Below are positions 1 through 64,000 of a stretch of 64,000 bases of DNA, in pieces. The translations under genes were made by a program, and so were the position numbers. The notes under the pieces were generated by a model, which worked only from the letters and a program-made list of their open reading frames with translations, ran no database searches and had not been told where the DNA came from. Source of the DNA: Chloroflexota bacterium (GTDB taxonomy: Bacteria; Chloroflexota; UBA6077; FW602-bin22; DAOUAE01); the NCBI GenBank assembly GCA_034433795.1, contig DAOUAE010000002.1, positions 26,371-90,370 on the forward strand. Direction: 5' to 3'. Positions within the stretch are counted from its first letter, which is position 1. Every line of letters starts with the position of its first letter.

Positions 1-1744
1 CCGCCTCCTGCTCACTGGGCAGGAGCTGGCTGATCGTCTGGCGGATCTGCGCGTGCTCCTGCGGGTCGTAGCCCAGAGCGGCCAGCGAAGCGCGGACCGC
101 TGCCAGGCGCGCCCGCTCGGCGGCGGCATAATCCCCGGCGGCCAGGCGCTCGGCGATCGCCTGAGCCTCGGCCGCGAGATCGGCGATCTGCTGCCGCTTG
201 GCGGCCGCCTGCTGGATCTGGGCCTCCAGCTGGGCCAGCCGCCGGCCCAGCTGCTCACGGCGCTCGCACTGCTCCTCCGCGCTTTTCACCCGCTCCTTCA
301 GCTGAGCTAACTGGGCGTCCAGGCTCTCGATCGTCTGCCGGGTCTTTTCGGTCTCGGCCTTGAGGGCCAGGCCCTGGTCCGTGAACTCCTGGATCAGCCG
401 TTCGCGGCCAGCCGGGTCCAGCGGCGAGCGGCAGACCGGACAGACCGGCTGCTCGGCCGGCTGGCGGAGGAGCCGCAGCCGTTCGCGCAGATTGGCCAGT
501 TCGCGCTCCTGCTGGTTGAGGAGCGTACGGTGCGCCCCCAGTCGCTGCTGGGTCTCCTCCAGTTCGTGGCGCAGGGCCTGAAGCAGGGTTGGCAGGCTCT
601 CCAGCCGGGCGATCTCGGTCCGGAGCCGCTCTGCCTCCTCGCGCCACTTCCCCTCGGAGGCGCACTCCCGCTGGAGGGCCGCGATCTGGGTCTGGATCTG
701 CTGCCGCTGGCCCTCCAGCCGGCTCCGCTCGGCCTGCATACTCTTCTCCAGGTCGGCCAGAGCCCGCTGCCGCTCCTCATACTGGGGACGGGCTCGCTCC
801 AGGGCCTGCTCGCGCGCGCGCAGGTCGGCCAGCTGCCGGAGGTCCGCCTCGATCGCGGGCCGCCGCTCCAGCCGCTGCCTGTACTCGGCGATCCGCCGCT
901 CCTCCTGGGCGACGGCCTCCTCGGCGGCGGCCAGGTCGCGCTGCAGCCGCTCCGCCTCCCGCCGCCGCCGCTCGCACTCCTGAACGATCACCTGGACCCG
1001 CTGCAGGTCCTCCAGCGCCGCCTGCCAGGCCTGCCTGGCCGCCTGCGTCTCGCCTCTGGCCGCCTCGAGGCGCTCGCGCCAGTGCTGCAGCTCCTGTTCG
1101 TACTCCGCCCGCCGGGCGATCTCTTTCTCAAGATCCTGGAGGCGGACCGCGATCCCGGCCAGCGTCTTCTCACACTCGCGGATCTTCTCGCGGGCCCGGG
1201 CCTCCAGGTCGGCGTACACCCCCAGGTTCAGCAGCTCGGCCAGAATCTCGATCCGCTCGGCCGGCCGCTTGAGGGTGAACTCGTCGGCCCGGCCCTGGAG
1301 AATGAAGGCCGAGTTGATGAACGTCTCGTAGTCGATCCGCAAAAGATTCCGGATCTTCGCCTCGGTCTCGGCGATGGAGTTGCCGGAGAGGGGGCGGAAG
1401 GCGTTGTGCTCCGGGCTGTAGATCTGGAGCTCGAGCGTCGTCTGCCCCCGTCGAGCCCCGCCACCCGACCGCAGCGACCGTCCCCGGATGACCCGGTAGT
1501 GCTCGTTGTCCAGCAGGAACTCGAACTCGACCAGCATCTCGCTGCTGCCGAGGCGCAGCAGCTCGTCGTCGCTGCGGGCCCGGGCCCGCCCCCAGAGGGC
1601 CCAGGTGATGGCGTCCAGCAGCGCCGATTTGCCGTGACCGTTCTCGCCGGCCAGACAGGCCACCTGCCAGCCGCTGAAATCGAGGTCGCCGCCCTCTTCG
1701 CCGTAGCTGAGGAAGTTGCGGAGGCGCAGGCGAACCGGAATCAT
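1..1744 (-). CDS. sbcC: SbcC/Rad50 SMC-family ATPase (3' end lies beyond the window; not in the ORF track)
   Basis: Manual translation from ATG at 1744: MIPVRLRLRNFLSYGEEGGDLDFSGWQVACLAGENGHGKSALLDAITWALWG (Walker A). Long coiled coil with a CPVC zinc hook near 431-442. ATGA overlap with the sbcD stop. Confidence 0.95.
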   Translation of the reverse strand, partial: MIPVRLRLRNFLSYGEEGGDLDFSGWQVACLAGENGHGKSALLDAITWALWGRARARSDDELLRLGSSEMLVEFEFLLDNEHYRVIRGRSLRSGGGARRGQTTLELQIYSPEHNAFRPLSGNSIAETEAKIRNLLRIDYETFINSAFILQGRADEFTLKRPAERIEILAELLNLGVYADLEARAREKIRECEKTLAGIAVRLQDLEKEIARRAEYEQELQHWRERLEAARGETQAARQAWQAALEDLQRVQVIVQECERRRREAERLQRDLAAAEEAVAQEERRIAEYRQRLERRPAIEADLRQLADLRAREQALERARPQYEERQRALADLEKSMQAERSRLEGQRQQIQTQIAALQRECASEGKWREEAERLRTEIARLESLPTLLQALRHELEETQQRLGAHRTLLNQQERELANLRERLRLLRQPAEQPVCPVCRSPLDPAGRERLIQEFTDQGLALKAETEKTRQTIESLDAQLAQLKERVKSAEEQCERREQLGRRLAQLEAQIQQAAAKRQQIADLAAEAQAIAERLAAGDYAAAERARLAAVRASLAALGYDPQEHAQIRQTISQLLPSEQEA

Positions 1745-2949
1745 CGCTCCTCCAGCAGCCGTTGGGCGTACTGCACCAGCGTCTCCAGCCGGTCGGGCGG
1801 AGTCTGCCGCTGCTCCAGGTAGCGGCGCAGGGCCTGAAGGGGCGAATCGCCGATCCCCGGGCCGCCGGGTCCGCGCCCGCCCTCGGGGCGCTCGATCCGC
1901 CGCTGGATCGTCGCCACCGTGTGGGCCGGGGCCAGCGCCCGGCGGATCGCCGTCATATCCAGCCGGGTCGCCGCCTCGGGGGTGGTCTCGATGAAGAGGC
2001 GAACGATGGCCTCGCCGATCTCCGCCCGGGCGATGGCCTGGAGGACCTCGGCGGTCGGATTCTCGCCCCGGGCCCGGACCGTGATCGTGCGGAACGGGCG
2101 GGCCGGCACCGCCACGAATTCGGAACGGGCCCGCCCGCGTTCGAGGTCGACCACCAGGAAGCCCTTCGGCTCGTCCTCCTCGCTGAAATCCACCCGCTGC
2201 AGGCTGCCGCTGTAGACGATGGCGGGCTCGGCGCCGAGAATCTGATATTTGTGGATATGGCCCAGGGCGATGTAGTCGAAGGCGGGCCGGCGCAGCACGC
2301 TGGGCAGGACCTCGTAGTCGCGGCCAAGGAGGAAACTGCGCTCCGAGCCGTAGTCGGCGCCGGTGACCGTGCAGTGCCCGACCAGGACCGTCGGGAGCGC
2401 CGGGTCAAGGGTGTCGACCAGCTGCCCCAGCGCCTGGTCGATGTGGGCGGCGATGCGCTGGTTCAGCTCGTCTGGCGGGAGGTCACGGGTCTCGTCCTGG
2501 GCCAGGACCGCGCTGCGGGTGATCCAGGGGAGGCCGACGATCTGCACCGGTCCCCGCCGGGTCTCCAGCCGGTAGAGGCCGATCCGCCGGCACACCACCA
2601 CGCCGGGGACCTGCAGCGTCTCGAAGATCTCGACCGAGCTGGCCCGGCCGGCCGCGGCCGGGAGATCGTGGTTGCCGACCAGGAGGAAAACGGGTATCCC
2701 CGCCTCGCTCAGACGGCGGATCCGGCGGGCAAACTCGCGCTGCTGGGTGGGAGTGGGGTCACGAGTTTTATAGGCGTCGCCGGCGAAGACGACCAGGTCG
2801 ACCCCCTCCCGCAGGGCGTGGTCGACCAGAAAGTCGAAGGCGCGGGTGAAATCGAGCAGCCGGGTCGAGAGCCCTGTCTGGGGATCGGTCCGGCCGTAGG
2901 TTTCGACGCCCAGATGGAGATCGGCGAAGTGCAGCAGCCTGATGCCCAC
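1741..2949 (-). CDS. sbcD: SbcD/Mre11 exonuclease subunit
   Basis: Metallophosphoesterase motifs ADLHLG, AGD, GNHD, LVGH and ALGHIH, plus YSGS. GAGGAG RBS before the GTG. Coupled to sbcC. Confidence 0.95.
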   Translation of the reverse strand: MGIRLLHFADLHLGVETYGRTDPQTGLSTRLLDFTRAFDFLVDHALREGVDLVVFAGDAYKTRDPTPTQQREFARRIRRLSEAGIPVFLLVGNHDLPAAAGRASSVEIFETLQVPGVVVCRRIGLYRLETRRGPVQIVGLPWITRSAVLAQDETRDLPPDELNQRIAAHIDQALGQLVDTLDPALPTVLVGHCTVTGADYGSERSFLLGRDYEVLPSVLRRPAFDYIALGHIHKYQILGAEPAIVYSGSLQRVDFSEEDEPKGFLVVDLERGRARSEFVAVPARPFRTITVRARGENPTAEVLQAIARAEIGEAIVRLFIETTPEAATRLDMTAIRRALAPAHTVATIQRRIERPEGGRGPGGPGIGDSPLQALRRYLEQRQTPPDRLETLVQYAQRLLEER

Positions 2950-3058
2950 CGGTCCTGCTCCTCGCCGGGGAAGTCTACCAGCAGAACCGACCGGGCGTCA
3001 AGGAGAAACGGCCGGGCGGAGAGGGCCAGGCTGGCCGGGCGCTCGGGGGCCGAAGAGG

Positions 3059-5911
3059 TCAGGCGACGGGGAAGGCTTCCGGCTGGCTCTCGACTCCGTT
3101 CAGCCCGGCCCGGCAGCAGAGGGCCACCAGACCCCGGCGCATCAGCCGGAGGCCTTCCGCCAGTTTCGCCAGGAGAGGCGAATCGGGCCAGTTGCGCCGG
3201 AGCATATCGCGCAGCTGGCGCATCAGGTCGAGCGTCTTGTTGAAGGTCAGGATGAGGTCGCCTTCGGGCAGGGCCGCCAGGTCCAGGAGGTCGGCGAAGC
3301 TGGCGCCCTGGCACCAGGCGTAGGCCAGCCCGTAGAAGGAGAAGGTCAGGCCCGGCGTGAGGTCCAGGCCGTGCTGCCGCTCGCAGCGCAGCACCTCGCG
3401 CTGGATGGCCATGATCTCGTCGCGCAGGGCGACCAGGGCCGGCGACAGGCTGGCCCGGTTGATAAACGTGCTGTCGCGGTCGTAGGCGAACCAGCTCAGG
3501 ACCTCGACCAGTTCGGCCGGCGCCAGCGCCTCCAGACTGCGCCGCTCGATCAGTTCGCAGAGGATGAGGCCGTTGGGATCGAAGAGGTCACAGAGCCAGC
3601 GCGCCTTGGCGGTCAGCCGGCCGTCCTGCAGGTAGCCCAGAGCCTGCAGAACCCGCTGGAGGCTCCGCAGCGTCTGCCGGATGTGGGTCCGCTTGGTCTC
3701 CTGCAGTTCGGCCAGCTCCTGCCGACGCTCGAACAGCCGCTGGCGCAGACGCTCGGCCCGGTGGACCAGCAGCTGGGCCTGCTGGCGGGCCCGGCTCGGG
3801 AAGCAGGGGTTGGCCCGGAGCGCGGCCTCGAGGTCGGCGATCCGGGCCTCGATCTGGGCCAGTCGCTCGCGCAGATTGGCCAGCCGGGGCTCCAGAGCCG
3901 CCCGGCGCTCGGCCTGGACCTCGGCCGCCCAGGCCGCCAGGTCGGGCAGGGCCAGAGCGGCGATGGCCTGCTGCAGGGCCGCCCACTCTTCGGCGGTGAG
4001 GAGCGTGCGCACATCGTCGACCGGCCCGCTCAGGCTCTGGAGGGCGGCCGGCAGGTCCACCCGTGGCACGGCCGGCGGCAGGTAGGCGATGGCCGTGTAG
4101 CGGTCCAGGGTCAGAACCCGCGTCCCCACCAGGACCAGAGCCACCTGGTCCAGCGAGGGCCGGCCCAGGTAGATTCCCCAGCCGTGGTCGGCCAGGTAGA
4201 CCGCCTCGCCGCCGCTGAAGCCGCGCAGGCGCTCGCGGATCTCGTGCTTCTCCGGCTGGGGCCAGACCGGTTCGGTCACCGTGGCCAGCAGCGCCTGCTC
4301 CTCCTGGCGCAGCCGCTGGGCCTCACGGCGGGCCTTCTCCAGCGCCCGCTCCTGGGCCCGGTAGGCCCGCAGCTGGGCCTCCCAGGTGGCGGTGTCGGCC
4401 GGCAGAGCGGCCAGTTCACTCTCCAGGGCGGCGATCTCGGCCTGGAGGGCCCGCAGCCGACCGTCGGTCTGGAACTCGCGGAAACTGTTGGTGAGGAGAT
4501 GGACCAGCCGCTCGCCCGTGGCCGGGCGCTCCAGATCCAGCAGCCGTCCGTCGGCCGGCCAGAGGTTCAGAACGGTGTTGTAGCGGAGGGTGAAGCCGCT
4601 CAGCACCGGCAGAATGGGGGCGGTGGCGATGGCCAGCGCCTCCTCCAGCGGCACCCACGGCGAGTAGGGGATGACCGCCACCCCGCGCTCATCCATTCCG
4701 CGCCGGCCAGCCCGGCCAGTCAGCTGCTGGTACTCGTTGGGCAGGAGCAGCCGGCGGCTCTCGCCGTCGAACTTGGTGATCTCGCCGATGACCACCGTCT
4801 TGGCCGGCATATTGATGCCGAGGGCCAGCGTGTCGGTGGCGAAGACCACGCCCAGCAGCCCGGCGTTGAAGAGCTCCTCCACCAGCACCTTGAGAACCGG
4901 CAGGAGTCCGGCGTGGTGGAAGGCCACCCCCAGCGGCAGGAGAGCGGCCAGGGTGGCCACCTGCCCCAGCGCCCGGTCCTCCGGCGGGAGCTGGGCCAGC
5001 CGCTCCTCGACGAGCGCCTGGATCTCCCGGCTCTGGGCCGGCGTGGTCAGCCGCAGCCGGGCGCAGCTTTCGGCCGCCAGTTCGGTATCGCGCCGGCTGA
5101 AGAGGAAGTAAATGGCCGGCAAAAGCTTCTGCCGCCGCAGCGCCCGCACAATCTCCACCGGGGTGGCCGGCGGAGCCCCGCCCCGCCGCCCATTCAGCCG
5201 CGAGGCCTGCCGGTCGAGCGCCCGGGCCACCTTGCCCAGTTTCAGCACCACCCGCCCCTGGGCGTCTACCGCCCGGTACAGCTGCCCGTCAAGGTAGACG
5301 AAGTGCTCCAGCGGCACCGCCCGCTCGTGGTGCGTGATCAGCCGGACCGGACGGTGCACCGTGCTGATCCAGGCGGCCAGCTCCTCGGCGTTGGCCACCG
5401 TAGCCGACAGACAGACGAGCTGCACGTGCGGCGGGCAGCAGAGGATGGCCTCCTCCCAGGTCGTCCCGCGCTCGGGGTCGGCCAGATAGTGAATCTCGTC
5501 GAAGACCACGCAGGCCACGTCGTCCAGGTCCTGCGGCCGCTGGAGGAGCATATTGCGCAGGACCTCGGTGGTCATGATGAGCAGCCGGCCCTCCGGGTTT
5601 TCGACGATATCGCCGGTGAGCAGGCCCACGAGGTCCCCGTACTGCCGGCGAAAGTCGCGGTACTTTTGATTGCTGAGGGCCTTGATCGGGGTGGTGTACA
5701 TCGCCCGCCGCCCCTGGGCCAGGGCACGCAAAACCCCGTACTCGGCCACCACGGTCTTGCCGGTGCCCGTCGGGGCGCTGACCAGCACCGAGTGGCCGGC
5801 CTCCAGAGCGTCCAGCGCCTCCCGCTGGAACGGGTCGAGCGCGAACGGATATTGAGCTTCGAAGTAGGCCCGGAGATCCGTGTCCGCTGGCCAGGGTCGC
5901 AGCGTCGTCAT
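3059..5911 (-). CDS. Ski2/HelY-like SF2 DEAD/DEAH-box helicase with C-terminal DSHCT-like domain
   Basis: APTGTGKT, PIKALSNQKY, DEIHY, LSAT, HHAG, ATDTLALGINMPA and QLTGRAGRRG motifs. Start moved to ATG 5911. Confidence 0.9.
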   Translation of the reverse strand: MTTLRPWPADTDLRAYFEAQYPFALDPFQREALDALEAGHSVLVSAPTGTGKTVVAEYGVLRALAQGRRAMYTTPIKALSNQKYRDFRRQYGDLVGLLTGDIVENPEGRLLIMTTEVLRNMLLQRPQDLDDVACVVFDEIHYLADPERGTTWEEAILCCPPHVQLVCLSATVANAEELAAWISTVHRPVRLITHHERAVPLEHFVYLDGQLYRAVDAQGRVVLKLGKVARALDRQASRLNGRRGGAPPATPVEIVRALRRQKLLPAIYFLFSRRDTELAAESCARLRLTTPAQSREIQALVEERLAQLPPEDRALGQVATLAALLPLGVAFHHAGLLPVLKVLVEELFNAGLLGVVFATDTLALGINMPAKTVVIGEITKFDGESRRLLLPNEYQQLTGRAGRRGMDERGVAVIPYSPWVPLEEALAIATAPILPVLSGFTLRYNTVLNLWPADGRLLDLERPATGERLVHLLTNSFREFQTDGRLRALQAEIAALESELAALPADTATWEAQLRAYRAQERALEKARREAQRLRQEEQALLATVTEPVWPQPEKHEIRERLRGFSGGEAVYLADHGWGIYLGRPSLDQVALVLVGTRVLTLDRYTAIAYLPPAVPRVDLPAALQSLSGPVDDVRTLLTAEEWAALQQAIAALALPDLAAWAAEVQAERRAALEPRLANLRERLAQIEARIADLEAALRANPCFPSRARQQAQLLVHRAERLRQRLFERRQELAELQETKRTHIRQTLRSLQRVLQALGYLQDGRLTAKARWLCDLFDPNGLILCELIERRSLEALAPAELVEVLSWFAYDRDSTFINRASLSPALVALRDEIMAIQREVLRCERQHGLDLTPGLTFSFYGLAYAWCQGASFADLLDLAALPEGDLILTFNKTLDLMRQLRDMLRRNWPDSPLLAKLAEGLRLMRRGLVALCCRAGLNGVESQPEAFPVA

Positions 5912-6052
5912 GTCTCTCACCACACACAGAAAAGCGACCGCCACTGCGACGGTCGCCCTCATCGGTCCGTCTTATGCCCTTCCTGAAAAAGAGTATACTC
6001 AATGTCGGGGCCGGATGGCAAGGTCCGGCCCACCACCCGTTGAGGGAGCGCG

Positions 6053-6247
6053 ATGCCCGAGCATCAGCACGAGCAGCCCCCAGCCCGCCCTACCGGTAAG
6101 GAGCGCCCCCGCTGTGAGATCTGCGGTCGGCCCGGCCACTTCTACCAGGAGCAGGATGTGGCCACCGGCAGCCTCCACATCCACGCCTTCTGCCACGAAC
6201 ACGGGGCCGGCCTGACGCCGGTGGCCCTGCCCGAGCACCTGGAGTGA
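6053..6247 (+). CDS. Small hypothetical protein, putative zinc finger (CxxC...HxHxxCxxH)
   Basis: 64 aa ORF with GGGAG RBS, divergent from the helicase. Contains CEIC and HIHAFCHEH. Confidence 0.6.
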   Translation: MPEHQHEQPPARPTGKERPRCEICGRPGHFYQEQDVATGSLHIHAFCHEHGAGLTPVALPEHLE

Positions 6248-6250
6248 TGG

Positions 6251-6280
6251 TTGACGCCCGTCTGGCTGGCGGCGTATGAT
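6251..6280 (+). promoter_or_regulatory. Sigma70-type promoter of the selenoprotein gene
   Basis: TTGACG-N18-TATGAT, ending 11 nt before ATG 6292, which implies a very short leader. Confidence 0.5.
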
Positions 6281-6291
6281 CCTCTCTGGAG

Positions 6292-6759
6292 ATGTGGACG
6301 CTGCTCAACCGCCACTCGCTCCTCCTGCTCGCGGCCGTTCTGGGCGCTCTGACGGGCGGCCTGGTCGGCCGCCCGCCCTGGCGGGGACGCCTGATCGGGG
6401 CGGTCCTGGCGCCAGGAGCGCTCCTGGGCCTCAGCCTCTGGCGACGGAGGCTGGAGCCGGCCGGTCTGGCCGGGCTGGCCGCTGGCCGGCCGGTGCTCCT
6501 CTTCTTCGCCGCCGACCTCTGAGCCGGCTGCCTGGTGGTGAAGCCTGTCGTTGACAGGCTACAGCGACGCTGGGCGGGGCGGCTGACGGTGGTCCGTGTG
6601 GAGGTCCAGACGCCGGCCGGCCGCCGCCTCAGCCGGGAGTGGCGGGTCGAGCAGGTGCCGACCTTCGTCCTGCTGGACGCCACCGGCCGCGAGCGCTGGC
6701 GACGGACCGGCTGGCCGCCGGATGACCGGCTGCTGGCCGACTGGCTCGCCCGCGGGTGA
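6292..6759 (+). CDS. Membrane-anchored thioredoxin-fold selenoprotein (UxxC; in-frame UGA at 6520-6522 read as Sec)
   Basis: ORFs 6292-6522 and 6535-6759 are in the same frame and join as ...LLFFAADL-U-AGC-LVVKPVVDRLQRRWAGRLTVVRV...EQVPTFVLLDATGRERWR. This is a thioredoxin fold with a cis-Pro (VPTF) motif and a SECIS-like hairpin downstream of the UGA. Confidence 0.8.
6542..6560 (+). promoter_or_regulatory. Candidate bacterial SECIS hairpin
   Basis: Perfect 8-bp stem AGCCTGTC/GACAGGCT with a GTT loop, starting 19 nt after the UGA. A possible lower stem pairs GCTG (6527-6530) with CAGC (6562-6565). Confidence 0.7.
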
Positions 6760-6785
6760 GGAGCGGAGGAGAGCGTGGTGAGAAC

Positions 6786-7529
6786 ATGACCTGGACCTTT
6801 GTCCGTGGGACAGCCGATCAGCCGAAAGGGCACGCTCTGCTCTTCTTCCAGGGCGAGCCCTCGGGCCAGGTCCTGGCCACCTACCTGGTGGTCCTGCCCA
6901 TCCGGCTGGATCTGAGCAAATATATCCCGCCGCTGCTGGCCGGCCGGCTGCCGACGGTGGCCAGCCTCTCGGTCGTGCCGTTCCCGCCGGTGCCGGAGCC
7001 GGTCGAGAGCCGCTCCTGGCTGGAGCGGCTGGCGGCCCGGCGCGCGGACGATCTGCTCGATGGCGGGACGGTCAGCGAGACGCCCGAGACGCTGATGCTG
7101 CGGGTGGCCGAGATCGCCCAGGAGTACGCCCGGCTCTACGACGAGCATCTGCAGCGGCCGCCGGCGGAGCCCGAATCGGAGCCGGCGGTGCCCGTCCCGG
7201 CGGTCCTCTACCGTCTGCTGAGCGAGCAGGAGCGCCTGGCCGAGCTGGCCAAACTGGTGGGCAAACTGCGCTACGCCCTCGACTGCGGCGACCGGGCGCT
7301 GGAGCAGGAGGCGCTCCTGGAGATGCACCACCTGGTCCAGGCCCTGCCGGCCAAGTATCGGCCTGAGGAGATCCTCACCGCGGTCCGGCAGCCCGGCCCG
7401 CAGGGGCAGCGGCTGGCCGAGCTCTACATCGACCGCTGCTACCGCCTCTACCACGAGGACTACCAGGCGGTCCAGGCGATCGACCGCGAGATCGCCCGGC
7501 TACGCGGCGAGCGCCCGCCCGACGGCTAA
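6786..7529 (+). CDS. Hypothetical protein, helical C-terminus
   Basis: ORF from ATG 6786 (MTWTFVRGTADQPKGHALLFF...) with typical codon usage. No family motif recognised. Confidence 0.7.
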   Translation: MTWTFVRGTADQPKGHALLFFQGEPSGQVLATYLVVLPIRLDLSKYIPPLLAGRLPTVASLSVVPFPPVPEPVESRSWLERLAARRADDLLDGGTVSETPETLMLRVAEIAQEYARLYDEHLQRPPAEPESEPAVPVPAVLYRLLSEQERLAELAKLVGKLRYALDCGDRALEQEALLEMHHLVQALPAKYRPEEILTAVRQPGPQGQRLAELYIDRCYRLYHEDYQAVQAIDREIARLRGERPPDG

Positions 7530-8878
7530 TCCTCGACGGCCACCGCCGCCACCCCGGCCGGCGGGATGTACCGGACCAGGGCGACGCGCAATCCGTCGAC
7601 CGCCTCGACCCGCAGCCGGCCGCCATTGGCCGGCACCTCGTCGCCGACCTCGGGCTTGCGACCCAGCTGGCCGAAGACGTAGCCGCCGACCGTGTCGTAC
7701 TCCTCCTCCGGCAGGTGGAGTTTGAGACGCTCGTTGACCTCGCCGATGAGGACCAGCCCGTTGATGAGAACGGTGCCGTCCGGCTGGGGCTGAATGTCGA
7801 TCTGCGGCGGCTCGAACTCGTCCTGGACCGTGCCCACCAGCCGCTCCAGCAGGTCCTCCAGGGTCACCAGGCCGGCCGTCCCGCCGAATTCGTCGACCAC
7901 GATGGCGATATGGGTCTTGCGCCGGCGCATCTCGTTCAGCAGCTGGGTGGTGGTCACCGTCTCGGGGACGACCAGCGCCGGGCGCATCAGCGGCCGCAGG
8001 TCGAAGGGCTCATCCCGCGGCAGGCGCTCGGCCAGGACCCGCAAAAGATCGCGGATGTGCAGGATCCCGACGATGTTGTCAATGGTGTTCTCGTAGACCG
8101 GGAAGCGGGTGTGCGGCGACCGGGTGACCAGATCGAGCAGCTCCCCCAGCCGGATGCCGATGGGAATGGCCACCATCTCGGTCCGGGGCACCATCACCTC
8201 GCGGGCGGTCAACTCGCCGAAGTCGAAGGCCCGCTCGACGATCTCCTCCTCGGCCTCCTCAAGCACGCCCGCCTCGCGGCTGGCCGTCACCAGCATCTTC
8301 AACTCCTCGACCGAGTGGACGAGATAGTGCCCGACCGGAGGACGGAGCCCCAGCAGCCGCAGAAGCAGCCGGGTGGCGCCGCTGATCAGCCAGATGAACG
8401 GCCAGAAGAGCCGGCCGAAGAGGAGCGTCAGCGGCGCGGTCGCCAGCGCGACCTGCTCGGCGTACTGGATGGCCATGACCTTGGGCACCTGCTCGGCCAG
8501 GATAACATGGAGCGCGGTGATGATGGCGAAGGCGATGGTCACCGCCACCGAGTGGGCCGAGATGGCCGCCCAGGGGGCCGGGAGAAAGGCGAAGAGCGAC
8601 TCCAGAAGAGCGGCCAGCGTCGGCTCGCCCACCCACCCGAGGGCCAGGCTGGCCATGGTGATGCCCAGCTGGGCGGCGGCGATGAAACTGTCCGGATCGA
8701 GCACGCCGCGCTGGACCGAGCGGGCCAGCGGCACGCCCTCCTCGACCATCTGCTCGACCTGGGTGCGGCGGATGGTGACGATGGCGAATTCGGCCGCGAC
8801 GAAGAAGGCGTTGACGAAAAGAATGGCGAAGACGACGCCGAGGCGAAAGGCGGCGTCGACTAGCCAGGCGTCGCTCAA
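7526..8878 (-). CDS. Hemolysin/CNNM-family protein (DUF21 + CBS pair + CorC/HlyC)
   Basis: NAFFVAAEFA, QLGITMASLALGWVGEP, EQVPK, VMVPRTEM, HTRFPV, VDEFGGTAGLVTLEDLLE and YDTVGGY motifs. Confidence 0.93.
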   Translation of the reverse strand: MSDAWLVDAAFRLGVVFAILFVNAFFVAAEFAIVTIRRTQVEQMVEEGVPLARSVQRGVLDPDSFIAAAQLGITMASLALGWVGEPTLAALLESLFAFLPAPWAAISAHSVAVTIAFAIITALHVILAEQVPKVMAIQYAEQVALATAPLTLLFGRLFWPFIWLISGATRLLLRLLGLRPPVGHYLVHSVEELKMLVTASREAGVLEEAEEEIVERAFDFGELTAREVMVPRTEMVAIPIGIRLGELLDLVTRSPHTRFPVYENTIDNIVGILHIRDLLRVLAERLPRDEPFDLRPLMRPALVVPETVTTTQLLNEMRRRKTHIAIVVDEFGGTAGLVTLEDLLERLVGTVQDEFEPPQIDIQPQPDGTVLINGLVLIGEVNERLKLHLPEEEYDTVGGYVFGQLGRKPEVGDEVPANGGRLRVEAVDGLRVALVRYIPPAGVAAVAVED

Positions 8879-8901
8879 CGTGCGCTATCCCTGCCCTTAA
8901 G

Positions 8902-8936
8902 AAAACGGCGGGTGGAAGGCTCCGCACCACCCGCCG
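8902..8936 (-). terminator. Intrinsic terminator downstream of htpX
   Basis: 10-bp stem CGGCGGGTGG/CCACCCGCCG followed by TTTT on the minus strand. Confidence 0.6.
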
Positions 8937-8943
8937 CCGGCCT

Positions 8944-9831
8944 TCAGCGGCTGTAGAGATAACTGCTCGGCCGCATGGCCATCTCCCGCAGGCGGGCGAC
9001 GCGCTCGGCGACCGGCGGGTGGGTGCTGAACAGCTTGAGCAGCGTCTCCCCGCTCAGGGGATTGACGATAAACAGGTGCGAGGCGGCCGGGTCCACCGCC
9101 ATCGGGTAGAAGCGGACCGCCGCTTCGATCCGCTCCAGCGCGCTGGCCAGCGCCAGCGGGTTGCCGGTGATCCGGGCGCCGGTGGCGTCGGCCTCGAACT
9201 CGCGGGCCCGCGAGATGGCCAGCTGGATAAGGGTGGCGACCAGCGGCGCAAACAGGATCATGAGCAGCGCGCCCACCGTCTCGGCCAGGCCGGCGCGGTC
9301 CTCGTCGTCGCGCCGCCCCATCCCGAACATGAGCGCCCACTGGAGCATATGCACCAGCATGGTGATGGCCCCGGCGATGGTCGCCACCACACTGGCGATG
9401 AGGGTGTCGCGGTTCTTGATATGGGCCAGCTCGTGGGCGATCACCCCGGCCAGCTCCTCCCGGTCGAGGAGACTGAGCAGACCGGTCGTCACCGCCACCG
9501 CCGCGTGCGCGGGGTCGCGCCCGGTGGCGAAGGCGTTGGGGGAGGGCGAGTCGATGAGGTAGACCCGCGGCTTGGGCAGCCGGGCGTACTGGGCCAGCTG
9601 CTCGACCAGCCGGTGCAGGTCCGGCGCCTCCTGATAACTGACCTCACGGGCCCCCGCCATCGCCAGGGCGATCCGGTCGGAGAACCAGTAGGCGACAAAG
9701 TTCATCAGAAAGGCGAAGGCCAGGGCGACAACCATCCCCTCCGGACCGCCGATCAGGCGACCGATCACCAGCAGGAGACCGGTCAGGGCCGCCAGGAGAA
9801 CAACGGTTTTGAGGGTGTTCCGCGACGTCAT
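8944..9831 (-). CDS. htpX: Zinc metalloprotease HtpX (M48)
   Basis: PNAFATG, HELAH (HExxH), SRAREFEADA and FSTHPP motifs. Confidence 0.95.
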   Translation of the reverse strand: MTSRNTLKTVVLLAALTGLLLVIGRLIGGPEGMVVALAFAFLMNFVAYWFSDRIALAMAGAREVSYQEAPDLHRLVEQLAQYARLPKPRVYLIDSPSPNAFATGRDPAHAAVAVTTGLLSLLDREELAGVIAHELAHIKNRDTLIASVVATIAGAITMLVHMLQWALMFGMGRRDDEDRAGLAETVGALLMILFAPLVATLIQLAISRAREFEADATGARITGNPLALASALERIEAAVRFYPMAVDPAASHLFIVNPLSGETLLKLFSTHPPVAERVARLREMAMRPSSYLYSR

Positions 9832-9973
9832 CGTGGCGCTCCTCCGTGAAGAGACTCCCCCGTCTTCTCAGACTCCCTTCCATGATACCATATCCGGAGC
9901 AGCCAAGGTAGAGGGAGGTCGCCGTCTCCCCGTGCGGTCGGCCCCTCGCCGCGACGACCCGCTTGACCGGCTG

Positions 9974-9982
9974 TGGTATAAT
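9974..9982 (+). promoter_or_regulatory. Extended -10 promoter of the fab cluster
   Basis: TGGTATAAT (TGn-TATAAT) about 70 nt upstream of fabF. Confidence 0.5.
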
Positions 9983-10053
9983 GCGCGGGGTCCGTAACCA
10001 GCGGCGGCTGGTGGTGTTTGTCCTGACGAGGAGACGCCGCCACGGAGGAGACT

Positions 10054-11289
10054 GTGCACCGCCGGGTCGTTGTCACCGGTCTGGGGGCGGTGACCCCGCT
10101 CGGGCTGGATGTGCCCACCACCTGGGCGGCCCTCTGTGCTGGCCGCTCGGGCATCGGTCGCATCACCCTGTTTGACCCCTCGCCCTTCGCCGTGCAGATC
10201 GCCGGCGAGGTCAAGGGCTTCGACCCCCTGCGGTACATCGACGCCAAAGAGGCCCGGCGCCTCGACCGCAACGTCCAGTTCGCGGTGGCCGCCGCTCAGG
10301 AGGCGGTCCGCGACGCCGGCCTGGAGATCGGCGAGGCACCCGAGGAGGTCGGCGTCATCATCGGCAGCGCCGTCGGCGGGATCAAGACGCTGCTCGACGC
10401 CCAGAAGACCCTGGAGGAGAAAGGGCCGGCCCGGGTCAGTCCCTTCTGCCTGCAGAACCTCATCCCCGACACCGCCTCGGGCCAGGTGGCCATCGTTCTG
10501 GGAGCCAAAGGCCCCAACATGGCCGTCGTCTCGGCCTGCGCCACCGGCGGCCACGCCATCGGCGAGGCGGCCGAGACCATCCGCCGGGGCGACGCCCGGG
10601 CGGTCATCGCCGGGGGCACGGAAGCGGCCCTGGTGCCGGTGGTGCTGGCCGGGTTCACGGTGATGCGGGCTCTGGCGATGGACAACGAGTGCCCGGAGCG
10701 GGCCTGCCGCCCCTTCGACCGCACCCGCCAGGGCTTTGTGATGGCCGAGGGCTGCGCCATCCTGGTCCTGGAGGACTACGAGTACGCCCGGGCCCGGGGC
10801 GCGCGGATCTACGCCGAGGTCATCGGCTACGGCTCCACCAACGACGCCTACCACCTGGCCGCTCCGGCCGAGAACGGCGAGGGCGCCGCCCGGGCCATGG
10901 CCATGGCGCTGCGCAAGGCCGGCCTGCGCCCGGAGGAGGTGGACTACATCAACGCCCACGGCACCGGCACGCCGCTCAACGACAAGTTCGAGACCGCCGC
11001 CATCAAAACGGTCTTCGGCGCGCACGCCTACCGGCTGGCGGTCAGTTCGACCAAGTCCATGACCGGGCATATGATGGGCGCGGCCGGCGCGGTCGAGGCG
11101 ATGGTCTGCGTCCTGGCTCTGCGCGACCAGATCATCCCGCCGACCATCAACTATCGCTACCCCGACCCCGACTGCGACCTCGACTACGTCCCCAACCAGG
11201 CCCGCCCGGCCCGGCTCCGGGTCGCCCTCTCCAACTCGCTCGGCCTGGGCGGCCACAACGCCTGTCTGATCTTCCGCCGGCTGGAGTAG
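10054..11289 (+). CDS. fabF: Beta-ketoacyl-ACP synthase II
   Basis: VVSACATG, INAHGTGT, STKSMTGHMMGAAG and NSLGLGGHNA motifs. Confidence 0.96.
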   Translation: MHRRVVVTGLGAVTPLGLDVPTTWAALCAGRSGIGRITLFDPSPFAVQIAGEVKGFDPLRYIDAKEARRLDRNVQFAVAAAQEAVRDAGLEIGEAPEEVGVIIGSAVGGIKTLLDAQKTLEEKGPARVSPFCLQNLIPDTASGQVAIVLGAKGPNMAVVSACATGGHAIGEAAETIRRGDARAVIAGGTEAALVPVVLAGFTVMRALAMDNECPERACRPFDRTRQGFVMAEGCAILVLEDYEYARARGARIYAEVIGYGSTNDAYHLAAPAENGEGAARAMAMALRKAGLRPEEVDYINAHGTGTPLNDKFETAAIKTVFGAHAYRLAVSSTKSMTGHMMGAAGAVEAMVCVLALRDQIIPPTINYRYPDPDCDLDYVPNQARPARLRVALSNSLGLGGHNACLIFRRLE

Positions 11290-11332
11290 CCATGCCGACG
11301 AGCGGCCACCGGGCCCCCAGAGGAGGCAAGGC

Positions 11333-12523
11333 GTGAAAAGGTACGCCGAGATCATCGGCTGGGGCAAATACGTGCCGCCCAAGGTCCTGCACAACCGCGA
11401 CCTGGAGCGGCTGGTCGAGACCACCGACGAGTGGATCCGGACCCGCACCGGCATCGTCGAACGGCGCATGGCCGGCCCCAAAGAGACCACCGCCACCATG
11501 GCGGTCCGCGCTGCCCAGGAGGCGCTGGCGGTGGCCGACTTCAACCCGGCCCGGCTGGAGTTCATCATCGTCGCCACCTGCACGCCAGACTACCCCCTCC
11601 CGGCCGTCGCCTGCCAGGTCCAGGACGCCCTGGGGGCCGGTCGGGCCGGCGCCGTGGATATCAACGCCGGCTGCTCCGGGTTCGTCTACGCCCTGGCGAT
11701 GGGCACGGCCCTCATCGCCGCCGGGATGTACCGCAACGTCCTGGTCATCGGGGCCGACACCCTGACCCGTATCCTGGATTTCACCGACCGCCGGACCTGT
11801 ATCCTCTTCGGCGACGGGGCCGGGGCGGTCCTGCTCCATGAAAGCGACCGGCCGACCGGGCTTCTGGCCTACACGCTGGGGGCCGACGGCTCGGGGGTCG
11901 ACCTTCTCTACATCCCGGCCGGGGGCTCCCGCCAGCCGGCCAGCCTGGAGACGGTCCAGAACCGGCTGCACTACCTGCGGATGAACGGTAACGAGGTCTA
12001 CCGGTTCGCGGTGAACACCGTCGTCCGGGCCACCCAGCAGGTGCTGAAGGAGGCCGGGCTGACGGTGGAGGACCTGGCGCTCTTCATCCCCCACCAGGCC
12101 AATATCCGCATCATCCAGTCGGCCGCCCGGACACTGGGCCTGCCGCCGGAGAAGGTCTACACCAACGTCGACCGCTACGGCAACACCTCCGCCGCCTCGA
12201 TCCCCATCGCCCTCTGCGAGGCGATCGCCGAGGGGCGGGTCAAGCCGGGCGATTACCTGGCGATGGTCGGCTTCGGGGCCGGTCTGACCTGGGCGGCGGC
12301 TGTCGTCCAGTGGGGGGCCCCGGCGGCCGTTCGTCACCCCTGGTGGAAGCAGGTGCTGCACAGCCTCTGGGGGCCGGAGGCGGGGCTGCGCTCCCTGGCC
12401 CGGCGGACCAGCCGCCGGCTGGCCGCCCTGGGCGGGCGGGAGAACGGCCTGGCGGGGCCCAACGGCCACCGCCGGACGCCGGCGCGGCCGCCGGCGGGCG
12501 GGGAGCCGAGACCGGAGCGGTGA
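11333..12523 (+). CDS. fabH: Beta-ketoacyl-ACP synthase III with C-terminal extension
   Basis: AGCSGF, LFGDGAGA, PHQAN, GNTSAASIP and GFGAGLTW motifs. Confidence 0.95.
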   Translation: MKRYAEIIGWGKYVPPKVLHNRDLERLVETTDEWIRTRTGIVERRMAGPKETTATMAVRAAQEALAVADFNPARLEFIIVATCTPDYPLPAVACQVQDALGAGRAGAVDINAGCSGFVYALAMGTALIAAGMYRNVLVIGADTLTRILDFTDRRTCILFGDGAGAVLLHESDRPTGLLAYTLGADGSGVDLLYIPAGGSRQPASLETVQNRLHYLRMNGNEVYRFAVNTVVRATQQVLKEAGLTVEDLALFIPHQANIRIIQSAARTLGLPPEKVYTNVDRYGNTSAASIPIALCEAIAEGRVKPGDYLAMVGFGAGLTWAAAVVQWGAPAAVRHPWWKQVLHSLWGPEAGLRSLARRTSRRLAALGGRENGLAGPNGHRRTPARPPAGGEPRPER

Positions 12524-12533
12524 GGAGGAGGCG

Positions 12534-13277
12534 GTGGAGTTAGCCGGACGGGTCGCCCTGGTGACGGGTGGGTCACGGGGCATCGGGCGGGCCATCGCCC
12601 AGAAACTGGCGGCGATGGGCGCCAGGGTCGCCATCAATTACCGGGCCAACGCCGCGGCCGCCCAGGCGGTGGCCCAGGAGATCAGCGCCGCCGGCGGGAG
12701 CGCGCTGCTCCTGCCGGGGGATGTCGGCCAGGCGGGCGTGGCCGACGATCTGGTCGGCCGTGTCCTCGCGGAGTGGGGCCGGCTCGATATCCTGGTCAAC
12801 AACGCCGGCGTCCTGCGCGATACCCTGCTCATCCGGATGTCCGATACCGACTGGGACACGGTTCTGACCACCAACCTCCGGGGGGCCTTTCTCTGCACGC
12901 GGGCGGCGCTGCGGCCGATGCTGCGCCAGCGCTGGGGCCGGATCGTCAACATCTCCTCGGTCGCCGGGCTCGTCGGCAACGCCGGCCAGGCCAATTACGC
13001 CGCCGCCAAGGCCGGGCTTGTCGGGCTGACCAAGGCCACCGCCCGCGAGGTGGCCAGCCGCAACATCACGGTGAACGCCGTGGCCCCGGGCTTCATCGAG
13101 ACCGATATGACCGCCGGGCTCCCGGAGAAGGTCAAGGAGAGCATTCTCGCCCAGATCCCGGTCGGCCGCTTCGGCCAGCCTGAGGAGGTGGCCGAGGTGG
13201 TGGCGTTTCTGGTCAGCGAACGGGCGGCCTACATCACCGGGCAGGTCATCCAGGTCGACGGCGGACTGGCGATGTGA
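12534..13277 (+). CDS. fabG: 3-oxoacyl-ACP reductase
   Basis: TGGSRGIG, NNAG, YAAAK and VNAVAPGFIETDMT motifs. Confidence 0.96.
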   Translation: MELAGRVALVTGGSRGIGRAIAQKLAAMGARVAINYRANAAAAQAVAQEISAAGGSALLLPGDVGQAGVADDLVGRVLAEWGRLDILVNNAGVLRDTLLIRMSDTDWDTVLTTNLRGAFLCTRAALRPMLRQRWGRIVNISSVAGLVGNAGQANYAAAKAGLVGLTKATAREVASRNITVNAVAPGFIETDMTAGLPEKVKESILAQIPVGRFGQPEEVAEVVAFLVSERAAYITGQVIQVDGGLAM

Positions 13278-13316
13278 AGCGGTCAGGAGAGGAGGCTTGA
13301 CCCGAGGAGGTCGAGA

Positions 13317-14306
13317 GTGGAGACAGGGTCATCGCACCTGGCGTTTGTTTTCCCCGGGCAGGGGTCACAGTACGTGGGCATGGGCAAGGACGTTTACGAC
13401 GCCTCGCCCGCCGCCCGTCAGGTTTTCCACCAGGCGGAGGAGATCCTGGGGATCAGGCTCCGCCAGCTGATCTTCGAAGGCCCGGAGGAGGCGCTGCGTC
13501 AGACCATCAACGCCCAGCCGGCCATCCTGACCGTGAGTGTGGCCATTCTGGCCGCCCTGCGCGAACGCTGGGGCCATCGGAGCTCCCTCCTCCAGCCCCA
13601 GGTGGTGGCCGGCCACAGCCTGGGCCAGTACGCCGCCCTGGTGGCCAGCAACGCCCTCGACTTCCGCGAGGCCGTTCTGCTGGTCCGCGAGCGGGGCCGG
13701 CTGATGCAGGAGAGCGGCCAGGAGCGTCCCGGCGGCATGGCGGCGGTCATCGGGCTGGACCACCGCATTCTGGAGGATATCTGCCGGCGGGTCCAGAACC
13801 TGGGGCTGGTCTGGCCGGCCAACTACAACGCCCCCTCGCAGATCGTGCTCTCCGGCGAACTCCCGGCGCTGGCGGCGGCCATCGAGCTGGCCATCGCCGA
13901 GGGCGCCCGCCGGGTGGTCCAGCTGGCGGTCAGCATCGCCGCCCACTCGCCGCTGATGCGCCGGGCCGCCGAGCAGTTCGCCGAGATCGTCCAGCGCTTC
14001 GGCATCCGCGACGCCCAGATTCCGGTCATCTCCAACATCACGGCCCAGATGATCCGCTCGGCCGAGGAGGTCCGCCGCGAACTCGTTCACCACATCTGCG
14101 AGTCGGTCCGCTGGACCCAGTCGGTCCGGGCCATGGTCGAGAGCGGCGTCACCACCGTGGTCGAGATCGGGCCGGGGGACGTGCTGGCCTCGCTGAGCCG
14201 GCGCATCCAGCGCAACCTGGTGGCCATCAGCCTGAACGACTGGGAGAAGATCAGCGCTTACCCGACCTTGCTTCCGGCCGGCCCGACGCCCCCGGACCCC
14301 GCCTGA
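13317..14306 (+). CDS. fabD: Malonyl-CoA:ACP transacylase
   Basis: FPGQGSQ, AQPAI, GHSLGQY and AHSPLM motifs. Confidence 0.96.
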   Translation: METGSSHLAFVFPGQGSQYVGMGKDVYDASPAARQVFHQAEEILGIRLRQLIFEGPEEALRQTINAQPAILTVSVAILAALRERWGHRSSLLQPQVVAGHSLGQYAALVASNALDFREAVLLVRERGRLMQESGQERPGGMAAVIGLDHRILEDICRRVQNLGLVWPANYNAPSQIVLSGELPALAAAIELAIAEGARRVVQLAVSIAAHSPLMRRAAEQFAEIVQRFGIRDAQIPVISNITAQMIRSAEEVRRELVHHICESVRWTQSVRAMVESGVTTVVEIGPGDVLASLSRRIQRNLVAISLNDWEKISAYPTLLPAGPTPPDPA

Positions 14307-14366
14307 CGGCCGCCGTCCGGGCCGGCCCGCCGGCGCCTCCCCGCCAGACGCGCCAGCCGACCTGTC

Positions 14367-14396
14367 TTGACACCGGCTCCCCCGCCACTCTATAAC
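14367..14396 (+). promoter_or_regulatory. Sigma70-type promoter upstream of lgt
   Basis: TTGACA-N18-TATAAC. Confidence 0.55.
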
Positions 14397-14429
14397 CGAG
14401 GTGACACCGTTATCGCCGGGAGAGCCGCG

Positions 14430-15224
14430 ATGTCGTTTCTGGTGATCGCCATCGATCCGGTGATCGTGCGCCTGGGCCCGCTGGCCGTCCGCTGGTACGG
14501 GCTGATGATCGCCCTGGCCATCGCCCTCGGCGTGAGTCTGGCCCTGCGGGAGGCCCGGCGCAAGGGCCTGGACGAGGAGAAGGCCTACTCCACCGCTCTG
14601 TGGGGCGTGGTCGGAGCGGTCGTCGGCGCCCGCCTCTTCCACGTGGTCGACCGCCTCGACTTCTATCTCCAGAACCCGACGCTCATCCTGGCCGTCCAGC
14701 AGGGAGGGCTGGCCATCTGGGGAGGGATCATCGGCGGCCTGGCCGGTGGCCTCCTCTACGCCCGTCTGAGCCGCCTGCCGCTCCTGCCGGCCCTGGACGC
14801 GGCCGCGCCGGGCCTGTTGCTCGGCCAGACGGTGGGACGGCTGGGCTGCATCATCAACGGCGACGCCGCCGGCGGCCCCAGCACTCTCCCCTGGTCGTTC
14901 GTCTACGTCCATCCGGACGCCCTGGCTCCGGAGCTGGGTCAGCCGACCCATCCCTACCCCGTTTATGAGATGCTCTGGAACGCGCTGGTCCTGGGGCTGC
15001 TCTGGCGGCTGCGTCTGCGCCCGCCGGCCGACGGCCTGGTCTTCCTGACCTACCTCAGCCTCTACGCGCTCGGTCGCTTCTTCCTGACCTTCGTCCGGCA
15101 GGAACAGGTGGTGCTGCTCGGGCTGCAACAGGCGCAGGTCATCAGCCTGGTGGTCTTTCTGGTGGCCACGCCGCTGCTCCTCTGGCGCTGGTGGCGGCTG
15201 GCCCGCACCGCCCCGGCGGCCTGA
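14430..15224 (+). CDS. lgt: Prolipoprotein diacylglyceryl transferase
   Basis: IDPVIVRLGPLAVRWYG, GARLFHV, GGLAIWGG, GRLGCIING and HPYPVYE motifs. Start moved to ATG 14430. Confidence 0.92.
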   Translation: MSFLVIAIDPVIVRLGPLAVRWYGLMIALAIALGVSLALREARRKGLDEEKAYSTALWGVVGAVVGARLFHVVDRLDFYLQNPTLILAVQQGGLAIWGGIIGGLAGGLLYARLSRLPLLPALDAAAPGLLLGQTVGRLGCIINGDAAGGPSTLPWSFVYVHPDALAPELGQPTHPYPVYEMLWNALVLGLLWRLRLRPPADGLVFLTYLSLYALGRFFLTFVRQEQVVLLGLQQAQVISLVVFLVATPLLLWRWWRLARTAPAA

Positions 15225-15244
15225 GCGCGCGACCGGGAGGGGCC

Positions 15245-16610
15245 ATGGCCCAGACCATCGATCTCTACACCGCTCGCCTGGACCGACTGCCGCTCTCGCG
15301 CTTTCACTGGAAACTCGTGCTCCTGGCGGGCCTGGGCTGGATGTTCGACGCCATGGACATCCTGCTGGTGGGCGCGGTGGTGGCGGCGATCCGGGCGACC
15401 TGGGGGCTGGACCCACAGACCGCCGGGTTCATCATCAGCGCTAACCTGGCCGGGATGTTTGTCGGAGCGGCCGTCGCCGGCTTTCTGGCCGACCGGTGGG
15501 GGCGCAAGGCTGTCTTCCAGGCGACGCTGCTGCTCTACACGCTCCTGACCGGCCTCTCGGCCCTGGCCGGGAACGCGGTCGCGCTGGCCGTCATCCGCTT
15601 CCTGGCCGGCATCGGGCTGGGAGGCGAACTGCCGGTGGCCAGCACTCTGGTCAGCGAGTTCGCCCCGGCCCGTCACCGGGGCTTTCTCCTGGTCATCCTG
15701 GAGAGTTTCTGGGCCTACGGTTCGGTCCTGGCCGCCCTCATCGGCTACCTGGTCATCCCGACCTGGGGCTGGCAGGCGGCCTTTCTCATCGGGGCGCTGC
15801 CGGCCTTCTATGTCTTCATCCTGCGCCGGGGCATCCCGGAGTCGCCGCGCTACCTGCTGAGCCGGGGGCGGGTGGCCGAGGCCGAGGCGGTGGTCCGGGC
15901 CATCGAGCAGGAGACGGGCGTCGCTCCGCCGGTCGCCCCGACACCAGCCGTGCACGCCGGGCCACGGCCAGCCCCGCGGGCGACCCTGGCGGCGCTCTTC
16001 GGCCCGGGGCTGGCCCGGCGGACGCTGATGCTCTGGATCCTCTGGTTCGCTATGGTCTTCTCGTACTACGGCATCTTTACCTGGCTCCCCAGCCTGCTGG
16101 TGGCCAAGGGCTTCGGCCTGAGCCAGGCCTTCCTGCTCAACCTGGTCATCTCGGTCCTTCCAGATCCCCGGCTACTTCAGCGCCGCCTACCTGGTCGAGC
16201 GCTGGGGGCGCAAGAGCACGCTCGTGACCTTCCTCCTGCTGAACGCGCTGGGGGCCTTCTTCTTCGCCCAGCAGAGCCTGAGCCCGACCCCCGACGTGGC
16301 CCAGATTCTCCTCTGGGGGGCGGTGATCGCCTTCTTCAACCTGGGCGCCTGGGGCGTGGTCTACACCTACACCCCCGAACTCTACCCGACCCGGCTGCGG
16401 GGCACCGGGGCCGGCCTGGCCGCCGCTGCGGGCCGGTTCGGCGGGATCCTCGGCCCCTCCACCGTCGGGCTGCTCCTGGCCCTCTTCGGGGGCAGCCAGT
16501 TCGCGGTCTTCCTGGTCTTCACCGCCCTTCTGCTGATCGGCGGGCTGGTGGTCTGGGCGCTGGGCGAGGAGACAAAGGGGCGCAGCCTGGAGGAGATCTC
16601 CGGCTTCTAG
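15245..16610 (+). pseudogene. MFS transporter (aromatic acid/niacin NiaP-YceI-like), frameshifted near 16160 (true pseudogene or sequence error)
   Basis: N-part has FDAMD, ADRWGRK, GLGGELPV and IPESPRYL. The reading continues in another frame as QIPGYFSAAYLVERWGRK...TPELYPTRLRGTG. Confidence 0.85.
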
Positions 16611-17794
16611 GGCACCCGGTCCAGGGCCTGCTCCAGGTCGGCGACGATGTCGTCCGGATCCTCGATGCCCACCGAGAGGCGGACCAGTCCGTCGGTGATC
16701 CCCATCGCCCGCCGCCGCTCCGCTGGCACCTGATGGTGGGTGGTCGAGGCCGGATGGGTGATGAGCGTCCGGACATCGCCCAGGCTGACCGCCAGGGTGC
16801 AGAGGCGCACGGCGTTGAGGAGCGCCCGCCCGGCCGCCAGACCGCCGGCCAGTTCGAAGCAGACCATGCCGCCAAAGCCCCGCATCTGCCGGCGGGCCAG
16901 CGCATGCTGGGGATGCGAGGGCAGACCGGGGTAGCGGACCCAGGCGACCTTGGGGTGCTGGCTGAGGTACGCGGCCACCCGCTGGGCGTTGGCGCAGTGC
17001 CGCTCCATCCGCAGGGCCAGGGTGGGAAGGCCCCGCAGGACCAGGTAAGCGGTCAGCGGGCTCAGGGCGCCGCCGAAGTCGGCCAGCGTCGCCTCCCGGC
17101 AGGCGGCGATGAACGCCCGCCGGCCGACGACGACCCCGGCCACGGCGTCGCCGTGGCCGCTGAGGTATTTGGTGGCGCTGTGGACCACGATGTCGGCCCC
17201 CAGGGCCAGGGGCTGCTGGAGATACGGGGTGGCGAAGGTGTTGTCCACCACCAGCGGCAGACCGTGCTGACGGGCGACCGTGGCCACGGCGGCGATGTCG
17301 GTGAGGGTGAGCGTGGGATTGCCCGGCGTCTCGACGTAGAGGAGACGGGTCTCGGGGGTGATGGCCCGGGCGAAGGCGGCCGGGTCGGTGGCGTCGACGA
17401 AGGTGGTGCGGATCCCGAAGGCCGGCAGCCGGCGGGCCAGGAGGTCGTAGGTGGCCGAGTAGAGGGCGCCGGTGCAGACCACGTGGCCGCCATCGCCCAG
17501 GAGGGTCAGCAGGACGGTGGCGATGGCGGCCATCCCCGAGGCGGTGGCCAGGGCCGCCTCGCCGCCCTCCAGATCGGCCACCTTGGCCTCGAGGACGGCC
17601 ACCGTCGGGTTGCCCAGCCGGGTGTAGATGTAGCCCGGCCGCTCGCCGGCGAAGAGGGCCGCCCCGGCCTCGGCCGAGGGGAAGGCGAACGTGGTGCTGA
17701 GGTGGACCGGCGGAACCACCGCCCCGGTCGTCGGGTCGGGGTGCTCGCCGGCGTGAACGGCGCGGGTGGTAAAGCCGGGTCGTTCGCCGGTCAT
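16607..17794 (-). CDS. PLP-dependent trans-sulfuration enzyme (methionine gamma-lyase / cystathionine gamma-lyase-synthase family)
   Basis: YTRLGNPT, ASGMAA, ETPGNP, DNTFATP, HSATKYLSGHGD and RLSVGIED motifs. Confidence 0.93.
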   Translation of the reverse strand: MTGERPGFTTRAVHAGEHPDPTTGAVVPPVHLSTTFAFPSAEAGAALFAGERPGYIYTRLGNPTVAVLEAKVADLEGGEAALATASGMAAIATVLLTLLGDGGHVVCTGALYSATYDLLARRLPAFGIRTTFVDATDPAAFARAITPETRLLYVETPGNPTLTLTDIAAVATVARQHGLPLVVDNTFATPYLQQPLALGADIVVHSATKYLSGHGDAVAGVVVGRRAFIAACREATLADFGGALSPLTAYLVLRGLPTLALRMERHCANAQRVAAYLSQHPKVAWVRYPGLPSHPQHALARRQMRGFGGMVCFELAGGLAAGRALLNAVRLCTLAVSLGDVRTLITHPASTTHHQVPAERRRAMGITDGLVRLSVGIEDPDDIVADLEQALDRVP

Positions 17795-17809
17795 CGGCGT
17801 GCCGCCTGA

Positions 17810-18349
17810 TTATTTGGCCGCGCCGGCCCGCCCCTCCATGGCGGCGATGATCTCCCGGCAGAAGGCCGGGAGATCCGCCGGCACGCGCGCGGTGATGATG
17901 TTCCCGTCGCGGACCACCTCGCGGTCGACGTAGGTGGCGCCGGCGTTGACGATATCATCCTTGATGGCGCTGACGGCGGTCACCGTCCGCCCACGCAGGA
18001 TGCCGGCCGAGATGAGCACCCAGCCGGCGTGGCAGATGGCCGCCACCACCTTGCCCTGATCGTGGAGATCGCGGACCAGCTTCAGGACCGCCGGGTAGCG
18101 CCGCAGGCGGTCCGGCGCCCAGCCGCCCGGCACGATCACCGCGTCGAAGTGGTCGGCCGAGACCTCATCGGCCTGGACATCGACCTTGACCGGGTAACCG
18201 TGTTTGCTGTGGTAGACCGAGGCGCTCCCGGAGCCGACGATGGTGACCTCGGCCCCCTCCTCGCGCAGGCGCAGCATGGGATAGAGAAGCTCGAGGTCCT
18301 CGTAGTCGTTCTCGGCCAAGATCGCCACGCGCTTTCCCACCAACCGCAT
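17810..18349 (-). CDS. PfpI/DJ-1 family protein (type 1 glutamine amidotransferase-like)
   Basis: YEDLE, VPGG, AAICHAG and TARVPADLPAF motifs. Confidence 0.93.
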   Translation of the reverse strand: MRLVGKRVAILAENDYEDLELLYPMLRLREEGAEVTIVGSGSASVYHSKHGYPVKVDVQADEVSADHFDAVIVPGGWAPDRLRRYPAVLKLVRDLHDQGKVVAAICHAGWVLISAGILRGRTVTAVSAIKDDIVNAGATYVDREVVRDGNIITARVPADLPAFCREIIAAMEGRAGAAK

Positions 18350-18361
18350 GGGGCTCCTCCT

Positions 18362-19363
18362 TCATTCAGTGCTGGTAACCGCCCGCCAGACCGCCTGCAG
18401 GTTCTCCGGCCGGCTCTGGGTCGGAATCGAGCAGCTGCCGGCGACGATCCAGCGCCGGCCGTCGGTCTGCCGGAAGCCTTCGTAGATCTCGGCCTCGACC
18501 TGGGCCGGCGTCTCGGCCAGGAGAGCGGCGTGGCTGACGCCGCCCATCACCGCCCCCGGAACCAGTTTCAGGCCGTCGGCCAGGCAGGGATTGCTCGGGT
18601 CGGTCGCGGCCCAGTTGACGGCCGCCACCGGATAGTCGGCCAGGAGATCGAGCATATTGTTCTCGCCGCAGACGTGCAGGACGTTGAACGGGGCCTCGGC
18701 CACCGCCGCCAGCACCTGCAGGTCGTAGGGCCGGCCGAACTCCTGGTACTGAGCGTCGGTCAGAACATTCCGACTGGCCCAGGAGGTGGTGGCAAGGAAG
18801 ATGCCACTGGCCCCGGCCGCCAGGCAGGCCCGGGCGTAGCGGACAAAGGTGTCGGTGATGGCCTCGAGCGCCCGGTGGACTGCCCGGGGATGCTCCTGGA
18901 GGTCGCGCCGCAGCTGGGCGTCGGCGCCGACCAGGTCGCCGGCCAGGGAGAGCGGGGTGAAGATGGTCATGATGAAGGGGACCTCGTCGCCCAGCGCCTG
19001 GCGGATCAGCCGGAGGGCCCGGAGATGGTCGCCCAGCACTCCCTGGTCGATGGGCAGGGGCTCGATCCGGGCCCAGTCGGCCGGGGTCTTGACCGGATAG
19101 TCGACGACCGTGGGCTTCAGGTGGGGCTGACCGCTGAAGCGCACCCGCACGCCCCAGTCCTCGACGTGGTAGCTGGCCCGCGGGTTGACCTTGAGGAGGT
19201 CCCAGCCCCAGGTCCGGGTCCAGGCGACCATCGCCTCCGCCAGGCCCTCGACGGTGTCCTCGCGCTCGTAGAAATGGCGCCAGAAGGCCACCGGCGGCCG
19301 GTCGACCGGCTCGCCACGGACCGCCGCCCGCAGGCGCTGCCATCGGGTCATCTGCTCGGTCAT
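18362..19363 (-). CDS. Uroporphyrinogen decarboxylase / MtaA-CmuA methyltransferase-fold family protein
   Basis: VDRPPVAFWRH, TIFTPLSLA, LHVCG and IVAGSCSIP match the URO-D fold. Lacks the HemE RQAGR motif. Start moved to ATG 19363. Confidence 0.8.
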   Translation of the reverse strand: MTEQMTRWQRLRAAVRGEPVDRPPVAFWRHFYEREDTVEGLAEAMVAWTRTWGWDLLKVNPRASYHVEDWGVRVRFSGQPHLKPTVVDYPVKTPADWARIEPLPIDQGVLGDHLRALRLIRQALGDEVPFIMTIFTPLSLAGDLVGADAQLRRDLQEHPRAVHRALEAITDTFVRYARACLAAGASGIFLATTSWASRNVLTDAQYQEFGRPYDLQVLAAVAEAPFNVLHVCGENNMLDLLADYPVAAVNWAATDPSNPCLADGLKLVPGAVMGGVSHAALLAETPAQVEAEIYEGFRQTDGRRWIVAGSCSIPTQSRPENLQAVWRAVTSTE

Positions 19364-19423
19364 CAGCGCGTCTCTCCTTCCGCTCGCCTTGGGGGGATTA
19401 TAGCACGGGGCCACGGCCGGCGC

Positions 19424-20536
19424 TCAGGCGAGAGCGGCGAAAACAGCGTCGTGCAGGCGGGGGCGAAAGGCGATGATCCGGGTGTTTTGCCGGCAGGGGT
19501 GGACCCGGTTGCTGAGGAGGATCACCGCCAGACCGCGCTCCGGATCGACCCAGAGCGAGGTCCCGGTGAAGCCGGTGTGGCCGAAGGCCCGGGGCGACAT
19601 CCGCTGGCCCGCCGCGTTGGTGGGCGACGGGGTATCCCAGCCCAGCGCCCGGCTGCTCCCCGGCACCAGCCCGGCGCGGGTGGTGAAGAGACGGATCGTC
19701 TCGGGGTGAAGCCACGGCTGGCCGTCGAGCCGGCCGTCATTGAGAAAGAGACGGGCGAAGCGGGCGAGATCGGCGGCGACGCTGAAAAGGCCGGCGTGGG
19801 GCGCGACACCCCCCATGGCGAAGGCGCACTCATCATGGACCTCCCCGATCAGCAGGCGCCCCCGCCAGGGGCAGAGCTCGGTCGGGGCGCAGCGGGCCCG
19901 CCAGGCCCGCGGGGGATTGAAGCCGGTCTGGACCATGCCGAGGGGGGCGAAGATCTCCCGCCAGAACCAGAGGTCGAGCGGCCCGACCAGAGCCTCCAGC
20001 AGGCGGCCCAGGACCAGGAAGCCCAGGTCGCTGTAGACCGTCCGGGTGCCGGGAGGATATTCCAGCGGCCGGCGGGCCACCTCCTCGTAGATCTCCTCCC
20101 GGCTGGGCGTCCGGCCCCGAAAATACACCGGGAAATGGCCCGGAAAGACCGGCGGGAGGCCGGCGCTGTGGGTCAGGAGATGGACCAGCCGGATCCGGGC
20201 CCGCTCGCCCACGGCGAACGCCGGCCAGTCGGCCCCGACCGGCCGGTCGAGGTCGAGCAGCCCCCGCTCGACCAGCCGCATGACCGCCGTGGTCGTCCCC
20301 ACCACTTTGGTCAGCGAGGCCAGATCGTAGAGCGTATCGACCGCCGCTGGCGGCGCATCCGGTCCGTAGCTCAGCTGACCGTAGGCCGCCAGGTGCAGGA
20401 GACCGTCCGGCCCGACGACGGCCAGCACCGCCCCCGGGAAGACCCGCTCGGCGATGGCCTGCTCAATGAGCGCCTCCACCGCCCCAAGACGCGGATGACG
20501 AACGACCGCCACGACTCCCGGCTCCGCGACCACCAC
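19424..20536 (-). CDS. Serine hydrolase, beta-lactamase/AmpC family
   Basis: DLASLTK (SxxK), LLTHSAG, YSDLGF and FGHTGFTGT motifs. Confidence 0.9.
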   Translation of the reverse strand: MVVAEPGVVAVVRHPRLGAVEALIEQAIAERVFPGAVLAVVGPDGLLHLAAYGQLSYGPDAPPAAVDTLYDLASLTKVVGTTTAVMRLVERGLLDLDRPVGADWPAFAVGERARIRLVHLLTHSAGLPPVFPGHFPVYFRGRTPSREEIYEEVARRPLEYPPGTRTVYSDLGFLVLGRLLEALVGPLDLWFWREIFAPLGMVQTGFNPPRAWRARCAPTELCPWRGRLLIGEVHDECAFAMGGVAPHAGLFSVAADLARFARLFLNDGRLDGQPWLHPETIRLFTTRAGLVPGSSRALGWDTPSPTNAAGQRMSPRAFGHTGFTGTSLWVDPERGLAVILLSNRVHPCRQNTRIIAFRPRLHDAVFAALA

Positions 20537-20599
20537 GCCCTCCCTGGTGATCTTCCTCAGCGGAGGATAGCACCGGCGAAGACGGGTGGCAAGTTCTGT

Positions 20600-21625
20600 T
20601 CAGTCGGGGTAGGCCTGAAAATAGGCCTGGATGGCGCGGTGGTAGCCCTGGGCAATGGCCTCGAGGGTCCGCTCCTGCCGGAGCATGGCCGCATCGCCCG
20701 GATGGGAGAGAAAGAGCGATTCGCCCAGAACGCCCGGCATCTGGGTCGGCGGATGGGGACGCGGCCCGGTGCCCGGGCCGAGGACATAGATGTTATAGGT
20801 CCGCCCGCGGAACACCCGGAAGTGGCTGTCGTCTTTGATGCCCCGGTCGCGGACCGGATAGCCCAGCGCCCGGATCGCCTGCACCAGGTGGGTCTGGACC
20901 AGGCGGGCCAGCGCCAGGTTGCGGTCCGCGAACGGCCGGTCCCGGTTGTACCAGACCTCGGTGCCCGACTCGCTGGGCGGGCCGCCGTTGTTGTGGATGG
21001 AGAGAAAGAGGTCGGCGCCGGCGTTGTTGGCGATGTCGATGCGGGCCTGGAGGTCGTACTGCAGTCCACCGGCATACCCCCCGCCACGGTAGAGCGGGCT
21101 GACGGCCCGGTCGCTGTCGCGGGTCAGGACCACCGCAAAGCCCGCCGCCCGCAGCCGGGCCGCCAGTTTCAGGGCGATCTGGAGATTGACATCCTTCTCT
21201 CGGAGATCGCCCTCCGGCGAGACCGCCCCGACCTCTGGTCCCCCGTGGCCGGGGTCGAGGGCGATGACCCGCCGGCCGGCTGGCCGGCGCGCCGGCGGGG
21301 GCGGCGTGGCCGTCGGGAGGAGGCTCTCGGGCGAACCCGACCCCTCCTCGGCCGTGGCCCGCGTTCCCTCCGCCGGCGTGGGAGTCGGCGCCATCGCCGT
21401 CGGGCGGGCGGTGGGCGCCGGCGGGGGCGAGCCCGGCGTTGGGGCGACCGGAGCGTTCGTCAGGGCGGCCGGGGTGGCCACGGGCGTCGCGGTCGGCCCG
21501 GCGACCGGGTCCGCCGGCGAGGGGAGGGTCGGCGCGGGCGGGGCCGGCGGAGGGGTCGCCGGCGCGCCACAGCCCACGAGCAACCCACCGATCAGGATCA
21601 GGCCGCGGAGCGTCCGGCGGAGCAC
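20600..21625 (-). CDS. N-acetylmuramoyl-L-alanine amidase (Amidase_3), predicted lipoprotein with Pro/Thr-rich linker
   Basis: LLVGC lipobox, IALDPGHGG, EKDVNL, ARIDIANN, FLSIHNN and GESLFLS. Confidence 0.9.
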   Translation of the reverse strand: MLRRTLRGLILIGGLLVGCGAPATPPPAPPAPTLPSPADPVAGPTATPVATPAALTNAPVAPTPGSPPPAPTARPTAMAPTPTPAEGTRATAEEGSGSPESLLPTATPPPPARRPAGRRVIALDPGHGGPEVGAVSPEGDLREKDVNLQIALKLAARLRAAGFAVVLTRDSDRAVSPLYRGGGYAGGLQYDLQARIDIANNAGADLFLSIHNNGGPPSESGTEVWYNRDRPFADRNLALARLVQTHLVQAIRALGYPVRDRGIKDDSHFRVFRGRTYNIYVLGPGTGPRPHPPTQMPGVLGESLFLSHPGDAAMLRQERTLEAIAQGYHRAIQAYFQAYPD

Positions 21626-21651
21626 GGCCTCCCTCCGTCCGCGAAAAGCGA

Positions 21652-22419
21652 TCAGGCCAGCGCCCGACGGACGGCGGTCAGGGCCTCGCCGACGGCCTGG
21701 CTGAGGAAGCGCAGGTCGCTGCCGAGGGCCAGGAACTGGAAGCCCTCGCGCTGGCGCTGGAGGAGTGAGGCGACGTCGAAGGTGTGGATGCCGGCCGCCT
21801 TGCCACAGCGGCGGGCGGCGGCCAGGACCGTGGCCACCGCCTCCTGGAAGCGCGGGTCAGCCGGTCCCGGACCGGGCAGCAGGCCCAGCGAGGCCGAGAG
21901 GTCGTTGGGGCCGATGAAGCAGCCGTCGACGCCGTCGACCGAGAGGATGGCCTCGGCGTTGCGGACCGCCTCGGCGTGCTCGATCTGCACGAGCAGCACA
22001 ATCTCCTCGTTGGCCTTCTCCAGGTAGTCCGGTCCCCCGTAGAGACGCCCGCGCGTCCCGCCGATCCCCCGGCTGCCCATTGGGGGATACTTGCTGGCCT
22101 GGACCGCCCGCTCGGCGTCGGCCCGGCTCAGCACCATCGGCACGACCACCCCATAGGCTCCGGCATCCAGCACCCGCTTGAAATAGACCGGATCGTTCCA
22201 GGGGATCCGCACCATGGGCACGGTGTCGGTGGTGCTGATGGCCTGGAGCATCGCCTGGACGTGGGCGACATCGGTCTCGCCGTGCTCGCAGTCGACGACC
22301 AGCCAGTCGAAGCCGGCGTGGGCCAGGAGCTCGGCCAGGAGCGGGCTCTGGGCCCCGATCCAGGTGCCGATGGCCGGCTTGCCCTCGCGGAGCAGTCGCT
22401 TGACTTTATTGGGCCGCAT
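21652..22419 (-). CDS. HpcH/HpaI-family aldolase
   Basis: FDWLVVDCEH, LDAGAYG, YPPMGSRG, QIE and FIGPNDLS motifs. Confidence 0.92.
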   Translation of the reverse strand: MRPNKVKRLLREGKPAIGTWIGAQSPLLAELLAHAGFDWLVVDCEHGETDVAHVQAMLQAISTTDTVPMVRIPWNDPVYFKRVLDAGAYGVVVPMVLSRADAERAVQASKYPPMGSRGIGGTRGRLYGGPDYLEKANEEIVLLVQIEHAEAVRNAEAILSVDGVDGCFIGPNDLSASLGLLPGPGPADPRFQEAVATVLAAARRCGKAAGIHTFDVASLLQRQREGFQFLALGSDLRFLSQAVGEALTAVRRALA

Positions 22420-22507
22420 CCTCTGCCCCTCCCGTCGGTGCAGTCGCTGCCCGCCAGCATAGCCGGCCCGGTTGGGGGCGTCAAGGGGCCCCGGCCGACG
22501 ATCTCAC

Positions 22508-22536
22508 TTGACAAAAATCCGGGTTGGCAGTATAGT
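22508..22536 (+). promoter_or_regulatory. Near-consensus sigma70 promoter of the metal-uptake operon
   Basis: TTGACA-N17-TATAGT. Confidence 0.75.
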
Positions 22537-22544
22537 GAAAAGAG

Positions 22545-22564
22545 AATTTCATTCAAGTTAAATT
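22545..22564 (+). promoter_or_regulatory. Candidate DtxR/MntR operator
   Basis: AT-rich inverted repeat AATTT-N10-AAATT just downstream of the -10, standing out in a GC-rich genome. Confidence 0.55.
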
Positions 22565-22582
22565 TCCGGCGCGGGAGAGCCG

Positions 22583-23242
22583 ATGAGCCAGCCGGTCGAG
22601 GACTACCTCAAGATCATCTACAAGCTCCAGCGGCAGCAGGGGCGGGTGCCCACCTCGGCCATCGCCGAGAAACTGGGGGTGACCCCGCCGGCCGCCACCA
22701 ACATGGTCCAGCGGCTGGCCGAGCTGGGGCTGCTGCGCCACACTCCCTACCGGGGCGTTGAACTGACCGAGAAGGGGGCGCGCATCGCCCTGGAGGTCAT
22801 CCGCCACCACCGCTTGTGGGAGCTCTTCCTGGCCCGGGCCCTCAACATGCCGCTCGACGCCGTCCACGCCGAGGCCGAACGGCTGGAGCACGCCCTCTCG
22901 GATCAGCTGGAGGACACCATCGACGCCGCCCTGGGCCATCCGACCACCGACCCCCACGGCGATCCGATCCCCACCAAAGAGGGCCGGCTGGAGGAGACCC
23001 GCTACGCCCCGCTGGCCGATCTTCCGGCTGGCGCCCGGGCCTGTGTCCGCCGGGTGCCCGACAGCGATGCGGCCCTCCTGCGCTATCTGACCAGCCTGGG
23101 GCTGGTCCCCGGCGCCGGGGTACACATCCTGGCCGTCGCCCCCTTCAACGGCCCGGTCCACCTCCGCGTCGGCGACCAGGAGCACGCCATCAGCCGCGAG
23201 GTGGCCAGCCGGATCTTCGTCGAGGCGGTTCCCGACGACTGA
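22583..23242 (+). CDS. mntR: DtxR/MntR-family metal-dependent repressor with FeoA domain
   Basis: EDYLKIIY, RHHRLWELFL, EAERLEH and DPHGDPIP motifs, plus an SH3/FeoA tail. Confidence 0.93.
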   Translation: MSQPVEDYLKIIYKLQRQQGRVPTSAIAEKLGVTPPAATNMVQRLAELGLLRHTPYRGVELTEKGARIALEVIRHHRLWELFLARALNMPLDAVHAEAERLEHALSDQLEDTIDAALGHPTTDPHGDPIPTKEGRLEETRYAPLADLPAGARACVRRVPDSDAALLRYLTSLGLVPGAGVHILAVAPFNGPVHLRVGDQEHAISREVASRIFVEAVPDD

Positions 23243-23263
23243 CCGCCCGCCGGGAGGCACACC

Positions 23264-24298
23264 ATGGGGCGCGCCCGCCTGAATCTCTGTGCTCGCCGAC
23301 CGGTCAGCCTGGCCCACGCCCGTTCTCTCTGGCGATGGTCGGGGCTGGGGTTCCTGCTGGGGTTGCTGACCCTGGCCGTTGTCGCCTGCGCGCCTCTGGG
23401 GCGTCCGGCCGACGCCGCCGAACTGGCCGGACGGCCGGTGCGGGTGGTGACCACCACCAGCCTCATCGCCGACGCCGTCCGTCAGGTCGGCGGCGAGCGG
23501 GTCGCGGTCACGGCGCTGATGGGGCCGGGCGTCGATCCCCATCTCTACAAGGCCCGTGAGGGCGATGTCCTGCGCCTGGCCCGGGCCGACCTCGTTCTCT
23601 ACCATGGTCTGCACCTGGAGGCCAAGATGGCCGACATCCTGGCCCAGCTGGACCGCTGGGTGCCCACCCGCGCCGTCGGCCAGGCCATTCCGCCCGAGGA
23701 CCTCCGCTACCCGGAGGGTTCGGGCGGGAACCCCGACCCGCACATCTGGTTCGATGTCCGTCTCTGGCAGCGGGTGGTGGCTTTTATCGCCCAGGTGCTG
23801 GCCGAGCGCGATCCGGCCCACGCCGCCCTCTACCAGGCCCGTGCCGCCGCCTACCAGCGTGAGCTGGAGGCCCTCGACGCCTACGTCCGGGCTCAGGTCC
23901 AGCGCCTCCCGCCCGAGCAGCGGGTGCTGGTCACCGCCCACGACGCCTTCGGCTACTTCGCCCGGGCCTACGGCTTCGAGATCCGGGGCCTCCAGGGAAT
24001 CAGCACGGTGGCCGAGGCCAGCATCGCCGACGTCCAGGAACTGGCCGATTTCATCGCCCGCCGCCGGATCCGGGCCATCTTCGTCGAGAGCAGCGTTCCG
24101 GTCCGCAACATCGAGGCGGTGCAGGAGGCGGTCCGGGCTCGCGGCTGGGAGGTGCGGATCGGCGGGGCCCTCTACTCCGACGCCCTGGGCGAGCCCGGGA
24201 CCCCGGCCGCCACCTACATCGGGATGATGCGGACCAACGTCGACACCATCGTCCAGGCGCTGGCCGCCGAGACCACCACGACCGGAGGCCCTCCATGA
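23264..24298 (+). CDS. troA: Mn/Zn/Fe ABC transporter substrate-binding lipoprotein
   Basis: VVAC lipobox, [30 protein letters not shown] and YSDALG motifs. Confidence 0.93.
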
Positions 24299-25059
24299 GC
24301 CAGCCGCTGCCCGCGAGCGCTCCTCTGGCCATCGAGGTGGCCGACCTCACCGTCGCCTACCGCGACCGGCCGGTCCTCTGGGACGTGGACGTCCAGGTGC
24401 CGGCCGGGGTGCTGATGGGGATCGTCGGGCCCAATGGAGCCGGCAAGACCACGCTCCTCAAGGCCATTCTCGGCCTGGTCCGCCCGGCTGCCGGCACGAT
24501 CCGGATCTTCGGTCAGCCGGTCGGGGCGGTGCGCCGGCTGATCGGCTATGTGCCCCAGCATCGCGAGGTGGACTGGGACTTTCCGACCAGTGTTCTCGAC
24601 GTGGTCATGATGGGCCGCTACGGCCATCTGGGCTGGTTCCGCCGCCCCGGCCGACGGGAGCGGGCGCTGGCTCTGGCCGCGCTGGACCAGGTGGGCCTGC
24701 GGTCGCTGGCCGACCGCCAGATCAGCCAGCTGTCCGGCGGCCAGCAGCAGCGGGTTTTCCTGGCCCGGGCGCTGGTCCAGGACGCCCAGATCTACCTGAT
24801 GGACGAGCCGTTCGCCGGGGTGGACGCCCTGACCGAGCGGGCCATCCTGACCGTTCTGCGGAATCTGCGGGCCGCCGGCAAGACGGTGGTGGTCGTCCAC
24901 CACGACCTGCAGACCGTCCGCGAATACTTCGACTGGGTATTGCTCCTCAACGTCCGTCGGATCGCCTGCGGTCCGGTGGCCACGGTCTTCACCGAGGAGA
25001 ATCTGCGGCGAACCTACGGCGGTCGGCTGGCCGTCCCCGAGTCGAAGGAGGTGGTCTGA
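24295..25059 (+). CDS. troB: Metal ABC transporter ATPase
   Basis: [21 protein letters not shown] and VHHDL motifs. Confidence 0.95.
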
Positions 25060-25060
25060 G

Positions 25061-26239
25061 ATGGCGATCATGCCGCTTGAGCTGGTCGCCGACCACACGG
25101 TGCGCACGGTCGGCGCGGGCGCGCTGCTGATGGGCCTGACCAGCGGCGTCCTGGGGACCTACGCCCTGCTGCGCCGTCAGAGTCTGCTGGGGGATGCGAT
25201 GAGCCACGCCGCCCTCCCCGGCCTGGCGCTGGCCTTTCTTCTCACCCAGAGCAAAGAGCCGGCCCTGCTGCTCCTGGGGGCAGCGGCTGCGGCCTGGCTG
25301 GGGGCGCTGCTCATCATCGCCACCACCAGTTACACCGCCCTCAAGCCCGACGCCGCGCTGGGGATCGTCCTCTCGGTCTTCTTCGGAGCGGGCCTGGTGC
25401 TCCTGACCGCCATCCAGCGGCTGCCGACCGCCGCCCAGGCCGGCCTGGACAAGTTCCTCTTCGGCCAGGCCGCCACCCTGTTGCAGCGCGACGTCCTGAC
25501 CATCGCCGCCATCAGCGGCCTGGCCCTCCTGGCGGTGCTGCTCGGCTGGAAGGAGTTCAAACTGCTGACCTTCGATCCGACCTTCGCCGCAGCCCAGGGC
25601 CTGCCGGTGCGGCTGCTCGACGTCGTCCTGACCAGCCTGGTGGTTCTGGCCATCGTGGCTGGCCTGCAGACGGTCGGCGTGGTCCTGATGAGCGCCATGC
25701 TCATCGCCCCGGCGGCGGCCGCCCGCCAGTGGACCGACCGGCTGGGGGTGATGGTCCTGCTCGCCGCCCTCTTCGGCGCCCTGGCCGGCCTGGGCGGGGT
25801 GCTCCTGAGCAGCCTGAGCGACGGTCTGCCGACCGGTCCGACCATCGTGGTCTGCGCCAGTCTGCTGGTCTACGGCTCGCTGCTCGTGGCCCCGCACCGT
25901 GGGCTCCTCTGGCGCTGGCTGCTGGCCAGTCGGCGGGAGCGAGCGCTCCGGCCGCTGCGGATCCTCAGTCAGCTCTACTGGCTGGCGGTTCAGCACGGCG
26001 ACCCCTTCCACCCGCACCCGGTCCAGGCCCTGCAGGCGCTGGGCGGACGCGGCACCAGCGCCGTCCTGCGCGACCTGGCCGCGCGGGGCTGGGTCCGCCC
26101 GGCGGGCGACGACCGCTGGGTCCTCACCTCGGAGGGCCTGGCCGCCGTCCGGGACTTTCTGGGGCCGCTCGTCGTGGAGGATGAACAGCCGGGCCTGAAG
26201 CCAGCCGCAAGACAGGTCCCGGCGGAGGGTGGGCTGTGA
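25061..26239 (+). CDS. troC: Metal ABC transporter permease with C-terminal winged-helix extension
   Basis: SLLGDAMSHAALPG, LFGQAA and QTVGVVLMSAMLIAP motifs, then a soluble tail (LRDLAARGWV...WVLTSEG). Confidence 0.9.
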   Translation: MAIMPLELVADHTVRTVGAGALLMGLTSGVLGTYALLRRQSLLGDAMSHAALPGLALAFLLTQSKEPALLLLGAAAAAWLGALLIIATTSYTALKPDAALGIVLSVFFGAGLVLLTAIQRLPTAAQAGLDKFLFGQAATLLQRDVLTIAAISGLALLAVLLGWKEFKLLTFDPTFAAAQGLPVRLLDVVLTSLVVLAIVAGLQTVGVVLMSAMLIAPAAAARQWTDRLGVMVLLAALFGALAGLGGVLLSSLSDGLPTGPTIVVCASLLVYGSLLVAPHRGLLWRWLLASRRERALRPLRILSQLYWLAVQHGDPFHPHPVQALQALGGRGTSAVLRDLAARGWVRPAGDDRWVLTSEGLAAVRDFLGPLVVEDEQPGLKPAARQVPAEGGL

Positions 26240-27354
26240 TCGGTCTGCAGCTGGAGATTCAGCTGGTCGCCGTGCTCACGGCCGTCGCCTGCGCCCTCTC
26301 GGGCACCTTCCTGGTCCTGCGGCGGGTGGCGCTGCTGAGCGACGCCATCAGCCACGTGGTGCTCCTGGGGATCGTGGTGATGTTTCTGCTGACGCGGGAC
26401 CTGCACTCGCCGCTGCTCATCGTGGGGGCGGCCCTGACGGGGCTGCTGACCGTCGGGCTGGTCTCGCTGCTGCTGCGCACCGGCCTGGTCCGCGAGGACG
26501 CCGCCATCGGGCTGGTCTTTCCGCTGCTCTTCAGCCTGGGGGTCATTCTGGTCTCGCGGTACGCCGAGTACGTCCACCTGGACGTGGACGCGGTGCTGCT
26601 GGGCGAACTGGCCTTCGTCCCCTTTGACCGTCTGACCATGGGCGACCTGGACCTGGGGCCACGGCGGGCCTGGCTGATGGGGGGGCTTTTGCTCCTCAAC
26701 TTGGTCTTTGTCCTGGGGCTGTACAAGGAACTGAAGCTGACCGCCTTCGATCCGGCTCTGGCGGCGGCCCTGGGTTTCTCGCCGGCCCTGGTTCACACCC
26801 TGCACCTGGGCGTGGTTTCGCTCACCGCCGTCGGGGCCTTCGACGCGGTCGGGGCGGTGCTGGTGGTGGCGCTTTTCATCGTGCCGCCGGCCACGGCGCT
26901 GCTGCTCAGCGAGCGGCTGGCGGTGGTCCTGGTTCTGGCCGTCCTTCTGGGGGGAGCTGCGGCCGTCGGGGGCTACTGGCTGGCCCACACCTTCGACACC
27001 TCGATCGCTGGCTCGATGGTCAGCCTGAGCGGGCTTCTCTTCGCCCTGGCCTTCCTGGGGGCTCCGCAGCGGGGGCTGCTGGTCCGCCTCTGGCGCCACC
27101 GTCGGCAGCGGTGGGAGTTCGCCCTGCGGCTGCTGGTGATGCACCTTCTGACCCACGAGGGCACGGTCGCCGAGCGCGACGAGGCGGCCCTGGCCGCCCT
27201 GCCCCAGCACCTGCGCTGGGAGCCGGCCTTCGCCCGCGAGGTCGCCCGGCGGGCCGAGCAGGCCGGGCTGGTCGAGCGGCGGAACGGTCTTCTGCGCCTG
27301 ACCGCCCGGGGGCGGGCGCTGGCCCAGCAGGCGCTGCTCGACGGCCAGGATTGA
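26236..27354 (+). CDS. troD: Metal ABC transporter permease with C-terminal winged-helix extension
   Basis: LLSDAISHVVLLG, LLGEL and FDAVGAVLVVA motifs, then a soluble tail (RRAEQAGLV...LRLTARG). Confidence 0.9.
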   Translation: MIGLQLEIQLVAVLTAVACALSGTFLVLRRVALLSDAISHVVLLGIVVMFLLTRDLHSPLLIVGAALTGLLTVGLVSLLLRTGLVREDAAIGLVFPLLFSLGVILVSRYAEYVHLDVDAVLLGELAFVPFDRLTMGDLDLGPRRAWLMGGLLLLNLVFVLGLYKELKLTAFDPALAAALGFSPALVHTLHLGVVSLTAVGAFDAVGAVLVVALFIVPPATALLLSERLAVVLVLAVLLGGAAAVGGYWLAHTFDTSIAGSMVSLSGLLFALAFLGAPQRGLLVRLWRHRRQRWEFALRLLVMHLLTHEGTVAERDEAALAALPQHLRWEPAFAREVARRAEQAGLVERRNGLLRLTARGRALAQQALLDGQD

Positions 27355-27361
27355 CCGCCCC

Positions 27362-29542
27362 TCAGGGCAGCCGTTCCAGCGGGGCGTAGCCGGCCAGCAG
27401 ACGCTTCTCGCCCACACGGGGAAAGAGGACGGTGACGATCTCGTCGCCCCCGCTCAGGGTGCTCTGCAGCACCACCCCCTCGCCGAAGGTGGCGTGGCGC
27501 ACCCGGTCGCCGGGGCGGAAGCGCGGCTGGGCCGGCCCGGCCGGGACGGCGACCGGCGCCGGCTCAGGGGACCGCCCCAGGCGGGCGGACGGGCGGGCTC
27601 GGGTCCGGACCAGGTGGGGCGGGATGTCGCCGAGGAAGCGCGAGGGCTGGCTCTCGGTCACCCCACCGTAGAGGCTGCGGCGGAGGGCGTAGACCAGGTA
27701 GAGCCGCTCGCGGGCGCGGGTCATCCCCACGTAGAAGAGGCGGCGCTCCTCCTCCAGCCGGACCGGGTCGTCCAGTGAGCGGCTGTGGGGGCAAAGTCCC
27801 TCCTCCAGACCGACGATGAAGACGACCGGGAACTCCAGCCCCTTGGCCGCGTGCAGGGTGAGGAGCCGCACCGCGTCGCTGTCCTCGCGCAGGGTATCCA
27901 CCTCCGAGGCCAGCGCCGTCTCCTCCAGGAAGGCGACCAGCCCCTGGGGCGGCGGCAGGTCGACGTAGGGCAGGGCGACCGTGGCCAGCTCCTTCAGGTT
28001 GCGCCAGCGCTCCTCGCCCTCCTCGGTGCCGTCGCGGATGTGGTCGGCGTAGCCGGTGCGGTGGAGGACCAGGTCCATCAGGGTGAGGAGGTCGGTCTGG
28101 CGGGCCGCCGTCTGGAGGTCCTCGATCAGCGCCAGGAAGTCGAGCAGGCACTGGAGGCCGCGCGCGCCGATGGGCGGGGGCGGGGCGGCGGCCGGCTCGT
28201 CGCCCCGCAGCCGGCGCAGGGCCGTCCAGAGCGAGACCCGCTGCTGGCGGGCCCAGAGGTCGAGGGCGCCCAGCGTGCGGTCGCCGATGCCCCGGGGAGG
28301 GACGTTGATGATCCGCCGCAGGCTCAGGCTGTCCTCAGGGTTGTGCAGGAGGCGGAGATAGGCCAGCAGGTCCTTGACCTCCTTGCGCTCGTAGAAGCGC
28401 AGCCCCATCACCGTGTGGGGGATGCGCCGGCGGACCAGCACCTGTTCCAGCACCCGCGACTGGGCGTTGGTCCGGTACATGACGGCGATATCGCCGTAGC
28501 GGTAGGGGCCCTCCTCGACCAGCCGGAGGATCTCGCCGGCCACGTAGCCGGCCTCCTCTTCTTCGGTGGCGGTCTCGGCCAGCTGAATGGGCGGCCCCTG
28601 CTCGTTCTCGGTCCAGAGCCGCTTCTCCTTGCGCAGGAGGTTGGCGGCGATCACGTGGCGGGCGGCTTCGAGGATGGTTTTGGTCGAGCGGTAGTTCTGT
28701 TCGAGGTAGATGACGCGGGCGTCGGGGAAGTCGTCCTCGAAGTGCAGGATGTTGCGGATATCGGCCCGCCGCCAGCTGTAGATCGACTGGTCCTCGTCGC
28801 CGACCACGCAGAGATTGCGGTCGCGGCTGGCCAGGAGTTTCATCAGCGTGTACTGGGCCCGGTCGGTGTCCTGGAACTCGTCCACCAGAAAGTAGCGGTA
28901 GCGGTCCTGGTAGCTGGCGAGCACCGCTGGCTGCTCGCGGAAGAGGCGGATCGTCCAGTAGATGAGGTCGTCGAAGTCGAGGGCGTGGGCCTCGCGCAGC
29001 AGATCCTGGTAGCGGCGGTAGACCCGGGCGGCGACCTGCTCGCGGAAGGTGCTGGCGAACTCGGCGAACTGGTGCGGATCGCGCAGTTCGCTCTTGGCCT
29101 CGCTGATCAGGGTCTTGAGGACGCGGGGGACGAACTGGCGCTCGTCGAGGTTGAGGTCCTGGAGAGCCCGGCGGACCAGGGCCACCTGGTCATCCTCATC
29201 GTAAATAACGAAGTGGGGATCAAGGCCGAGGGCGGCGCCGTCGCGGCGCAGGATGCGGGCGCAGACGGCGTGGAAGGTGCCCAGCGTCAGGCCGTTGGCC
29301 CGCGGCCCCAGGAGCCGGGCCAGCCGCTCACGCATCTCGCGGGCGGCCTTGTTGGTGAAGGTGACGGCCATGATGCCCTCGGGTCGGGCGACCCCGGTGC
29401 GGACCAGGTAGGCGATGCGGTGGGTGATGACGCGGGTCTTGCCCGAGCCGGGCCCGGCCAGGATGAGGACCGGACCATGGATGGTCTCGACGGCGGCGCG
29501 CTGGGCCGGGTTGAGGCCGGCGAGAATGTCGCTGCCCTGCAT
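27362..29542 (-). CDS. pcrA: ATP-dependent DNA helicase PcrA/UvrD
   Basis: AGPGSGKT, VDEFQDT, GDEDQSIYSWR, LEQNYRS, TLHAAKGLEF, EEERRLFYVGMTRA, and a C-terminal Tudor-like GDRVRHATFGEG. Start moved to ATG 29542. Confidence 0.96.
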   Translation of the reverse strand: MQGSDILAGLNPAQRAAVETIHGPVLILAGPGSGKTRVITHRIAYLVRTGVARPEGIMAVTFTNKAAREMRERLARLLGPRANGLTLGTFHAVCARILRRDGAALGLDPHFVIYDEDDQVALVRRALQDLNLDERQFVPRVLKTLISEAKSELRDPHQFAEFASTFREQVAARVYRRYQDLLREAHALDFDDLIYWTIRLFREQPAVLASYQDRYRYFLVDEFQDTDRAQYTLMKLLASRDRNLCVVGDEDQSIYSWRRADIRNILHFEDDFPDARVIYLEQNYRSTKTILEAARHVIAANLLRKEKRLWTENEQGPPIQLAETATEEEEAGYVAGEILRLVEEGPYRYGDIAVMYRTNAQSRVLEQVLVRRRIPHTVMGLRFYERKEVKDLLAYLRLLHNPEDSLSLRRIINVPPRGIGDRTLGALDLWARQQRVSLWTALRRLRGDEPAAAPPPPIGARGLQCLLDFLALIEDLQTAARQTDLLTLMDLVLHRTGYADHIRDGTEEGEERWRNLKELATVALPYVDLPPPQGLVAFLEETALASEVDTLREDSDAVRLLTLHAAKGLEFPVVFIVGLEEGLCPHSRSLDDPVRLEEERRLFYVGMTRARERLYLVYALRRSLYGGVTESQPSRFLGDIPPHLVRTRARPSARLGRSPEPAPVAVPAGPAQPRFRPGDRVRHATFGEGVVLQSTLSGGDEIVTVLFPRVGEKRLLAGYAPLERLP

Positions 29543-29627
29543 CCCTGCTGCTCCTCTGGTGCGCAGGGGATTATAGCATGGGGAGAGGCGCGCTCGCGTC
29601 CTCTTTCTCCACCGCCTCACCCGGCAG

Positions 29628-29656
29628 TTGACACCACGCCGCCCCCGGCCTATGAT
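29628..29656 (+). promoter_or_regulatory. Sigma70-type promoter
   Basis: TTGACA-N17-TATGAT, divergent from pcrA. Confidence 0.6.
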
Positions 29657-29686
29657 CCGGTCCGGTCGACTGGCAGGAGACCACCG

Positions 29687-29992
29687 GTGACCGACTCTGG
29701 ACTCTCAATTGACCATCTTCCGGCGCAGCGCCGGCCGCTCGGCCGGTGGCTGGTGGCCGGCCTGGGCCTTGGCGGCGGCCTTCTGGCCTGGCTTCTCGGC
29801 CAGGACAGCCTGCAGACCGGCCTGACCGTCACCGGTCTGACCGACTGGGTCGTCGGCACCGGCTCGCCGCTGCTGGCCCGGGTCTGGCTGGTGGCGCTTG
29901 ATCTTTTCGTCTGGGACGACGCGCTGGAGAGGGCGCTCGCCCTTGTCGGGCTGGGGAGCGCGCTTCTGGCCCTGGGCTGGCCGCGGAGGTGA
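29687..29992 (+). CDS. Small membrane protein (about 101 aa)
   Basis: GTG after a CAGGAG RBS. Hydrophobic segments. This is the tail of a shadow ORF in the track. Confidence 0.6.
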   Translation: MTDSGLSIDHLPAQRRPLGRWLVAGLGLGGGLLAWLLGQDSLQTGLTVTGLTDWVVGTGSPLLARVWLVALDLFVWDDALERALALVGLGSALLALGWPRR

Positions 29993-29994
29993 GC

Positions 29995-30225
29995 ATGCCC
30001 GCGGTGGGACGCTGGCGCCGACGGGTGGCCCTGGGCCTGGGCCTTTTGCTCGCCTTCATCATCTTCTGGGGGTTTGTCACCCAGATCTACGAGGCCACCG
30101 GCCACGGCCCTACCGCGCTGGTCTCGGCCTTCCTCTTCGCTCTGGGTGGCTTTATTCTCTATCGCCGGGCCCTGAGCGACTATCTGGCCCCGCCGGCCGA
30201 TCCCGACGATAAGCAGCCAACTTGA
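29995..30225 (+). CDS. Small two-TM membrane protein
   Basis: Two hydrophobic helices, directly following the preceding ORF. Confidence 0.65.
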   Translation: MPAVGRWRRRVALGLGLLLAFIIFWGFVTQIYEATGHGPTALVSAFLFALGGFILYRRALSDYLAPPADPDDKQPT

Positions 30226-30250
30226 CAGGACCATGGGCGCTGTCCATAAT
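30222..30250 (+). promoter_or_regulatory. Sigma70-type promoter
   Basis: TTGACA-N17-CATAAT upstream of the zinc-finger/nth pair. Confidence 0.55.
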
Positions 30251-30282
30251 TAAAGCGCATCGGCCGCGTGAGGAGGGCCTCC

Positions 30283-30495
30283 ATGGAAGTTGCGCTGCTC
30301 ACGCTGATCTTGATGATCGGGGCCGTGTTCCTGATGTCACGGTTCATCACCGGCCCCAAGATCGCCTGCACCCGTTGCCAGGGCACCGGCCACGTCAACG
30401 AACGCTGGCCCGACCCCTCGAAGCCGGGCGGCTGGCACCGGCTGGAGGGCACCTGCCCCAAGTGCAAGGGGAAAGGCAAGGTCCCGGTTCGTTGA
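30283..30495 (+). CDS. Small membrane-anchored DnaJ-type zinc-finger protein
   Basis: N-terminal TM helix followed by CTRCQGTG and CPKCKGKG (two CxxCxGxG repeats). GAGGAG RBS. Confidence 0.75.
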   Translation: MEVALLTLILMIGAVFLMSRFITGPKIACTRCQGTGHVNERWPDPSKPGGWHRLEGTCPKCKGKGKVPVR

Positions 30496-31193
30496 CCGCG
30501 CCCACCGCGACGGTCTTCTCCACCCTCGTCCAGCGTCTGCTGACGGTCTACGGCCGGCCGGACTGGCGTCCGACCGGCGATCCGATCGGCGTCCTCGTTC
30601 AGACCATCCTCTCGCAGCACACCAGCGACCACAACAGCGCCCGGGCCTATGCGGCCCTGCGGACGGCCTACCCGACCTGGGAGGCGGTGCTGGCGGCGCC
30701 GGTGGACGATCTGGCGGCGGTCATTCGCTGCAGCGGACTGGGGCGGGTCAAGGCCCGGCGGATCCAGGCCGCGCTGGCGGCCATCCGGGCGCGCTTCGGC
30801 CGGCTCTCGCTCGACCATCTGGCCGACTGGCCGCTGGCCCAGGCCCGGTCGGCGCTGGAGAGCCTGCCCGGGGTGGGGCCCAAGACCGCAGCCTGTGTGC
30901 TGCTCTTCGCCCTGGGGCGGCCGGCCTTCCCCATTGACACCCACATCCACCGGGTGCTCCAACGGCTGGGGATCATCGGTCCGGGCGTGCCGGCCGAGGC
31001 CGCCCATCGCCAGGTCGAGCCGCTGGTCCCGCCAGACCTCGCCTACGCCCTGCACGTCCTGCTCATCCGGCACGGGCGCCGGATCTGCCGGGCCGGGCGT
31101 CCGCGCTGCCATCTCTGTCCGCTGACCGACCTCTGCGCCGCCTACCAGACCGGCGCCGTCGGGGCCGCGCCGGCTCAGGCCTCGCCCTCGTAG
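30492..31193 (+). CDS. nth: Endonuclease III-family HhH-GPD DNA glycosylase with 4Fe-4S cluster
   Basis: ILSQHTSD, LPGVGPKTA, FPIDTHIHR and C-x6-C-x2-C-x5-C motifs. Probable TTG start overlapping the upstream stop. Confidence 0.88.
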   Translation: MTAPTATVFSTLVQRLLTVYGRPDWRPTGDPIGVLVQTILSQHTSDHNSARAYAALRTAYPTWEAVLAAPVDDLAAVIRCSGLGRVKARRIQAALAAIRARFGRLSLDHLADWPLAQARSALESLPGVGPKTAACVLLFALGRPAFPIDTHIHRVLQRLGIIGPGVPAEAAHRQVEPLVPPDLAYALHVLLIRHGRRICRAGRPRCHLCPLTDLCAAYQTGAVGAAPAQASPS

Positions 31194-32224
31194 TGCAGGG
31201 CCACCTTGATCACCTCATCGGGCCGGGTGTCCAGCAACTGATAGGCGGCTGGCGCCTCCCGGTAGGGGAAATGGTGGGTGATGAGGCCGTCGGTGCGGAG
31301 CCGGCCCTGGCAGAGAAGCTCCTCGACGGTCTCCAGGACCCGGGCCTCATCCCAGCGCGGGTAGGCCCGGTGGGGGCAGCCCCAGACGATCATGCTCGAG
31401 TGCAGCGTAAGACGGTTGTGGTGCCACTCCTCGCCCAGACGCAGGTCCGGGGCGCCGTCGGGGTAGTAGCCGAGCGTGACCACCTCGCCGCCCAGGTGGG
31501 TGGCCCGGATGGCCTGGTGGAGAGCGGCGGTGACGCCCGAAGCCTCGATGGCCACATCCACCCCTTTGCCGGTCAGTTTCTTAATGGCCAGGCCGGCGTC
31601 CTCGGCCGTCGGATCCAGGGTGACATCGGCGCCAAACGTCTCGGCCAGGGCGCGGCGGCGGGCCACCGGGTCGACGGCGATGACCTGGCGGGCGCCGGCC
31701 AGGCGGACCAGTTGCACCACCAGCAGCCCGATCGCCCCCAGGCCGAAGACCGCCACCCGGTCGCCAATGCGGAGCCCGGCGTCGTGGACGGCGGTCAGGG
31801 CGAACTCGGCCGGGTCGGTGCAGAGGGCCGCCAGCGGGTCGAGGCCTGGAGGGAGCGGCTGCAGGCGGTCTTCGGGGAAGACGTTGGTGGGACGGTGGCG
31901 CATCGGGCCGTGGACGCGGTCGCCGGGCCGGAAGCGGGTGACGGCTGCGCCGACATCCATGACCTCGCCCACCCCCCAGGAGCCCAGCCACATCGGGTAG
32001 CGCCGCTCGGGCGGTTCGGGGAGAAAGACCCGATAGGTCAGGTCGAAGCGCTGGGCGTGCATGGGAGCGGTGCCGCGATAGAGGTTGAGTTCGGTTCCCC
32101 GCTTCATCCCCGAGACGATCGTCCGCACCCGGACCTCGTGGGGGCCGAGCGGTGGCTCCTCGTAGGAACGGTACTCGATCCGGTAGGGCCCGGTCAGCAC
32201 GTACTCGATGGGCATGGTCGTCAT
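31175..32224 (-). CDS. MDR-family (zinc-type alcohol dehydrogenase-like) oxidoreductase
   Basis: GroES-like N-terminus, Rossmann motif GLGAIG, and GVDVAIEASG. No catalytic or structural Cys cluster visible. Confidence 0.85.
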   Translation of the reverse strand: MTTMPIEYVLTGPYRIEYRSYEEPPLGPHEVRVRTIVSGMKRGTELNLYRGTAPMHAQRFDLTYRVFLPEPPERRYPMWLGSWGVGEVMDVGAAVTRFRPGDRVHGPMRHRPTNVFPEDRLQPLPPGLDPLAALCTDPAEFALTAVHDAGLRIGDRVAVFGLGAIGLLVVQLVRLAGARQVIAVDPVARRRALAETFGADVTLDPTAEDAGLAIKKLTGKGVDVAIEASGVTAALHQAIRATHLGGEVVTLGYYPDGAPDLRLGEEWHHNRLTLHSSMIVWGCPHRAYPRWDEARVLETVEELLCQGRLRTDGLITHHFPYREAPAAYQLLDTRPDEVIKVALHYEGEA

Positions 32225-32428
32225 TCCTCCGGCAACACGGCGTAAGGGGGCCACAACTCAACCCGCTGGACGACGTCCCGGGGTGCGCACCACACCACCG
32301 GGCGTCGTTCCCCAGACCGGCGCCGATGATAGGCGGGGGAGCGCTCCCTGTCAACCGCCCTCCCAATCCGGCACTGGCAGACGCTGAACACCGCTCGCCG
32401 GGGGCGAGCGGATCCGGCCAGTCGGCGC

Positions 32429-34709
32429 TCAGTCGCGGATGCCGATCGAGTTATGGAGGCCGACTGCGCCGAACTTGTTAATAAACATCACCCGTTCGAC
32501 CACCGACGGCAGACTGGTCGTGACCCGCGCCGAGACGGCATCGTTGGGGATAATGTCGTCGACCCGGACGACCAGGTTGCGCGTCGGGCCGAGGACGATG
32601 TCACGACCGATAACCTGCCCGTTGGGCAACTGAAAATCGATATGAACGCTCATCGCCGCTTCGTGCGGATTCAAAATTGAAATGATCTCATCGAACGGCG
32701 GGGTGGTCGCCCCTTCGGCCAGATTCCAGGCGGTGGCCAGGTCGCTGGCTCCCTGGGTGGCGGCGGCGCCGCGCGGCTCGCCGCCGAAGAAGAGCGACTT
32801 TTCGGCGATGATCGGAGCGCTGGCCGTGATAGTAACCCCGAACCGGGCGCCCGGCAGCACCTGATTGACAAAGAGGCTCTGGCGACTCTGCGGCGGCAGG
32901 AGCAACGGCCGGGTCACCCGCTGCCCAGTCGACAGCAGGAAAGTGATGGTGGCGCTCACCGGCGTGGAGTGCGGGTTCTGCAAAAGCAGCCAGGTATCCC
33001 AGCCAGTGGTGGTGTTGCCCTCGGCGAAGTACCAGGTCGCGCTGGGGGCGTTGACGCCAGAGACCCCGGTGGCGGCGTTGCCGGGGAAGCGGTACATCGC
33101 CCGCTCGACCACGATAGGCAGGGGGCTCTCGACCCGGCTGGAGAAGGCCGCATTCGGCAGGACCTGATTGACAAAGACGCTGGTGCGCGCATTGGGGGAG
33201 AGAACGAGCGACTGGACCACTGGCGGGCCGGCCTCGCGCAGATAGGTGATGGTCGCGGTCGTCGGCTCGCTGTTCGGATTCTGCAAAAGCAACCAGGTGT
33301 GGAAGGGCGGCTGCGTTGAGCCCTCGGCGAAGAGCCAGAGGCGGTTCGGCCCGGCGATGCCGGTGACATTATGGCCGTCGAAACTCACATACATCGCCCG
33401 TTCGGCGAAGATCCGACGGTCGGCGTCGATGCGCGTTGAAAAGGCGACATTGGGCAGGATCGGGTTGGCGAAGAGACTGAAGCGGGCGCGAGGACCGACG
33501 GTCGCCTCCTGGACCACCATCCCGGCCGGCTGCAACTGGAAGGTGAAGCGCACCTGGGCCGGCTGGTCGGTGGGGTTCTGGATCAGGAACCAGGTATCGA
33601 AGGGCGGCTGGGTCGAGCCCTCGGCAAAGAACCAGCTGACCGCCGGCTGGAACGGCGGCGCCGCGAAGGTAAAGGCGAAGGGGCCGCTGTCGGTCCCGGC
33701 GTAGAGGGTCTGGGGGAGGTCCGGTCGAGGGCCAGACTGCGGACCGTTTGAGTGCCGAGTTCCGGGCCGAGAGGGCTCCAGGAGTTCCCCGCGTCGGTGC
33801 TCTGAAAGACGCCGCGTCCGCGCGTGCCGATAAAGACCTGGCGGGCCTCAAAGGGGTTGAACAGCACCGAGAGGACGGTGATCTCGCCCAGTTCCTCGGT
33901 GGTCTGTTGAAAGGTGAGCCCCCCATCGGGGCTGCGGAAGACGCCCGTCTGAGTGGCCACCAGGACGACGTTGCCAACGGCTGGGGGAGCGAAAGCGACG
34001 GCGAAGACCGAAGGCAGGTTGCCGAGCACCATCGTCCAGGTGGTGCCGCCGTCGGTGGTGCGGAAGACCTGGCCGGTGCCGCCCTCAGTATTGCCGACGG
34101 CCACGACCAGATTGGGGTCGAGCGGGCTGACGGCCAGGCCGCGCACATCCACACCGACCGTCGCCCGGTTGAAGCCGGTCAGGCGGGTCCAGGTGGCTCC
34201 GCCGTTGGTGGACTTGAAGACGCCACCGCCGCCGGCGTAGACCACCTGCGAGTTCTGCGGGGTGCGGGCCAGGGCGAGGACCGCCTGGTTGGGCAGGGCG
34301 ACCGTCCAGGTCTCACCCCGGTCGAGGGAGCGGTAGACGCCGGCTGTTGGCTCGCCCACCAGCGGGCCCAAGCCGGTTCCGGCCAGGATGACAAGCGAGT
34401 TGGCCGGGTCGATGGAGAGATCGTTAACCACCAGGTTAGCCAGACCGCGGTTGACGGGCTGCCAGGAGCGGCCGGCGTCGGTGGAGCGGAAGACGCCGGC
34501 GCCCTGGGAGCCAGCGAAGAGGAGGGCGGGATTGGTGGGATCCACGGCCAGGCTGTTGATCCGGACGCCGTCGAGATCGAGTTTGGTCCAGGTGGACAGA
34601 CCGGCTGGGGGGCCGCCTGGAGCGTCCCGCCGGACAGGAGAAGCAGGGCGACGACGAGCGTCCCGGTCAGGAAGCGGGGCCAGACCGCCCGTCGGCTCAG
34701 GCAGGGCAT
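32429..34709 (-). pseudogene. Large secreted protein: signal peptide + BNR/Asp-box beta-propeller + four DUF5719-like repeats. Two frameshifts in homopolymers.
   Basis: Three ORF pieces join after adding one C at the runs 34607-34612 and 33712-33716, giving about 760 aa. Contains repeated S-x-D-x-G-x-(S/T)-W Asp-boxes and four W-x-(F/L)-AEG-x-T...NP repeats. Confidence 0.8.
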
Positions 34710-35132
34710 GACTTTTCCTCCCGAGTCCTCGCCCGGGAGCCATGAGCCGGTCCACGGGCGGGTTGTTTTGTCGCCTGACCGGGGCAAGATCCGTACCGTT
34801 GGGCTGGCCTCCCGGATGCGAGCAAACTGCCCTATCTTTATCCTTCGCTGGCGAATTGCGTCGACCGATGCCTCTCCGCCCGGAGAGACGATCGGGTCGG
34901 CCAGCGGGAGCGAGTCGTCCGAGAACCGAGTCCGGTCAGCACCGGATCTGAAGACCGAACCTCTGCCGGCGCCTGAGGGACCGGGAAACGGGGAAGCCAG
35001 CCTGGCCGCTTCGGGGCCTCACCGGCCCCGGCCGAAGGGGAAACAGACAGCCAGCTTTTCCCAATTCCTGAGGCTTTAGGGACTGGGAATTGGGAAAGCA
35101 TGCCCGTCTGCTTGACGCACATGCACAAACAC

Positions 35133-35167
35133 AAAAAAAGCCCCGGCGCTGTGGTGGCAGCCCAGGG
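35133..35167 (-). terminator. Intrinsic terminator downstream of tRNA-Ser
   Basis: Minus strand reads CCCTGGGCTGCCACCACAGCGCCGGGGC followed by T7. Confidence 0.75.
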
Positions 35168-35276
35168 CGTCGGCCGGACTGGTGCGGCGACTTGACAGGA
35201 TGCGGGTAGGGCCTCCTAGCCCGTCGGTCAGGGTGGTCAGCGGTTTTGCTGACCCGCCGGCGACGGTTTTTCCCGG

Positions 35277-35359
35277 CGGAGAGGGAGGGATTCGAACCCC
35301 CGAGGCTTGCGCCTTGCTGTTTTCAAGACAGCCGCCTTCAACCACTCGGCCACCTCTCC
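35277..35359 (-). tRNA. tRNA-Ser (anticodon UGA), long variable arm, CCA not fully encoded
   Basis: Acceptor stem GGAGAGG/CCTCTCC, anticodon arm GCTGT-CTTGAAA-ACAGC, variable arm AGGC-GCAA-GCCT and T-loop TTCGAAT. Confidence 0.97.
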
Positions 35360-35441
35360 AGCCGTAATTTTGCCGAACTCCCCCCATCGCTGTCAAATCC
35401 CAAGTCCCCCCGGTCCTCCGGCCACGGCCCACGCCACCTGC

Positions 35442-36491
35442 TCACCGGGCCGGAAGGTCGTAGCGCTCCAGCCCCCACCGCTCCAGCAGCGCCAGCAACT
35501 TCTGACTGTAGGCCGGGTCGGTCGCGTAGCCGGCGGCATGGATCCGTCGGATGAACTCCCGCGGCTCAGCCATCACCGCCAGCGCCGCCGCGTAGCGCGG
35601 ATTCTCCACGAAAAACCAGCCGTGGTCGATGACGCCCTCCCGCAGGGTCGCATAGGCCCGAAACGGCGCCACCACCATCACCCGCTGCCCACCGACGACC
35701 TCCCAGGTCGGCAGCCAGACCACTCCGGCCGTCCCCCCTCGGGCGGTGGCCTTGATCCCGAAGTAGTTCCGCGCCTCTCGCGCCAGCCGGCTTCGCCCCC
35801 AGTCCGACTCCAGAATCGCCTGGGCCACCGTCACCGAGGCCGGCACCCCGGTCAACACCTGGGCCACCTGCGCCACCGGCACCAGCTGCTGGAAAAAGGC
35901 CCGCTCCTCTGGCCCGGCCCCCGCCGGCAGCACCAGATCCTGCCCCGCCCGCGCCAGCCAGGCCTGGACCAGCGGGTCCGGCGGCGGCCGTCGGAGCACC
36001 TGCCCCGGCGACACCCGGTACGGCGGGGTCAGCCCGTTCAGCGCGATAATCGCCTGCACGGTCACCGCCCACCGCTCGGCCAGAAGCGGGACGGTCTCTC
36101 CCGCCTGCACGGCGTAGACCGCCAGCGCCCCGGCCGCCGCCACCGGCCCGCCCGGCGTCGGCACCGGCACGGCTTCCACCACCTCCGGATCGCGCCCGGA
36201 CCGGCTGGTCAGAGCACCCCGTTCGGCGTCAGCCGCGGACCCCGGTGCCGCTCCGCTCCCAGAAGGGAGGGCCCCGGCCTCTGTCGCGCGATCGGACGCC
36301 GCCACAGCCGGCGATGTCTCCGCCGGTCCCACGGCCACCGGCAGGGCTGTGGTATCGGGTGTCTCTCGCTCCACCCCGACAACCGGGCTCATCCCGAGGG
36401 GGACGCTGGTCTGGTAATTGCCGACGATGGCGCCGAATCCCAGTAGCGCCAGGACCAGAGGCGTCACAAGCGGTCGAGTCGGTCGTGGCAC
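35442..36491 (-). CDS. Exported LysM + GH73 glucosaminidase (FlgJ-like) peptidoglycan hydrolase
   Basis: N-terminal hydrophobic segment, LysM (YAVQAGETV...IIALNGL) and GH73 motifs (AQAILESDWG, NYFGIK, FRAY, GYATDPAY). Start moved to GTG 36491 (AGGAG RBS). Confidence 0.9.
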   Translation of the reverse strand: MPRPTRPLVTPLVLALLGFGAIVGNYQTSVPLGMSPVVGVERETPDTTALPVAVGPAETSPAVAASDRATEAGALPSGSGAAPGSAADAERGALTSRSGRDPEVVEAVPVPTPGGPVAAAGALAVYAVQAGETVPLLAERWAVTVQAIIALNGLTPPYRVSPGQVLRRPPPDPLVQAWLARAGQDLVLPAGAGPEERAFFQQLVPVAQVAQVLTGVPASVTVAQAILESDWGRSRLAREARNYFGIKATARGGTAGVVWLPTWEVVGGQRVMVVAPFRAYATLREGVIDHGWFFVENPRYAAALAVMAEPREFIRRIHAAGYATDPAYSQKLLALLERWGLERYDLPAR

Positions 36492-36686
36492 GTCTCCTGT
36501 CTCCGGTGTGAGCGTCGGTGGGCCGGGAGTCAGACGCCGCGGGGCGCGCTGGCCAGGGGTCGCCAGCGGGGACAGCGACCACCCGCCGGTGCGACGGTCG
36601 CGGGGAAAACCGCTCGCGCCCACGCCGGCCCGCTGGTCTCTACCAGCCGGCCGCGCGGTCGGCCGGCTCGATTGACCGGTGGGCCC

Positions 36687-36715
36687 ATGATGCTGGTGAC
36701 GACGGCCGCTGTCAA
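36687..36715 (-). promoter_or_regulatory. Candidate promoter of the LysM-glucosaminidase gene
   Basis: Minus strand TTGACA-N17-CATCAT, about 190 nt upstream of the start codon. Confidence 0.45.
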
Positions 36716-36808
36716 GAGGACGCGAGGAAAGGACGGACAGTCGCCGGAGCCCGCCGGGCTGGACGGAACGGCGAGCCGGCGGGCTAGGATTTTTAATAGG
36801 GCTTTTCC

Positions 36809-37817
<1,009 letters not shown>

Positions 37818-37843
37818 AACCACCGGACAGGAGAGCACATCCC

Positions 37844-38278
37844 ATGGCCTTTGTCCTGCCGCGCCCGGCCACCACCCGTCTCACCGTCGGCCACCGGCCT
37901 CTGGCCTGGCCCACCCGCCAGACCCTTCCCCGGCGCCTGCTGCTCCTGGGCCTGGCGGCCGCCGCCCTCAGCCTGCTCTACCTGACCCTGGCCAGCCGGG
38001 TGGCCACCACCGGCTACGATCTCCAGGCCCTGACCGACGAGGTCCAGCGCTGGGAGGCCCGTAACCAGCAACTGCGCCAGCAGATCACCCACCTCCAGTC
38101 GCTGGAGCGCGTCGAGCGCGAGGCGAAGGCCCGCCTGCACATGGGCCCGCCCGCCCAGGTCCTCTTTACCCCGCCGCTGCCGGCCCTGGCCAGCCCACCC
38201 GCCCCCTCCCCCACGCCAACACCGGGCTGGCCCCACCGCCTCTGGCAGAGCCTCCGACCGGCCGGCGGGGGAGGCTAG
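37844..38278 (+). CDS. ftsL: Cell division protein FtsL-like
   Basis: Single TM plus coiled coil (LERVEREAKARLHM), positioned between rsmH and the PBP gene. Confidence 0.8.
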   Translation: MAFVLPRPATTRLTVGHRPLAWPTRQTLPRRLLLLGLAAAALSLLYLTLASRVATTGYDLQALTDEVQRWEARNQQLRQQITHLQSLERVEREAKARLHMGPPAQVLFTPPLPALASPPAPSPTPTPGWPHRLWQSLRPAGGGG

Positions 38279-38281
38279 GTC

Positions 38282-40006
38282 ATGCGCGAGCCCGCCCTCT
38301 CGCCCTGGCGACTCTCCGCCATCGGCGCCCTCATCGCCGGCTTCCTCGGCCTCCTGCTGGTCCGCCTGGCCTACCTCCAGGTTTACCAGCACGAGTACTA
38401 CCGCGAACTGGCCCGGGCCGAACACTGGAAGCGCGAGACGATCCCCGCTCCTCGTGGGCGCCTGCTCGACCGCTCTGGCCAGCCGCTGGCCCAGAGCGTG
38501 GTCTTTGACGACCTCCTGGTCGACCCGCGGGCCAGCGGCGATCCGGCCGCCCTGGCCCGGCGCCTGGCTCCGCTGCTCGGCGAGCCCCCCGACCGGCTGG
38601 AGTCGGTGCTGGCGGGGCGCGGCCCGAGCCCGGTCCTCCTGAAACGCGCCCTCCCGGCCGAGGTCGCCGACCAGATCCGTCGGCTCCGTCTCGCCGGGGT
38701 CTCGCTGACCCCAGCCCCCCGACGCCTCTACCCCCAGGGCAGTCTGGCCAGCCAGGTCCTGGGAGTGGTCGGGGCCGACCACCAGGGTCTCAGCGGGCTG
38801 GAGGCCGGGCTCAACCACCTGCTGGCCGGCCAGCCTGGCGAACTCCTGGCCGAACGCGACACCGGCGGCGAGGCCATCGCCCTGGGCCGGCAGCACTACC
38901 GTCCACCGGTCCCCGGCGCCGACGTCGTCCTGACGCTGGACCCCTATATCCAGCGCCTCGCCGAGCGCGAGCTGGAGGCCGCCCTGGAGCGGCACCGGGC
39001 GCGCAGCGGCACCATCGTCGTCCTCGACCCCCGGACCGGGGCGGTTCTGGCGATGGCCGCCCGCCCGACCTTCGATCCCGCCGACCCCAAACTCTTCGAG
39101 CCGGACCGCCTCGGGCTGCTGCGGGTGCCGGCGGTGACGGACAGCTACGAGCCGGGCTCGGTGTTCAAGGTCTTCACCATGGCAGCCGCCATCGACGCCG
39201 GCGCCATCACCCCCGAGACCCCCTACTACGAGACCGGGGTCTTCCGCTACGCCGGCGGGGTGGTGCGCAACGCCATCTTCCGTCCCCCGCATACGGCGAC
39301 GATGACCCTGGCTCTCCAGCGCTCCTCGAACGTAGGGGCCGCCATCGCCGCCACCACCCTGGGCGCCGAGCGCTTCTACCAGTACATCCGGGCCTTCGGC
39401 TTCGGCCAGCCCACCGGGATCGAACTGCCCGGTGAGGCCGCCGGCCTGGTGACCCCGGCCGGCGCCCCCGGCTGGCACCCCTTCAACCTGGCGACCAACG
39501 CCTTCGGCCAGGGTCTGACCGTCACCCCCCTCCAACTGGCTGCGGCCCTGGCGGCCATCGTCAACGACGGCCTGTATCTCCAGCCCCACCTGGTCGCCGA
39601 GGTCCGCCACCCCGATGGCACCGTCACCCGCACGACCCCCCGACCGGTGCGTCAGGTCATCGCCCCGGCGACCGCCCGGACGCTCCAGCGCATGCTGGTC
39701 TCGGTGGTCGAGTTCGTCGACCGCGGGGTGCCGCGGGCCTATCGTCTCCCCGGCTACCACCTGGGTGGCAAGACCGGCACGGCCGAGATCCCCACTCCCC
39801 AGGGCTACACCCAGGACCGCACGATCACCTCGTTCATCGGCTTCGGGCCGGCCGAGGACCCGCGCTTCGTCATCGTGGTGCGTCTCGACGAGCCCCAGGA
39901 CAGTCCCTGGGCCGACGTGGTGGCCGCTCCGGTCTTCAAGGCCCTCGCCCAGCAACTCCTGCTCTACTACCGCATTCCACCCCAGGAGGCCGTGGCCAGT
40001 GGCTGA
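38282..40006 (+). CDS. ftsI: Class B penicillin-binding protein (FtsI/PBP2 family)
   Basis: RGRLLDR, EPGSVFK (SxxK), SSN (SxN) and GKTGT motifs. Confidence 0.92.
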   Translation: MREPALSPWRLSAIGALIAGFLGLLLVRLAYLQVYQHEYYRELARAEHWKRETIPAPRGRLLDRSGQPLAQSVVFDDLLVDPRASGDPAALARRLAPLLGEPPDRLESVLAGRGPSPVLLKRALPAEVADQIRRLRLAGVSLTPAPRRLYPQGSLASQVLGVVGADHQGLSGLEAGLNHLLAGQPGELLAERDTGGEAIALGRQHYRPPVPGADVVLTLDPYIQRLAERELEAALERHRARSGTIVVLDPRTGAVLAMAARPTFDPADPKLFEPDRLGLLRVPAVTDSYEPGSVFKVFTMAAAIDAGAITPETPYYETGVFRYAGGVVRNAIFRPPHTATMTLALQRSSNVGAAIAATTLGAERFYQYIRAFGFGQPTGIELPGEAAGLVTPAGAPGWHPFNLATNAFGQGLTVTPLQLAAALAAIVNDGLYLQPHLVAEVRHPDGTVTRTTPRPVRQVIAPATARTLQRMLVSVVEFVDRGVPRAYRLPGYHLGGKTGTAEIPTPQGYTQDRTITSFIGFGPAEDPRFVIVVRLDEPQDSPWADVVAAPVFKALAQQLLLYYRIPPQEAVASG

Positions 40007-40102
40007 ACGGGCACCCAGCGCAACGACCCCGGCGTCGGAGACGGCGCTGACCGCTCTGGTTTGCGTCGGGCACGACCGCACCGTATACTGGTCTGGGAGA
40101 CC

Positions 40103-41482
40103 ATGCTCAGCCTGAGCGATCTCTGCCAGAACCTGCCGGGCGTCCAGCCAGCCTATCCCTGCGCGGGCGACCTCGTCTTCGCCCGCGTGGTCCACGACTC
40201 GCGCGAGGTCCAGCCGGGCGACCTTTTCGTCGCCCTGCGCGGCCAGCGCGATGGCCACACCTTCATCCCTGACGCCTTCCAGCGCGGGGCCCGCGGGGTG
40301 CTGGCCGAGCGGCTGGTGCCGCTCGACCCCTGGCTGCCGGCCGCCGCCCGTCCCGGCTTCGCCTATCTTCTGGTGCCCGCGACGCTGCCGGCCCTCCAGA
40401 CGCTGGCCGCCTACTGGCGGCGGCGGTTCGCCCTCCCCGTCGTGGCCATCACCGGCAGCGTCGGGAAGACCAGCACCAAAGAGGTCCTGGCCGCCGTTCT
40501 GGAGACCGTCGGGCCGACGCTGCGCAGCCAGCGCAGTTTCAACAACGAGATCGGCGTCCCGCTGACGCTGCTGGGGCTGCGGCCCGAGCACCGCTTCGCC
40601 GTGCTGGAGATGGGCACCTACGGCCCGGGCGAGATCGCCGCCCTCTGCCGGATCGCCCAGCCGACCATCGGGGTTGTCACCAACGTCGGACCGGTCCATC
40701 TGGAGCGGATGGGGAGTCTGGAGACGATCGCCCGGGCCAAAGCCGAGATCGTGGCCGATCTCCCGGCCGACGGCTACGCCGTGCTGAACGGCGACGACCC
40801 GCGCGTCCGGGCCATGGCCGGGCAGACCCGCGCGCGCGTCGTTCTCTACGGTCTGGCAGCGGGGAACGCGCTGCGGGCCGAGGCCATCGAAAGCCGGGGA
40901 CTGCACGGGCTGCGCTTTGCGCTCATCGCCGGCCTCGAGCGGCGAACCATCACCACCCCGCTCATCGGCCGGCACCTGGTCTACGCCGCCCTGGCGGCCG
41001 CCGCGGTCGGGCTCTGCCTGGGGCTCTCCCTCGACCAGATCGCCGAGGGGCTGGCCCGGGCCCGCGTCGGCCTGCGCCTGCAACCGGTTCCGGCCCGCAA
41101 CGGCGCCCTCCTCCTGGACGACACCTACAACGCCAGTCCGGCCTCCTGCCGGGCCGCCCTCGATCTCCTGGCCGAACTCCCTGGGCGAAAGGTCGCCATC
41201 CTGGGCGATATGTATGAACTGGGAGCCTACGAGGAGGAGGGCCACCGCGAGGTCGGCCGCTACGCCGCCGGCCGGGTGGACCACCTCATCGTGGTCGGCC
41301 CCCGGGCCCGCTGGATCGGCGAGGAGGCCGAGCGGGCCGGCCTCAGCTCTGTCGAGTACTACCCGGACCGCCAGGCCGTCCGCTTCACCCCCCAGCCCGG
41401 CGATGTGATCCTGGTCAAGGGGTCGCGCGGGATGCGCATGGAGGAACTGGTCGCCGCCCTGCGGGCGGAGGCGAGCCCGTGA
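40103..41482 (+). CDS. murF: UDP-MurNAc-tripeptide:D-Ala-D-Ala ligase
   Basis: DSREV, ITGSVGKTSTK, NNEIGVP, DDTYNASP, LGDMYELG and VKGSRGM motifs. Start moved to ATG 40103. Confidence 0.95.
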   Translation: MLSLSDLCQNLPGVQPAYPCAGDLVFARVVHDSREVQPGDLFVALRGQRDGHTFIPDAFQRGARGVLAERLVPLDPWLPAAARPGFAYLLVPATLPALQTLAAYWRRRFALPVVAITGSVGKTSTKEVLAAVLETVGPTLRSQRSFNNEIGVPLTLLGLRPEHRFAVLEMGTYGPGEIAALCRIAQPTIGVVTNVGPVHLERMGSLETIARAKAEIVADLPADGYAVLNGDDPRVRAMAGQTRARVVLYGLAAGNALRAEAIESRGLHGLRFALIAGLERRTITTPLIGRHLVYAALAAAAVGLCLGLSLDQIAEGLARARVGLRLQPVPARNGALLLDDTYNASPASCRAALDLLAELPGRKVAILGDMYELGAYEEEGHREVGRYAAGRVDHLIVVGPRARWIGEEAERAGLSSVEYYPDRQAVRFTPQPGDVILVKGSRGMRMEELVAALRAEASP

Positions 41483-42435
41483 TCGGCCCTGTCATCCTGC
41501 CGCTCCTGGTCGCCTTTCTCCTGGGACTGCTGGCCGGGCCGCCCTATATCCGGGCGCTCCGGGCCTACCGGCTGCGTGAGCGCATCCGGCAGGAGCTGCC
41601 GGCCGATCTCCACGCCAAAGCCGGCACCCCCACCATGGGCGGCTGGCTGATCATCGGCGCCGCCTTGCTCAGCGCCCTGGCCCTCAGCCCCGACCGCTCG
41701 ACGATCTGGCCGGTGGCGGGGGCGATGCTGGTCTTCGGCCTGGTCGGGGCGGTGGACGACCTGGCCAAACTCCGGAACCGGGCCGGGGTCGGCCTGGCCG
41801 TGCGCTTCAAACTGGCCGGGCATCTGCTCCTGGCCCTGCTCCTCGCTCTCTGGGTGGTCCTGGGCTACGGCCAGACCACGGCCTGGCTGCCCCTCGCGGG
41901 CCGGCTGGACCTGGGACCCTGGCTGGTCCCCATCGGCACCCTGGCCATCTTCTTCGGGACAGCCGGGGTCAACGAGGTCGACGGCCTCGACGGCCTGGCC
42001 GCCGGGACGACCGCCCTGGCCTTCGCCGCCCTCCTGGCCCTGTCTCTGCAGGCCAGCCAGTGGGCCCTGGCCAGCCTCTGCGCCGCCCTCATCGGGGCGC
42101 TCCTGGCCTTCCTCTGGTTCAACGCCCACCCGGCGATGGTTTTCATGGGCGACACCGGCGCCCTGGCCCTGGGCGCGGCGCTGGGGATGATCAGTCTGCT
42201 CGGCGGCTGGGTCCTGCTGCTCCCGGTCCTGGGTCTGCTCTACGCTCTGGAACTGGTCTCGGTCATCATCCAGGTGGCCTACTTCAAGGCCACCGGTGGC
42301 CGACGTCTTTTCCGCATGAGTCCGTTCCACCACCACCTGCAGCTGAGCGGCTGGCCCGAGGTCCAGATCGTCCAGCGCTTCTGGCTGCTGGCCGCGCTGC
42401 TGGCGGTGCTGACGGTGGCCCTGGGCACACTCTGA
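41479..42435 (+). CDS. mraY: Phospho-MurNAc-pentapeptide transferase
   Basis: KAGTPTMGG, VDD, NEVDGLDGL, FMGDTG and FRMSPFHHH motifs. Confidence 0.96.
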   Translation: MIGPVILPLLVAFLLGLLAGPPYIRALRAYRLRERIRQELPADLHAKAGTPTMGGWLIIGAALLSALALSPDRSTIWPVAGAMLVFGLVGAVDDLAKLRNRAGVGLAVRFKLAGHLLLALLLALWVVLGYGQTTAWLPLAGRLDLGPWLVPIGTLAIFFGTAGVNEVDGLDGLAAGTTALAFAALLALSLQASQWALASLCAALIGALLAFLWFNAHPAMVFMGDTGALALGAALGMISLLGGWVLLLPVLGLLYALELVSVIIQVAYFKATGGRRLFRMSPFHHHLQLSGWPEVQIVQRFWLLAALLAVLTVALGTL

Positions 42436-42446
42436 GGGGAGAGACC

Positions 42447-43820
42447 GTGGACCTGCGCGGGAAACACGCCGTCCTCATCGGGCTGGGCGCCCGGACCCAC
42501 GTCGCCCTGGCCCGCTACCTCATCAACGAGGGGGCGCGGGTGACGATCAGCGACCGCAAGCCGGCCGAAGAGCTGCAGAGGGAGATCGCCCTCCTCGGAG
42601 ACCTGCCGGTCCGCCTCTCGCTGGGCGGCCACCACCCGGAGGACATCCTCGGCGCTGATATCATCTTCGTCAGCCCCGGCGTCCCCCGCAGCCTGCCGAT
42701 TCTGGCCGAAGCCCGGGCCCGGGGCATCCCCATCTCCAGCGAGATCGAGCTCTTCGTCGCCCGTTGCCCAGCCCGCCTCATCGGGATCACCGGCTCCAGC
42801 GGCAAGACCACCACCACCAGCCTGGTCGGCGCGATGCTGGCCACGGCCGGCCGGCGCACCTTCGTCGGCGGCAACATCGGCCGCCCTCTTATCACCGACC
42901 TGCCCACCATCACCCCCGACGACTGGGTGGTCCTGGAACTGAGCAGCTTTCAGCTGGAGCCGCTGGTCCAGAGCCCCCACATCGGTGTGGTCCTGAATAT
43001 TACCCCGAACCATCTGGACCGCCACGGAACGTTCGAGAACTACGTTGCCGCCAAGGCCAACATCATCCGCCACCAGCGGCCGGACGACTGGGCCATCCTC
43101 GGCTACGACGATCCGACCGCGCGCCGGCTGACCGCCCTGGCCCCCGGACGGGTGGCCTTCTTCAGCCTGACCGAGCCGGTCGCGCAGGGAGCCTTCCTGG
43201 CGGGGTCAACGCTCGTCCGGCGCTGGGAGGGCCGGGAGGAGGTCATCTGCTCCCGTTCAGCCCTCCGCCTGCGGGGCGAGCACAACGTCGCCAACGTCCT
43301 GGCCGCCTGCGCGGCGGCCACCGCCGCCGGCGTCCCGGTCGCGGCGCTGCGGGCGGTCGCCACGACGTTCCCGGGCGTCGAGCACCGCCTGGAACTGGTC
43401 CGCGAACTGGACGGTGTCCGGTACTACAACGACTCCATCGCCACCAGCCCCGAGCGGGCCGTGGCCGCCCTCAGGGCCTTCGACGAACCGGTGGTGCTCA
43501 TCGCCGGCGGACGCAGCAAACACCTGCCGCTCGACGACCTGGCCGCCTGGATCTGTCGGAAGTGCCGGGCGGTGGTTCTCCTGGGCGAGATGGCCGACGA
43601 CCTGGCCGCCGCCATCGCTGCCGCCGGCGGCGGCCTGCCCCTGGTCCACGCCGCCGATATGGCCACGGCGGTGCGGGCCGCCCGCCAGCTGGCCCAGCCG
43701 GGCGATGTCGTCCTCCTCTCGCCCGGCGGCACCAGTTTCGACCTGTTCCGCGACTTCGAGGACCGCGGGCACCAGTTCAAGGCCCAGGTGCTCGCGCTGC
43801 CGGAGGGGCCATGCGCCTGA
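42447..43820 (+). CDS. murD: UDP-MurNAc-L-Ala:D-Glu ligase
   Basis: SPGVP, ITGSSGKTTT, GGNIG, ELSSFQL, NHLDRH, YYNDS and LSPGGTSFD motifs. GTG start at 42447. Confidence 0.95.
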   Translation: MDLRGKHAVLIGLGARTHVALARYLINEGARVTISDRKPAEELQREIALLGDLPVRLSLGGHHPEDILGADIIFVSPGVPRSLPILAEARARGIPISSEIELFVARCPARLIGITGSSGKTTTTSLVGAMLATAGRRTFVGGNIGRPLITDLPTITPDDWVVLELSSFQLEPLVQSPHIGVVLNITPNHLDRHGTFENYVAAKANIIRHQRPDDWAILGYDDPTARRLTALAPGRVAFFSLTEPVAQGAFLAGSTLVRRWEGREEVICSRSALRLRGEHNVANVLAACAAATAAGVPVAALRAVATTFPGVEHRLELVRELDGVRYYNDSIATSPERAVAALRAFDEPVVLIAGGRSKHLPLDDLAAWICRKCRAVVLLGEMADDLAAAIAAAGGGLPLVHAADMATAVRAARQLAQPGDVVLLSPGGTSFDLFRDFEDRGHQFKAQVLALPEGPCA

Positions 43821-44941
43821 TCCGTCGTCGCCTCGGCCAGACCGACTACGCCCTGCTCGGAGCGGTGCTGGCGCTGCTGGTCCTGGGGCTGGAGATGGTC
43901 TACAGCGCCAGCTTCGTCATCGCCCACAACAATCCGGCCCTGGGGAGCGACACCTACTTCTTCACCCGTCAGCTCCTCTGGGCTCTCCTCGGCGGGATCG
44001 CTCTTGTGCTGTGCGCCCGGCTGGACTACCACTGGTGGCAGCGGGCCGCGCTGCCCCTCAGCGCCATCGTGGGGCTGATGCTTCTGGCGGTGGCCGCCAC
44101 CCACCTCGGCCACAGCGCCTACGGCGCCCAGCGCTGGCTCCGCCTGGGACCGCTGCCCCCCATCCAGCCGAGCGAGTTCGCTAAGCTGGCGCTGGTCCTG
44201 GGCGCCGCCACCTGGCTGAGCCGGCACCGCGACCGCCTGGCCAGCCTGCGATCCGGACTCCTTCCCTTCTCCCTGGCCCTGGCCGGCGTGGCGACCCTGA
44301 TCATGCTCCAGCCCGACCTCGGCAGCACCATCGTCCTGGTGCTGACCGCCTGGACACTGCTCTTTCTGGCCGGAGCCCCGGTCTGGCACATCCTGCTGGT
44401 GGGAGGCGCCGGGCTGGCCGCCATCCTGGCGCTCAGCCTGAGCGCGCCCTATCGTCTGCAGCGGGTAATGGCCTTCCTCGACCCCAGTCAGGACCCGCTG
44501 GGGATCGGCTGGCACATCATCCAGGCGACCATCGCCCTGGGCTCGGGCGGCCTCCTGGGTCGGGGGCTGGGCGCCAGCCGGCAGAAGTTTTACTACCTGC
44601 CCAGCGCCCACACCGACGCCATCTTTGCGGTCATCGGCGAGGAGCTGGGCTTTCTGGGCACCACCGCCGTCCTGGGTCTCCTGGCCGTCCTGGCCTACCG
44701 GGGTCTGCAGATCGCCCTCCAGGCGCCCGATACCTACGGCGGCCTCCTGGCCGCCGGGATCACCACCTGGCTGGTCTGCCAGGCGCTCATCAACATCGGG
44801 GTGGTGACGGCGGTCCTGCCGTTCACCGGCATCCCGCTGCCGTTCGTGAGCTTCGGCGGCTCGTCGCTCGTCGTGAGCCTGGCCGCTATCGGCATCGTCC
44901 TGAACATCGCCCGCCAGTCGGTCCATGAGGAGTCGTCGTGA
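43811..44941 (+). CDS. ftsW: SEDS-family peptidoglycan glycosyltransferase FtsW
   Basis: GAQRWL, QPSEFAK, QPDLG, HTDAIFAVIGEELG and PFVSFGGSS motifs. Confidence 0.95.
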   Translation: MRLIRRRLGQTDYALLGAVLALLVLGLEMVYSASFVIAHNNPALGSDTYFFTRQLLWALLGGIALVLCARLDYHWWQRAALPLSAIVGLMLLAVAATHLGHSAYGAQRWLRLGPLPPIQPSEFAKLALVLGAATWLSRHRDRLASLRSGLLPFSLALAGVATLIMLQPDLGSTIVLVLTAWTLLFLAGAPVWHILLVGGAGLAAILALSLSAPYRLQRVMAFLDPSQDPLGIGWHIIQATIALGSGGLLGRGLGASRQKFYYLPSAHTDAIFAVIGEELGFLGTTAVLGLLAVLAYRGLQIALQAPDTYGGLLAAGITTWLVCQALINIGVVTAVLPFTGIPLPFVSFGGSSLVVSLAAIGIVLNIARQSVHEESS

Positions 44942-46089
44942 GGCCGCTGGACCTTGCGCCATCTCCTGAGGCACCGCCCGCCCGCCCGCTGCGCATCATG
45001 GCCACCGGCGGGGGCACCGGCGGGCACGTCTACCCGGCTCTGGCCATCCTGGCCACGGCCCGGCCCGCAGCCATTCTCTACGTGGGCACGGCCGGCGGTC
45101 TGGAAGCGGCGATCGTCAGCCGGGCCGGCCTGCCCTTCGTCTCCATTCCGGCCGCCCCGGTCCGGGGCCAGGGCCCACTCGGCCTGGCGGCCGCCCTGCT
45201 CACTCTGGCCCGGGGGCTGCTGGCCGCGCTGCGCCTGGTGGACCACTTCCAGCCCGACGTGATCCTGGCGACCGGGGGCTACGTTTGCGTGCCGGTGGTC
45301 CTGGGCGGCTGGCTGCGCCGGCGGCCGGCCCTCCTGTTCCTGCCGGACGCCGCCCCGGGCCTGGCCGTCCGCTTTCTGGCCCGCTTCGCCCGCGCCGTCG
45401 CCGTCAGCACCCCGGCCGCCGCGCGCTTCCTCCCGGCCGCGAAAGCGGTGGTGACCGGCTACCCGGTGCGCCCGGCGTTGCGCGGCCGCGATCCAACGGC
45501 CGCCCGGCGGCGCCTGGGGATCCCTGCGGCCGAGCGGGTGCTGCTCGTCCTGGGCGGCAGCCGGGGAGCGCGGGCCCTCAACGACGCCGTGGCCGGGGCT
45601 CTCCCCGCCCTCCTCGATCTGGCCGTCGTCATCCACAGCAGTGGCCAGGGCGACTTCGCCGCCCTGGCCGCCCGGCAGGCGGCCCTGCCGCCGGCGAAGC
45701 GTGAGCGTTACCGTCTCTTCGCCTATCTGCACGACGACGATCTGTTCGACGCCCTGGCCGCCGCCGATCTCGTGGTCTGCCGGGCTGGCGCCTCGGTCCT
45801 GGGCGAACTGCCAGCCGCCGGCCGGCCAGCGATCCTGGTCCCCTACCCCTACGCCGGCGCCCACCAGGAGCAGAACGCCGCGGTCCTGGTCGAGGCCGGG
45901 GCGGCCGTGCGGCTGAGCAACACCGATCTCCGCGCCGGCGGGCTGCTGCCCCTGGTACAGCAGCTGCTGCAAGACCCGGCGCGGCTGGCCGCGATGGCGG
46001 CCGCCGCCCGGCGCCTGGACCACCCCGAGGCCGCCAGCCGGCTCGCCCAGCTCCTCCAGACGCTGGCTCAACCGGAGGTCGCCCGATGA
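44938..46089 (+). CDS. murG: Lipid I GlcNAc transferase
   Basis: GGGTGGH, GGYV, GGSRGA, RAGA and HQEQNA motifs. Confidence 0.95.
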   Translation: MRPLDLAPSPEAPPARPLRIMATGGGTGGHVYPALAILATARPAAILYVGTAGGLEAAIVSRAGLPFVSIPAAPVRGQGPLGLAAALLTLARGLLAALRLVDHFQPDVILATGGYVCVPVVLGGWLRRRPALLFLPDAAPGLAVRFLARFARAVAVSTPAAARFLPAAKAVVTGYPVRPALRGRDPTAARRRLGIPAAERVLLVLGGSRGARALNDAVAGALPALLDLAVVIHSSGQGDFAALAARQAALPPAKRERYRLFAYLHDDDLFDALAAADLVVCRAGASVLGELPAAGRPAILVPYPYAGAHQEQNAAVLVEAGAAVRLSNTDLRAGGLLPLVQQLLQDPARLAAMAAAARRLDHPEAASRLAQLLQTLAQPEVAR

Positions 46090-46691
46090 CCCTCCCGCTC
46101 ACCCTGGTGGCCCTGGGCACGGTGCTGGGCCTCTTCGGCCTGGTCGGCGCCTGGCGCGGCTGGCTGCGCGAGGCCGCCGCCCTGGGGGGCGTGCTCCTCG
46201 CCTGGCTGATCGTCGGCCTGACCGGCGAGGGCCTCATCGCCCTCCTCAACCGGCTCTATCTCATCGGACAGTTCATCGGCCAGGGCGGGTTCGACCGGCC
46301 CGATCCCGGCGAGCTGCTGCGGACGCTGCGGGCCCGGCCGCTGCTGACCCCGGCCCAGGCCGGCTGGGTGACCGCTGGCCTCTTTACAGCCCTCACCGCC
46401 CTGGTCTATCTTGTCACCCACCGGCTGCGCGCCCGGGCCCCCGGCCTGGCCGGACCGCTTCTCGGCTTCGGCCTGGGCCTGCTCAACGGCTACCTCGTCA
46501 GTTATGTCACGCTCGGCCAGGTCGCCGGCCTGATCGGCCCGGGGAGCGGCCCTCTCCTCCAGGCCCACCAGGTCCTGGAGCGGTACCTGACCGGGACGGT
46601 CCTCCTGGGGGTCGGACTGGTCCTGATGACTGCCCTGCTCAGCACCTGGCGGCTCTCGGCGCGGGGCCGCCGCCGTTCGGTCAGCGGATGA
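46086..46691 (+). CDS. CvpA-like membrane protein embedded in the dcw cluster
   Basis: Multi-TM protein whose N-terminal GAWRGWLRE resembles the CvpA GxxRGxxxE motif. Overlaps both murG and murC. Confidence 0.6.
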   Translation: MTLPLTLVALGTVLGLFGLVGAWRGWLREAAALGGVLLAWLIVGLTGEGLIALLNRLYLIGQFIGQGGFDRPDPGELLRTLRARPLLTPAQAGWVTAGLFTALTALVYLVTHRLRARAPGLAGPLLGFGLGLLNGYLVSYVTLGQVAGLIGPGSGPLLQAHQVLERYLTGTVLLGVGLVLMTALLSTWRLSARGRRRSVSG

Positions 46692-48088
46692 TGGAGAACG
46701 TTCTGGAGTCGGCCCGTCGCCTGCATCTGATGGGCATTGGCGGCACAGGGCTCGCCCCCCTGGCGCTGGTCCTCCAGGGGCGCGGCTTCCAGGTGAGCGG
46801 CTGCGACCGCGAGGCCAGCCCGACCCTGGACCGGCTGGCCCGCCAGGGCATTGCCACCCACATCGGCCACGCGCCGGCCCACCTGACCGACGCCGACTGT
46901 CTTATCGTCTCCTCGGCCATCCCCGCCGACCATCCGGAGGTGGCGGCCGCCCGCGCGAGCGGCCGGCCGGTCCTCAAGCGCCCGCTGGTCCTGGGCTGGC
47001 TGACCCGCCAGTACCGGACGCTGGCCGTGGCCGGGACCCATGGCAAGACGACGACGACCGCCCTCCTCACCCTGGCCCTCGCGGCCGCCGGGCTGGACCC
47101 GACCGCCATCATCGGCGGCATCGTCCCGGCCCTGGGCGGCGGGGCCCGCCTGGGCCGGGGCGCCCACCTCGTCCTGGAAGCCGACGAGTTCGACCGCACC
47201 TTCCTGGCCCTGCACCCCTGGGCGGCGCTGGTCACTAACCTTGAAGCCGACCACCTGGACTGCTATGGCTCGCTGGCCGCCATCGAGCAGGCGTTCCAGG
47301 CGTTCCTGCAGCGGGTTCCGCCGACCGGCCTGGCGGTCATCTGCGCCGACGACCCGCGTCTCCGGCGCTGCGCCCAGGGCCTGGCCGCCCCGGTTGTCGG
47401 CTACGGACTGGCGTCGACGGCCGAGTGGCAGGCGGTGGATCTGGCGCGGAACCAGCGGGGCGGCTACGATTTCACCGCCACACACGCCGGCCGGCCGGTG
47501 GCCCGGGTCAGCCTGGCCCTGCCAGGGCGGCACAACGTGCTCAACGCCCTGGGCGCCCTGGCGCTGGCCAGCGCGGTCGGCGTTCCCCCGGCGACGGCGG
47601 CCGCCGCCTGGGCCGATTTCACCGGCGTCGCCCGGCGCTTCGAGTTCCGGGGGGCGGCGCGGGGGATAGCGGTCTACGACGACTACGCCCACCATCCGAC
47701 CGAGATCCGGGCGACTCTGGCCGCCGCCCGCGAGCGGAGCCAGGGCCGCGTCTGGTGCGTCTTCCAACCCCATACCTACGGCCGCACCCAGGCCCTCTTC
47801 GCCGAGTTCGCCACCGCCTTCGCCCTGGCCGATGGCGTGATCATCGTCCCGATCTACTCGCCGGCCGGGCGCGAGCAGCCCCTTCCTGGCTGCTCGGCCG
47901 CCGACCTGGCGGCCGCCATCCGCCAGCCGGTGGCCCGCTACGCCCCCGACTGGCCGACGGCGGTGGCCCAGGTCCGCGCCTGGGCCCGGCCCGGCGACCT
48001 CGTCCTGACACTGGGGGCCGGGACGATCACCCATCTCGCCCCCCAGATTCTGCAGGCTCTGGAGGCCAGCGATGACGCCACCGGTTGA
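46688..48088 (+). CDS. murC: UDP-MurNAc:L-Ala ligase
   Basis: MGIGGTG, AGTHGKTTT, EADE, DDYAHHP and FQPH motifs. Confidence 0.96.
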   Translation: MMENVLESARRLHLMGIGGTGLAPLALVLQGRGFQVSGCDREASPTLDRLARQGIATHIGHAPAHLTDADCLIVSSAIPADHPEVAAARASGRPVLKRPLVLGWLTRQYRTLAVAGTHGKTTTTALLTLALAAAGLDPTAIIGGIVPALGGGARLGRGAHLVLEADEFDRTFLALHPWAALVTNLEADHLDCYGSLAAIEQAFQAFLQRVPPTGLAVICADDPRLRRCAQGLAAPVVGYGLASTAEWQAVDLARNQRGGYDFTATHAGRPVARVSLALPGRHNVLNALGALALASAVGVPPATAAAAWADFTGVARRFEFRGAARGIAVYDDYAHHPTEIRATLAAARERSQGRVWCVFQPHTYGRTQALFAEFATAFALADGVIIVPIYSPAGREQPLPGCSAADLAAAIRQPVARYAPDWPTAVAQVRAWARPGDLVLTLGAGTITHLAPQILQALEASDDATG

Positions 48089-49025
48089 ACCGGCCCGCCC
48101 CGTCGCCGACCTGGTCCCGCAGCTGGCGCCGCTCTGCGGAGGACGCGTCCGGCCCGGCGAACCGCTGGCCGCCCATACCACCTACCGCATCGGCGGACCG
48201 GCCGACCTCTTCGCCATCGCCCGCTCCCGCGACGAACTCGTCGCCCTCATCCAGGCCGCCCGGACGCTCGGCCTGCCCTGGCGTGTCCTGGGCCGGGGGT
48301 CGAACCTGCTGGTGAGCGACCGGGGCGTCCGGGGGCTGGTGGTCAAAAACCTCAGCGAAGAGATCGTCTTCCAGCTGGACCAGGACCCGCCGACGGTGGT
48401 CGTCGACTCCGGCGTCTCCTGCGCCCGCCTGGCGGCGCAGGCCGCCCAGCACGGCCTGGCCGGGCTGGAGTTCGCCATCGCCATCCCCGGCACGATCGGG
48501 GGAGCGGTGGTCCAGAACGCCGGCGCCCACGGGAGCGAAATCAAAGACCTGCTGGAGGCGGTCACCATCCTGACACCGGCCGGCGAGATCCAAACCCTGC
48601 CGGCCGACGCCCTGGCCCTGGGCTACCGGACCAGCCGTTTCCAGCGCGAGCCGGCCCTTATCCTGAGCGCCCGCCTCCGGCTCCGGCGCGAGTCCCCCGT
48701 GGTCATCGGCGAGCGGCTGCGCCGGATCCGGCTCCGACGGGCGGAGACCCAGCCCCGCGAGCCCAGCTGCGGCTCGGTCTTCAAGAACCCGCCCGGCGAC
48801 TATGCCGGACGGCTGATCGAGCGGGCCGGCCTCAAAGGACTCCGCTGTGGCCAGGCCCAGGTCTCGCTGCGCCACGCCAACTTCATCGTCAATCTGGGCG
48901 GGGCCACGGCCAGCGAGGTGCGAAGGCTGATCCGGCAGGTCCAGGAGACCGTCGCCCGACAGTTCGGGGTCGACCTGGAGACCGAGGTGGAGATCATCGG
49001 CGAGTGGGCCGAAGAGGAGGGATAG
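48072..49025 (+). CDS. murB: UDP-N-acetylenolpyruvoylglucosamine reductase
   Basis: RIGGPAD, GRGSN, IPGTIGGA, NAGA, CGSVFKNP, HANF and LETEV motifs. Confidence 0.96.
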   Translation: MTPPVEPARPVADLVPQLAPLCGGRVRPGEPLAAHTTYRIGGPADLFAIARSRDELVALIQAARTLGLPWRVLGRGSNLLVSDRGVRGLVVKNLSEEIVFQLDQDPPTVVVDSGVSCARLAAQAAQHGLAGLEFAIAIPGTIGGAVVQNAGAHGSEIKDLLEAVTILTPAGEIQTLPADALALGYRTSRFQREPALILSARLRLRRESPVVIGERLRRIRLRRAETQPREPSCGSVFKNPPGDYAGRLIERAGLKGLRCGQAQVSLRHANFIVNLGGATASEVRRLIRQVQETVARQFGVDLETEVEIIGEWAEEEG

Positions 49026-49027
49026 CC

Positions 49028-50128
49028 ATGGGCGACCAGCGGCTGCGCGTCGGTCTGCTGTTCGGTGGACGCTCCGGCGAGCACGAGGTCTCGCTGCGCT
49101 CGGCGCGCTCCATCCTCAGCGCCATCGACCGGGAAAAGTACGAGGTCGTTCTCATCGGGATCACCAAAGAGGGCGTCTGGGTCGTCGGGCCGGCGGCCCA
49201 GGCCCTGCTGGACGGCGCATCACCCTCCGCCGCCACCGGCGTCCTGGTCGGCCTGGCTCCCACCGAACAGCGGCTGCTGCTGCGGACGCCGGACGGCCAG
49301 CCCGCCGCTCCCCCGATCGATGTGGTTTTTCCGATTCTGCACGGCCCCTACGGCGAGGACGGGACGGTCCAGGGGCTGCTCGACCTGGCCAACGTGCCCT
49401 ACGTCGGGGCCGGGGTCCTGGCCTCGGCGGTGGGGATGGACAAGGCGGTGATGAAGAGCCTCTTCCGGGCCCACGGGCTGCCGGTGGTGGACTTCCTGGT
49501 TTTCCTGGCCAGCGACTGGGCCGCCCAGCCGGCCGCCGTGGCCGCCCAGATCGCCGATCGGCTCGGCTATCCCTGCTTTGTCAAGCCGGCCAACCTCGGC
49601 TCCAGCGTCGGGGTGAGCCGGGTGACCGCCCCTGATGAACTGGGGCCGGCGATGGACCTGGCGGCCGCCTACGACCGCAAGATCGTCGTCGAGGCCGCCT
49701 GCCAGTCCTGCCGCGAGATCGAGTGCAGCGTCCTGGGCAACGACGCCCCCGAGGCGTCGGTCCCCGGCGAGGTGGTGCCCCGGAGCGACTTCTACGACTA
49801 CGCGGCCAAATACCAGCGTGACGACACCGCGTTGCTGATCCCGGCGCCGCTCACCGCCGAGCAGGTCCAGACCGTCCAGCGCCTGGCCATCGCCGCCTTC
49901 CGGGCCATCGACTGCGCGGGCCTGGCCCGCGTCGACTTCTTCCTGACCCCCGACGGCCGCTTCTTCGTCAACGAGATCAACACCCTGCCCGGCTTCACCC
50001 AGGTGAGCATGTACCCGAAACTCTGGGAGGCCAGCGGCCTGCCCTACCCGGCCCTGATCGACCGGCTGATCACCCTGGCCCGCGAGCGCCACGCCGCCCG
50101 CAACCGCCTGCGCACCACCTACCGATGA
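49028..50128 (+). CDS. ddl: D-alanine--D-alanine ligase
   Basis: GGRSGEHEVS, LHGPYGEDG, KPANLGSS, FYDYAAKY and EINTLPG motifs. Confidence 0.96.
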   Translation: MGDQRLRVGLLFGGRSGEHEVSLRSARSILSAIDREKYEVVLIGITKEGVWVVGPAAQALLDGASPSAATGVLVGLAPTEQRLLLRTPDGQPAAPPIDVVFPILHGPYGEDGTVQGLLDLANVPYVGAGVLASAVGMDKAVMKSLFRAHGLPVVDFLVFLASDWAAQPAAVAAQIADRLGYPCFVKPANLGSSVGVSRVTAPDELGPAMDLAAAYDRKIVVEAACQSCREIECSVLGNDAPEASVPGEVVPRSDFYDYAAKYQRDDTALLIPAPLTAEQVQTVQRLAIAAFRAIDCAGLARVDFFLTPDGRFFVNEINTLPGFTQVSMYPKLWEASGLPYPALIDRLITLARERHAARNRLRTTYR

Positions 50129-50835
50129 GGTCCCGCCGTCCTCTCCAGCCCGTGATCGAACGTCTGCCGTACGCCGGCCTGCTGGTGGCCGGACTGCTGC
50201 TCCTCGCCTGGCTGCTTATGGCCGAACCGTTCCGCGTCCGGCAGGTCACCATCACGGGCCTGCGCTATCTTCCGCGGGGTCAGGTCGACCTGGCCCTCGG
50301 CGCCCAGGGGCAGAGCGTCTTTCTCCTCAACCGCCAGCAGCTGCGTCGGGCGGTCCAGCGGCTGGGTCCGGTGGCTGAGGCCGGCGTCCAGATCGGGCTC
50401 CCGGCCCGCCTGACCGTGACCATCAGCGAGCGCCCGCCCGCCTACCGGTGGCAGAGCGGCGGGACGGCCTACCTGGTCTCGGCCGACGGGGTCGTGCTGG
50501 CCCCCGCCCGCGAGCCCGGCGATCTCCCGCTGGTCGTCGACCGCGACGGCCGGCCGCTGGCTGTCGGCGAGCATCTCGACCCCCAGGTCCTGCGGGCGGT
50601 GGATTTCCTCACCCGGGCCCTGCCCCAGTACACCGCCCTCTCTTCGCCCCAGTACGAGTACAGCCGGGCCGAGGGGCTGGCGGTGAGCAGCGACGGGCGG
50701 CGCATCGTCTTCGGTCTGGATGATCTGCTCACCAAGGTTCTGACGCTGCGGGTGCTCGACGAGAGCCTGCGGGCCCGGGGACTCCGGCCCACGCTCATCG
50801 ACCTCCGCTTCGCCGACCATCCCTATATCCGTTAA
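50125..50835 (+). CDS. ftsQ: Cell division protein FtsQ/DivIB
   Basis: TM segment, POTRA-like region and C-terminal IDLRFADHPYIR. Last gene of the dcw cluster. Confidence 0.85.
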   Translation: MRSRRPLQPVIERLPYAGLLVAGLLLLAWLLMAEPFRVRQVTITGLRYLPRGQVDLALGAQGQSVFLLNRQQLRRAVQRLGPVAEAGVQIGLPARLTVTISERPPAYRWQSGGTAYLVSADGVVLAPAREPGDLPLVVDRDGRPLAVGEHLDPQVLRAVDFLTRALPQYTALSSPQYEYSRAEGLAVSSDGRRIVFGLDDLLTKVLTLRVLDESLRARGLRPTLIDLRFADHPYIR

Positions 50836-50912
50836 CTTCTCCTCTGGTCGCCCCACGCCGGCGGTGCTACAATACAGCCCGCTATCTGCCAGCCGGGAGA
50901 GACCAGCGACCA

Positions 50913-52061
50913 GTGACCCACAACCACCCCCGCCGCCGATCGGCCATCCCGACGCTCGTCCTTCTAGTCGGCCTGCTCGTCCTCCTCGCCTGCCAGCCGA
51001 CCGCGCCGGCTGATCTCCCGGCCGATCCGTTGCCCGACAGCGGGCCGCTCGTCACCCTCCCCACCGGTCCGGTTCTCTCCCCACCCGATCGTGGCCCCGC
51101 AGTGGCCGACGCGCCGGCGCCCTTCTGGCCCGACGACGGGCAGGCGCCCGCGCGCGCGCTAATGGGGCGCGCGCCGGGACCGACGCCCACCGGCCCGCTC
51201 CCGCTGGCCAGCCCTCGACCGGTCGCCGACACCCGGCCCGTTCGCCCGGCGGCCGGCGGCGACGAGGGAGGCCGGCTGTGCATTCTCATGTACCACTACA
51301 TCCGCGACCACGTCCCGGCCCACGACCAGCTGGGCCGCAACCTCTCGGTGGCCCCGGCCGACTTCGCCCAGCAGATGCAGCTGCTGGTCGAGCGGGGCTA
51401 CACGGTCCTCACGCTGGACGACCTTCTCCAGGCCCGTGCCGACGGCCGCCCGCTCCCCCCACGGGCCGTGGCCCTGACCTTCGACGACGGCTACAGCGAC
51501 TTCTACACGGCCGCCTGGCCGGTCCTGCGACGATACCATCTGCGGGCCACGGTCTACGTCATCACCGGCCTGCTCGACCGCCCTGGATACCTCACCTGGG
51601 CCCAGGTCCAGGACCTGGCTGCCAGCGGCATCACCATCGGCGGCCACACCCTCACTCACGCCCATCTCCCGGCCCTGACAGCACCGGCGCTGGAGCGGGA
51701 GCTGGCCGAGAGCCGGCGGCTCCTGGAGAGCCGGCTCGGCCGGCCGGTCCGCCACTTCGCCTACCCTGGGGGCGCCTACGACGCCCGGGTCCGGGCCGCC
51801 GTCGGCGCCCACGGCTACCAGACCGCCGTCACCACCCGCATGGGCTGCGCCACCCCCCACGACGACCCGCTGGCCCTGCCCCGCCTGCAGATCTGGGGAG
51901 GGATCACCCTCGACCAGTTCGCGGCCCTGCTGGCCCATCCCCCAGGCGGGCCCCAGGCCGCCCGGTCCACCCCCTCGCCGACCGTCACTCCCCACCCCGG
52001 ACCGGGAGCACCTGGGCCGGCCGGCACTCGTGGGCGTACAGGCGCCGGATCCGCGCGCTGA
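50913..52061 (+). CDS. Polysaccharide deacetylase (CE4/NodB), predicted lipoprotein
   Basis: LLAC lipobox, Pro-rich linker, ILMYH, LTFDDG, GHTLTH and FAYPGG motifs. Confidence 0.9.
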   Translation: MTHNHPRRRSAIPTLVLLVGLLVLLACQPTAPADLPADPLPDSGPLVTLPTGPVLSPPDRGPAVADAPAPFWPDDGQAPARALMGRAPGPTPTGPLPLASPRPVADTRPVRPAAGGDEGGRLCILMYHYIRDHVPAHDQLGRNLSVAPADFAQQMQLLVERGYTVLTLDDLLQARADGRPLPPRAVALTFDDGYSDFYTAAWPVLRRYHLRATVYVITGLLDRPGYLTWAQVQDLAASGITIGGHTLTHAHLPALTAPALERELAESRRLLESRLGRPVRHFAYPGGAYDARVRAAVGAHGYQTAVTTRMGCATPHDDPLALPRLQIWGGITLDQFAALLAHPPGGPQAARSTPSPTVTPHPGPGAPGPAGTRGRTGAGSAR

Positions 52062-53238
52062 AGCCCTCGCTGTCGCTCTGAACCGCCTGCAGCACCCGGT
52101 TCAACACGCGGTCGAGATCGCTGGTCGGCGGCTGTCGTCCCTGCGGACCAAAGAGCAGCCGCCAGAACTCGGCCTGGTAGCGGAAGGCCCGCTCCTCGGT
52201 GGCGAAACACCCCTCCGGGGTATAGATGGGCTCGCCCCGGAAAAAGTCGCTGGCGTGGGTGGCCTCGTGCACGATCACCGCCGCCAGCGCCGGGGCGTCC
52301 GCCCCGCGATAGACCGTCGAGACCCGAACGGTCGGCGGACGGGCCGAGAAGAGCCCGACGACCGCGTCGGGCAGTGGGGCGAAGACGATCGGCACGCGCC
52401 GCGCCAGGAGCGGATCGATCAGCGGGCGCGTAGCCGACTGATCGCGCAGCAGCAACGCCGCCGGCCGCAGCGGGGGATCGATCCGCAGCAGTGGGGAGTC
52501 GACCGGCAGCGGCTCGGTGCTCTCGCGGGGAACCAGGCCGGCCTCCTTGAGGAGATCGCCCCCCAGAATCCGCACCACCGTCCCCGGCGCCGGCATCCCC
52601 GGCACCTCCTCAACCCAGAGCTGCAGCGAGACTCGCTGAAAGCGCTGGCTGATAAACGGCCCGAACCGCTCCGGACGAGACATCGGCAGCCCGTAGAGGT
52701 CCATCGCCTCGCGCAGCCCCCAGGTCGGGAAGACCGCCGGGTTGGGGTTGCGCAGATAGTAGTCGCGCAGGCGCTCCTCAGTCAGCCAGGAGAGGCGAAC
52801 GATGACCGCCCGGGCGAAGTCGCCCCCCGAGCCGTCGTCGGCGATCGGCCGGGGAATGCCCTTGACCGTGTACAGCCAGTCGTCCTGCCCCGCCTGCTGG
52901 AGGATCTCAAACGTGTTGGCCAGAACCGCCTGCCCCGTCTCCGGACGCCACTGGAGCAGGCCCCCCTGGACCACCTGGTAGACAAAGCCGTCGGCCCCCA
53001 CAAAGCGAAAAGAGGCCGGATAGCCCAGCGTGGCCACCCCGCCCAGCCGCTGGTAGTCCCGCCAGAACCGCAGGCCACCGTCATCGGTGATGGCAAACCC
53101 CAGCCGCTGCCCGTCTCCGGCCTGCGGGTAGAAGCGGCCGTTGGGGATCGCCACATCCGGCGCCTCGGCCCGGACGCCATCAGCCCCGGCCAGCGCCCAG
53201 AAAAGCACCGCGATGACGACCGCCAGCCAGCGCCCCAT
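51985..53238 (-). CDS. Secreted protein with C-terminal HExxH motif
   Basis: Signal peptide (MGRWLAVVIAVLFWALAGADGVRA), an N-terminal domain with repeated LGYP/YGLP motifs, and VIVHEATH near the C-terminus. Confidence 0.75.
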   Translation of the reverse strand: MGRWLAVVIAVLFWALAGADGVRAEAPDVAIPNGRFYPQAGDGQRLGFAITDDGGLRFWRDYQRLGGVATLGYPASFRFVGADGFVYQVVQGGLLQWRPETGQAVLANTFEILQQAGQDDWLYTVKGIPRPIADDGSGGDFARAVIVRLSWLTEERLRDYYLRNPNPAVFPTWGLREAMDLYGLPMSRPERFGPFISQRFQRVSLQLWVEEVPGMPAPGTVVRILGGDLLKEAGLVPRESTEPLPVDSPLLRIDPPLRPAALLLRDQSATRPLIDPLLARRVPIVFAPLPDAVVGLFSARPPTVRVSTVYRGADAPALAAVIVHEATHASDFFRGEPIYTPEGCFATEERAFRYQAEFWRLLFGPQGRQPPTSDLDRVLNRVLQAVQSDSEGFSARIRRLYAHECRPAQVLPVRGGE

Positions 53239-53382
53239 CGCCCACCTCTCACCGGCTATGCTACGGGTCACGCCGGGCCACTGTCAACCGCCGGCCGGGC
53301 GCGCCCTCGCCCCCGGTTCCGCCGCGCCTCCTGGGCACGCTCTCTGCGAGAGCCATCGCCGCCACCCGATGGGACCGCCACA

Positions 53383-54411
53383 ATGGACCTGGAGATCGGC
53401 CTGTACCTCGAAGCGGAAGAGGGGGTAACCTGGTCGGACTGGCGCCGTCTGGCCCGGCGGGCCGAGGCCGGGGGGTTCGACGCCCTGGCCACCGCCGTCC
53501 ATCTGCGCTCGCTCCAGGCCCCCGGCCGCTGGTGCCTCGACCTCTGGCCGGTGATGACCGCCCTGGCCCTCTGGACCCGCCGGCTCCGCTTCGGCCCGAT
53601 GGTCCTGCCGGTCGCCTTCTACCACCCGGCCCAGGTCGCCCGGCTGGCGGCCGCCCTCGACCGGCTGAGCAGAGGACGCTTCCGTCTGCGATTGGGCGCC
53701 GGGCGCGACGCGGCCGAGCACCACGCCTTCGGCCTGCCATTTCCCGACCACGACGAGCGGATCGCCGCGCTGGGCGAGGCGGTCGCGCTCATCCGGCGGC
53801 TCTGGAGCGGTCAGCCGGTCTCCTTCGCCGGCCGCTGGTACCGGCTGGCGGAGGCCCAGATTCAGCCCACCCCGTTGCGCCCCTGGCTCGGGCTGGGCGG
53901 CGAGAGCGACCCCCTGCTCCGGCTGGCGGCCGCCCAGGCTGACGAATGGTGCACCGCCGGCCCGACGCTGGAGCGGTTCCGGTGGCTACAGGCCCGCCTG
54001 GACGATCTGGCCCGGGCGGCCGGCCGCGACCCCCACACCCTCGCCCGGACGGTGATGAGTGGGGTCGTCATCGGCCGCGACCGGGCGGCTCTCCAGCGCC
54101 GCGCCCACCGCCTGACCGCCCTCATCCCCACCCTGGCCGGGCACCCGCCTGCGGCCGTGCTCGCCCGTCTGGCGAGCGAATGGCGCTGGTGGATCGGAAC
54201 GCCGGCCGAGATCGTCGCGCAGACCCAGCCTTTCATCCAGGCCGGGGCCACCCAGGTCTTCTTTCAGGTCTTCGACCCTCACGATCTGGCGGCCGTTGAC
54301 CTTCTGGCTCAGGAGGTGCTGCCGGCCCTGCGGGCGGTGGCGGCGACCCGCCCGGCGGTCGCCTGTGATGCCGACGCGGTCCTCCGGCGCCCCGGGGAGG
54401 TGGGCCGGTGA
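53383..54411 (+). CDS. LLM-class (luciferase-like) flavin/F420-dependent oxidoreductase
   Basis: RLRFGPMV, HPAQVARLAAALDRLSRGRFRLRLGAG, SFAGRWY and ADEW motifs. ATG at 53383. Confidence 0.88.
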   Translation: MDLEIGLYLEAEEGVTWSDWRRLARRAEAGGFDALATAVHLRSLQAPGRWCLDLWPVMTALALWTRRLRFGPMVLPVAFYHPAQVARLAAALDRLSRGRFRLRLGAGRDAAEHHAFGLPFPDHDERIAALGEAVALIRRLWSGQPVSFAGRWYRLAEAQIQPTPLRPWLGLGGESDPLLRLAAAQADEWCTAGPTLERFRWLQARLDDLARAAGRDPHTLARTVMSGVVIGRDRAALQRRAHRLTALIPTLAGHPPAAVLARLASEWRWWIGTPAEIVAQTQPFIQAGATQVFFQVFDPHDLAAVDLLAQEVLPALRAVAATRPAVACDADAVLRRPGEVGR

Positions 54412-54448
54412 GACCCGGACCGTCCCCATCGCGGGGCCGCCGGGCCGG

Positions 54449-54477
54449 TTGTACGGGATCCGGGCGGGGGGTATAAT
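54449..54477 (+). promoter_or_regulatory. Sigma70-type promoter
   Basis: TTGTAC-N17-TATAAT, ending 9 nt before ATG 54487, possibly a leaderless transcript. Confidence 0.5.
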
Positions 54478-54486
54478 AGCAGCGTC

Positions 54487-55074
54487 ATGCGGACCCGGAC
54501 CATGGTCCACGCGCCGTTTTCCCCCGCAGCCCGCTCACGGCGACACCGGCTGGCCGCCGGCCTGGCCGACTGGCTGGGGCGTGCCTGGCGACCGCTCTTC
54601 GCCCTGGCCCTGGCGCTGTTCGTGGGGCTGCCGGTCCTGGCCCCACTCCTGGCCGCCGCGGGCTTCGACCACCTCGCCCTGACCATCTACGGTCTCTACC
54701 GCCTGACCTGCCACCAGCTGCCCGAGCGGTCGTACTTCCTGTTCGGGCATCCCCTCGCCTACTGCCAGCGCGACACCGCCCTCTACACCGCCATGCTGCT
54801 CGGCACCCTGGCCTCCGGGCGCTGGCGCGCGCCCGGGCTGACCGGCCGGCGGGCTCTCCTCTGGCTTCTCCTGGCCGGCCTGCCGCTCGCCCTGGACGGC
54901 GGCACCCAGGCCCTCGGCTGGCGGGAGAGCACCTGGTACCTGCGCACGCTGACCGGCGGGCTCTTCGGCTTCGTCGTCGCCTGGGTTGGGTGCCAGCTGA
55001 TGGCGCAGACGCTGGCCCAGACTCTGGCCAGCCCTCATTCTCCCAAGGAGCGCACCGGCGATGGTCTCGCTTGA
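54487..55074 (+). CDS. DUF2085-family membrane protein
   Basis: CHQLPERS, AYCQRDTALY, PLALDG and RTLTGGLFG motifs. Confidence 0.85.
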   Translation: MRTRTMVHAPFSPAARSRRHRLAAGLADWLGRAWRPLFALALALFVGLPVLAPLLAAAGFDHLALTIYGLYRLTCHQLPERSYFLFGHPLAYCQRDTALYTAMLLGTLASGRWRAPGLTGRRALLWLLLAGLPLALDGGTQALGWRESTWYLRTLTGGLFGFVVAWVGCQLMAQTLAQTLASPHSPKERTGDGLA

Positions 55075-56266
55075 GGTCCTGCGCGATCTGGCCACCCCCG
55101 CCCCCAGCAAACTGCTCCTCTTTGTCATTGATGGTCTCGGGGGTCTCCCCCATCCGGATACCGGCCGCACCGAACTGGAGACGGCCCACACGCCCAACCT
55201 GGACGCCCTGGCGGCCCGCTCGCTCTGCGGGCTGAGCATCCCCGTCGCCCTGGGGATCAGCCCGGGCAGCGGCCCCGGCCATCTGGCCCTCTTCGGCTAC
55301 GACCCCCTGACCTACCGGGTCGGACGGGGCGTGCTCTCGGCGCTGGGGGTGGGCTTCCCGCTGGAGCCCACCGATGTGGCCGCCCGTTTCAACTTCGCCA
55401 CGGTCGATGCTCAGGGCCGGGTGATCGACCGCCGGGCCGGCCGCCTCCCCACCGAGGTCAACCGGCAGCTGGTCGAGCGCCTGCGCACCATCCAGATCCC
55501 CGGCGTCCAGATCTTCGTCGAGACCGAGAGCGGCCACCGGGGCGTGGTCATCTTCCGGGGCGAGGGGCTGAGCGACGCCCTGACCGACAGCGACCCCCAG
55601 CGGGAGGGACTGCCGCCGCTGCCGGTGCGGCCGCTCACCCCCGAGGCCCAGCGCACGGCGGAGATCGTCAACCGCTTCATCGCCGAGGCGGCCGCGCGCC
55701 TGAAAGACGCCCACCCGGCCAACATGATTCTGCTCCGGGGCTTCGCCCGTCACCCGAACCTGCCCACCCTGGGCGACCTCTACCAGCTCCGGGCGGCGGC
55801 CGTCGCCGTTTACCCGATGTATAAAGGACTGGCCCGGCTGGTCGGCATGACCGTTCTCCCGACCGGCGAGACCCTGGCCGACCAGATCGCCACCCTGCGC
55901 CAGCACTGGGCGGCGTTCGATTTCTTCTATCTGCACACCAAGGGGGCGGACACCGCCGGCGAGGACGGCGACTTCGCCCGCAAGGTCCGGGTTCTCGAGG
56001 AGATCGATCAGCAGCTGCCAGCGCTGCTGGATCTGCGGCCCGATGTTCTGGTCATCACCGGCGACCATTCCACCCCCGCCGTGCTCCGCAGCCACAGCTG
56101 GCACCCGGTGCCCTATCTCCTCTGGGCCGCCACCCTGGCCCCCGACAGTGTCACCGCCTTCGGCGAACGGGCCTGCGCCCAGGGCGGGCTCGGCCTCTTC
56201 CCGGCCGTGGCGACCATGCGCCTGATGCTGGCCCACGGCCTGCGCCTCAAGCGCTACGGGGCCTGA
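55061..56266 (+). CDS. apgM: 2,3-bisphosphoglycerate-independent phosphoglycerate mutase (archaeal ApgM type)
   Basis: VIDGLG, TPNLD, PGSGPGHLALFGY, GRGVL, YLHTKGAD and TGDHSTP motifs. Confidence 0.93.
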   Translation: MVSLEVLRDLATPAPSKLLLFVIDGLGGLPHPDTGRTELETAHTPNLDALAARSLCGLSIPVALGISPGSGPGHLALFGYDPLTYRVGRGVLSALGVGFPLEPTDVAARFNFATVDAQGRVIDRRAGRLPTEVNRQLVERLRTIQIPGVQIFVETESGHRGVVIFRGEGLSDALTDSDPQREGLPPLPVRPLTPEAQRTAEIVNRFIAEAAARLKDAHPANMILLRGFARHPNLPTLGDLYQLRAAAVAVYPMYKGLARLVGMTVLPTGETLADQIATLRQHWAAFDFFYLHTKGADTAGEDGDFARKVRVLEEIDQQLPALLDLRPDVLVITGDHSTPAVLRSHSWHPVPYLLWAATLAPDSVTAFGERACAQGGLGLFPAVATMRLMLAHGLRLKRYGA

Positions 56267-56276
56267 GAAACAGAAA

Positions 56277-56304
56277 CGGCGCCAGGAGCGCGCTCCTGGC
56301 GCCG
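56277..56304. terminator. Perfect 28-bp palindrome between convergent apgM and ndk, probable bidirectional terminator
   Basis: CGGCGCCAGGAGCG|CGCTCCTGGCGCCG. Confidence 0.6.
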
Positions 56305-56322
56305 CTCGATCAGACGGACCGG

Positions 56323-56772
56323 CTATTCGTAGATCCAGCGGTCGATATCACGGGTGTAGGTGAAGAGCTCCGCGGGCTGGAAGAAGAGAGCGATCTCGTG
56401 CTGGGCCGTCTCGGGGGCGTCGGAGGCGTGGATGAGGTTGCGCAGTCCGGTCAGGGCCAGATCCCCCCGGATCGTCCCCGGCGGAGACTCATGGGGCCGG
56501 GTCTTGCCCACCATCGCCCGCACCACCTGGATGGCCTCCGGCCCCTCGACCACCGCCGCCACGACCGGCCCGCTGGTGATGTAGGTGACCAGGTCCTCGT
56601 AGAAGAACTTGCCCCGATGGACGGCGTAGTGCCGCTCGGCCAGCGCGCGGTCGAGCCAGAGCATCTTGAGCCCCACCAGACGCAAGCCCCGCCGTTCGAA
56701 CCGGCCCAGGATCTCGCCCACCAGCCCGCGCTGGACGCCATCCGGTTTGATGATGACCAGCGTCCGTTCCAT
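56323..56772 (-). CDS. ndk: Nucleoside diphosphate kinase
   Basis: [25 protein letters not shown] and NLIHASD motifs. Confidence 0.97.
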
Positions 56773-56906
56773 AGACCTCCTCGCTGCTCGCTATCTCCCG
56801 CCAGGGCGGACCCCGGCCTGGCGATTATATCACCGGCCGCCCGGTGTGGTATAATTCAGGGCAGTCGAAGCAGGGAAGCACTCAAGCAAGAACAGGGGAT
56901 GAGAGC

Positions 56907-57296
56907 GTGGGGCAGTCGTTCTCGGAGACCGGTCTGACCCAGACCCCGGCCCGCGCCGCACTGGAGACCCTGACCGTGGACGCCCAGCGGCAGGCGCTGC
57001 ACGATCTTATCGCCGACACCCGGCGGGAGGTGCTCCGGACCCAGGCCCAGCTGCGCGACGCCACTCTGCGCCGCAACAAGCTGCTGCTCCAGCGAGCCGT
57101 CCCGCACGAGCACGGCGACCACAGCGAGGACGCCTGGCTGGAAGACGCCCTCCAGCACGAGGAGCAGCAGGTCCGCGACCTGAGCCAGCGCCTCGACCTG
57201 CTCCGCCGGCGGCTCGCCTGGTACCAGGAGAAGGTCACCCAGCTGGGCCCCGGCGAACCCATCTGGCCCTTGGCGGCCGAGACAGACGACGACTGA
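56907..57296 (+). CDS. Hypothetical coiled-coil protein
   Basis: Two heptad-rich helices flanking HEHGDHSED. An extended -10 (TGGTATAAT, 56847-56855) lies upstream. Start codon uncertain. Confidence 0.65.
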   Translation: MGQSFSETGLTQTPARAALETLTVDAQRQALHDLIADTRREVLRTQAQLRDATLRRNKLLLQRAVPHEHGDHSEDAWLEDALQHEEQQVRDLSQRLDLLRRRLAWYQEKVTQLGPGEPIWPLAAETDDD

Positions 57297-57310
57297 GCCG
57301 CGGAGCGGCC

Positions 57311-58294
57311 ATGTCCGAACTGCGCTGGCACCCGGTCCTGCGCGAATGGGTGATCACCGCCACCCACCGGCAGGAGCGCACCTTCCTGCCGCCACGGGAT
57401 TACTGTCCCCTCTGCCCCACCCGCCCCGGCGGCGTCCCGACCGAGATCCCCCGCCCGGACTACCAGATCGTGGTCTTCGAGAACCGGTTCCCGGCGCTCC
57501 AGCGCCAGCCGCCGGAACCAGCCGTCGCCGGCAGCCCGCTCACCCCGGTGGCGCCGGCCCAGGGGATCTGCGAGGTCGTGGTCTACACCCCCGACCACGA
57601 CAGCCGGCTAGCCCTCCGCAGCGTCGACGAGATCGAGCGCCTGATCGCCGTCTGGACCGACCGCTACCAGGAGCTGGGCGGCTACGACTTCGTCAAGTAC
57701 GTGTTCATCTTCGAAAACAAAGGCGAGGTGATCGGCGTCACTCTCCACCACCCACACGGTCAGATCTACGCCTTCCCCTACATCCCGCCGATCGTCCAGC
57801 GCGAACTGGCCAGCGCCGCTGACCATCTGGCCAGCACCGGACGCTGCCTCTTCTGCGATATCCTGGCCGCCGAGCGGGGCGATGGACGCCGACTGGTGGC
57901 CGAGAACGCCGACTTCGTCGCCTTCGTGCCCTTCTACGCCCGCTACCCCTACGAGGTCCACCTCTTCGCCGCCGCCCATCTGGGCGCGCTGCCCGATCTC
58001 GCTCCCCGCCAGCGGCGTTCGCTGGCGGCCCTCCTCAAAACCGTTCTTGTGACCTACGACAACCTCTGGGGCTTCTCACTCCCCTATATGATGGTGCTCC
58101 ACCAGCGCCCGACCGACGGGGAGCCCCATCCGGAGTACCACTTCCACATCGAGTTCTACCCGCCCCACCGGGCGCCGGACAAACTGAAGTATCTGGCAGG
58201 ATGCGAGTCGGGCGCCGGGACGTTCATCAACGACACCCTGCCCGAGGAGACCGCCGCCCGGCTGCGCGCGGCCCGCCCCCCAGCGGTCGACTAA
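57311..58294 (+). CDS. galT: Galactose-1-phosphate uridylyltransferase
   Basis: ELRWHP, CPLCP, FENRFP, ENKGEVIGVTLHHPHGQ (HPH active site) and CESG motifs. Confidence 0.95.
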   Translation: MSELRWHPVLREWVITATHRQERTFLPPRDYCPLCPTRPGGVPTEIPRPDYQIVVFENRFPALQRQPPEPAVAGSPLTPVAPAQGICEVVVYTPDHDSRLALRSVDEIERLIAVWTDRYQELGGYDFVKYVFIFENKGEVIGVTLHHPHGQIYAFPYIPPIVQRELASAADHLASTGRCLFCDILAAERGDGRRLVAENADFVAFVPFYARYPYEVHLFAAAHLGALPDLAPRQRRSLAALLKTVLVTYDNLWGFSLPYMMVLHQRPTDGEPHPEYHFHIEFYPPHRAPDKLKYLAGCESGAGTFINDTLPEETAARLRAARPPAVD

Positions 58295-58297
58295 CCT

Positions 58298-58492
58298 CTA
58301 CCGCCGGCTCGGCTCCTCCCGTGGCCGCCAGCGGGCCGCGCACTGGGCGAAGCCGCAGTCCAGACAGTGCCAGCAGGCGATGGCCTCGGGGTCACGCCGC
58401 CGGCTCCCACAGCGCGGACAGGCGGCGAAGCTGACCGCCCCTGTTCGGGGATCGGGCAGCAGCAGCGGATCCTCGTCACGCGGTCGGCGCAT
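58298..58492 (-). CDS. Small zinc-ribbon protein
   Basis: CPRCG and WHCLDCGF motifs in 64 aa. Confidence 0.55.
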   Translation of the reverse strand: MRRPRDEDPLLLPDPRTGAVSFAACPRCGSRRRDPEAIACWHCLDCGFAQCAARWRPREEPSRR

Positions 58493-58520
58493 CGGTCACC
58501 TTCTCTCGTCGGCGTCGCCA

Positions 58521-59312
58521 CTAGCGCCGGCGGGTCCGCCGCAGCAGCTCGAGGAGTACCCCCGCCGCCGTCTCGGCGAACGCCGTATCGTTGATGTTGT
58601 GGTCCAGCTCGTAGACCGGGATGTCGGGGCGAAGATGGCCCCGCAGGGCGCTGTACAGCGCCGCGTCGGCCTCCGGCCACCAGAAGACCCCCTCGGGCTG
58701 GTCGAGGGCCGAAAGACCACGGTGCGGCCAGAGAACAGCCACCGGCGCCCGGGCGGCGTTGAGCGCGCCGGCCAGCCGCCGACCCAGCTCCTGGCTCTCC
58801 TCGACCGTCGTGCGGACGAAGAGGACGCCCATCTCCGGCTGGTAGAGCGGCCGCCGCCGGTAGTGGTCCGGGAGATCGGCGTGGACCTCGACCCGCCGGT
58901 AGTCCAGCCCGCCGGGGACCACGACCTGTGGAACGGCCCACGGACCCGGCCAGTCGCCGATGAGCGACCGACCCGCCAGCAGCTCGGTCACCGCCAGCCG
59001 GAGCAGGCCGTGACAGGCCTCACCGCCGGCCAGATCGGCCGGCGCCCGGTCAGCCGCCTCTCGCAGCCACCGGACGGTGACAGCACACCCCCCTGCCTCC
59101 AGCACCTGCCGCGCCCTTTCGGCCGCCCCGGCGGTCTGGCTGACCGTGACCAGGATCACCCGTGGGCCCCCCACGGCCTCCGAGCCCGGCCCCGCCGGCC
59201 GGCCCAACAGCGAGACCGCCCACGTCAGCCAGCCCGACCGTCGCCGCGTCGCCGACCCGACCGGAGCCGACCGGGACGCCGCCAGTTCAGCCGGCCGCTC
59301 TCTACGCCCCAC
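58521..59312 (-). CDS. Tm-1-like / UPF0261 protein, C-terminal domain only (start uncertain)
   Basis: PQVVVPGGLD, RTTVEE, LNAARAPV, GLSALD, EADAALY and HNINDTAFA match the UPF0261 C-terminus. No N-terminal domain is visible. Confidence 0.7.
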   Translation of the reverse strand: MGRRERPAELAASRSAPVGSATRRRSGWLTWAVSLLGRPAGPGSEAVGGPRVILVTVSQTAGAAERARQVLEAGGCAVTVRWLREAADRAPADLAGGEACHGLLRLAVTELLAGRSLIGDWPGPWAVPQVVVPGGLDYRRVEVHADLPDHYRRRPLYQPEMGVLFVRTTVEESQELGRRLAGALNAARAPVAVLWPHRGLSALDQPEGVFWWPEADAALYSALRGHLRPDIPVYELDHNINDTAFAETAAGVLLELLRRTRRR

Positions 59313-59524
59313 CGATTCTCTCCATCGGCCTCCAGAGTGCCGACCACCGGTGGTCGGCCCTCCCCGCCACCGGGGTCCGCACCGCAAATATGGCCGATCC
59401 CGGCGTCCGGCGTCAAGAGGTGACGCCAGACAGGCAAACGCGCCCCTTGCACCGCGCACGATCTTGTGGTAATCTGCAGGCCAGCCGATGAGGGGTGTGG
59501 TCTCTCGCATGGAGGGACGTGCCG

Positions 59525-59950
59525 ATGGAGGCGGCCGCCGGGCCACCGGTCACCGTCGAGATTCTGGCCTACGCGCCCACCGCGTTCTTCCACTGCCAGC
59601 ACTGCGAACTGGTCTGGCAGGGGATCGGTCTGGGCCCGGCGGCTCACCAGGCGATCCGGACCGGCTCGCTGCCGGATGACCGGCTGGCCGAGTGGTGCGC
59701 CCTGGTCGACCTCGTCGGTCGGCTGCGGCAGCGCTTCGGCGACCGGATCGCGGTCCGGGTGGTGGACGCCGCCTCGGTCGAGGGGTTCTGGCAGGCGCTG
59801 CGCTGGCGGATTCGGCGTCTGCCGGCCGCGGTCATCGGCCGGCGGGAGGTCGCCACCGCCGACCCCGACGCCTTCGCGCCGGCGCTTCAGGCGGCGCTGG
59901 AGCGCTGGCTGAGCCCGCCGGGCCCTGCGGCCACCCGGGGATGGAGGTGA
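59525..59950 (+). CDS. Small CxxC protein, probable thioredoxin-like fold
   Basis: FFHCQHCE near the N-terminus, later VRVVDAASVEG and RLPA. GGAGG RBS. Confidence 0.7.
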   Translation: MEAAAGPPVTVEILAYAPTAFFHCQHCELVWQGIGLGPAAHQAIRTGSLPDDRLAEWCALVDLVGRLRQRFGDRIAVRVVDAASVEGFWQALRWRIRRLPAAVIGRREVATADPDAFAPALQAALERWLSPPGPAATRGWR

Positions 59951-60041
59951 GCGCCGCCCGCGCCGGTCTGGGCCGCCCGCGCTGCGTTTTCCGTGGTCCT
60001 CGCCCGTACGCACGCTGGGAGTCCGTGAAAGGAGGGGAGCA

Positions 60042-61849
60042 GTGACAACTCTGTTGGCCATTCTCCTGGGGGCGGCCACGGTCTACATCGGCTACAACTT
60101 CTACGCCCGTCGGATCGACCGCGACGTGATCCAGCCCGACCCCAACCGGGCGACCCCCGCCCGCCTGTACATGGATGGGGTGGATTTTGTCCCCACCAGC
60201 CGGAACGTTCTCTACGGGTATCATTTCAAATCCATCGCCGCCGCCGGCCCCATCGTCGGCGCGATCACCGCGGCCGGGCTCTGGGGCTGGCTGCCCTCGT
60301 TGCTCTGGCTGATGGGGGGCGTGATGTTCATCGGCTGGGCCAGCGTTACAGCGCCATCATGGTCTCGGTGCGCAACGACGGCCACAGCCTGAGCGCCATC
60401 GCCCACCAGCTGATCGCCCCGCGGACGCGGCGGATCCTCCTCATCTTCGTGTTCTTCTATCTCCTGCTGGTCGCCGGCGCCTTCGCCAACCTGGTGGCCG
60501 GCGTTCTGCAGACCCCCTCGGTCCCCCTGGGGATCATCGCCCTGGCGGTGATGGGGGTCCTGGCCGGTCAGATGCTCTACCGCTGGCGCCTGGACCTGGT
60601 GGCCACCACCCTCATCACCGTCGGCGTCACCCTGGTCGCCGTCCTCCTCGGCGGCATCGAGGGCGGACCGGTCCAGGCCCTCTTCCAGAGCCTGAACGGC
60701 GCCTTCGACAGCCTGACCGGCGGCCAGGGCTTGGTCTCGGTCTACGACCCGACCCAGCTCAACCCCCAGACCCGTCAGCTGGGCGTGGACGTGCCCATCC
60801 GGCCCAGCTTCGTCTTCTGGCTGCTGATGACCTTCCTCTTCTGCTACTTCGGGGCCGTCCTGCCGATCTGGCGCTACGCCCAGCCCATCAACTACATCGG
60901 CTTCTGGCTCACCGCGCTGACCATCGTCTTCGGGGCGCTGGGGGCGCTTTTGGCGGTGGTCCTGCGACCGGACCTGGCCACCTTCAAACTGGACGCCTTC
61001 AAGGGCTTTATGGCGCCGGTGGCCACCGGCGCGCTCCAGCCGCTCTGGCCGATGCTCTTCGTGACCATCGCCTGCGGGGCCATCTCCGGCTGGCATGCCC
61101 TCATCGGCTCGGTGGGGACGGCGCGCCAGCTGGAGTATGAGACCGACGCCCTGCCGGTGGGCGGCGGAGCGATGTTCAGCGAGTTCACCCTGGGGCTCCT
61201 CTCGCTGATGGCCGTGGCGGTGGCCGGCCAGGGCAGCGGCCCGGCGGCCTTCGCCACCGGCGTGGGGAACTTCCTGAGCGTCTTCGGTCTCCCGCCCAGC
61301 TACGGCCGGGCCATCGCCTTCGCCGCCTTCGTGGTCATCGTGATCACTGTGGTGCAGCTGGTCTTCCGGGTGATGCGGGTCACGCTGGCCGAATCGCTGG
61401 GTGAGCGCTCGCCGCTCTTCCGCAACATCCACTTCGGGACCATCCTCTCCATGGCCCTCACCTTCCTGCTCGTCATCAGCGGCACCTGGATCTACCTCTG
61501 GCAGCTGTTCGGCGGCGCCAACCAGCTGATGGCCTCGCTGGCGCTGCTCATCGTCACCGTCTGGCTGGTGGCCAGCGGCCGGAATCCCCTCTACGCCGGC
61601 ATTCCCATGGTCTTCATGTACATCACTACCATGGCCGCCAACCTGGTCACCGCCTACAACCTGTGGCTGACGGTCTTCAGCCGGAACCTGGGCCAGCCCG
61701 GCCGGGAGATCTCGGTCGTCGGCTCGGGCCTGATGATCGTGGTGGCGCTCCTCTTGGTGGTCGCGGCGCTGCTCATCGGTCTCGACGGCTACCGGGCGAT
61801 CCAGCGCTATCGCGCCCGGCCGATCCAGCGGCCGGCCCCGGCCACCTAG
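60042..61849 (+). pseudogene. cstA: Carbon starvation protein A (CstA/BtsT)-family transporter, 1-nt frameshift near 60345
   Basis: TPARLYMDGVDFVPT, GYHFKSIAAAGPIVG and WGWLP, continuing as DYSAIMVSVRNDGHS and FVTIACGAISGWHAL. One inserted base restores an ORF of about 602 aa. Confidence 0.88.
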
Positions 61850-61929
61850 CGCCGGCGACAGAGGTCCGGTGAGCGCGGAGGGTCCCGCCCCGGGGCGGGA
61901 CCCTCCGCCTCCCGCGGAGGAAGAGAGGT

Positions 61930-62235
61930 GTGAGAGCGACGTCGTCCGCAACCCTGCGTGCGCGTCTGGAGCGGGCCTGGCGGACGCTGGGGGAGATTCT
62001 CTACGGCCTGACCGGCTACGAGTTCGCCCTGCACGCGCTGCACCGGCGGGCGGAGGTGGAGAATCTGCTCCTGGCCCTGCTCTTCGGGGACATGCTGGGG
62101 CTGCCGATCCTGCCGCCCTACTACAGTCTGCGGCTCCTGCCCTACGTCGTCCCCCAGATCGAGGCCTGGAAACGCCGCGTCCTGCGCGAGCGCTCACCGC
62201 TGGAAAGCGAAGAGTTCGATCTTATTGAGATGTAG
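61930..62235 (+). CDS. Small membrane-associated protein of the cstA-arsA module (copy 1)
   Basis: 101 aa with LLFGDMLGLPILPPYYSLRLLPYVVPQI. Paralogue of the next gene. Confidence 0.85.
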   Translation: MRATSSATLRARLERAWRTLGEILYGLTGYEFALHALHRRAEVENLLLALLFGDMLGLPILPPYYSLRLLPYVVPQIEAWKRRVLRERSPLESEEFDLIEM

Positions 62236-62466
62236 GGGGAAAGATGACCGGAGGCACACGGCTCGGCGGCCTGCGCGGCCTCCTGACCACCATCAAAGAG
62301 GTCATGTACGGCATGGCCTCGCACGATATGACCCGCTACGCCCTGCGTACCCGGGCGAGCATGGAGCACCTCTTTATCCTGATCACCATGGGCGATCTCC
62401 TCGGCGTCCCCATCCTGCCACCCTACTACAGTCTGCGCCTCCTGCCCTACGTCGTCCCCCAGATCG
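62107..62466 (+). repeat. 55-nt direct repeat (62107-62161 and 62412-62466), 53/55 identical
   Basis: ATCCTGCC[G/A]CCCTACTACAGTCTGCG[G/C]CTCCTGCCCTACGTCGTCCCCCAGATCG occurs in both small genes. Confidence 0.9.
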
Positions 62467-62522
62467 CCACCTGGAAGCGGCGCATGCTGCGCGAAAAAGA
62501 CCTGACCGACGCCATGGCCTGA
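62244..62522 (+). CDS. Small membrane-associated protein of the cstA-arsA module (copy 2)
   Basis: 92 aa with ITMGDLLGVPILPPYYSLRLLPYVVPQI. Confidence 0.85.
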   Translation: MTGGTRLGGLRGLLTTIKEVMYGMASHDMTRYALRTRASMEHLFILITMGDLLGVPILPPYYSLRLLPYVVPQIATWKRRMLREKDLTDAMA

Positions 62523-62536
62523 GCCGGGAGCAGACC

Positions 62537-63508
62537 ATGACCTCTCTCGCCCAGATCGTCACCCAGCACGCCTACATTATGTTCGGCGGCAAAGGCGGCC
62601 TCGGTAAGACCACCTTCTCGGCCGCCACCGCCTTCTGGCTGGCCGAGCGCGGCCACAAGGTGCTGGTCTTCTCGGTGGACCCCCAGGCCAGCCTCTCGGA
62701 CATCTTCCAGCGCGACCTCTTTGGCCGGGGCCCGGTCCAGATTATGGAGAACCTCTGGGCCCAGGAGATCGACGCCGACCGCCGCGTCCGCGAGTACCAG
62801 GAGGAGATCCGGCAGAAAATCCTCCGGCTGTACGGCTTCGAGCGCCTGCCCGACGAGATCGAGCAGTACATCCAGGCCGCGGCGGCCGAGCCGGCGATGG
62901 AGGAGAGCGCCATCTTCGACGCCGTCGTCGACATCGTCGTCCAGGGCAGCTACGACTACTATATCTACGACCTGGTGCCGCTCGGCCACGCCCTCTACTA
63001 CCTCAGCATGGCCAAGGTCTACGACGAATGGATCAACAAGATCACCAAACTCCGCCAGGAGATGCGCGAGTACGAGCAGGTGGCCATGGTTATGCGCCGC
63101 CAGAAAACCCTGGAGGAGGACCAGATCCTCAACGAACTGGAATACATCAAAAACCGGATCAACACCTCCTCACGCATCCTGACCGACCGCGAGAAAACGG
63201 CCTTCTTCTTCGTCCTGGTTCCGGAGGAGATGGTGATCCTGGATACGCTGAAGGCCGCCACCCTCTTCGCCCGCTTCGACGTCCCGATCGCCGGCTACGT
63301 CGTCAACCGCATCATCCCCCCCGCCCTCCAGACCCAGGCGGTGCCGGAGTACCTGCGCCACCGTATCGCGATGCAGCAGAAGTACCTGGCCGAGATCCAG
63401 CAGACGTTCGGCCAGCAGGTCCTGGCCGCCGTTCCCGAGCTCGAACGCGACGTGACCGGGCTCCCGATGATCGAGCGGGTCGCCCGCATCCTGTACGGGG
63501 AGCAGTGA
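62537..63508 (+). CDS. ArsA/Get3-family ATPase (single domain), copy 1
   Basis: GGKGGLGKT P-loop, SVDP (switch I), EPAMEE, DLVPLGH (degenerate DTAPTGH) and VVNR. Contains no Cys. Confidence 0.9.
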   Translation: MTSLAQIVTQHAYIMFGGKGGLGKTTFSAATAFWLAERGHKVLVFSVDPQASLSDIFQRDLFGRGPVQIMENLWAQEIDADRRVREYQEEIRQKILRLYGFERLPDEIEQYIQAAAAEPAMEESAIFDAVVDIVVQGSYDYYIYDLVPLGHALYYLSMAKVYDEWINKITKLRQEMREYEQVAMVMRRQKTLEEDQILNELEYIKNRINTSSRILTDREKTAFFFVLVPEEMVILDTLKAATLFARFDVPIAGYVVNRIIPPALQTQAVPEYLRHRIAMQQKYLAEIQQTFGQQVLAAVPELERDVTGLPMIERVARILYGEQ

Positions 63509-63510
63509 CC

Positions 63511-64000
63511 ATGGAGCCGCGCCTCACCCTCAGCATGGCCGACTACCTGCGCCAGCATCCCGCCCTCCAGTACATCTTCTTCGGCGGCAAGGGCGGCGTC
63601 GGCAAGACCGTCATGGCCGGCGCCACCGCCCTCTGGCACGCCCGCCAGGGACGCCGCACCATCCTGGCCTCGACCAACCCGGTCCACAGTCTCTCCAGCC
63701 TGCTGGACCAGGACGTCTTCGGCCGGCATACCCCGGTCCAGGGCGTGCCCAACCTCTGGGCCTACGAGATCGACACCCGCGAGACCATCGAACGCTCGAA
63801 GAACGAGATCAAGGAGAAGATCAACTGGTTCCTGCGTTTCGCCGACATCACCACCAAGGCCGATGAGTTCGTCGAGTCGGCGACGATGAACCCGGCCTTC
63901 GAAGAGTCGGCCATGTTCGAGAACATGGTCGATCTGATGCTCAAGAACGAGTACGAGGTCTACGTTTTCGACACCGCCCCGACAGCCAACGCCCGCCGGC
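63511..64000 (+). CDS. ArsA/Get3-family ATPase, copy 2 (truncated by the window end; not in the ORF track)
   Basis: Manual translation gives GGKGGVGKT, STNPVHSLS, NPAFEE and FDTAPTANARR. Confidence 0.9.
   Translation, partial: MEPRLTLSMADYLRQHPALQYIFFGGKGGVGKTVMAGATALWHARQGRRTILASTNPVHSLSSLLDQDVFGRHTPVQGVPNLWAYEIDTRETIERSKNEIKEKINWFLRFADITTKADEFVESATMNPAFEESAMFENMVDLMLKNEYEVYVFDTAPTANARR

What the first reader, a model, noticed from the sequence alone, without database searches (positions are those of the whole stretch)
6292..6759. Hidden selenoprotein: membrane-anchored thioredoxin-fold protein with a UxxC motif
Seen in sequence: two same-frame ORFs are separated by a single TGA (6520-6522) that falls exactly where the first Cys of a thioredoxin CxxC belongs (FFAADL-U-A-G-C-LVVKPVVDRL). 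The downstream part completes the fold with a VPTF cis-Pro loop but has no convincing start of its own. Established: UxxC thioredoxin-like selenoproteins exist and are routinely mis-split by gene callers. Inferred: this is a 155-aa selenoprotein with an N-terminal hydrophobic hairpin anchor, which implies the organism has Sec machinery elsewhere in the genome.
Basis: partly seen in the sequence, partly recalled or inferred. Interest (0 to 1): 0.85.

Follow-up and report, generated by a model that had tools for sequence, protein, structure and literature searches.

The report
Unannotated membrane-anchored thioredoxin-like selenoprotein gene
The in-frame TGA at 6520-6522 is almost certainly a selenocysteine codon in a 155-residue membrane-anchored thioredoxin-like protein of a hot-spring Chloroflexota bacterium; this is a correct catch of a gene that annotation pipelines split, but it belongs to an already known kind of selenoprotein.

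Summary
Two same-frame coding segments (6292-6519 and 6523-6756, GC3 about 0.9 in both) are joined by one TGA. That TGA lies exactly on the first Cys of a thioredoxin CxxC.

It is not a sequencing error. The TGA is present in every independent metagenome assembly examined that covers the codon, including two strain variants.

The read-through protein aligns end to end with 155-166-aa Cys homologues. These share an N-terminal LLNQYS motif, two TM helices, C-x-x-C, KPxVDxLE and TPTF.

A metagenome scan that did not condition on this codon gave 95 distinct family members with TGA and 10 with TGC/TGT. Database "Trp" forms are TGA translated under another code.

An 8-bp hairpin with a GUN loop follows the TGA. 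It is built from the codons K-P-x-V-D-(G/R)-L. It covaries in TGA members (93% paired, against 21-43% for slid controls) and is degraded in Cys members. The window has 8 of 8 pairs. A covariance model built without the window hits only 6520-6567 (E 2.8e-16).

One thing was not shown: selA, selB, selC and selD of this organism are not in the reachable DNA.

Verdict: a genuine UxxC Trx-like selenoprotein gene, and a new member of a known kind.

The parts
6292..6759 (+). Complete selenoprotein gene: 155 codons (M1 to G155, U77) plus the terminal TGA stop at 6757-6759
   Evidence: Translation; GC3 about 0.9 in both halves; end-to-end alignment with 155-166-aa Cys homologues.
6301..6351 (+). Predicted transmembrane helix 1 (about residues 4-20), preceded by the family's N-terminal LLN(Q/R)(Y/H)S motif
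   Evidence: Hydropathy window analysis; the motif aligns with the homologues.
6391..6441 (+). Predicted transmembrane helix 2 (about residues 34-50). The short Arg-rich loop between the two helices is predicted to be cytoplasmic
   Evidence: Hydropathy and positive-inside counts across the family.
6520..6522 (+). UGA codon 77, read as selenocysteine: the first position of the U-A-G-C redox motif
   Evidence: Aligns with the first Cys of CxxC in PDB thioredoxins and in family Cys homologues. TGA at the same codon in 95 of 105 distinct metagenomic family members. Conserved in every assembly examined that covers the codon.
6529..6531 (+). TGC codon 80, the resolving Cys of the UxxC motif
   Evidence: Nearly invariant column in the family alignment.
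6542..6560 (+). SECIS apical hairpin: 8-bp stem (6542-6549 paired with 6553-6560) and GUU loop (6550-6552). It is embedded in codons K84-P-V-V-D-R-L90. The stem starts 19 nt after the UGA
   Evidence: Minimum-free-energy fold, z -3.4. Covariation over 96 sequences: 93.2% paired, 97 double-change cells against 39.7 expected, 0 of 500 shuffles as high. RNAalifold recovers it. A covariance model built without the window hits 6520-6567 at 50.9 bits, E 2.8e-16.
6655..6666 (+). V-P-T-F cis-proline loop of the thioredoxin fold (P123)
   Evidence: P123 is the only fully invariant column in the 53-sequence family alignment.
6053..6247 (+). Upstream 64-aa ORF with CxxC and His/Cys-rich motifs, 44 nt before the selenoprotein start. 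Probably co-transcribed; function unknown
   Evidence: Called in all assemblies; no Pfam or NCBIfam family.
6786..7529 (+). Downstream 247-aa ORF, 26 nt after the selenoprotein stop. Probably co-transcribed; function unknown
   Evidence: Called in all assemblies; no Pfam or NCBIfam family.

Best explanation
6292-6759 is one gene for a 155-residue selenoprotein.

Shown: the two halves form a single thioredoxin-fold family gene, and the TGA replaces the first Cys of CxxC. Most family members also have TGA there. An 8-bp hairpin with a GUN loop lies 19 nt after the UGA and is conserved through compensatory changes only in the TGA-bearing members.

Inferred (translation): during translation, SelB carrying Sec-tRNA(Sec) binds this hairpin (6542-6560) and inserts selenocysteine at UGA 6520-6522 instead of terminating.

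Inferred (the protein): two N-terminal helices form a hairpin anchor in the membrane, with the Arg-rich loop inside the cell. This places the thioredoxin domain on the outer face. There, Sec77 attacks substrate disulfides or oxidised thiols, and Cys80 resolves the selenenylsulfide. This resembles membrane-tethered thiol:disulfide reductases. The substrate and the electron donor are unknown.

Inferred (the host): the organism is a deep-branching, thermophilic, 71% G+C member of Chloroflexota.
For: - One gene: the read-through aligns from the N-terminal LLNQYS motif through both TM helices, CxxC, KPxVDxLE and TPTF with Cys homologues of 155-166 aa. Pfam Thioredoxin is passed only by the joined protein.
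- Sec/Cys pair: an exhaustive HMMER search with the C-terminal half returned 440 hits. These fall into full-length CxxC proteins and many 70-80-aa ORFs that begin right after the first-Cys position.
- TGA is the majority state: a DNA scan anchored on the second Cys and the KPxVDxLE motif, not on the first codon, gave 95 distinct TGA members and 10 TGC/TGT members. The upstream frame is open in all of them.
- SECIS: pair P3-R1 is CG 52 / UA 39 / GC 2 / UG 2, and pair x1-D3 is GC 55 / AU 37 / GU 3. Overall 93.2% of cells are paired, against 21-43% when partners are slid. Double-change cells number 97 against 39.7 +/- 5.9 in shuffles.
- Cys members keep a mean of only 4.3 of 8 pairs, against 7.45 of 8 in TGA members.
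- The window has 8 of 8 pairs, and model R1, built without the window, hits it uniquely (50.9 bits, next best 9.2).
- Not an error or a fresh mutation: TGA and hairpin are intact in every assembly examined that covers the codon and in two strain lineages about 1% diverged. In one of these the only change inside the hairpin is the unpaired third loop base.
- TGA is otherwise the commonest stop codon of the window's ORFs, so the code is standard.
- Fold: an AlphaFold model of the Cys homologue P0169 shows a TM helix plus a thioredoxin fold. Target-normalised TM-scores are about 0.8-0.9 for typical free-standing thioredoxin chains.
- Topology: the side opposite the Trx domain is the more positive in 26 of 32 two-TM members (3 the other way) and in 27 of 43 one-TM members (5 the other way).
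- Taxon: all named PcrA best hits are Chloroflexi/Chloroflexota MAGs at 61% identity or less. BSepDB lists Chloroflexota (Dehalococcoidia) with 46-49 selenoproteins, so the trait exists in the phylum (PMC13326102).
Against: - No selA, selB, selD or tRNA-Sec was found in the 64-kb window or in the extra flank reached. The rest of the genome could not be searched, so decoding capacity in this organism is inferred, not shown.
- Strain-level variation is too sparse to prove purifying selection on the downstream half. One lineage has 4 synonymous and 4 non-synonymous changes. The other has 4 synonymous changes and one changed codon.
- The 3-nt loop is small, and the UGA-to-stem spacing (19 nt) is longer than in the E. 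coli fdhF element (from my own knowledge).
- No Rfam family matches.
- In the window's own protein the charge bias across the membrane is weak (+3 in the loop against net +2 after TM2), so the outward orientation rests mainly on the relatives.
Confidence: 0.86

Rival explanations
1. Relic selenoprotein gene. The lineage inherited the TGA form but has lost the Sec machinery, so translation stops at 6520 and only a 76-residue membrane peptide, or nothing useful, is made.
For: No Sec machinery gene or tRNA-Sec in the DNA that could be read. The ratio of non-synonymous to synonymous changes in the few strain differences is not clearly low.
Against: Both halves keep an open frame, GC3 about 0.9 and every near-invariant family residue. 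The hairpin keeps 8 of 8 pairs and the GU loop in three strain lineages. A dead gene in a 71% G+C genome would be expected to pick up frameshifts and stem mismatches. Losing the Sec trait usually goes with loss of the gene or conversion to Cys (general knowledge; PMC1794560 abstract).
Confidence: 0.08
2. Two separate small genes: a 76-aa two-helix membrane protein ending at a normal TGA stop, followed by an independent truncated thioredoxin-like fragment started at GTG 6535 or later.
For: This is how all pipelines annotated the locus.
Against: The downstream piece lacks the first active-site residue and strand beta-1 of the fold, and alone fails the Pfam threshold. Callers disagree on its start (74, 56 or 53 aa). 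Cys homologues are single 155-166-aa proteins covering both halves. The hairpin covariation has no explanation under this reading.
Confidence: 0.03
3. The TGA is read through as another amino acid (for example Trp by near-cognate decoding, or a reassigned code), not as selenocysteine.
For: Some database homologues show Trp at this position.
Against: For the one Trp form whose DNA was examined (P0018), the 'Trp' is a TGA codon translated under another table. No TGG was seen at this codon in the 105 distinct family sequences. TGA ends most ORFs in the window, so it is not reassigned. A SelB-type hairpin is conserved next to it.
Confidence: 0.02
4. Sequencing or assembly error of a TGC, TGT or TGG codon.
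For: None found.
Against: The TGA is identical in every assembly examined that covers the codon. These are JGI, ENA and Logan assemblies from different samples and include two strain variants.
Confidence: 0.01

Closest known systems
Sec-containing thioredoxin and Trx-like UxxC selenoproteins of bacteria (Trx, PF00085, UxxC; 'Trx-like 1' and 'Trx-like 3' of the GOS survey, PMC2398784; Table 1 of PMC13188914)
   Same: Thioredoxin fold. Sec sits in the first position of UxxC, pairing with Cys in homologues. A bacterial SECIS hairpin with a small G-containing loop lies just downstream inside the coding region. Like GOS 'Trx-like 3', Sec forms are at least as common as Cys forms. There is only a distant resemblance to the TxlA/slr1796 type (weak NF038096 hits).
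   Different: The characterised Sec-thioredoxin (Treponema denticola type) is, to my knowledge, a soluble protein of about 105 aa. This one carries an N-terminal two-helix membrane anchor and its own conserved motifs (LLNQYS, SPY-U-xxC, KPxVD(G/R)LE).
Membrane-anchored extracytoplasmic thiol:disulfide reductases (TlpA, ResA, DsbE/CcmG)
   Same: A Trx-fold domain tethered to the membrane by an N-terminal anchor and predicted to face outward, with a CxxC-type motif and a cis-Pro loop. This is the likely working analogy.
   Different: The anchor here is a two-helix hairpin rather than one helix. Matches to the DsbE and ResA models are far below their cut-offs. The structural neighbours are classical thioredoxins, not TlpA or ResA. 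The nucleophile is Sec rather than Cys.
Curated Trx-like selenoprotein models in NCBIfam (SaoT NF040730, HUIPC-motif NF047660, GOS_C NF045500, VPGUxxT NF041383)
   Same: Thioredoxin-like selenoproteins with Sec in or near a UxxC motif.
   Different: None of these models matched the window protein or ten other family members tested, four database Cys homologues and six read-through metagenomic members, at E <= 0.01. So the family has no specific curated model.
E. coli fdhF-type bacterial SECIS
   Same: A hairpin inside the ORF directly after the UGA, with a conserved G-U in a small apical loop (feature as stated in PMC1088965).
   Different: The stem starts 19 nt after the UGA rather than about 11 nt (from my own knowledge). 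The loop is only 3 nt as drawn. The element is laid over a strongly conserved peptide motif, so the protein and the RNA constrain the same bases.

Membership tests
Bacterial selenoprotein gene | In-frame UGA with coding sequence in the same frame on both sides | tested here: met
Bacterial selenoprotein gene | The UGA aligns with a conserved, functionally critical Cys in homologues (Sec/Cys pair) | tested here: met
   First Cys of CxxC in PDB thioredoxins and in full-length family homologues. TGC/TGT members are seen at the DNA level.
Bacterial selenoprotein gene | TGA recurs at the same codon in divergent homologues | tested here: met
   95 of 105 distinct family sequences, from a scan that did not condition on this codon. 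An apparent Trp form is really TGA.
Bacterial selenoprotein gene | SECIS stem-loop just downstream of the UGA with a small apical loop containing G | tested here: met
   8-bp stem and GUU loop at 6542-6560. Compensatory covariation, RNAalifold and a covariance-model hit at E 2.8e-16. The hairpin is degraded in Cys members.
Bacterial selenoprotein gene | selA, selB, selC (tRNA-Sec) and selD in the same genome | not testable with these tools
   None in the window or reachable flanks. The single genome-collection scan did not find the species, and the rest of the MAG could not be read.
Bacterial selenoprotein gene | Selenium actually incorporated (75Se labelling or mass spectrometry) | not testable with these tools
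   This is an experiment.
Thioredoxin-fold oxidoreductase (Pfam PF00085) | Profile match above the curated threshold | tested here: met
   30.5 bits against a cut-off of 23.5, with U written as C.
Thioredoxin-fold oxidoreductase (Pfam PF00085) | CxxC-type motif plus the cis-Pro loop | tested here: met
   U77-A-G-C80 is aligned to CxxC. P123 of VPTF is invariant in the family.
Thioredoxin-fold oxidoreductase (Pfam PF00085) | Thioredoxin three-dimensional fold | tested here: met
   Tested on the Cys homologue P0169, not on the window protein itself, because the read-through sequence was not accepted by the tool. pLDDT is 83, and target-normalised TM-scores are about 0.8-0.9 for typical free-standing thioredoxin chains.
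GOS 'Trx-like 3' selenoprotein family (distant TxlA, cd02950) | UxxC, distant similarity to TxlA-type membrane Trx-like proteins, Sec forms about as common as Cys forms | tested here: inconclusive
   UxxC and Sec predominance fit (PMC2398784). There are only weak NF038096 (slr1796) hits, E 1e-6 to 8e-3, far below the cut-off. No sequences from that paper were available to compare.
TlpA/ResA/DsbE membrane-anchored reductases | Sequence membership in the DsbE/ResA/TlpA models | tested here: not met
   TIGR00385, NF011941 and NF002854 score 16-21 bits against cut-offs of 123-359.
TlpA/ResA/DsbE membrane-anchored reductases | Trx domain on the extracytoplasmic side of the membrane | tested here: inconclusive
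   Positive-inside counts favour an outward domain in 26 of 32 two-TM members (3 the other way) and 27 of 43 one-TM members (5 the other way). The bias is weak in the window protein itself, and there is no experimental topology.
Curated Trx-like selenoprotein families (SaoT, HUIPC-motif, GOS_C, VPGUxxT) | Match to the NCBIfam model | tested here: not met
   No hit at E <= 0.01 for the window protein or the ten other family members tested.

The most novel reading that the evidence does not exclude
This may be a distinct selenoprotein family with no curated model so far. It is membrane-anchored and probably outward-facing, it uses Sec in about nine of ten members, and it is widespread in marine, sediment and hot-spring bacteria. 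Its SECIS hairpin is written into the family's most conserved peptide motif, KPxVD(G/R)LE. As a result, protein and RNA constraints co-evolve: Ile-AUC goes with Asp-GAU, Val-GUC with Asp-GAC, Pro-CCC with Gly-GGG, and Pro-CCU with Arg-AGG. Its presence in a 71% G+C Chloroflexota lineage, apparently thermophilic, would extend Sec use to a lineage that was not represented in the GTDB species-representative genome collection searched here.
Probability: 0.35. Interest if true: 0.55.

Novelty: new member of a known kind. Interest (0 to 1): 0.4.

Why it matters
For this genome, it repairs a mis-split gene and implies that the organism decodes selenocysteine. That is a metabolic trait (a selenium requirement, and the sel genes) which would otherwise be missed in a deep-branching thermophilic Chloroflexota lineage known only from metagenomes.

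More broadly, public protein collections hold this family almost entirely as truncated halves or as proteins with a false Trp. No curated model covers it. The alignment and the covariance model made here would let annotators recover hundreds of members.

The overlap of the SECIS hairpin with a conserved peptide motif is a clean, testable example of dual coding. It is not a new principle: UxxC thioredoxin-fold selenoproteins are the commonest class of bacterial selenoprotein.

Tried and rejected
- The word-indexed homologue search with the read-through protein found nothing.
- The single genome-collection scan, queried with the neighbouring helicase to obtain syntenic relatives and the organism's name, returned only an unrelated Clostridiales hit. 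The species is therefore not among the representative genomes, and that route to the sel genes was closed.
It was replaced by a hand-made degenerate DNA pattern.
- Rfam found no SECIS or tRNA-Sec at either the gathering or the permissive threshold.
- ARAGORN found no tRNA-Sec in the window or in 60 related loci.
- Cluster look-ups gave no organism names. The phylum was inferred from PcrA homologues instead.
- The longer lower stems of the window's minimum-free-energy fold are not conserved in the family, so they were dropped from the SECIS model.
- The minus-strand ORFs overlapping the locus (6090-7454 and 6142-6558) were set aside as high-G+C artefacts, because the plus strand carries the family match.
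- Sequencing error, code reassignment, Trp read-through and the two-gene reading were each considered and rejected (see the rival explanations).

Full report
**Observation**

The plus strand from 6292 to 6759 translates as MWTLLNRHSLLLLAAV...PVLLFFAADL*AGCLVVKPVVDRLQRRW...EQVPTFVLLDATGRERWRRTG...ARG*. There is one internal stop, TGA at 6520-6522.

- G+C at the third codon position is 0.90 before the TGA and 0.91 after it, and second-position G+C is 0.57 and 0.56. This is the signature of real coding sequence in a 71% G+C genome, and it holds in the same frame on both sides.
- A scan of all six frames of the window for TGA codons with coding-type composition on both sides found three. The other two are just the ends of genes that happen to be followed by the next gene in the same frame.
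- With the stop written as Cys, the 155-aa protein passes the Pfam Thioredoxin threshold (30.5 bits against 23.5). The downstream half alone does not.
- Alignments to solved thioredoxins put the TGA on the first Cys of CxxC.

**Not an error**

The 468-bp gene region was recovered from 17 fetched copies, drawn from JGI, ENA and Logan assemblies of different samples.

- Fourteen copies are identical to the window.
- Three share a variant with four synonymous changes upstream and one changed codon (T99E) downstream.
- A further strain (L143, 98.9% identical over 4.6 kb) has four synonymous and four non-synonymous changes.
- All of them keep the TGA.

**One gene, and a family**

The word-indexed search found no relatives. 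An exhaustive HMMER search with the C-terminal half found 440. They fall into two groups:

- proteins of about 150-170 aa with the match at residues 80-150;
- many ORFs of about 70-80 aa whose first residues are M-G-C, M-A-C, V-A-C or M-C-L, which means they start directly after the position of the first Cys.

The full-length group shares an N-terminal LLNQYS motif, two hydrophobic helices, (S/Y)-x-(Y/F)-C-x-x-C, KPxVDxLE and TPTF. The window's read-through protein aligns with this group over its whole length, including MWTLLNRHS against LLNQYS. So the upstream ORF is the N-terminal part of the same protein.

**TGA against Cys at the DNA level**

I scanned the metagenome collection with a degenerate pattern. 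The pattern starts at the second Cys codon and covers KPxVDxLE plus a conserved Arg, so the codon in question was left free.

- Among the fetched loci, 105 distinct sequences have the family's upstream context.
- 95 carry TGA and 10 carry TGT or TGC. None carries TGG.
- In every case the frame stays open upstream through the hydrophobic N-terminus.
- Database members that show Trp at this position are TGA codons translated with a TGA=Trp table. For P0018, the contig translates with a stop there under table 11.

**SECIS**

In the window, the RNA after the UGA folds more stably than its shuffles (z = -3.4). The conserved part is an 8-bp stem with a 3-nt loop, at columns 23-30 and 34-41 counted from the U of UGA (6542-6560). 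It is made from the codons AAG-CCU-GUC | GUU | GAC-AGG-CU, that is K-P-V | V | D-R-L.

Over 96 distinct sequences:

| Measure | Structure as drawn | Control |
|---|---|---|
| Cells forming a standard pair | 93.2% | 21-43% (3' partners slid by 1-3 columns) |
| Cells changed on both sides | 97 | 39.7 +/- 5.9 (shuffles; 0 of 500 as high) |

The two informative pairs involve bases that the search pattern did not fix, or fixed only as a pyrimidine:

- Pro third base with the first base of the Gly/Arg codon: CG 52, UA 39, GC 2, UG 2, one mismatch.
- First base of the x codon with the Asp third base: GC 55, AU 37, GU 3, one mismatch.

All four combinations occur inside a single subfamily. L026, L034, L030 and L080 are examples in the alignment. 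The changes are therefore repeated events, not one inherited split.

RNAalifold recovers the same helix without being told. The ten Cys-coding sequences keep on average 4.3 of the 8 pairs, against 7.45 in the TGA members, and have Ala, Ser, Glu or Gln where the TGA members need Gly or Arg.

A covariance model built from the 95 other sequences hits the window once, at 6520-6567 on the plus strand. The score is 50.9 bits (E about 3e-16), and the next best hit scores 9.2 bits.

[quoted passage not shown] No Rfam family matches.

**The protein**

- An AlphaFold model of the Cys homologue P0169 (mean pLDDT 83) has an N-terminal helix followed by a thioredoxin fold. Its best structural matches are classical thioredoxins, with target-normalised TM-scores of about 0.8-0.9 for typical free-standing chains. 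The tool did not accept the read-through sequence of the window itself.
- Counting Lys/Arg and Asp/Glu around the predicted helices, the side of the membrane away from the Trx domain is the more positive in 26 of 32 two-helix members (3 the other way) and 27 of 43 one-helix members (5 the other way).
- By the positive-inside rule, the Trx domain should therefore face outward. In the window's own protein the bias is weak.
- I infer a membrane-tethered, outward-facing selenol/thiol oxidoreductase. Sec77 would be the attacking residue and Cys80 the resolving one. Substrate and reductant are unknown.
- In other members' loci, a CsoR-like repressor, a MerR-like regulator or an EF-G-like GTPase recur nearby. 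These were named by eye only. They hint at metal or redox stress, but the window's own neighbours are a 64-aa Cys/His-rich ORF and a 247-aa ORF with no known family.

**The organism and its Sec machinery**

- The window is ordinary chromosome. It carries sbcCD, a HelY-type helicase, htpX, the fab genes, lgt, znuABC, pcrA, the mraW-to-murB cell-wall cluster, ndk, cstA and arsA.
- Most ORFs end in TGA, so the code is standard.
- The named best hits of its PcrA are all Chloroflexi/Chloroflexota MAGs at 61% identity or less. This indicates a deep branch of that phylum.
- The window holds no tRNA-Sec and no selA, selB or selD (and the Pfam scans). The single genome-collection scan did not find the species.
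It rests on the intact frame, the intact hairpin and the retention of every near-invariant residue.
- Selenoprotein-rich Chloroflexota are on record (BSepDB, PMC13326102).

**Comparison with what is known**

Thioredoxin-fold UxxC proteins are the commonest class of bacterial selenoprotein (PMC13188914 Table 1; PMC1088965; PMC2398784).

The GOS survey's 'Trx-like 3' family is distantly TxlA-like, has UxxC, and counts 212 Sec against 183 Cys sequences. It is the likeliest earlier description of this family. The weak hits to the slr1796/TxlA-type model agree with that. I could not compare sequences, so this stays unproven.

No specific NCBIfam model matches the window protein or ten other family members tested: not SaoT, not the HUIPC-motif family, not GOS_C, and not VPGUxxT. 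Databases hold the family as fragments or with a false Trp.

**Verdict**

It is a new member of a known kind, in a lineage and a subfamily that are poorly annotated. The main residual doubt, about 10-15%, is whether this particular organism still decodes Sec.

Noticed in passing
L148:63-563 (also P0018, P0166-P0168, P0081, P0095): Public protein entries of this family that show Trp in the active site (Y-W-I-A-C) look like TGA codons translated under a TGA=Trp table by the gene caller. This was verified at the DNA level only for P0018 (L148). They are hidden selenoproteins too, and for P0018 the same hairpin follows the TGA.
   Followed up: yes
window 6541-6563, and alignment A3 columns 22-44: The family's most conserved peptide motif, KPxVD(G/R)LE, coincides with the SECIS stem. 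TGA members need Gly or Arg (GGG, AGG, CGG) opposite Pro (CCN), while Cys members have Ala, Ser, Glu or Gln there. Part of the apparent protein conservation is therefore RNA constraint.
   Followed up: yes
window about 15225-16610 (+); L002:3222-4600 against L003:3223-4587: The MFS transporter gene next to lgt is called as a 128-aa fragment in the window's strain, but as a 454-aa protein in a strain variant. The two differ by a 1-nt indel. This is either a frameshifted pseudogene or an assembly error.
   Followed up: partly
window 6053-6247 (+) and 6786-7529 (+): Two ORFs with no known family flank the selenoprotein gene on the same strand, with gaps of 44 and 26 nt. They are 64 aa (with CEICGRPGH...HIHAFCHEH) and 247 aa. 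They were found only in this species' own clusters and look like operon partners.
   Followed up: partly
L112:+313..+825 relative to the TGA, and 12 further loci; L046 and 6 further loci; L129 and 15 further loci: Recurrent neighbours of other family members: a CsoR/RcnR-like repressor about 0.5 kb downstream (13 loci), a MerR-like regulator (7 loci) and a divergent EF-G-like GTPase upstream (16 loci). These were named by eye from the sequences, not scanned against a library.
   Followed up: no
L120:1846-1935 (-) against L110 and L141: A shorter one-helix relative (MLYFYSP-x-U/C-P-I/V-C-Q-x-MKP) also occurs in both TGA and TGT forms. The same hairpin is present in the TGA form. This may be a second Sec/Cys subfamily.
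   Followed up: no
window 35275-35359 (-): The only tRNA gene in the window is tRNA-Ser(UGA anticodon). It is an ordinary tRNA, not tRNA-Sec.
   Followed up: yes

What the first reader, a model, noticed from the sequence alone, without database searches (positions are those of the whole stretch)
59525..64000. Six-gene module: CxxC protein, CstA transporter, two paralogous microproteins and two ArsA/Get3 ATPases
Seen: one strand, short gaps, and no arsB, arsD or arsR. Established: CstA/BtsT are peptide or pyruvate carriers often followed by a small protein and a P-loop NTPase (E. coli btsT-yjiX-yjiA). From memory, cstA-arsA linkage has been noted in comparative surveys but not characterised mechanistically. 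Inferred: a 2+2 complex in which each microprotein partners one ATPase to energise, gate or insert the carrier, possibly under redox control by the CxxC protein.
Basis: partly seen in the sequence, partly recalled or inferred. Interest (0 to 1): 0.75.

Follow-up and report, generated by a model that had tools for sequence, protein, structure and literature searches.

The report
CstA carrier operon with paired Get3-like ATPases
This is one more copy of a widespread but never tested bacterial operon that joins a CstA-type nutrient carrier to two small helical proteins and two Get3/ArsA-like ATPases (one able to hydrolyse ATP, one apparently not); the gene linkage was published in 2010, and in this window the carrier gene carries a one-base frameshift.

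Summary
Two caveats apply. cstA is split by a 1-nt deletion after 60345, while a 99.4%-identical metagenome contig has it intact. The second ATPase runs off the window end.

The microproteins are Pfam DUF7990, which matches the ~90-aa "CstX" of Castillo & Saier 2010 in size and position. That paper already described cstA-cstX-arsA operons, including ArsA pairs.

In 80 genome loci from several phyla, X1-X2-ArsA1-ArsA2 is present in 67 of 68 informative cases. CstA lies upstream in 58 of 65, and the CxxC gene in 42 of 58.

- ArsA1 always keeps the catalytic Asp (SVDPQASL). ArsA2 always has Asn there (STNPVHSL, like Get3 D57N).
- Both window ATPases are cysteine-free, so they have no ArsA metalloid site and no Get3 zinc motif.
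- The CxxC protein is a thioredoxin-fold protein with an invariant HCxHCE. In some lineages it is fused to X1.
- A seventh gene (about 225 aa, one TM helix) occurs in most relatives but not here.

My best reading is an ArsAB-like complex: an asymmetric ATPase heterodimer docked through X1/X2 onto CstA. This is inferred, not shown. It is a new member of a known but uncharacterised kind.

The parts
59525..59950 (+). Thioredoxin-fold protein (141 aa) with an invariant A-P-T..H-C-x-H-C-E motif. It is an accessory member of the module.
   Evidence: There are 54 homologues, and C24, C27 and E28 are invariant. The AF2 model has pLDDT 83.7 with a beta-alpha-beta-alpha-beta-beta-alpha order, and the CxxC sits at the N-terminus of helix 1. 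The listed top 50 Foldseek PDB hits are almost all thioredoxins, PDI or glutaredoxin-like proteins, though weakly (E 2e-3 to 5e-2). The gene lies directly upstream of cstA in 42 of 58 loci. It is fused to X1 in P0230, P0233 and P0203. Compared with L001 it has an in-frame 3-nt deletion at 59848.
60042..60392 (+). cstA 5' part (ORF of 116 aa). It reads CstA residues 1-101, then goes out of frame.
   Evidence: It matches Pfam CstA positions 4-97 at E 2e-34. An AGGAGG lies 6-8 nt before the GTG at 60042.
60345..60346 (+). Frameshift site. One A is missing relative to a 99.4%-identical contig (GCCAGCG-TTAC versus GCCAGCGATTAC).
   Evidence: locate the deletion. Elsewhere in the gene there are 8 synonymous and 1 non-synonymous differences. 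So this is either a sequencing error or a very recent lesion.
60347..61849 (+). cstA 3' part. The ORF from the ATG at 60359 is 496 aa. With the missing base restored the protein is 602 aa.
   Evidence: The 496-aa ORF matches Pfam CstA at E 1.4e-61. The intact L001 CstA scores 348 bits. It is about 38% identical to E. coli CstA in the conserved blocks. A hydropathy scan of the restored protein gives multiple overlapping hydrophobic stretches along its length.
61930..62235 (+). X1, a DUF7990 ('CstX') small protein of 101 aa. This is the variable paralogue.
   Evidence: Pfam PF25952/DUF7990 is recorded on its homologues. It hits NCBIfam cory-CC-star at 40 bits, E 2.6e-10, below the cut-off. The motif GD-x2-G-x-P-x2-PPYY-x-LR-x2-P-x3-P-x4-WKRR-x2-RE is invariant. 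The 19-residue hydropathy maximum is 1.72 at residues 43-61.
62244..62522 (+). X2, a DUF7990 small protein of 92 aa. This paralogue is almost invariant.
   Evidence: Searches place it in the family. Its core is nearly identical in distant low-GC loci.
62537..63508 (+). ArsA1, a single-domain Get3/ArsA-type ATPase of 323 aa. It keeps the catalytic Asp and has no cysteine.
   Evidence: It scores 241 bits on TIGR00345. Its best PDB match is M. jannaschii Get3 3ug6 at 4e-63. Its motifs are GKGGLGKT, SVDPQASL and YDLVPLGH. SVDPQASL is present in 69 of 69 orthologues and GKGGLGKT in 65 of 69.
63511..64000 (+). ArsA2, the 5' 163 codons of a 334-aa Get3/ArsA-type ATPase. Its switch I carries Asn in place of the catalytic Asp, and it has no cysteine. 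It is cut by the window end.
   Evidence: establish the gene. STNPVHSL is present in 71 of 71 orthologues. The Asn aligns with the Asp of STDPAHSL in archaeal Get3. The switch II sequence FDTAPTANARRL is seen.

Best explanation
The locus encodes a multi-subunit transporter of the cstA-cstX-arsA type.

Shown:
- A CstA-family carrier is encoded with two paralogous DUF7990 proteins, X1 and X2.
- Two paralogous single-domain Get3/ArsA ATPases follow. Their active-site motifs are complementary and strictly conserved.
- A thioredoxin-fold HCxHC protein is part of the unit.

Inferred:
- ArsA1 and ArsA2 form an obligate heterodimer with one hydrolytic ATP site (ArsA1, Asp) and one ATP-holding, non-hydrolytic site (ArsA2, Asn, as in Get3 D57N).
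- X1 and X2 are membrane-proximal adaptors. Each has a marginally hydrophobic helix, a Pro-rich turn and a basic WKRRxLRE helix. They tether the ATPase pair to CstA.
- ATP binding and hydrolysis are then coupled to substrate movement through CstA, much as ArsA turns the secondary carrier ArsB into an ATP-driven pump. The probable substrate is a small carboxylate such as pyruvate, or peptides.
- The thioredoxin-like protein binds X1 and adds a thiol- or metal-dependent input in the lineages that have it.

In this particular window the carrier gene is frameshifted. The system is therefore either mis-sequenced at one base or recently inactivated.
For: - Conserved order and tight spacing across phyla: X-X-ArsA1-ArsA2 in 67 of 68 loci, CstA adjacent in 58 of 65, and the same in distant loci.
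- Strict subfamily motifs. ArsA1 has SVDPQASL and DLVPLGH. ArsA2 has STNPVHSL and DTAPTAN.
- The Asn sits at the position of the catalytic Asp. Get3 D57N binds ATP but cannot hydrolyse it (PMC12506534).
- Rosetta-stone fusions exist. Trx-like::X1 occurs on 4 contigs in the context CstA-fusion-X2-ArsA-ArsA. X::X fusions are P0002 and P0004. A CstA C-terminus::X fusion is P0244.
- X2 is almost invariant over large distances, as expected for a protein with several binding partners.
- There is a precedent for a small partner being needed by a CstA carrier: E. coli YbdD (PMC5847655).
- The ArsAB precedent and the original proposal are in PMC2963123.
Against: - No interaction, transport or ATPase datum exists for any member.
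- E. coli BtsT is annotated as a pyruvate:H+ symporter, and E. coli CstA/BtsT import pyruvate with no ArsA-type ATPase in their operons. From my own knowledge they work as proton symporters.
- Seven of 65 loci have the X-X-ArsA-ArsA core with no cstA within about 7 kb. The core may therefore serve another client.
- The closest solved relatives are archaeal Get3 proteins (4e-63), not ArsA (3e-33).
- Whether X is in the membrane is undecided. Hydropathy is borderline, and the AF2 model of the X::X fusion has pTM 0.33.
- The P0244 fusion is a single fragment whose contig could not be retrieved.
Confidence: 0.38

Rival explanations
1. A dedicated GET-like biogenesis system. The ArsA1/ArsA2 heterodimer shields the hydrophobic segment of X1/X2 (or segments of CstA) in its groove and delivers it to the membrane. 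The ATPases are then assembly factors and not part of the working transporter.
For: The best structural relatives are archaeal Get3 proteins (3ug6 and 3zq6, E 4e-63 to 4e-56). X has one marginally hydrophobic segment, with a 19-residue hydropathy maximum of 1.6-1.7, in the C-terminal half of a ~100-aa protein. The X-X-ArsA-ArsA core sometimes stands without cstA.
Against: Both ATPases lack the Get3 CxxC zinc hinge. One subunit is naturally hydrolysis-dead. The stretch aligned to the Met-rich insert of MjGet3 is shorter and charged. X carries a 25-40-residue highly charged, strongly conserved tail after the hydrophobic segment, which is unlike a tail anchor. X occurs fused behind a soluble Trx-like domain and, in one fragment, behind CstA itself, which is hard to reconcile with post-translational delivery. 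A near-invariant X2 suggests a stable interface rather than a client.
Confidence: 0.2
2. A nucleotide- or redox-dependent switch rather than an energiser. CstA stays a proton symporter, and the ATPase pair, bound through X1/X2, opens or closes it according to ATP/ADP level and the thiol or metal state of the Trx-like protein.
For: One permanently ATP-bound degenerate site plus one hydrolytic site is the typical layout of a timer or switch. The family name comes from carbon starvation (PMC2963123). A thiol module recurs next to CstA carriers: the HCxHC protein here, and the invariant C-terminal CC of YbdD/YjiX. Relatives transport without any ArsA-type ATPase.
Against: There is no direct evidence. 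The Trx-like gene is missing in 16 of 58 loci. Asymmetric sites are also normal in true pumps; from my own knowledge this holds for ArsA A1/A2 and for ABC transporters with a degenerate site.
Confidence: 0.2
3. An arsenite or antimonite resistance pump (classical ArsA function) using CstA instead of ArsB.
For: Only the family name and Pfam PF02374 'anion-transporting ATPase' support this.
Against: There are no cysteines at all in either window ATPase, and 0 Cys in 64 of 69 and 56 of 71 orthologues, so no metalloid thiolate site. The position of ArsA C113 aligns to the cysteine-free stretch AEPAMEE. The ATPases are single-domain proteins. No arsR, arsB, arsD or acr3 lies nearby. The NCBIfam ArsA equivalogs score far below cut-off (97 versus 650 bits).
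Confidence: 0.02
4. Fortuitous neighbours. The genes are adjacent here but functionally unrelated.
For: None beyond the lack of experiments.
Against: The same order is found in Chloroflexota, Actinomycetota, Acidobacteriota, Proteobacteria, Rokubacteria, Planctomycetes and Eisenbacteria. Domain fusions also link the parts.
Confidence: 0.02

Closest known systems
cstA-cstX-arsA operons of Castillo & Saier 2010 (Int J Microbiol 2010:187373; PMC2963123)
   Same: It has a CstA carrier, a ~90-aa small protein with one predicted TMS ('CstX'), single-domain ~330-aa ArsA homologues and no ars regulators or carriers. The paper already reports adjacent ArsA pairs (Pyrobaculum arsenaticum, Symbiobacterium thermophilum) and two CstX paralogues (P. 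arsenaticum, Thermococcus kodakarensis), and proposes that CstX links ArsA to CstA.
   Different: That paper rests on 26 SEED instances and tree congruence. In the passages I read I did not find the Asp/Asn asymmetry of the ATPase pair, their lack of cysteine, the thioredoxin-like HCxHC gene and its fusions, or the near-universality of the 2+2 layout in DUF7990 loci. Its ~210-aa single-TMS 'CstY' of archaea may or may not be the ~225-aa gene Z seen here in relatives; I did not test this.
ArsAB arsenite pump (E. coli R773 ArsA, PDB 1f48)
   Same: It belongs to the same ATPase family (E 3e-33). It is a pseudo-dimer with two non-equivalent nucleotide sites bound to a carrier that can also work as a secondary transporter. 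This is the mechanistic template for the main model.
   Different: The ATPases here are two separate single-domain genes. There is no metalloid Cys triad, the DTAPTGH motif is intact in neither subunit, and there is no ArsB, Acr3, ArsD or ArsR. The carrier belongs to an unrelated family.
Get3/TRC40 tail-anchor targeting ATPase (archaeal Get3 3ug6, 3zq6; yeast Get3)
   Same: These are the closest solved sequences (4e-63 and 2e-57). They share the deviant Walker A GKGGxGKT, switch I and switch II.
   Different: The ATPases here are a heterodimer of paralogues rather than a homodimer. There is no CxxC zinc motif. One subunit naturally carries the D57N-type change. The stretch aligned to the Met-rich insert of MjGet3 is shorter and charged. 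No Get1/2-like receptor is recognisable, and the genes sit in a transporter operon.
E. coli CstA-YbdD and BtsT-YjiX-YjiA
   Same: A CstA-family carrier is followed by a small protein and, for btsT, a P-loop NTPase. YbdD is required for CstA-dependent pyruvate uptake (PMC5847655).
   Different: YbdD and YjiX are DUF466 proteins that end in an invariant Cys-Cys. They show no detectable similarity to DUF7990 (hhalign probability 0.6%). YjiA is annotated as a P-loop GTPase rather than an ArsA/Get3 ATPase. The E. coli carriers are about 100 residues longer (701 and 716 aa versus 554-602 aa).
Mycobacterium tuberculosis BagA/BagB (Rv3679/Rv3680; PDB 6bs3)
   Same: Both are pairs of Get3-like ATPase paralogues. 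The two Bag proteins are chains A and B of one PDB entry. From my own knowledge they are adjacent genes that form a heterodimer.
   Different: The relationship is only distant (E 3e-8 and 7e-7). NCBIfam BagA and BagB scores are far below cut-off (53 versus 400 bits and 39 versus 521 bits). From my own knowledge the bagAB locus has no CstA or DUF7990 partner.
NCBIfam NF041419 'cory-CC-star protein'
   Same: It is the only curated model that the microproteins hit (E 2.6e-10 and 7.9e-9, covering profile positions 17-76 of 80).
   Different: The scores of 35-40 bits are below the 80-bit cut-off. The window proteins contain no cysteine, so they have no terminal CC of the kind the family name implies. 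I could not inspect members of that family.

Membership tests
cstA-cstX-arsA operon (Castillo & Saier 2010) | CstA-family carrier gene in the cluster | tested here: met
   Both ORF halves match PF02554. The intact orthologue scores 348 bits. In this window the gene is frameshifted.
cstA-cstX-arsA operon (Castillo & Saier 2010) | Adjacent ~90-aa protein with a single predicted hydrophobic segment (CstX) | tested here: met
   There are two such genes, of 101 and 92 aa, in Pfam DUF7990. Their 19-residue hydropathy maxima are 1.72 and 1.59. Identity with the paper's CstX sequences was not checked directly.
cstA-cstX-arsA operon (Castillo & Saier 2010) | Single-domain ArsA homologue(s) of ~300-340 aa | tested here: met
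   They are 323 aa and 334 aa (the latter full length in L001).
cstA-cstX-arsA operon (Castillo & Saier 2010) | No arsR, arsB, acr3, arsP or arsD in the cluster | tested here: met
   The gene lists of the window flank and of L001 8 kb downstream contain none.
ArsA arsenite-stimulated ATPase | Metalloid-binding cysteines (C113, C172, C422 of R773 ArsA) | tested here: not met
   Both proteins have no Cys at all. Orthologues have 0 Cys in 64 of 69 and 56 of 71 cases. The C113 position aligns to AEPAMEE.
ArsA arsenite-stimulated ATPase | Fused A1-A2 two-domain polypeptide (~580 aa) with DTAPTGH in both halves | tested here: not met
   These are separate genes. The motifs are DLVPLGH in ArsA1 and DTAPTAN in ArsA2. 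The NCBIfam ArsA equivalog scores 97 bits against a cut-off of 650.
Get3/TRC40 targeting factor | Deviant Walker A plus a catalytic Asp in switch I (yeast D57) in every subunit | tested here: not met
   ArsA1 keeps the Asp. ArsA2 has Asn in 71 of 71 orthologues.
Get3/TRC40 targeting factor | CxxC pair coordinating zinc at the homodimer interface | tested here: not met
   The aligned segment has no Cys: PPALQTQAVPEYLRHR versus QC..DFCRAR in MjGet3.
Get3/TRC40 targeting factor | Hydrophobic client groove with a Met-rich insert; binding of tail-anchored clients | tested here: inconclusive
   The stretch aligned to that part of MjGet3 is 4 residues shorter and charged (EYEQVAMVMRRQK versus GFMKMMKKLLPFGG). 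Calling this the TRC40 insert rests on my own knowledge. Client binding is not testable here.
Get3/TRC40/ArsA superfamily (TIGR00345) | Score above the curated cut-off for the subfamily model | tested here: met
   ArsA1 scores 241 bits against a cut-off of 135. The 155-aa ArsA2 fragment scores 123 bits.
YbdD/YjiX (DUF466) CstA partners | Sequence similarity to PF04328 and a C-terminal Cys-Cys | tested here: not met
   There is no Pfam hit even at E <= 10. hhalign gives probabilities of 0.6-1.2%. DUF466 has invariant C64 and C65, while X1 and X2 have no Cys.
Thioredoxin-fold proteins (for the CxxC gene) | beta-alpha-beta-alpha-beta-beta-alpha fold with CxxC at the N-terminus of helix 1 and a conserved Pro before strand 3 | tested here: met
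   The AF2 model has pLDDT 83.7 with elements E9-15, H25-33, E75-81, H85-93, E101-104, E108-111 and H114-129. C24 and C27 are invariant and P100 is nearly invariant. The listed Foldseek hits are nearly all thioredoxin-fold proteins, but weakly (best E 2e-3). Redox or metal activity was not tested.
BagA/BagB (M. tuberculosis) | Score above the NCBIfam equivalog cut-offs | tested here: not met
   The scores are 53 against 400 bits and 39 against 521 bits.

The most novel reading that the evidence does not exclude
The X1/X2-ArsA1/ArsA2 module may be a portable ATP-coupling device that converts a CstA-fold secondary carrier into an ATP-dependent transporter. That would be a second, independent case of the ArsA-ArsB principle, and a physiological role for prokaryotic Get3-like ATPases outside tail-anchor targeting. 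The thiol element that E. coli carries as the CC tail of YbdD/YjiX would here be supplied by a separate or X1-fused thioredoxin-fold HCxHC domain.
Probability: 0.3. Interest if true: 0.8.

Novelty: new member of a known kind. Interest (0 to 1): 0.5.

Why it matters
What bacterial and archaeal Get3/ArsA homologues do outside arsenic resistance is still open, and so is how CstA carriers use their small partner proteins. This operon family is large: 445 DUF7990 clusters at 50% identity, with loci in many phyla. Its composition is fixed, and nature has already built the classic hydrolysis-dead mutation into one subunit. That makes it a clean system for asking whether a Get3-type ATPase can drive or gate a secondary carrier. 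For this window, the practical point is that it holds a typical member of that family.

Tried and rejected
- **Homology of the microproteins to E. coli YbdD/YjiX (DUF466).** I ran profile-sequence and profile-profile hhalign with a diversified DUF7990 alignment (A5) and a DUF466 alignment (A4). Only the M-I-G-x-P stretch aligned, at probability 0.6-1.2%. Rejected as unsupported.
- **Solved structures.** There are none for DUF7990 (E <= 10) or for CstA.
- **Modelling an X1:X2 pair from the natural fusion P0004.** The model had pLDDT 73 but pTM 0.33, so only the secondary structure is usable. I ran no fold search on it.
- **Retrieving the contig of the CstA::DUF7990 fusion P0244.** It is not on record, so that fusion stays unverified.
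- **Family assignment of the extra gene Z.** There was no Pfam or NCBIfam hit.
- **Cis-regulatory RNA, promoter and terminator scans of 58.5-64 kb.** Nothing credible turned up.
- **A second cstA copy or other paralogues elsewhere in the window.** None found.
- **Arsenic-resistance reading.** Rejected on the missing cysteines and missing ars genes.
- **Later literature.** Searches for later work on cstA-arsA or CstX found only the 2010 paper.

Full report
**1. What is in the window**

The region has about 70% G+C. The + strand of 59.5-64.0 kb carries the following genes.

| Gene | Coordinates | Size | Family evidence |
|---|---|---|---|
| CxxC protein | 59525-59950 | 141 aa | none in Pfam or NCBIfam |
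| cstA | 60042-61849 | 602 aa if repaired | Pfam PF02554 |
| X1 | 61930-62235 | 101 aa | DUF7990 |
| X2 | 62244-62522 | 92 aa | DUF7990 |
| ArsA1 | 62537-63508 | 323 aa | PF02374 at 250 bits; TIGR00345 at 241 bits |
| ArsA2 | 63511-64000 | 163 codons in window | PF02374 |

- The gaps between genes are 91, 80, 8, 14 and 2 nt. An AGGAGG precedes the cstA start.
- The divergent upstream gene (58521-59546, - strand) matches only the C-terminal domain of UPF0261.

One omission matters: cstA is in two frames, as ORFs 60042-60392 and 60359-61849.

**2. The frameshift**

Contig L001 (JGI metagenome 3300045859) is 99.4% identical to the window over 4.6 kb and has an intact 598-aa CstA.

- The window lacks a single A after 60345 (GCCAGCG-TTAC versus GCCAGCGATTAC). 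The site is not a homopolymer.
- The other nine differences in the gene are 8 synonymous and 1 non-synonymous. The gene has been under purifying selection until very recently, or the deletion is a sequencing error.
- Several long-read MAG loci in the survey show comparable split ORFs, so an error is plausible.
- L001 shows that ArsA2 is 334 aa and that the module ends there. The next gene is a convergent PASTA Ser/Thr kinase.
- No ars genes lie within 8 kb, and no second copy of any of these genes is in the window.

**3. Identity of the microproteins**

Homologues carry Pfam PF25952, which is DUF7990. That model is not in the local Pfam copy, which explains the empty scans.

- The family is large: 4459 clusters at 90% identity pass E <= 1e-3, and 445 clusters at 50% identity. 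Almost all members are 80-140 aa.
- The core is strongly conserved: Y-G-M..., then G-D-x2-G-x-P-x2-P-P-Y-Y-x-L-R-x2-P-x3-P-x4-W-K-R-R-x2-R-E.
- X2 is almost invariant even between Chloroflexota and low-GC organisms. X1 varies.
- The only curated model hit is NCBIfam 'cory-CC-star protein', below cut-off (E 2.6e-10, 40 bits against 80).
- No solved structure is related.
- Hydropathy gives one borderline segment (19-residue maximum 1.6-1.7). This matches the 'single TMS ~90 aa CstX' of Castillo & Saier.
- An AF2 model of a natural X::X fusion gives, for each unit, a long helix, a Pro-rich loop and two short helices. Its pTM of 0.33 means the packing cannot be trusted.

**4. Conservation of the neighbourhood**

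Two matches per locus are possible. I analysed the 80 best loci by ORF calling and phmmer.

| Feature | Count |
|---|---|
| X-X-ArsA1-ArsA2 present, of loci with enough downstream sequence | 67 of 68 |
| CstA upstream, of loci with enough upstream sequence | 58 of 65 |
| CxxC gene immediately upstream of cstA, of those with CstA | 42 of 58 |

- The loci come from Chloroflexota, Actinomycetota, Acidobacteriota, several Proteobacteria, Rokubacteria, Planctomycetes and Eisenbacteria.
- The 16 loci without the CxxC gene are mostly Proteobacteria and Acidobacteriota, and no motif-bearing substitute was found.
- Seven loci have the four-gene core with unrelated large genes upstream.
- Five much more distant DUF7990 loci again show CstA + 2 X + 2 ArsA. 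In one of them cstA is convergent.

The 2+2 layout is therefore ancient and the rule for this family.

**5. A seventh gene in relatives**

In 65 of 80 loci there is a conserved ~225-aa gene with an N-terminal hydrophobic helix.

- It usually lies on the opposite strand between cstA and X1, or after ArsA2.
- It has no Pfam or NCBIfam family.
- It is absent from the window and from L001.
- It may correspond to the ~210-aa single-TMS 'CstY' of the 2010 paper, but I could not test that.
- Seven Anaerolineales loci carry a third DUF7990 gene after ArsA2.

**6. The ATPases**

ArsA1 and ArsA2 are 35-39% identical to each other. Their closest solved relatives are the archaeal Get3 proteins 3ug6 and 3zq6 (E 4e-63 to 4e-56). 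E. coli ArsA is more distant, at about 1e-31 to 3e-33.

Within each orthologue set the catalytic motifs are fixed, and they differ between the sets.

| Motif | ArsA1 | ArsA2 |
|---|---|---|
| Walker A | GKGGLGKT | GKGGVGKT |
| Switch I | SVDPQASL | STNPVHSL |
| Switch II | YDLVPLGHALYY | FDTAPTANARRL |

- The Asn of ArsA2 aligns with the Asp of STDPAHSL in archaeal Get3. From my own knowledge of the yeast sequence (STDPAHN), that Asp corresponds to yeast Get3 D57.
- D57 is the catalytic residue. D57N binds ATP but does not hydrolyse it (PMC12506534).
- I infer an obligate heterodimer with one hydrolytic site and one ATP-holding site.
- Both window proteins contain no cysteine, and most orthologues have none either.
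- They therefore have neither the ArsA metalloid-binding cysteines nor the Get3 CxxC zinc hinge.
- This argues strongly against arsenite stimulation of the classical kind.

**7. The CxxC protein**

- There are 54 homologues with invariant A-P-T...C-x-x-C-E. The two His residues are nearly invariant, giving HCxHCE. The motifs IDAASVEG and RRYPA are also conserved.
- The AF2 model has pLDDT 83.7. It shows a thioredoxin-type beta-alpha-beta-alpha-beta-beta-alpha order with a helical insertion, and the CxxC sits at the N-terminus of helix 1.
- The listed top 50 Foldseek PDB hits are almost all thioredoxins, PDI domains or glutaredoxin-like proteins, though weakly (best E 2e-3).
- A few homologues are annotated DUF1525.
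- Whether it is redox-active or a His/Cys metal site is unknown.

**8. Natural fusions**

Among the 50%-identity representatives I found several fusion proteins.

- P0230, P0233 and P0203 join the Trx-like domain to DUF7990.
- P0230 occurs on four contigs from several samples. Its context is CstA - fusion - X2 - ArsA - ArsA, with no separate CxxC gene. This is good evidence that the Trx-like protein works on X1.
- P0002 and P0004 are X::X fusions.
- P0244 joins the last CstA helices to a DUF7990 unit. It is a fragment whose contig is not on record, so I treat it as weak evidence.

**9. Relation to what is known**

- Castillo & Saier 2010 (PMC2963123) described 26 cstA-arsA associations, 24 of them with cstX. 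They noted the absence of ars genes, ArsA pairs in Pyrobaculum arsenaticum and Symbiobacterium thermophilum, and CstX pairs. They proposed that CstX couples ArsA to CstA.
- I found no later work on this.
- However, DUF7990 and DUF466 are not detectably homologous.
- DUF466 ends in an invariant CC, which X1 and X2 lack.
- YjiA is annotated as a P-loop GTPase, not an ArsA-type ATPase.
- The CstA proteins linked to ArsA are short (554-602 aa) compared with 701 and 716 aa in E. coli, and are about 38% identical in the conserved blocks.

**10. Mechanism**

Shown: the composition, its conservation, the motif asymmetry, the absence of cysteines, the thioredoxin fold and the fusions. Everything else is inferred.

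- **Favoured model (about 0.38).** An ArsAB-like assembly in which X1/X2 tether an asymmetric ArsA1/ArsA2 heterodimer to CstA and ATP turnover at the ArsA1 site is coupled to transport. The thioredoxin-like protein is a lineage-specific input acting through X1.
- **GET-like assembly system for X or CstA (about 0.2).** It is favoured by the closeness to archaeal Get3 and by the cstA-less cores. It is disfavoured by the missing zinc motif, the dead subunit, the charged conserved tail of X and the fusions.
- **Nucleotide/redox gate on a proton symporter (about 0.2).**
- **Arsenic resistance or chance adjacency.** Both are effectively excluded.

**11. Verdict**

It belongs to a kind already described in the comparative literature but never tested experimentally. 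I rate interest as moderate (0.5).

Noticed in passing
window 60345-60346: A single-base deletion splits cstA into two ORFs. The near-identical contig L001 is intact, and the rest of the gene shows 8 synonymous and 1 non-synonymous differences. This is a sequencing error or a very recent pseudogene.
   Followed up: yes
window 59848: An in-frame 3-nt deletion in the thioredoxin-like gene relative to L001 removes one Val in the stretch RREV(V)ATAD.
   Followed up: partly
window 58521-59546 (- strand): The divergent upstream gene matches only the C-terminal domain of UPF0261 (PF23189, residues 137-334 of the long ORF). It is called as 212 aa in L001. The usual N-terminal domain seems to be missing.
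   Followed up: no
L011:7205-7879 (-) and equivalents in 65 of 80 related loci: A conserved ~225-aa gene with an N-terminal hydrophobic helix and no Pfam or NCBIfam family. It usually lies on the opposite strand between cstA and X1, or after ArsA2. It is absent from the window and from L001. It may be the 'CstY' of the 2010 paper.
   Followed up: partly
L012, L031, L069, L070, L071, L073, L079 (just after ArsA2): A third DUF7990 paralogue follows ArsA2 in these loci, which are mostly Anaerolineales and Thermoflexales. There is no third ATPase.
   Followed up: no
L021:6255-9270; L012:8636-9577; L016:8569-9432; L070:1918-2404: Extra DNA lies inside the otherwise tight module: about 3 kb between X1 and X2 in L021, and 0.5-0.9 kb between X2 and ArsA1 in the other three loci. 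I did not examine its content.
   Followed up: no
L024, L033, L036, L048, L054, L057, L059: The X-X-ArsA-ArsA core has no cstA within about 5-8 kb upstream, and unrelated large ORFs sit there instead. Three of these loci are Thermoflexus. Whether cstA lies elsewhere in those genomes is unknown.
   Followed up: partly
L025, L029, L064, L066, L077 (all 'MFD' MAG contigs): CstA or ArsA1 is broken into two to four ORFs in these assemblies. This looks like frameshift noise, probably from long reads, and is a reminder that the window's frameshift may be technical.
   Followed up: no
window 60221-62197 (- strand) and other long antisense ORFs: Very long ORFs on the opposite strand (for example 658 aa) overlap the module. 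They are Arg/Gly/Pro-rich, as expected for spurious ORFs in ~70% GC DNA. They are not genes.
   Followed up: partly

What the first reader, a model, noticed from the sequence alone, without database searches (positions are those of the whole stretch)
62537..64000. The two ArsA-like ATPases have complementary degenerate catalytic motifs
Copy 1 keeps the switch I Asp (SVDP) but its switch II signature DTAPTGH reads DLVPLGH. Copy 2 has DTAPT-AN but its switch I Asp is Asn (STNP, codon AAC at 63676-63678). Established: the equivalent D57N change in yeast Get3 blocks hydrolysis while allowing ATP binding. Inferred: an obligate asymmetric heterodimer with one pseudo-active site. Copy 1 has no Cys, so it lacks both ArsA metalloid ligands and the Get3 CxxC zinc clasp.
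Basis: partly seen in the sequence, partly recalled or inferred. Interest (0 to 1): 0.7.

Follow-up and report, generated by a model that had tools for sequence, protein, structure and literature searches.

The report
Paired ArsA-like ATPases, one catalytically dead
Two neighbouring ArsA/Get3-type ATPase genes belong to a very conserved operon with a CstA transporter and two small CstX proteins, and one ATPase always carries the Asn change that stops ATP hydrolysis in Get3, so the pair probably works as a lopsided heterodimer whose cellular job is still untested.

Summary
Copy 1 (62537-63508, 323 aa) reads GGKGGLGKTT / SVDP / DLVPLGH. Copy 2 (63511 to the window end; 334 aa on an identical contig) reads GGKGGVGKTV / STNP / DTAPTAN. 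Neither has a cysteine. These states are fixed: SVDP and DLVPLGH in 72/72 orthologues, STNP in 77 of 79 (the other two unreadable by my pattern, none with Asp), from 80 species-level genomes labelled as several phyla. Both Asn codons are used and no Asp codon occurs.

More distant gene pairs repeat the split. An "A1" clade keeps the catalytic Asp. An "A2" clade has Asn or Ser, and in one lineage a destroyed P-loop.

So one hydrolytic and one non-hydrolytic subunit is well supported. "Complementary" overstates it, because copy 2 is degenerate in all three motifs, whereas copy 1 keeps the switch II positions I take to be catalytic. Heterodimerisation is inferred, not shown.

The genes end a conserved operon, CstA - DUF7990 x2 - A1 - A2. 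Castillo and Saier (2010) described this cstA-cstX-arsA association and proposed that the ATPase energises CstA.

Asymmetric ArsA-type pairs are already known (E. coli ArsA halves, from memory; the BagAB crystal structure). I rate this a new variant of a known kind, of moderate interest.

The parts
60042..61849 (+). CstA-family transporter gene. In this window it is split by a 1-nt frameshift near 60345 into ORFs 60042-60392 and 60359-61849.
   Evidence: PF02554 CstA, E 2e-34 and 1.4e-61. It is intact at 598 aa on contig L002. A same-strand CstA lies upstream of the cassette in 56 of 60 genome loci with enough upstream sequence.
61875..61908 (+). Perfect 15-bp G+C-rich hairpin in the CstA-to-dufA spacer. 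It may be a terminator, attenuator or mRNA-stabilising element.
   Evidence: strand folding of 61850-61929 gives -50.9 kcal/mol, z = -3.3. No T-run follows it.
61930..62235 (+). DUF7990 (CstX-like) small protein A, 101 aa. It has a hydrophobic, Pro-rich core LGLPILPPYYSLRLLPYVVPQI, a WKRR motif and an acidic-aromatic C-terminal tail.
   Evidence: PF25952 on identical contigs. Weak hit to NF041419. Present in this position in 63 of 80 genome loci. Kyte-Doolittle 19-residue maximum is 1.72.
62244..62522 (+). DUF7990 (CstX-like) small protein B, 92 aa, a paralogue of A. Mean pairwise identity among the genomes is 75%.
62537..63508 (+). Copy 1 = A1 subunit, an ArsA/Get3-family ATPase of 323 aa and the presumed catalytic partner. 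P-loop 62585-62614, switch I SVDP 62672-62683, switch II DLVPLGH 62969-62989, adenine-binding VVNR 63299-63310, no CxxC, no Cys.
   Evidence: PF02374 E 5e-74; TIGR00345 241 bits against a cut-off of 135. Archaeal Get3 3ug6 E 4e-63. Motif coordinates. Conservation.
63511..64000 (+). Copy 2 = A2 subunit, cut by the window end (334 aa in full), the presumed non-hydrolysing partner. P-loop GGKGGVGKTV 63583-63612, switch I STNP 63670-63681 (Asn56 AAC 63676-63678), switch II DTAPTAN 63970-63990.
   Evidence: PF02374 E 3.4e-36 on the fragment. Full length from L001. 3ug6 E 1.9e-57 with Asn on the catalytic Asp column. Conservation.

Best explanation
The two genes encode the A1 (copy 1) and A2 (copy 2) subunits of an ancient, obligately paired ArsA/Get3-type P-loop ATPase. 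They are the last two genes of a conserved operon: CstA transporter, two small DUF7990/CstX proteins, A1, A2.

A1 keeps what I take to be the catalytic set: the signature and P-loop lysines, the Mg-binding Thr, the switch I Asp, and the switch II Asp...Pro.Gly-His. A2 keeps the nucleotide-binding elements (P-loop, adenine-contacting Asn). It has Asn for the water-activating Asp, Ala-Asn for the switch II Gly-His, and Val/Ala after GKT.

Inferred mechanism: A1 and A2 form a Get3-like dimer with ATP sandwiched at the interface. The A2 site binds ATP but does not turn it over, so it acts as a lasting latch in place of the missing CxxC zinc clasp. The A1 site hydrolyses ATP and drives the open/closed cycle.

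Further inference, following Castillo and Saier: the complex docks through the two CstX proteins onto CstA and drives or gates its transport, as ArsA does for ArsB.

Shown here: the motifs, their conservation, the pairing and the operon. Inferred: heterodimer formation, single-site hydrolysis and coupling to CstA.
For: Family and alignment.

Fixed motif states: invariant in 120 + 120 database orthologues. In 80 species-level genomes labelled Chloroflexota, Binatia, Rokubacteria/Rokuibacteriota, 'Deltaproteobacteria', Acidobacteriota and Myxococcaceae, STNP is read in 77 of 79 copy 2 orthologues and no Asp occurs. Asn is kept through synonymous AAC/AAT turnover.

A2 is as constrained as A1: mean pairwise identity 0.764 against 0.787. 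It is therefore a selected function, not decay.

The same split recurs in pairs that are 36-48% identical:
- L086: STDP + DMPPFGH with SLNP + DTAAVAN.
- L093: SIDP + DMMPHGH with STNP + DTAPVAL.
- L088: SIDF with SLST.
- L090: SLDP with STNP plus a destroyed P-loop, GKSSVGNT.

A1 and A2 form separate deep clades in an NJ tree.

Gene order A1 then A2 is seen in all 72 loci that hold both genes. The gap is -17 to +32 nt in most and 2 nt in the window.

Asp-to-Asn at this residue gives ATP binding without hydrolysis in Get3 (PMC12506534; STNPAHN in PDB 7spy against STDPAHN in 7spz).

CstA lies upstream on the same strand in 56/60 loci, and also in L086, L090 and L091. The cstA-cstX-arsA association and the energising hypothesis were published in PMC2963123.

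Precedent for heterodimeric, motif-asymmetric bacterial Get3-like pairs: the BagA/BagB structure 6bs3, whose chains read GKGGTGKST/VEVEG/DAPPTGR and GAGGVGKTT/TIDP/DTPPSRN.
Against: No direct test of A1-A2 contact was possible. No multimer prediction was available, and 62 very similar sequence pairs are too few for coupling analysis. The correlation of A1 and A2 distances (r = 0.89) is expected from shared ancestry alone.

A1's switch II is not canonical. In relatives it loses even Pro and Gly (DLDIQNH, DMPSLYY), so A1 may be a poor or specially regulated hydrolase.

One related tandem pair (L087) has canonical motifs in both genes, so pairing does not require asymmetry.

Coupling to CstA rests on gene neighbourhood only. 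A G+C-rich hairpin separates CstA from the cassette. In about 33 loci roughly 800 bp, holding an opposite-strand ORF, lies between them. One related pair (L093) has no CstA in the 2 kb visible upstream. CstA itself is frameshifted in this window.
Confidence: 0.6

Rival explanations
1. Get3-like biogenesis factor. The A1/A2 dimer is a dedicated chaperone or targeting factor that shields the hydrophobic C-proximal segment of the CstX/DUF7990 proteins (a tail-anchor-like topology) and delivers them to the membrane, where they join CstA. The ATPase is then not a stable pump subunit.
For: The closest solved structures are archaeal Get3 proteins. The helical subdomain has the same length and hydrophobic fraction as in archaeal Get3 (0.38-0.41 against 0.35-0.43). 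DUF7990 has one marginal hydrophobic segment (Kyte-Doolittle 1.6-1.7) ending 17-26 residues from the C-terminus. A related A1/A2 pair occurs away from CstA among small coiled-coil genes and faint Gvp hits.
Against: The DUF7990 core is conserved far beyond what a generic membrane anchor needs: 75% mean identity for dufB, with invariant G, P, Y, R and WKR positions. That suggests specific, lasting protein contacts. The match of two CstX paralogues to two ATPase paralogues looks like a stoichiometric complex. The helical-subdomain measure cannot discriminate between the models.
Confidence: 0.2
2. Two separate homodimers. A1 forms an active homodimeric ATPase and A2 forms an ATP-locked homodimer with a distinct role, for example a scaffold or sensor. 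The two never share an interface.
For: Get3-family proteins are normally homodimers. The tandem pair in L087 is canonical in both genes.
Against: Both proteins lack the CxxC clasp that staples Get3 homodimers. They show strict 1:1 adjacency and tight gene spacing. In one lineage A2 has lost its P-loop altogether, and such a protein could not form an ATP-sandwich homodimer. The structural precedent, BagAB, is a heterodimer (chains A and B of 6bs3).
Confidence: 0.1
3. Non-hydrolytic switch. Neither site turns over ATP at a useful rate. The pair is an ATP/ADP-sensing regulator that gates CstA according to the cell's energy state.
For: A1's switch II is atypical and variable among relatives (DLVPLGH, DMPPFGH, DMMPHGH, DLDIQNH, DMPSLYY).
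Against: A1 keeps the switch I Asp, the signature Lys and the Walker-B Asp in every lineage examined. That retention is hard to explain without catalysis.
Confidence: 0.08
4. Arsenite or antimonite pump ATPase (true ArsA).
For: Database names such as 'arsenite-transporting ATPase' and a Pfam ArsA_ATPase hit.
Against: There are no cysteines, so no metalloid site. Each protein has a single domain. TIGR04291 scores 97 and 86 bits against a cut-off of 650. No Ars-family Pfam domain is recorded for any called gene within 10 kb on either side. The published analysis found that carbon-starvation operons never contain ars genes (PMC2963123).
Confidence: 0.01

Closest known systems
CstA/CstX-associated single-domain ArsA homologues (Castillo and Saier 2010, clusters 14-18; PMC2963123)
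   Same: [quoted passage not shown] There are no ars genes. Adjacent ATPase pairs were noted in two organisms, and the paper remarks that the 'SXD' Asp is replaced only by Asn. The window's cassette is this system.
   Different: That paper does not treat the pairs as heterodimers (the word is absent). It does not assign Asn to one partner or report two CstX paralogues. The function was never tested. Shown here: the A1/A2 split is ancient and fixed, and the cassette is 66-100% identical across the phyla sampled.
Mycobacterium tuberculosis BagA/BagB (Rv3679/Rv3680), PDB 6bs3-6bs5
   Same: Two adjacent Get3/ArsA-like genes in a bacterium whose products were crystallised together. Both chains have non-canonical and unequal motifs: BagA VEVEG for STDPA, and BagB without the signature Lys. 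That they form a heterodimer and that the phenotypes are unrelated to arsenic is from memory and from PMC10597346.
   Different: They are not orthologous. NF053622 and NF053621 score 24-53 bits against cut-offs of 400 and 521, and the PDB E-values are only 1e-6 to 1e-8. The degenerate positions differ. No CstA or DUF7990 context is known to me for BagAB. The primary papers were not available.
E. coli ArsA (PDB 1f48) with ArsB
   Same: Two homologous halves form a pseudo-dimer with two non-equivalent nucleotide sites, and the ATPase converts a secondary carrier (ArsB) into an ATP-driven pump (established knowledge). This is the mechanistic template for A1/A2 with CstA.
   Different: ArsA is one fused chain of 583 aa, both halves keep STDP/DTAPTGH-type motifs, and it has a Cys triad for the metalloid. 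The window proteins are separate chains without Cys. One lacks the catalytic Asp and the partner membrane protein is unrelated.
Archaeal and eukaryotic Get3/TRC40, and the engineered D57N mutant
   Same: These are the best structural matches (3ug6, E 4e-63 and 2e-57). The fold, deviant Walker A and helical subdomain are the same. A2 naturally carries the residue of the hydrolysis-dead D57N mutant.
   Different: Get3 is a symmetric homodimer clasped by CxxC-Zn and works with Get1/2/4/5. Here there are two diverged chains and no CxxC. I know of no bacterial Get1/2/4/5 partners and did not search for them. The genes sit in a transporter operon.

Membership tests
ArsA/Get3/TRC40 superfamily (PF02374, TIGR00345) | Profile match above the curated cut-off | tested here: met
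   Copy 1: PF02374 249.7 bits (cut-off 24.3) and TIGR00345 241 bits (cut-off 135). Copy 2 fragment: PF02374 125.5 bits; TIGR00345 122 bits, below 135 only because the window holds half the protein. The full-length protein carries PF02374.
ArsA/Get3/TRC40 superfamily (PF02374, TIGR00345) | Deviant Walker A GKGGxGK[ST] with signature Lys | tested here: met
   GGKGGLGKTT in copy 1 and GGKGGVGKTV in copy 2.
ArsA/Get3/TRC40 superfamily (PF02374, TIGR00345) | Switch I catalytic Asp ([ST][TS]DP) | tested here: inconclusive
   Met in copy 1 (SVDP). Not met in copy 2 (STNP), and Asn is invariant in the orthologues. The family as published tolerates Asp-to-Asn.
ArsA/Get3/TRC40 superfamily (PF02374, TIGR00345) | Switch II DTAPTGH | tested here: not met
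   Copy 1 has DLVPLGH and copy 2 has DTAPTAN. Neither is canonical. Published analysis says this motif is less well conserved in single-domain homologues.
Arsenical pump ATPase ArsA (TIGR04291 equivalog) | Fused two-domain protein of about 580 aa scoring above 650 bits | tested here: not met
   Single domains of 323 and 334 aa, scoring 97 and 86 bits.
Arsenical pump ATPase ArsA (TIGR04291 equivalog) | Metalloid-binding cysteines (C113, C172, C422 in E. coli) | tested here: not met
   No Cys in either protein. 115/120 and 97/120 orthologues also have none.
Arsenical pump ATPase ArsA (TIGR04291 equivalog) | ars operon context (arsB/acr3, arsR, arsD, arsC) | tested here: not met
   The called genes within 10 kb on each side are CstA, DUF7990 x2, a PASTA kinase, MurT, GatD, MurJ and others, including several with no Pfam domain. 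None carries an Ars-family domain.
Get3/TRC40 tail-anchored protein targeting factor | CxxC zinc clasp at the dimer interface | tested here: not met
   The archaeal CDFC/CEFC columns align with AVPEYL (copy 1) and TPEF (copy 2).
Get3/TRC40 tail-anchored protein targeting factor | Hydrophobic helical client-binding subdomain | tested here: inconclusive
   Segment lengths and hydrophobic fraction are similar to archaeal Get3, but Met content is lower (2-4 against 6-9). The measure does not discriminate.
Get3/TRC40 tail-anchored protein targeting factor | Binds and delivers tail-anchored clients; symmetric homodimer | not testable with these tools
   This needs biochemistry or multimer modelling.
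CstA/CstX-associated ArsA homologues (Castillo and Saier 2010) | Single-domain ATPase of about 330 aa in an operon with cstA and a cstX of about 90 aa, with no ars genes | tested here: met
   The window order is CstA - DUF7990 - DUF7990 - A1 - A2 with gaps of 80, 8, 14 and 2 nt. CstA lies upstream in 56/60 genomes. That DUF7990 equals CstX is inferred from size, position and the single hydrophobic segment. The published CstX sequences were not compared.
BagA/BagB (NF053622, NF053621 equivalogs) | Profile match above the cut-off (400 / 521 bits) | tested here: not met
   Scores are 24-53 bits.

The most novel reading that the evidence does not exclude
The five-gene module (CstA carrier, two CstX adaptors, catalytic A1, ATP-latched A2) is a stable membrane complex. 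In it a single-site, asymmetric ArsA/Get3-type motor turns a CstA-family secondary carrier (pyruvate or peptide) into an ATP-driven or ATP-gated uptake system. This would be a second, independent ArsAB-style hybrid pump. It would be widespread in uncultured Chloroflexota, Acidobacteriota, Rokubacteria, Binatia and related groups, and under unusually strong sequence constraint (about 77% identity across phyla).
Probability: 0.3. Interest if true: 0.75.

Novelty: new variant of a known kind. Interest (0 to 1): 0.5.

Why it matters
CstA-family carriers are common nutrient-scavenging transporters (pyruvate, peptides). The idea that ArsA-like ATPases energise them has stood untested since 2010.

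This work shows that the ATPase is a fixed pair with one natural "D57N-type" subunit. That gives clear handles for experiments: A2 N56D, A1 D48N and a 1:1 complex. It also provides a natural example of the ATP-locked Get3 state.

The result warns against the database label "arsenite-transporting ATPase" attached to many of these proteins in the database listings. It also adds a case to the recurring theme of consensus/degenerate site pairs in dimeric P-loop NTPases.

Tried and rejected
1. BagAB primary papers (DOI, PMC6597400, PMC8404711) are not held. I instead recovered the BagA and BagB sequences from PDB 6bs3 by querying with remembered sequence.

2. AlphaFold2 of a DUF7990-DUF7990 fusion protein (P0391) gave pLDDT 73 but pTM 0.31, and only 3 sequences covered the first half. 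It shows helices but no reliable packing, so no fold search was run. The four fusion proteins are singletons and may be read-through or assembly artefacts.

3. The fused ArsA-like proteins of about 650 aa in the representative search are not Rosetta-stone fusions of A1 and A2. Both halves are only 23-32% identical to either copy. My first motif regex also mistook their PPGLDE motif for switch II, which I corrected on reading P0288.

4. Hydrophobicity of the helical subdomain does not separate Get3-like from non-Get3-like proteins.

5. Horizontal transfer as the reason for the high cross-phylum identity: GC3 of the cassette (0.86-0.93) matches neighbouring genes, so there is no compositional sign of recent transfer into this genome. 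Older transfers are not excluded.

6. Literature searches for DUF7990, PF25952, CC-star and CstX found only the 2010 paper.

7. The Pfam copy available to me does not contain PF25952 (0 hits). The assignment comes from precomputed annotation.
Full report
**1. What is in the sequence**

The last 2 kb of the window carry four co-directional genes separated by 8, 14 and 2 nt.
- Two paralogous small ORFs: 61930-62235 (101 aa) and 62244-62522 (92 aa).
- Copy 1: 62537-63508 (323 aa).
- Copy 2: from 63511 to the window end.

A JGI metagenome contig (L001) is identical to the window over 62537-64000 and supplies the full 334-aa copy 2.

Both large proteins are ArsA/Get3/TRC40-family P-loop ATPases. 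PF02374 scores E 5e-74 and 3.4e-36. TIGR00345 gives 241 bits for copy 1. Their nearest solved relatives are archaeal Get3 from M. jannaschii and M. thermautotrophicus (E 4e-63 and 2e-57). The two copies are 37% identical to each other.

**2.

| | P-loop | Switch I | Switch II |
|---|---|---|---|
| Copy 1 | GGKGGLGKTT | SVDP | DLVPLGH |
| Copy 2 | GGKGGVGKTV | STNP | DTAPTAN |

- The HMMER alignments put that Asn on the Asp of STDPAHSL.
- They put both proteins' 'PE[YF]' stretch where the archaeal proteins have CxxC.
- Neither protein has any cysteine.

**3. The motif states are selected, not chance**

- Among the 120 best database relatives of each copy (73-100% identical), every motif is invariant apart from conservative flanking changes.
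- A scan of one genome per species returned 80 loci. They are labelled Chloroflexota (Anaerolineae, Dehalococcoidia, Thermoflexus), Binatia, Rokubacteria/Rokuibacteriota, 'Deltaproteobacteria', Syntrophobacteraceae, Acidobacteriota (Terriglobia, Thermoanaerobaculia) and Myxococcaceae.
- In these loci SVDP and DLVPLGH occur in 72/72 copy 1 orthologues.
- Of the 79 copy 2 orthologues, STNP occurs in 77 and DTAP[T/A]AN in 78. The remainder did not match my patterns, and none has Asp.
- The Asn codon is AAC 43 times and AAT 35 times, never GAC or GAT, although one transition would restore Asp.
- Copy 2 is as constrained as copy 1: mean pairwise identity 0.764 against 0.787.

**4. The split is ancient**

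Searching 1.84 billion cluster representatives with copy 2 showed that its close family collapses into essentially one 50%-identity cluster. There are also a few full-length relatives at 36-48% identity. Beyond them lie fused ArsA-like proteins of about 650 aa that are mostly canonical.

I looked up six of those relatives. Four lie downstream of a second ATPase gene and repeat the pattern. (A fifth, P0264 on L089, has SLNP and follows an upstream ATPase gene that is cut by the contig end; the sixth is the canonical pair on L087, described below.)

| Locus | A1 partner | A2 partner | Context |
|---|---|---|---|
| L086 | GKGGLGKTT / STDP / DMPPFGH | GKTV / SLNP / DTAAVAN | after CstA and one DUF7990 |
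| L088 | SIDF / DMPSLYY | SLST / DTASVVN | after a CstA C-terminal fragment |
| L090 | SLDP / DLDIQNH | STNP, with the P-loop destroyed (GKSSVGNT) | after CstA and DUF7990 |
| L093 | SIDP / DMMPHGH | STNP / DTAPVAL | different neighbourhood |

One tandem pair (L087) is canonical in both genes.

An NJ tree puts all A1 partners in one deep clade and all A2 partners in another. The L087 pair is sister to the A1 clade. Canonical single-gene Get3-like proteins lie between the two clades.

So one lineage has kept the catalytic Asp throughout. The other lost it early and has kept drifting away from catalysis while staying under strong constraint.

**5. What the motifs imply**

In Get3, mutating this Asp to Asn allows ATP binding but blocks hydrolysis and traps the closed dimer (PMC12506534). 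The PDB holds a Get3-homologue chain reading STNPAHN (7spy) beside one reading STDPAHN (7spz).

In this fold one chain supplies the P-loop, switch I and switch II of its own site. Only the signature Lys reaches across the interface (established knowledge of SIMIBI dimers). The two proteins therefore do not complement each other's motifs.

The A2 site is degenerate three times over. The A1 site keeps the residues I take to be catalytic: both lysines, the Thr, the switch I Asp, and the switch II Asp, Pro, Gly and His. The changed switch II positions (Thr, Ala, Thr to Leu, Val, Leu) also vary among otherwise canonical family members, which show DLAPTGH, DMAPTGH, DTSPTGH and DTAPIGH.

The most economical reading is one hydrolytic site and one ATP-binding, non-hydrolysing site. 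The latter could replace the missing zinc clasp as a latch. This part is inference.

**6. Evidence for a heterodimer is circumstantial**

- A1 is followed by A2 in all 72 loci that hold both genes, mostly with a gap of -17 to +32 nt.
- Both proteins lack CxxC.
- An A2 without a P-loop could not form an ATP-sandwich homodimer.
- The one structurally characterised bacterial pair of adjacent Get3-like genes, BagA/BagB, was crystallised as chains A and B of one entry (6bs3). Its chains are also unequal: BagA reads VEVEG for STDPA, and BagB reads GAGGVGKTT, without the signature Lys.
- No multimer modelling or biochemistry was available. The correlation of A1 and A2 distances (r = 0.89) follows from shared ancestry.

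**7.

The small ORFs are DUF7990 (PF25952), with a weak hit to NCBIfam 'cory-CC-star'.

The order DUF7990 - DUF7990 - A1 - A2 is found in 63 of the 80 genome loci. In most of the others the contig ends inside or just upstream of the cassette.

A same-strand CstA gene of about 600 aa lies upstream in 56 of the 60 loci with at least 1.5 kb of upstream sequence. It is also present in the distant systems L086, L090 and L091.

Castillo and Saier (2010, PMC2963123) described exactly this:
- ArsA homologues of about 330 aa with a single domain, in operons with cstA and a cstX of about 90 aa with a single transmembrane segment.
- Adjacent ATPase pairs in two organisms.
- No ars genes in these operons.
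- An 'SXD' motif whose Asp is replaced only by Asn.

They proposed that the ATPase energises CstA through CstX. They did not discuss heterodimers or assign the Asn to one partner. No later paper in the searched library (open-access PubMed Central and bioRxiv) takes it up.

DUF7990 has one marginal hydrophobic, Pro-rich segment (Kyte-Doolittle 1.6-1.7), followed by an invariant WKR and a polar tail. DufB is 75% identical on average across the phyla. An AlphaFold2 model of a fusion is helical but not confidently packed.

**8. Mechanism and rivals**

I commit to the following model. A1/A2 is an asymmetric heterodimer with one catalytic site. It acts with CstX and CstA, most likely as the ATP-driven or ATP-gated module of the carrier, by analogy with ArsA-ArsB.

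| Explanation | Confidence |
|---|---|
| Asymmetric heterodimer with one catalytic site | about 0.6 |
| Coupling of that heterodimer to CstA | about 0.3-0.4 |
| Get3-like chaperone dedicated to the tail-anchor-like CstX proteins | about 0.2 |
| Two separate homodimers | about 0.1 |
| Non-hydrolytic ATP/ADP sensor | below 0.1 |

A true arsenite pump is excluded. There is no Cys, each protein has a single domain, TIGR04291 scores 97 and 86 bits against a cut-off of 650, and no Ars-family domain is recorded among the called neighbours.

Points against coupling to CstA:
- A strong hairpin lies between CstA and dufA.
- An insert of about 800 bp with an opposite-strand ORF separates them in about 33 loci.
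- CstA is frameshifted in this window.
- The L093 pair has no visible CstA.

**9. Novelty and score**

The gene system was described bioinformatically in 2010. Asymmetric ArsA-type dimers are known (the ArsA halves, BagAB), and the effect of Asp-to-Asn is textbook for Get3.

What is new:
- The Asn marks one of two ancient, obligately paired subunits.
- The pair and two CstX paralogues form a cassette conserved at roughly 75-80% identity across several phyla.
- The A2 lineage degenerates progressively, up to loss of the P-loop.

This is a new variant of a known kind. It is useful and testable but not startling. Interest 0.5.

Noticed in passing
window 60042-61849 (frameshift near 60345): The CstA gene is split by a single missing base relative to contig L002, where it is an intact 598-aa ORF. 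The otherwise identical contig L001 shares this frameshift and has a second one near 61192. This is either a real pseudogene or polymorphism, or an assembly error.
   Followed up: partly
window 61875-61908: A perfect 15-bp G+C-rich hairpin lies in the 80-nt CstA-to-dufA spacer (-50.9 kcal/mol for the spacer, z = -3.3), with no T-run after it. It could be a terminator, attenuator or processing site that uncouples CstA from the cassette.
   Followed up: partly
L045, L047, L048, L054-L056, L061, L065-L067, L071-L073, L077, L078, L080, L082 (about 50-100 nt after copy 2): A third DUF7990 paralogue (two in L078) sits directly downstream of the A2 gene in these loci, most of them labelled Anaerolineae/Anaerolineales and a few only Chloroflexota. 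The window's lineage lacks it: in L001 a convergent PASTA kinase follows instead.
   Followed up: no
36 genome loci, e.g. L069:1676-2284 (minus strand), between CstA and dufA: A conserved ORF of about 200 aa on the opposite strand fills a gap of about 800 bp between CstA and the cassette in many genomes. It has no Pfam hit and is absent from the window. Its relation to the archaeal 'CstY' (about 210 aa) of Castillo and Saier is unknown.
   Followed up: partly
L090:6001-6981 (P0247): An A2-clade protein whose Walker A is destroyed (GGKSSVGNTG). It still follows CstA - DUF7990 - A1 and is found on 6 contigs. It is a full pseudo-ATPase version of copy 2.
   Followed up: partly
L087:2-1883: A tandem pair of related ATPases in which both genes keep STDP and DTAPIGH. 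It is sister to the A1 clade in the NJ tree. It is either a pair that never became asymmetric or an independent duplication.
   Followed up: no
L093:2080-4057 and flanks: An A1/A2 pair with the same motif split lies among small coiled-coil ORFs with faint GvpG, GvpO and HSP20 hits. No CstA or DUF7990 is visible in the 2 kb of contig upstream. The module may serve more than one system.
   Followed up: partly
L086:4852-5349 and L089:1494-1979: Homologous ORFs of about 160 aa with no Pfam hit follow the A2 gene in two distant systems. In L086 a YHS-domain gene ending in CC lies between them.
   Followed up: no
P0391-P0394: Four singleton proteins join two DUF7990 units in one chain. If real, they support a CstX-A/CstX-B heterodimer. 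The linker of P0391 looks like translated intergenic sequence, so they may be artefacts.
   Followed up: partly
window 61930-62522: DUF7990 gives a sub-threshold match to NCBIfam NF041419 'cory-CC-star' (E 2.6e-10 and 7.9e-09). From memory, E. coli cstA and btsT are followed by small YbdD/YjiX proteins that end in Cys-Cys. Small partner proteins may be a general feature of CstA carriers. This was not tested.
   Followed up: no
window 1-64000: Overall G+C is 71% and falls to 64.6% over the cassette. GC3 stays at 0.86-0.93, like neighbouring genes, so the dip reflects amino-acid composition rather than foreign origin.
   Followed up: yes
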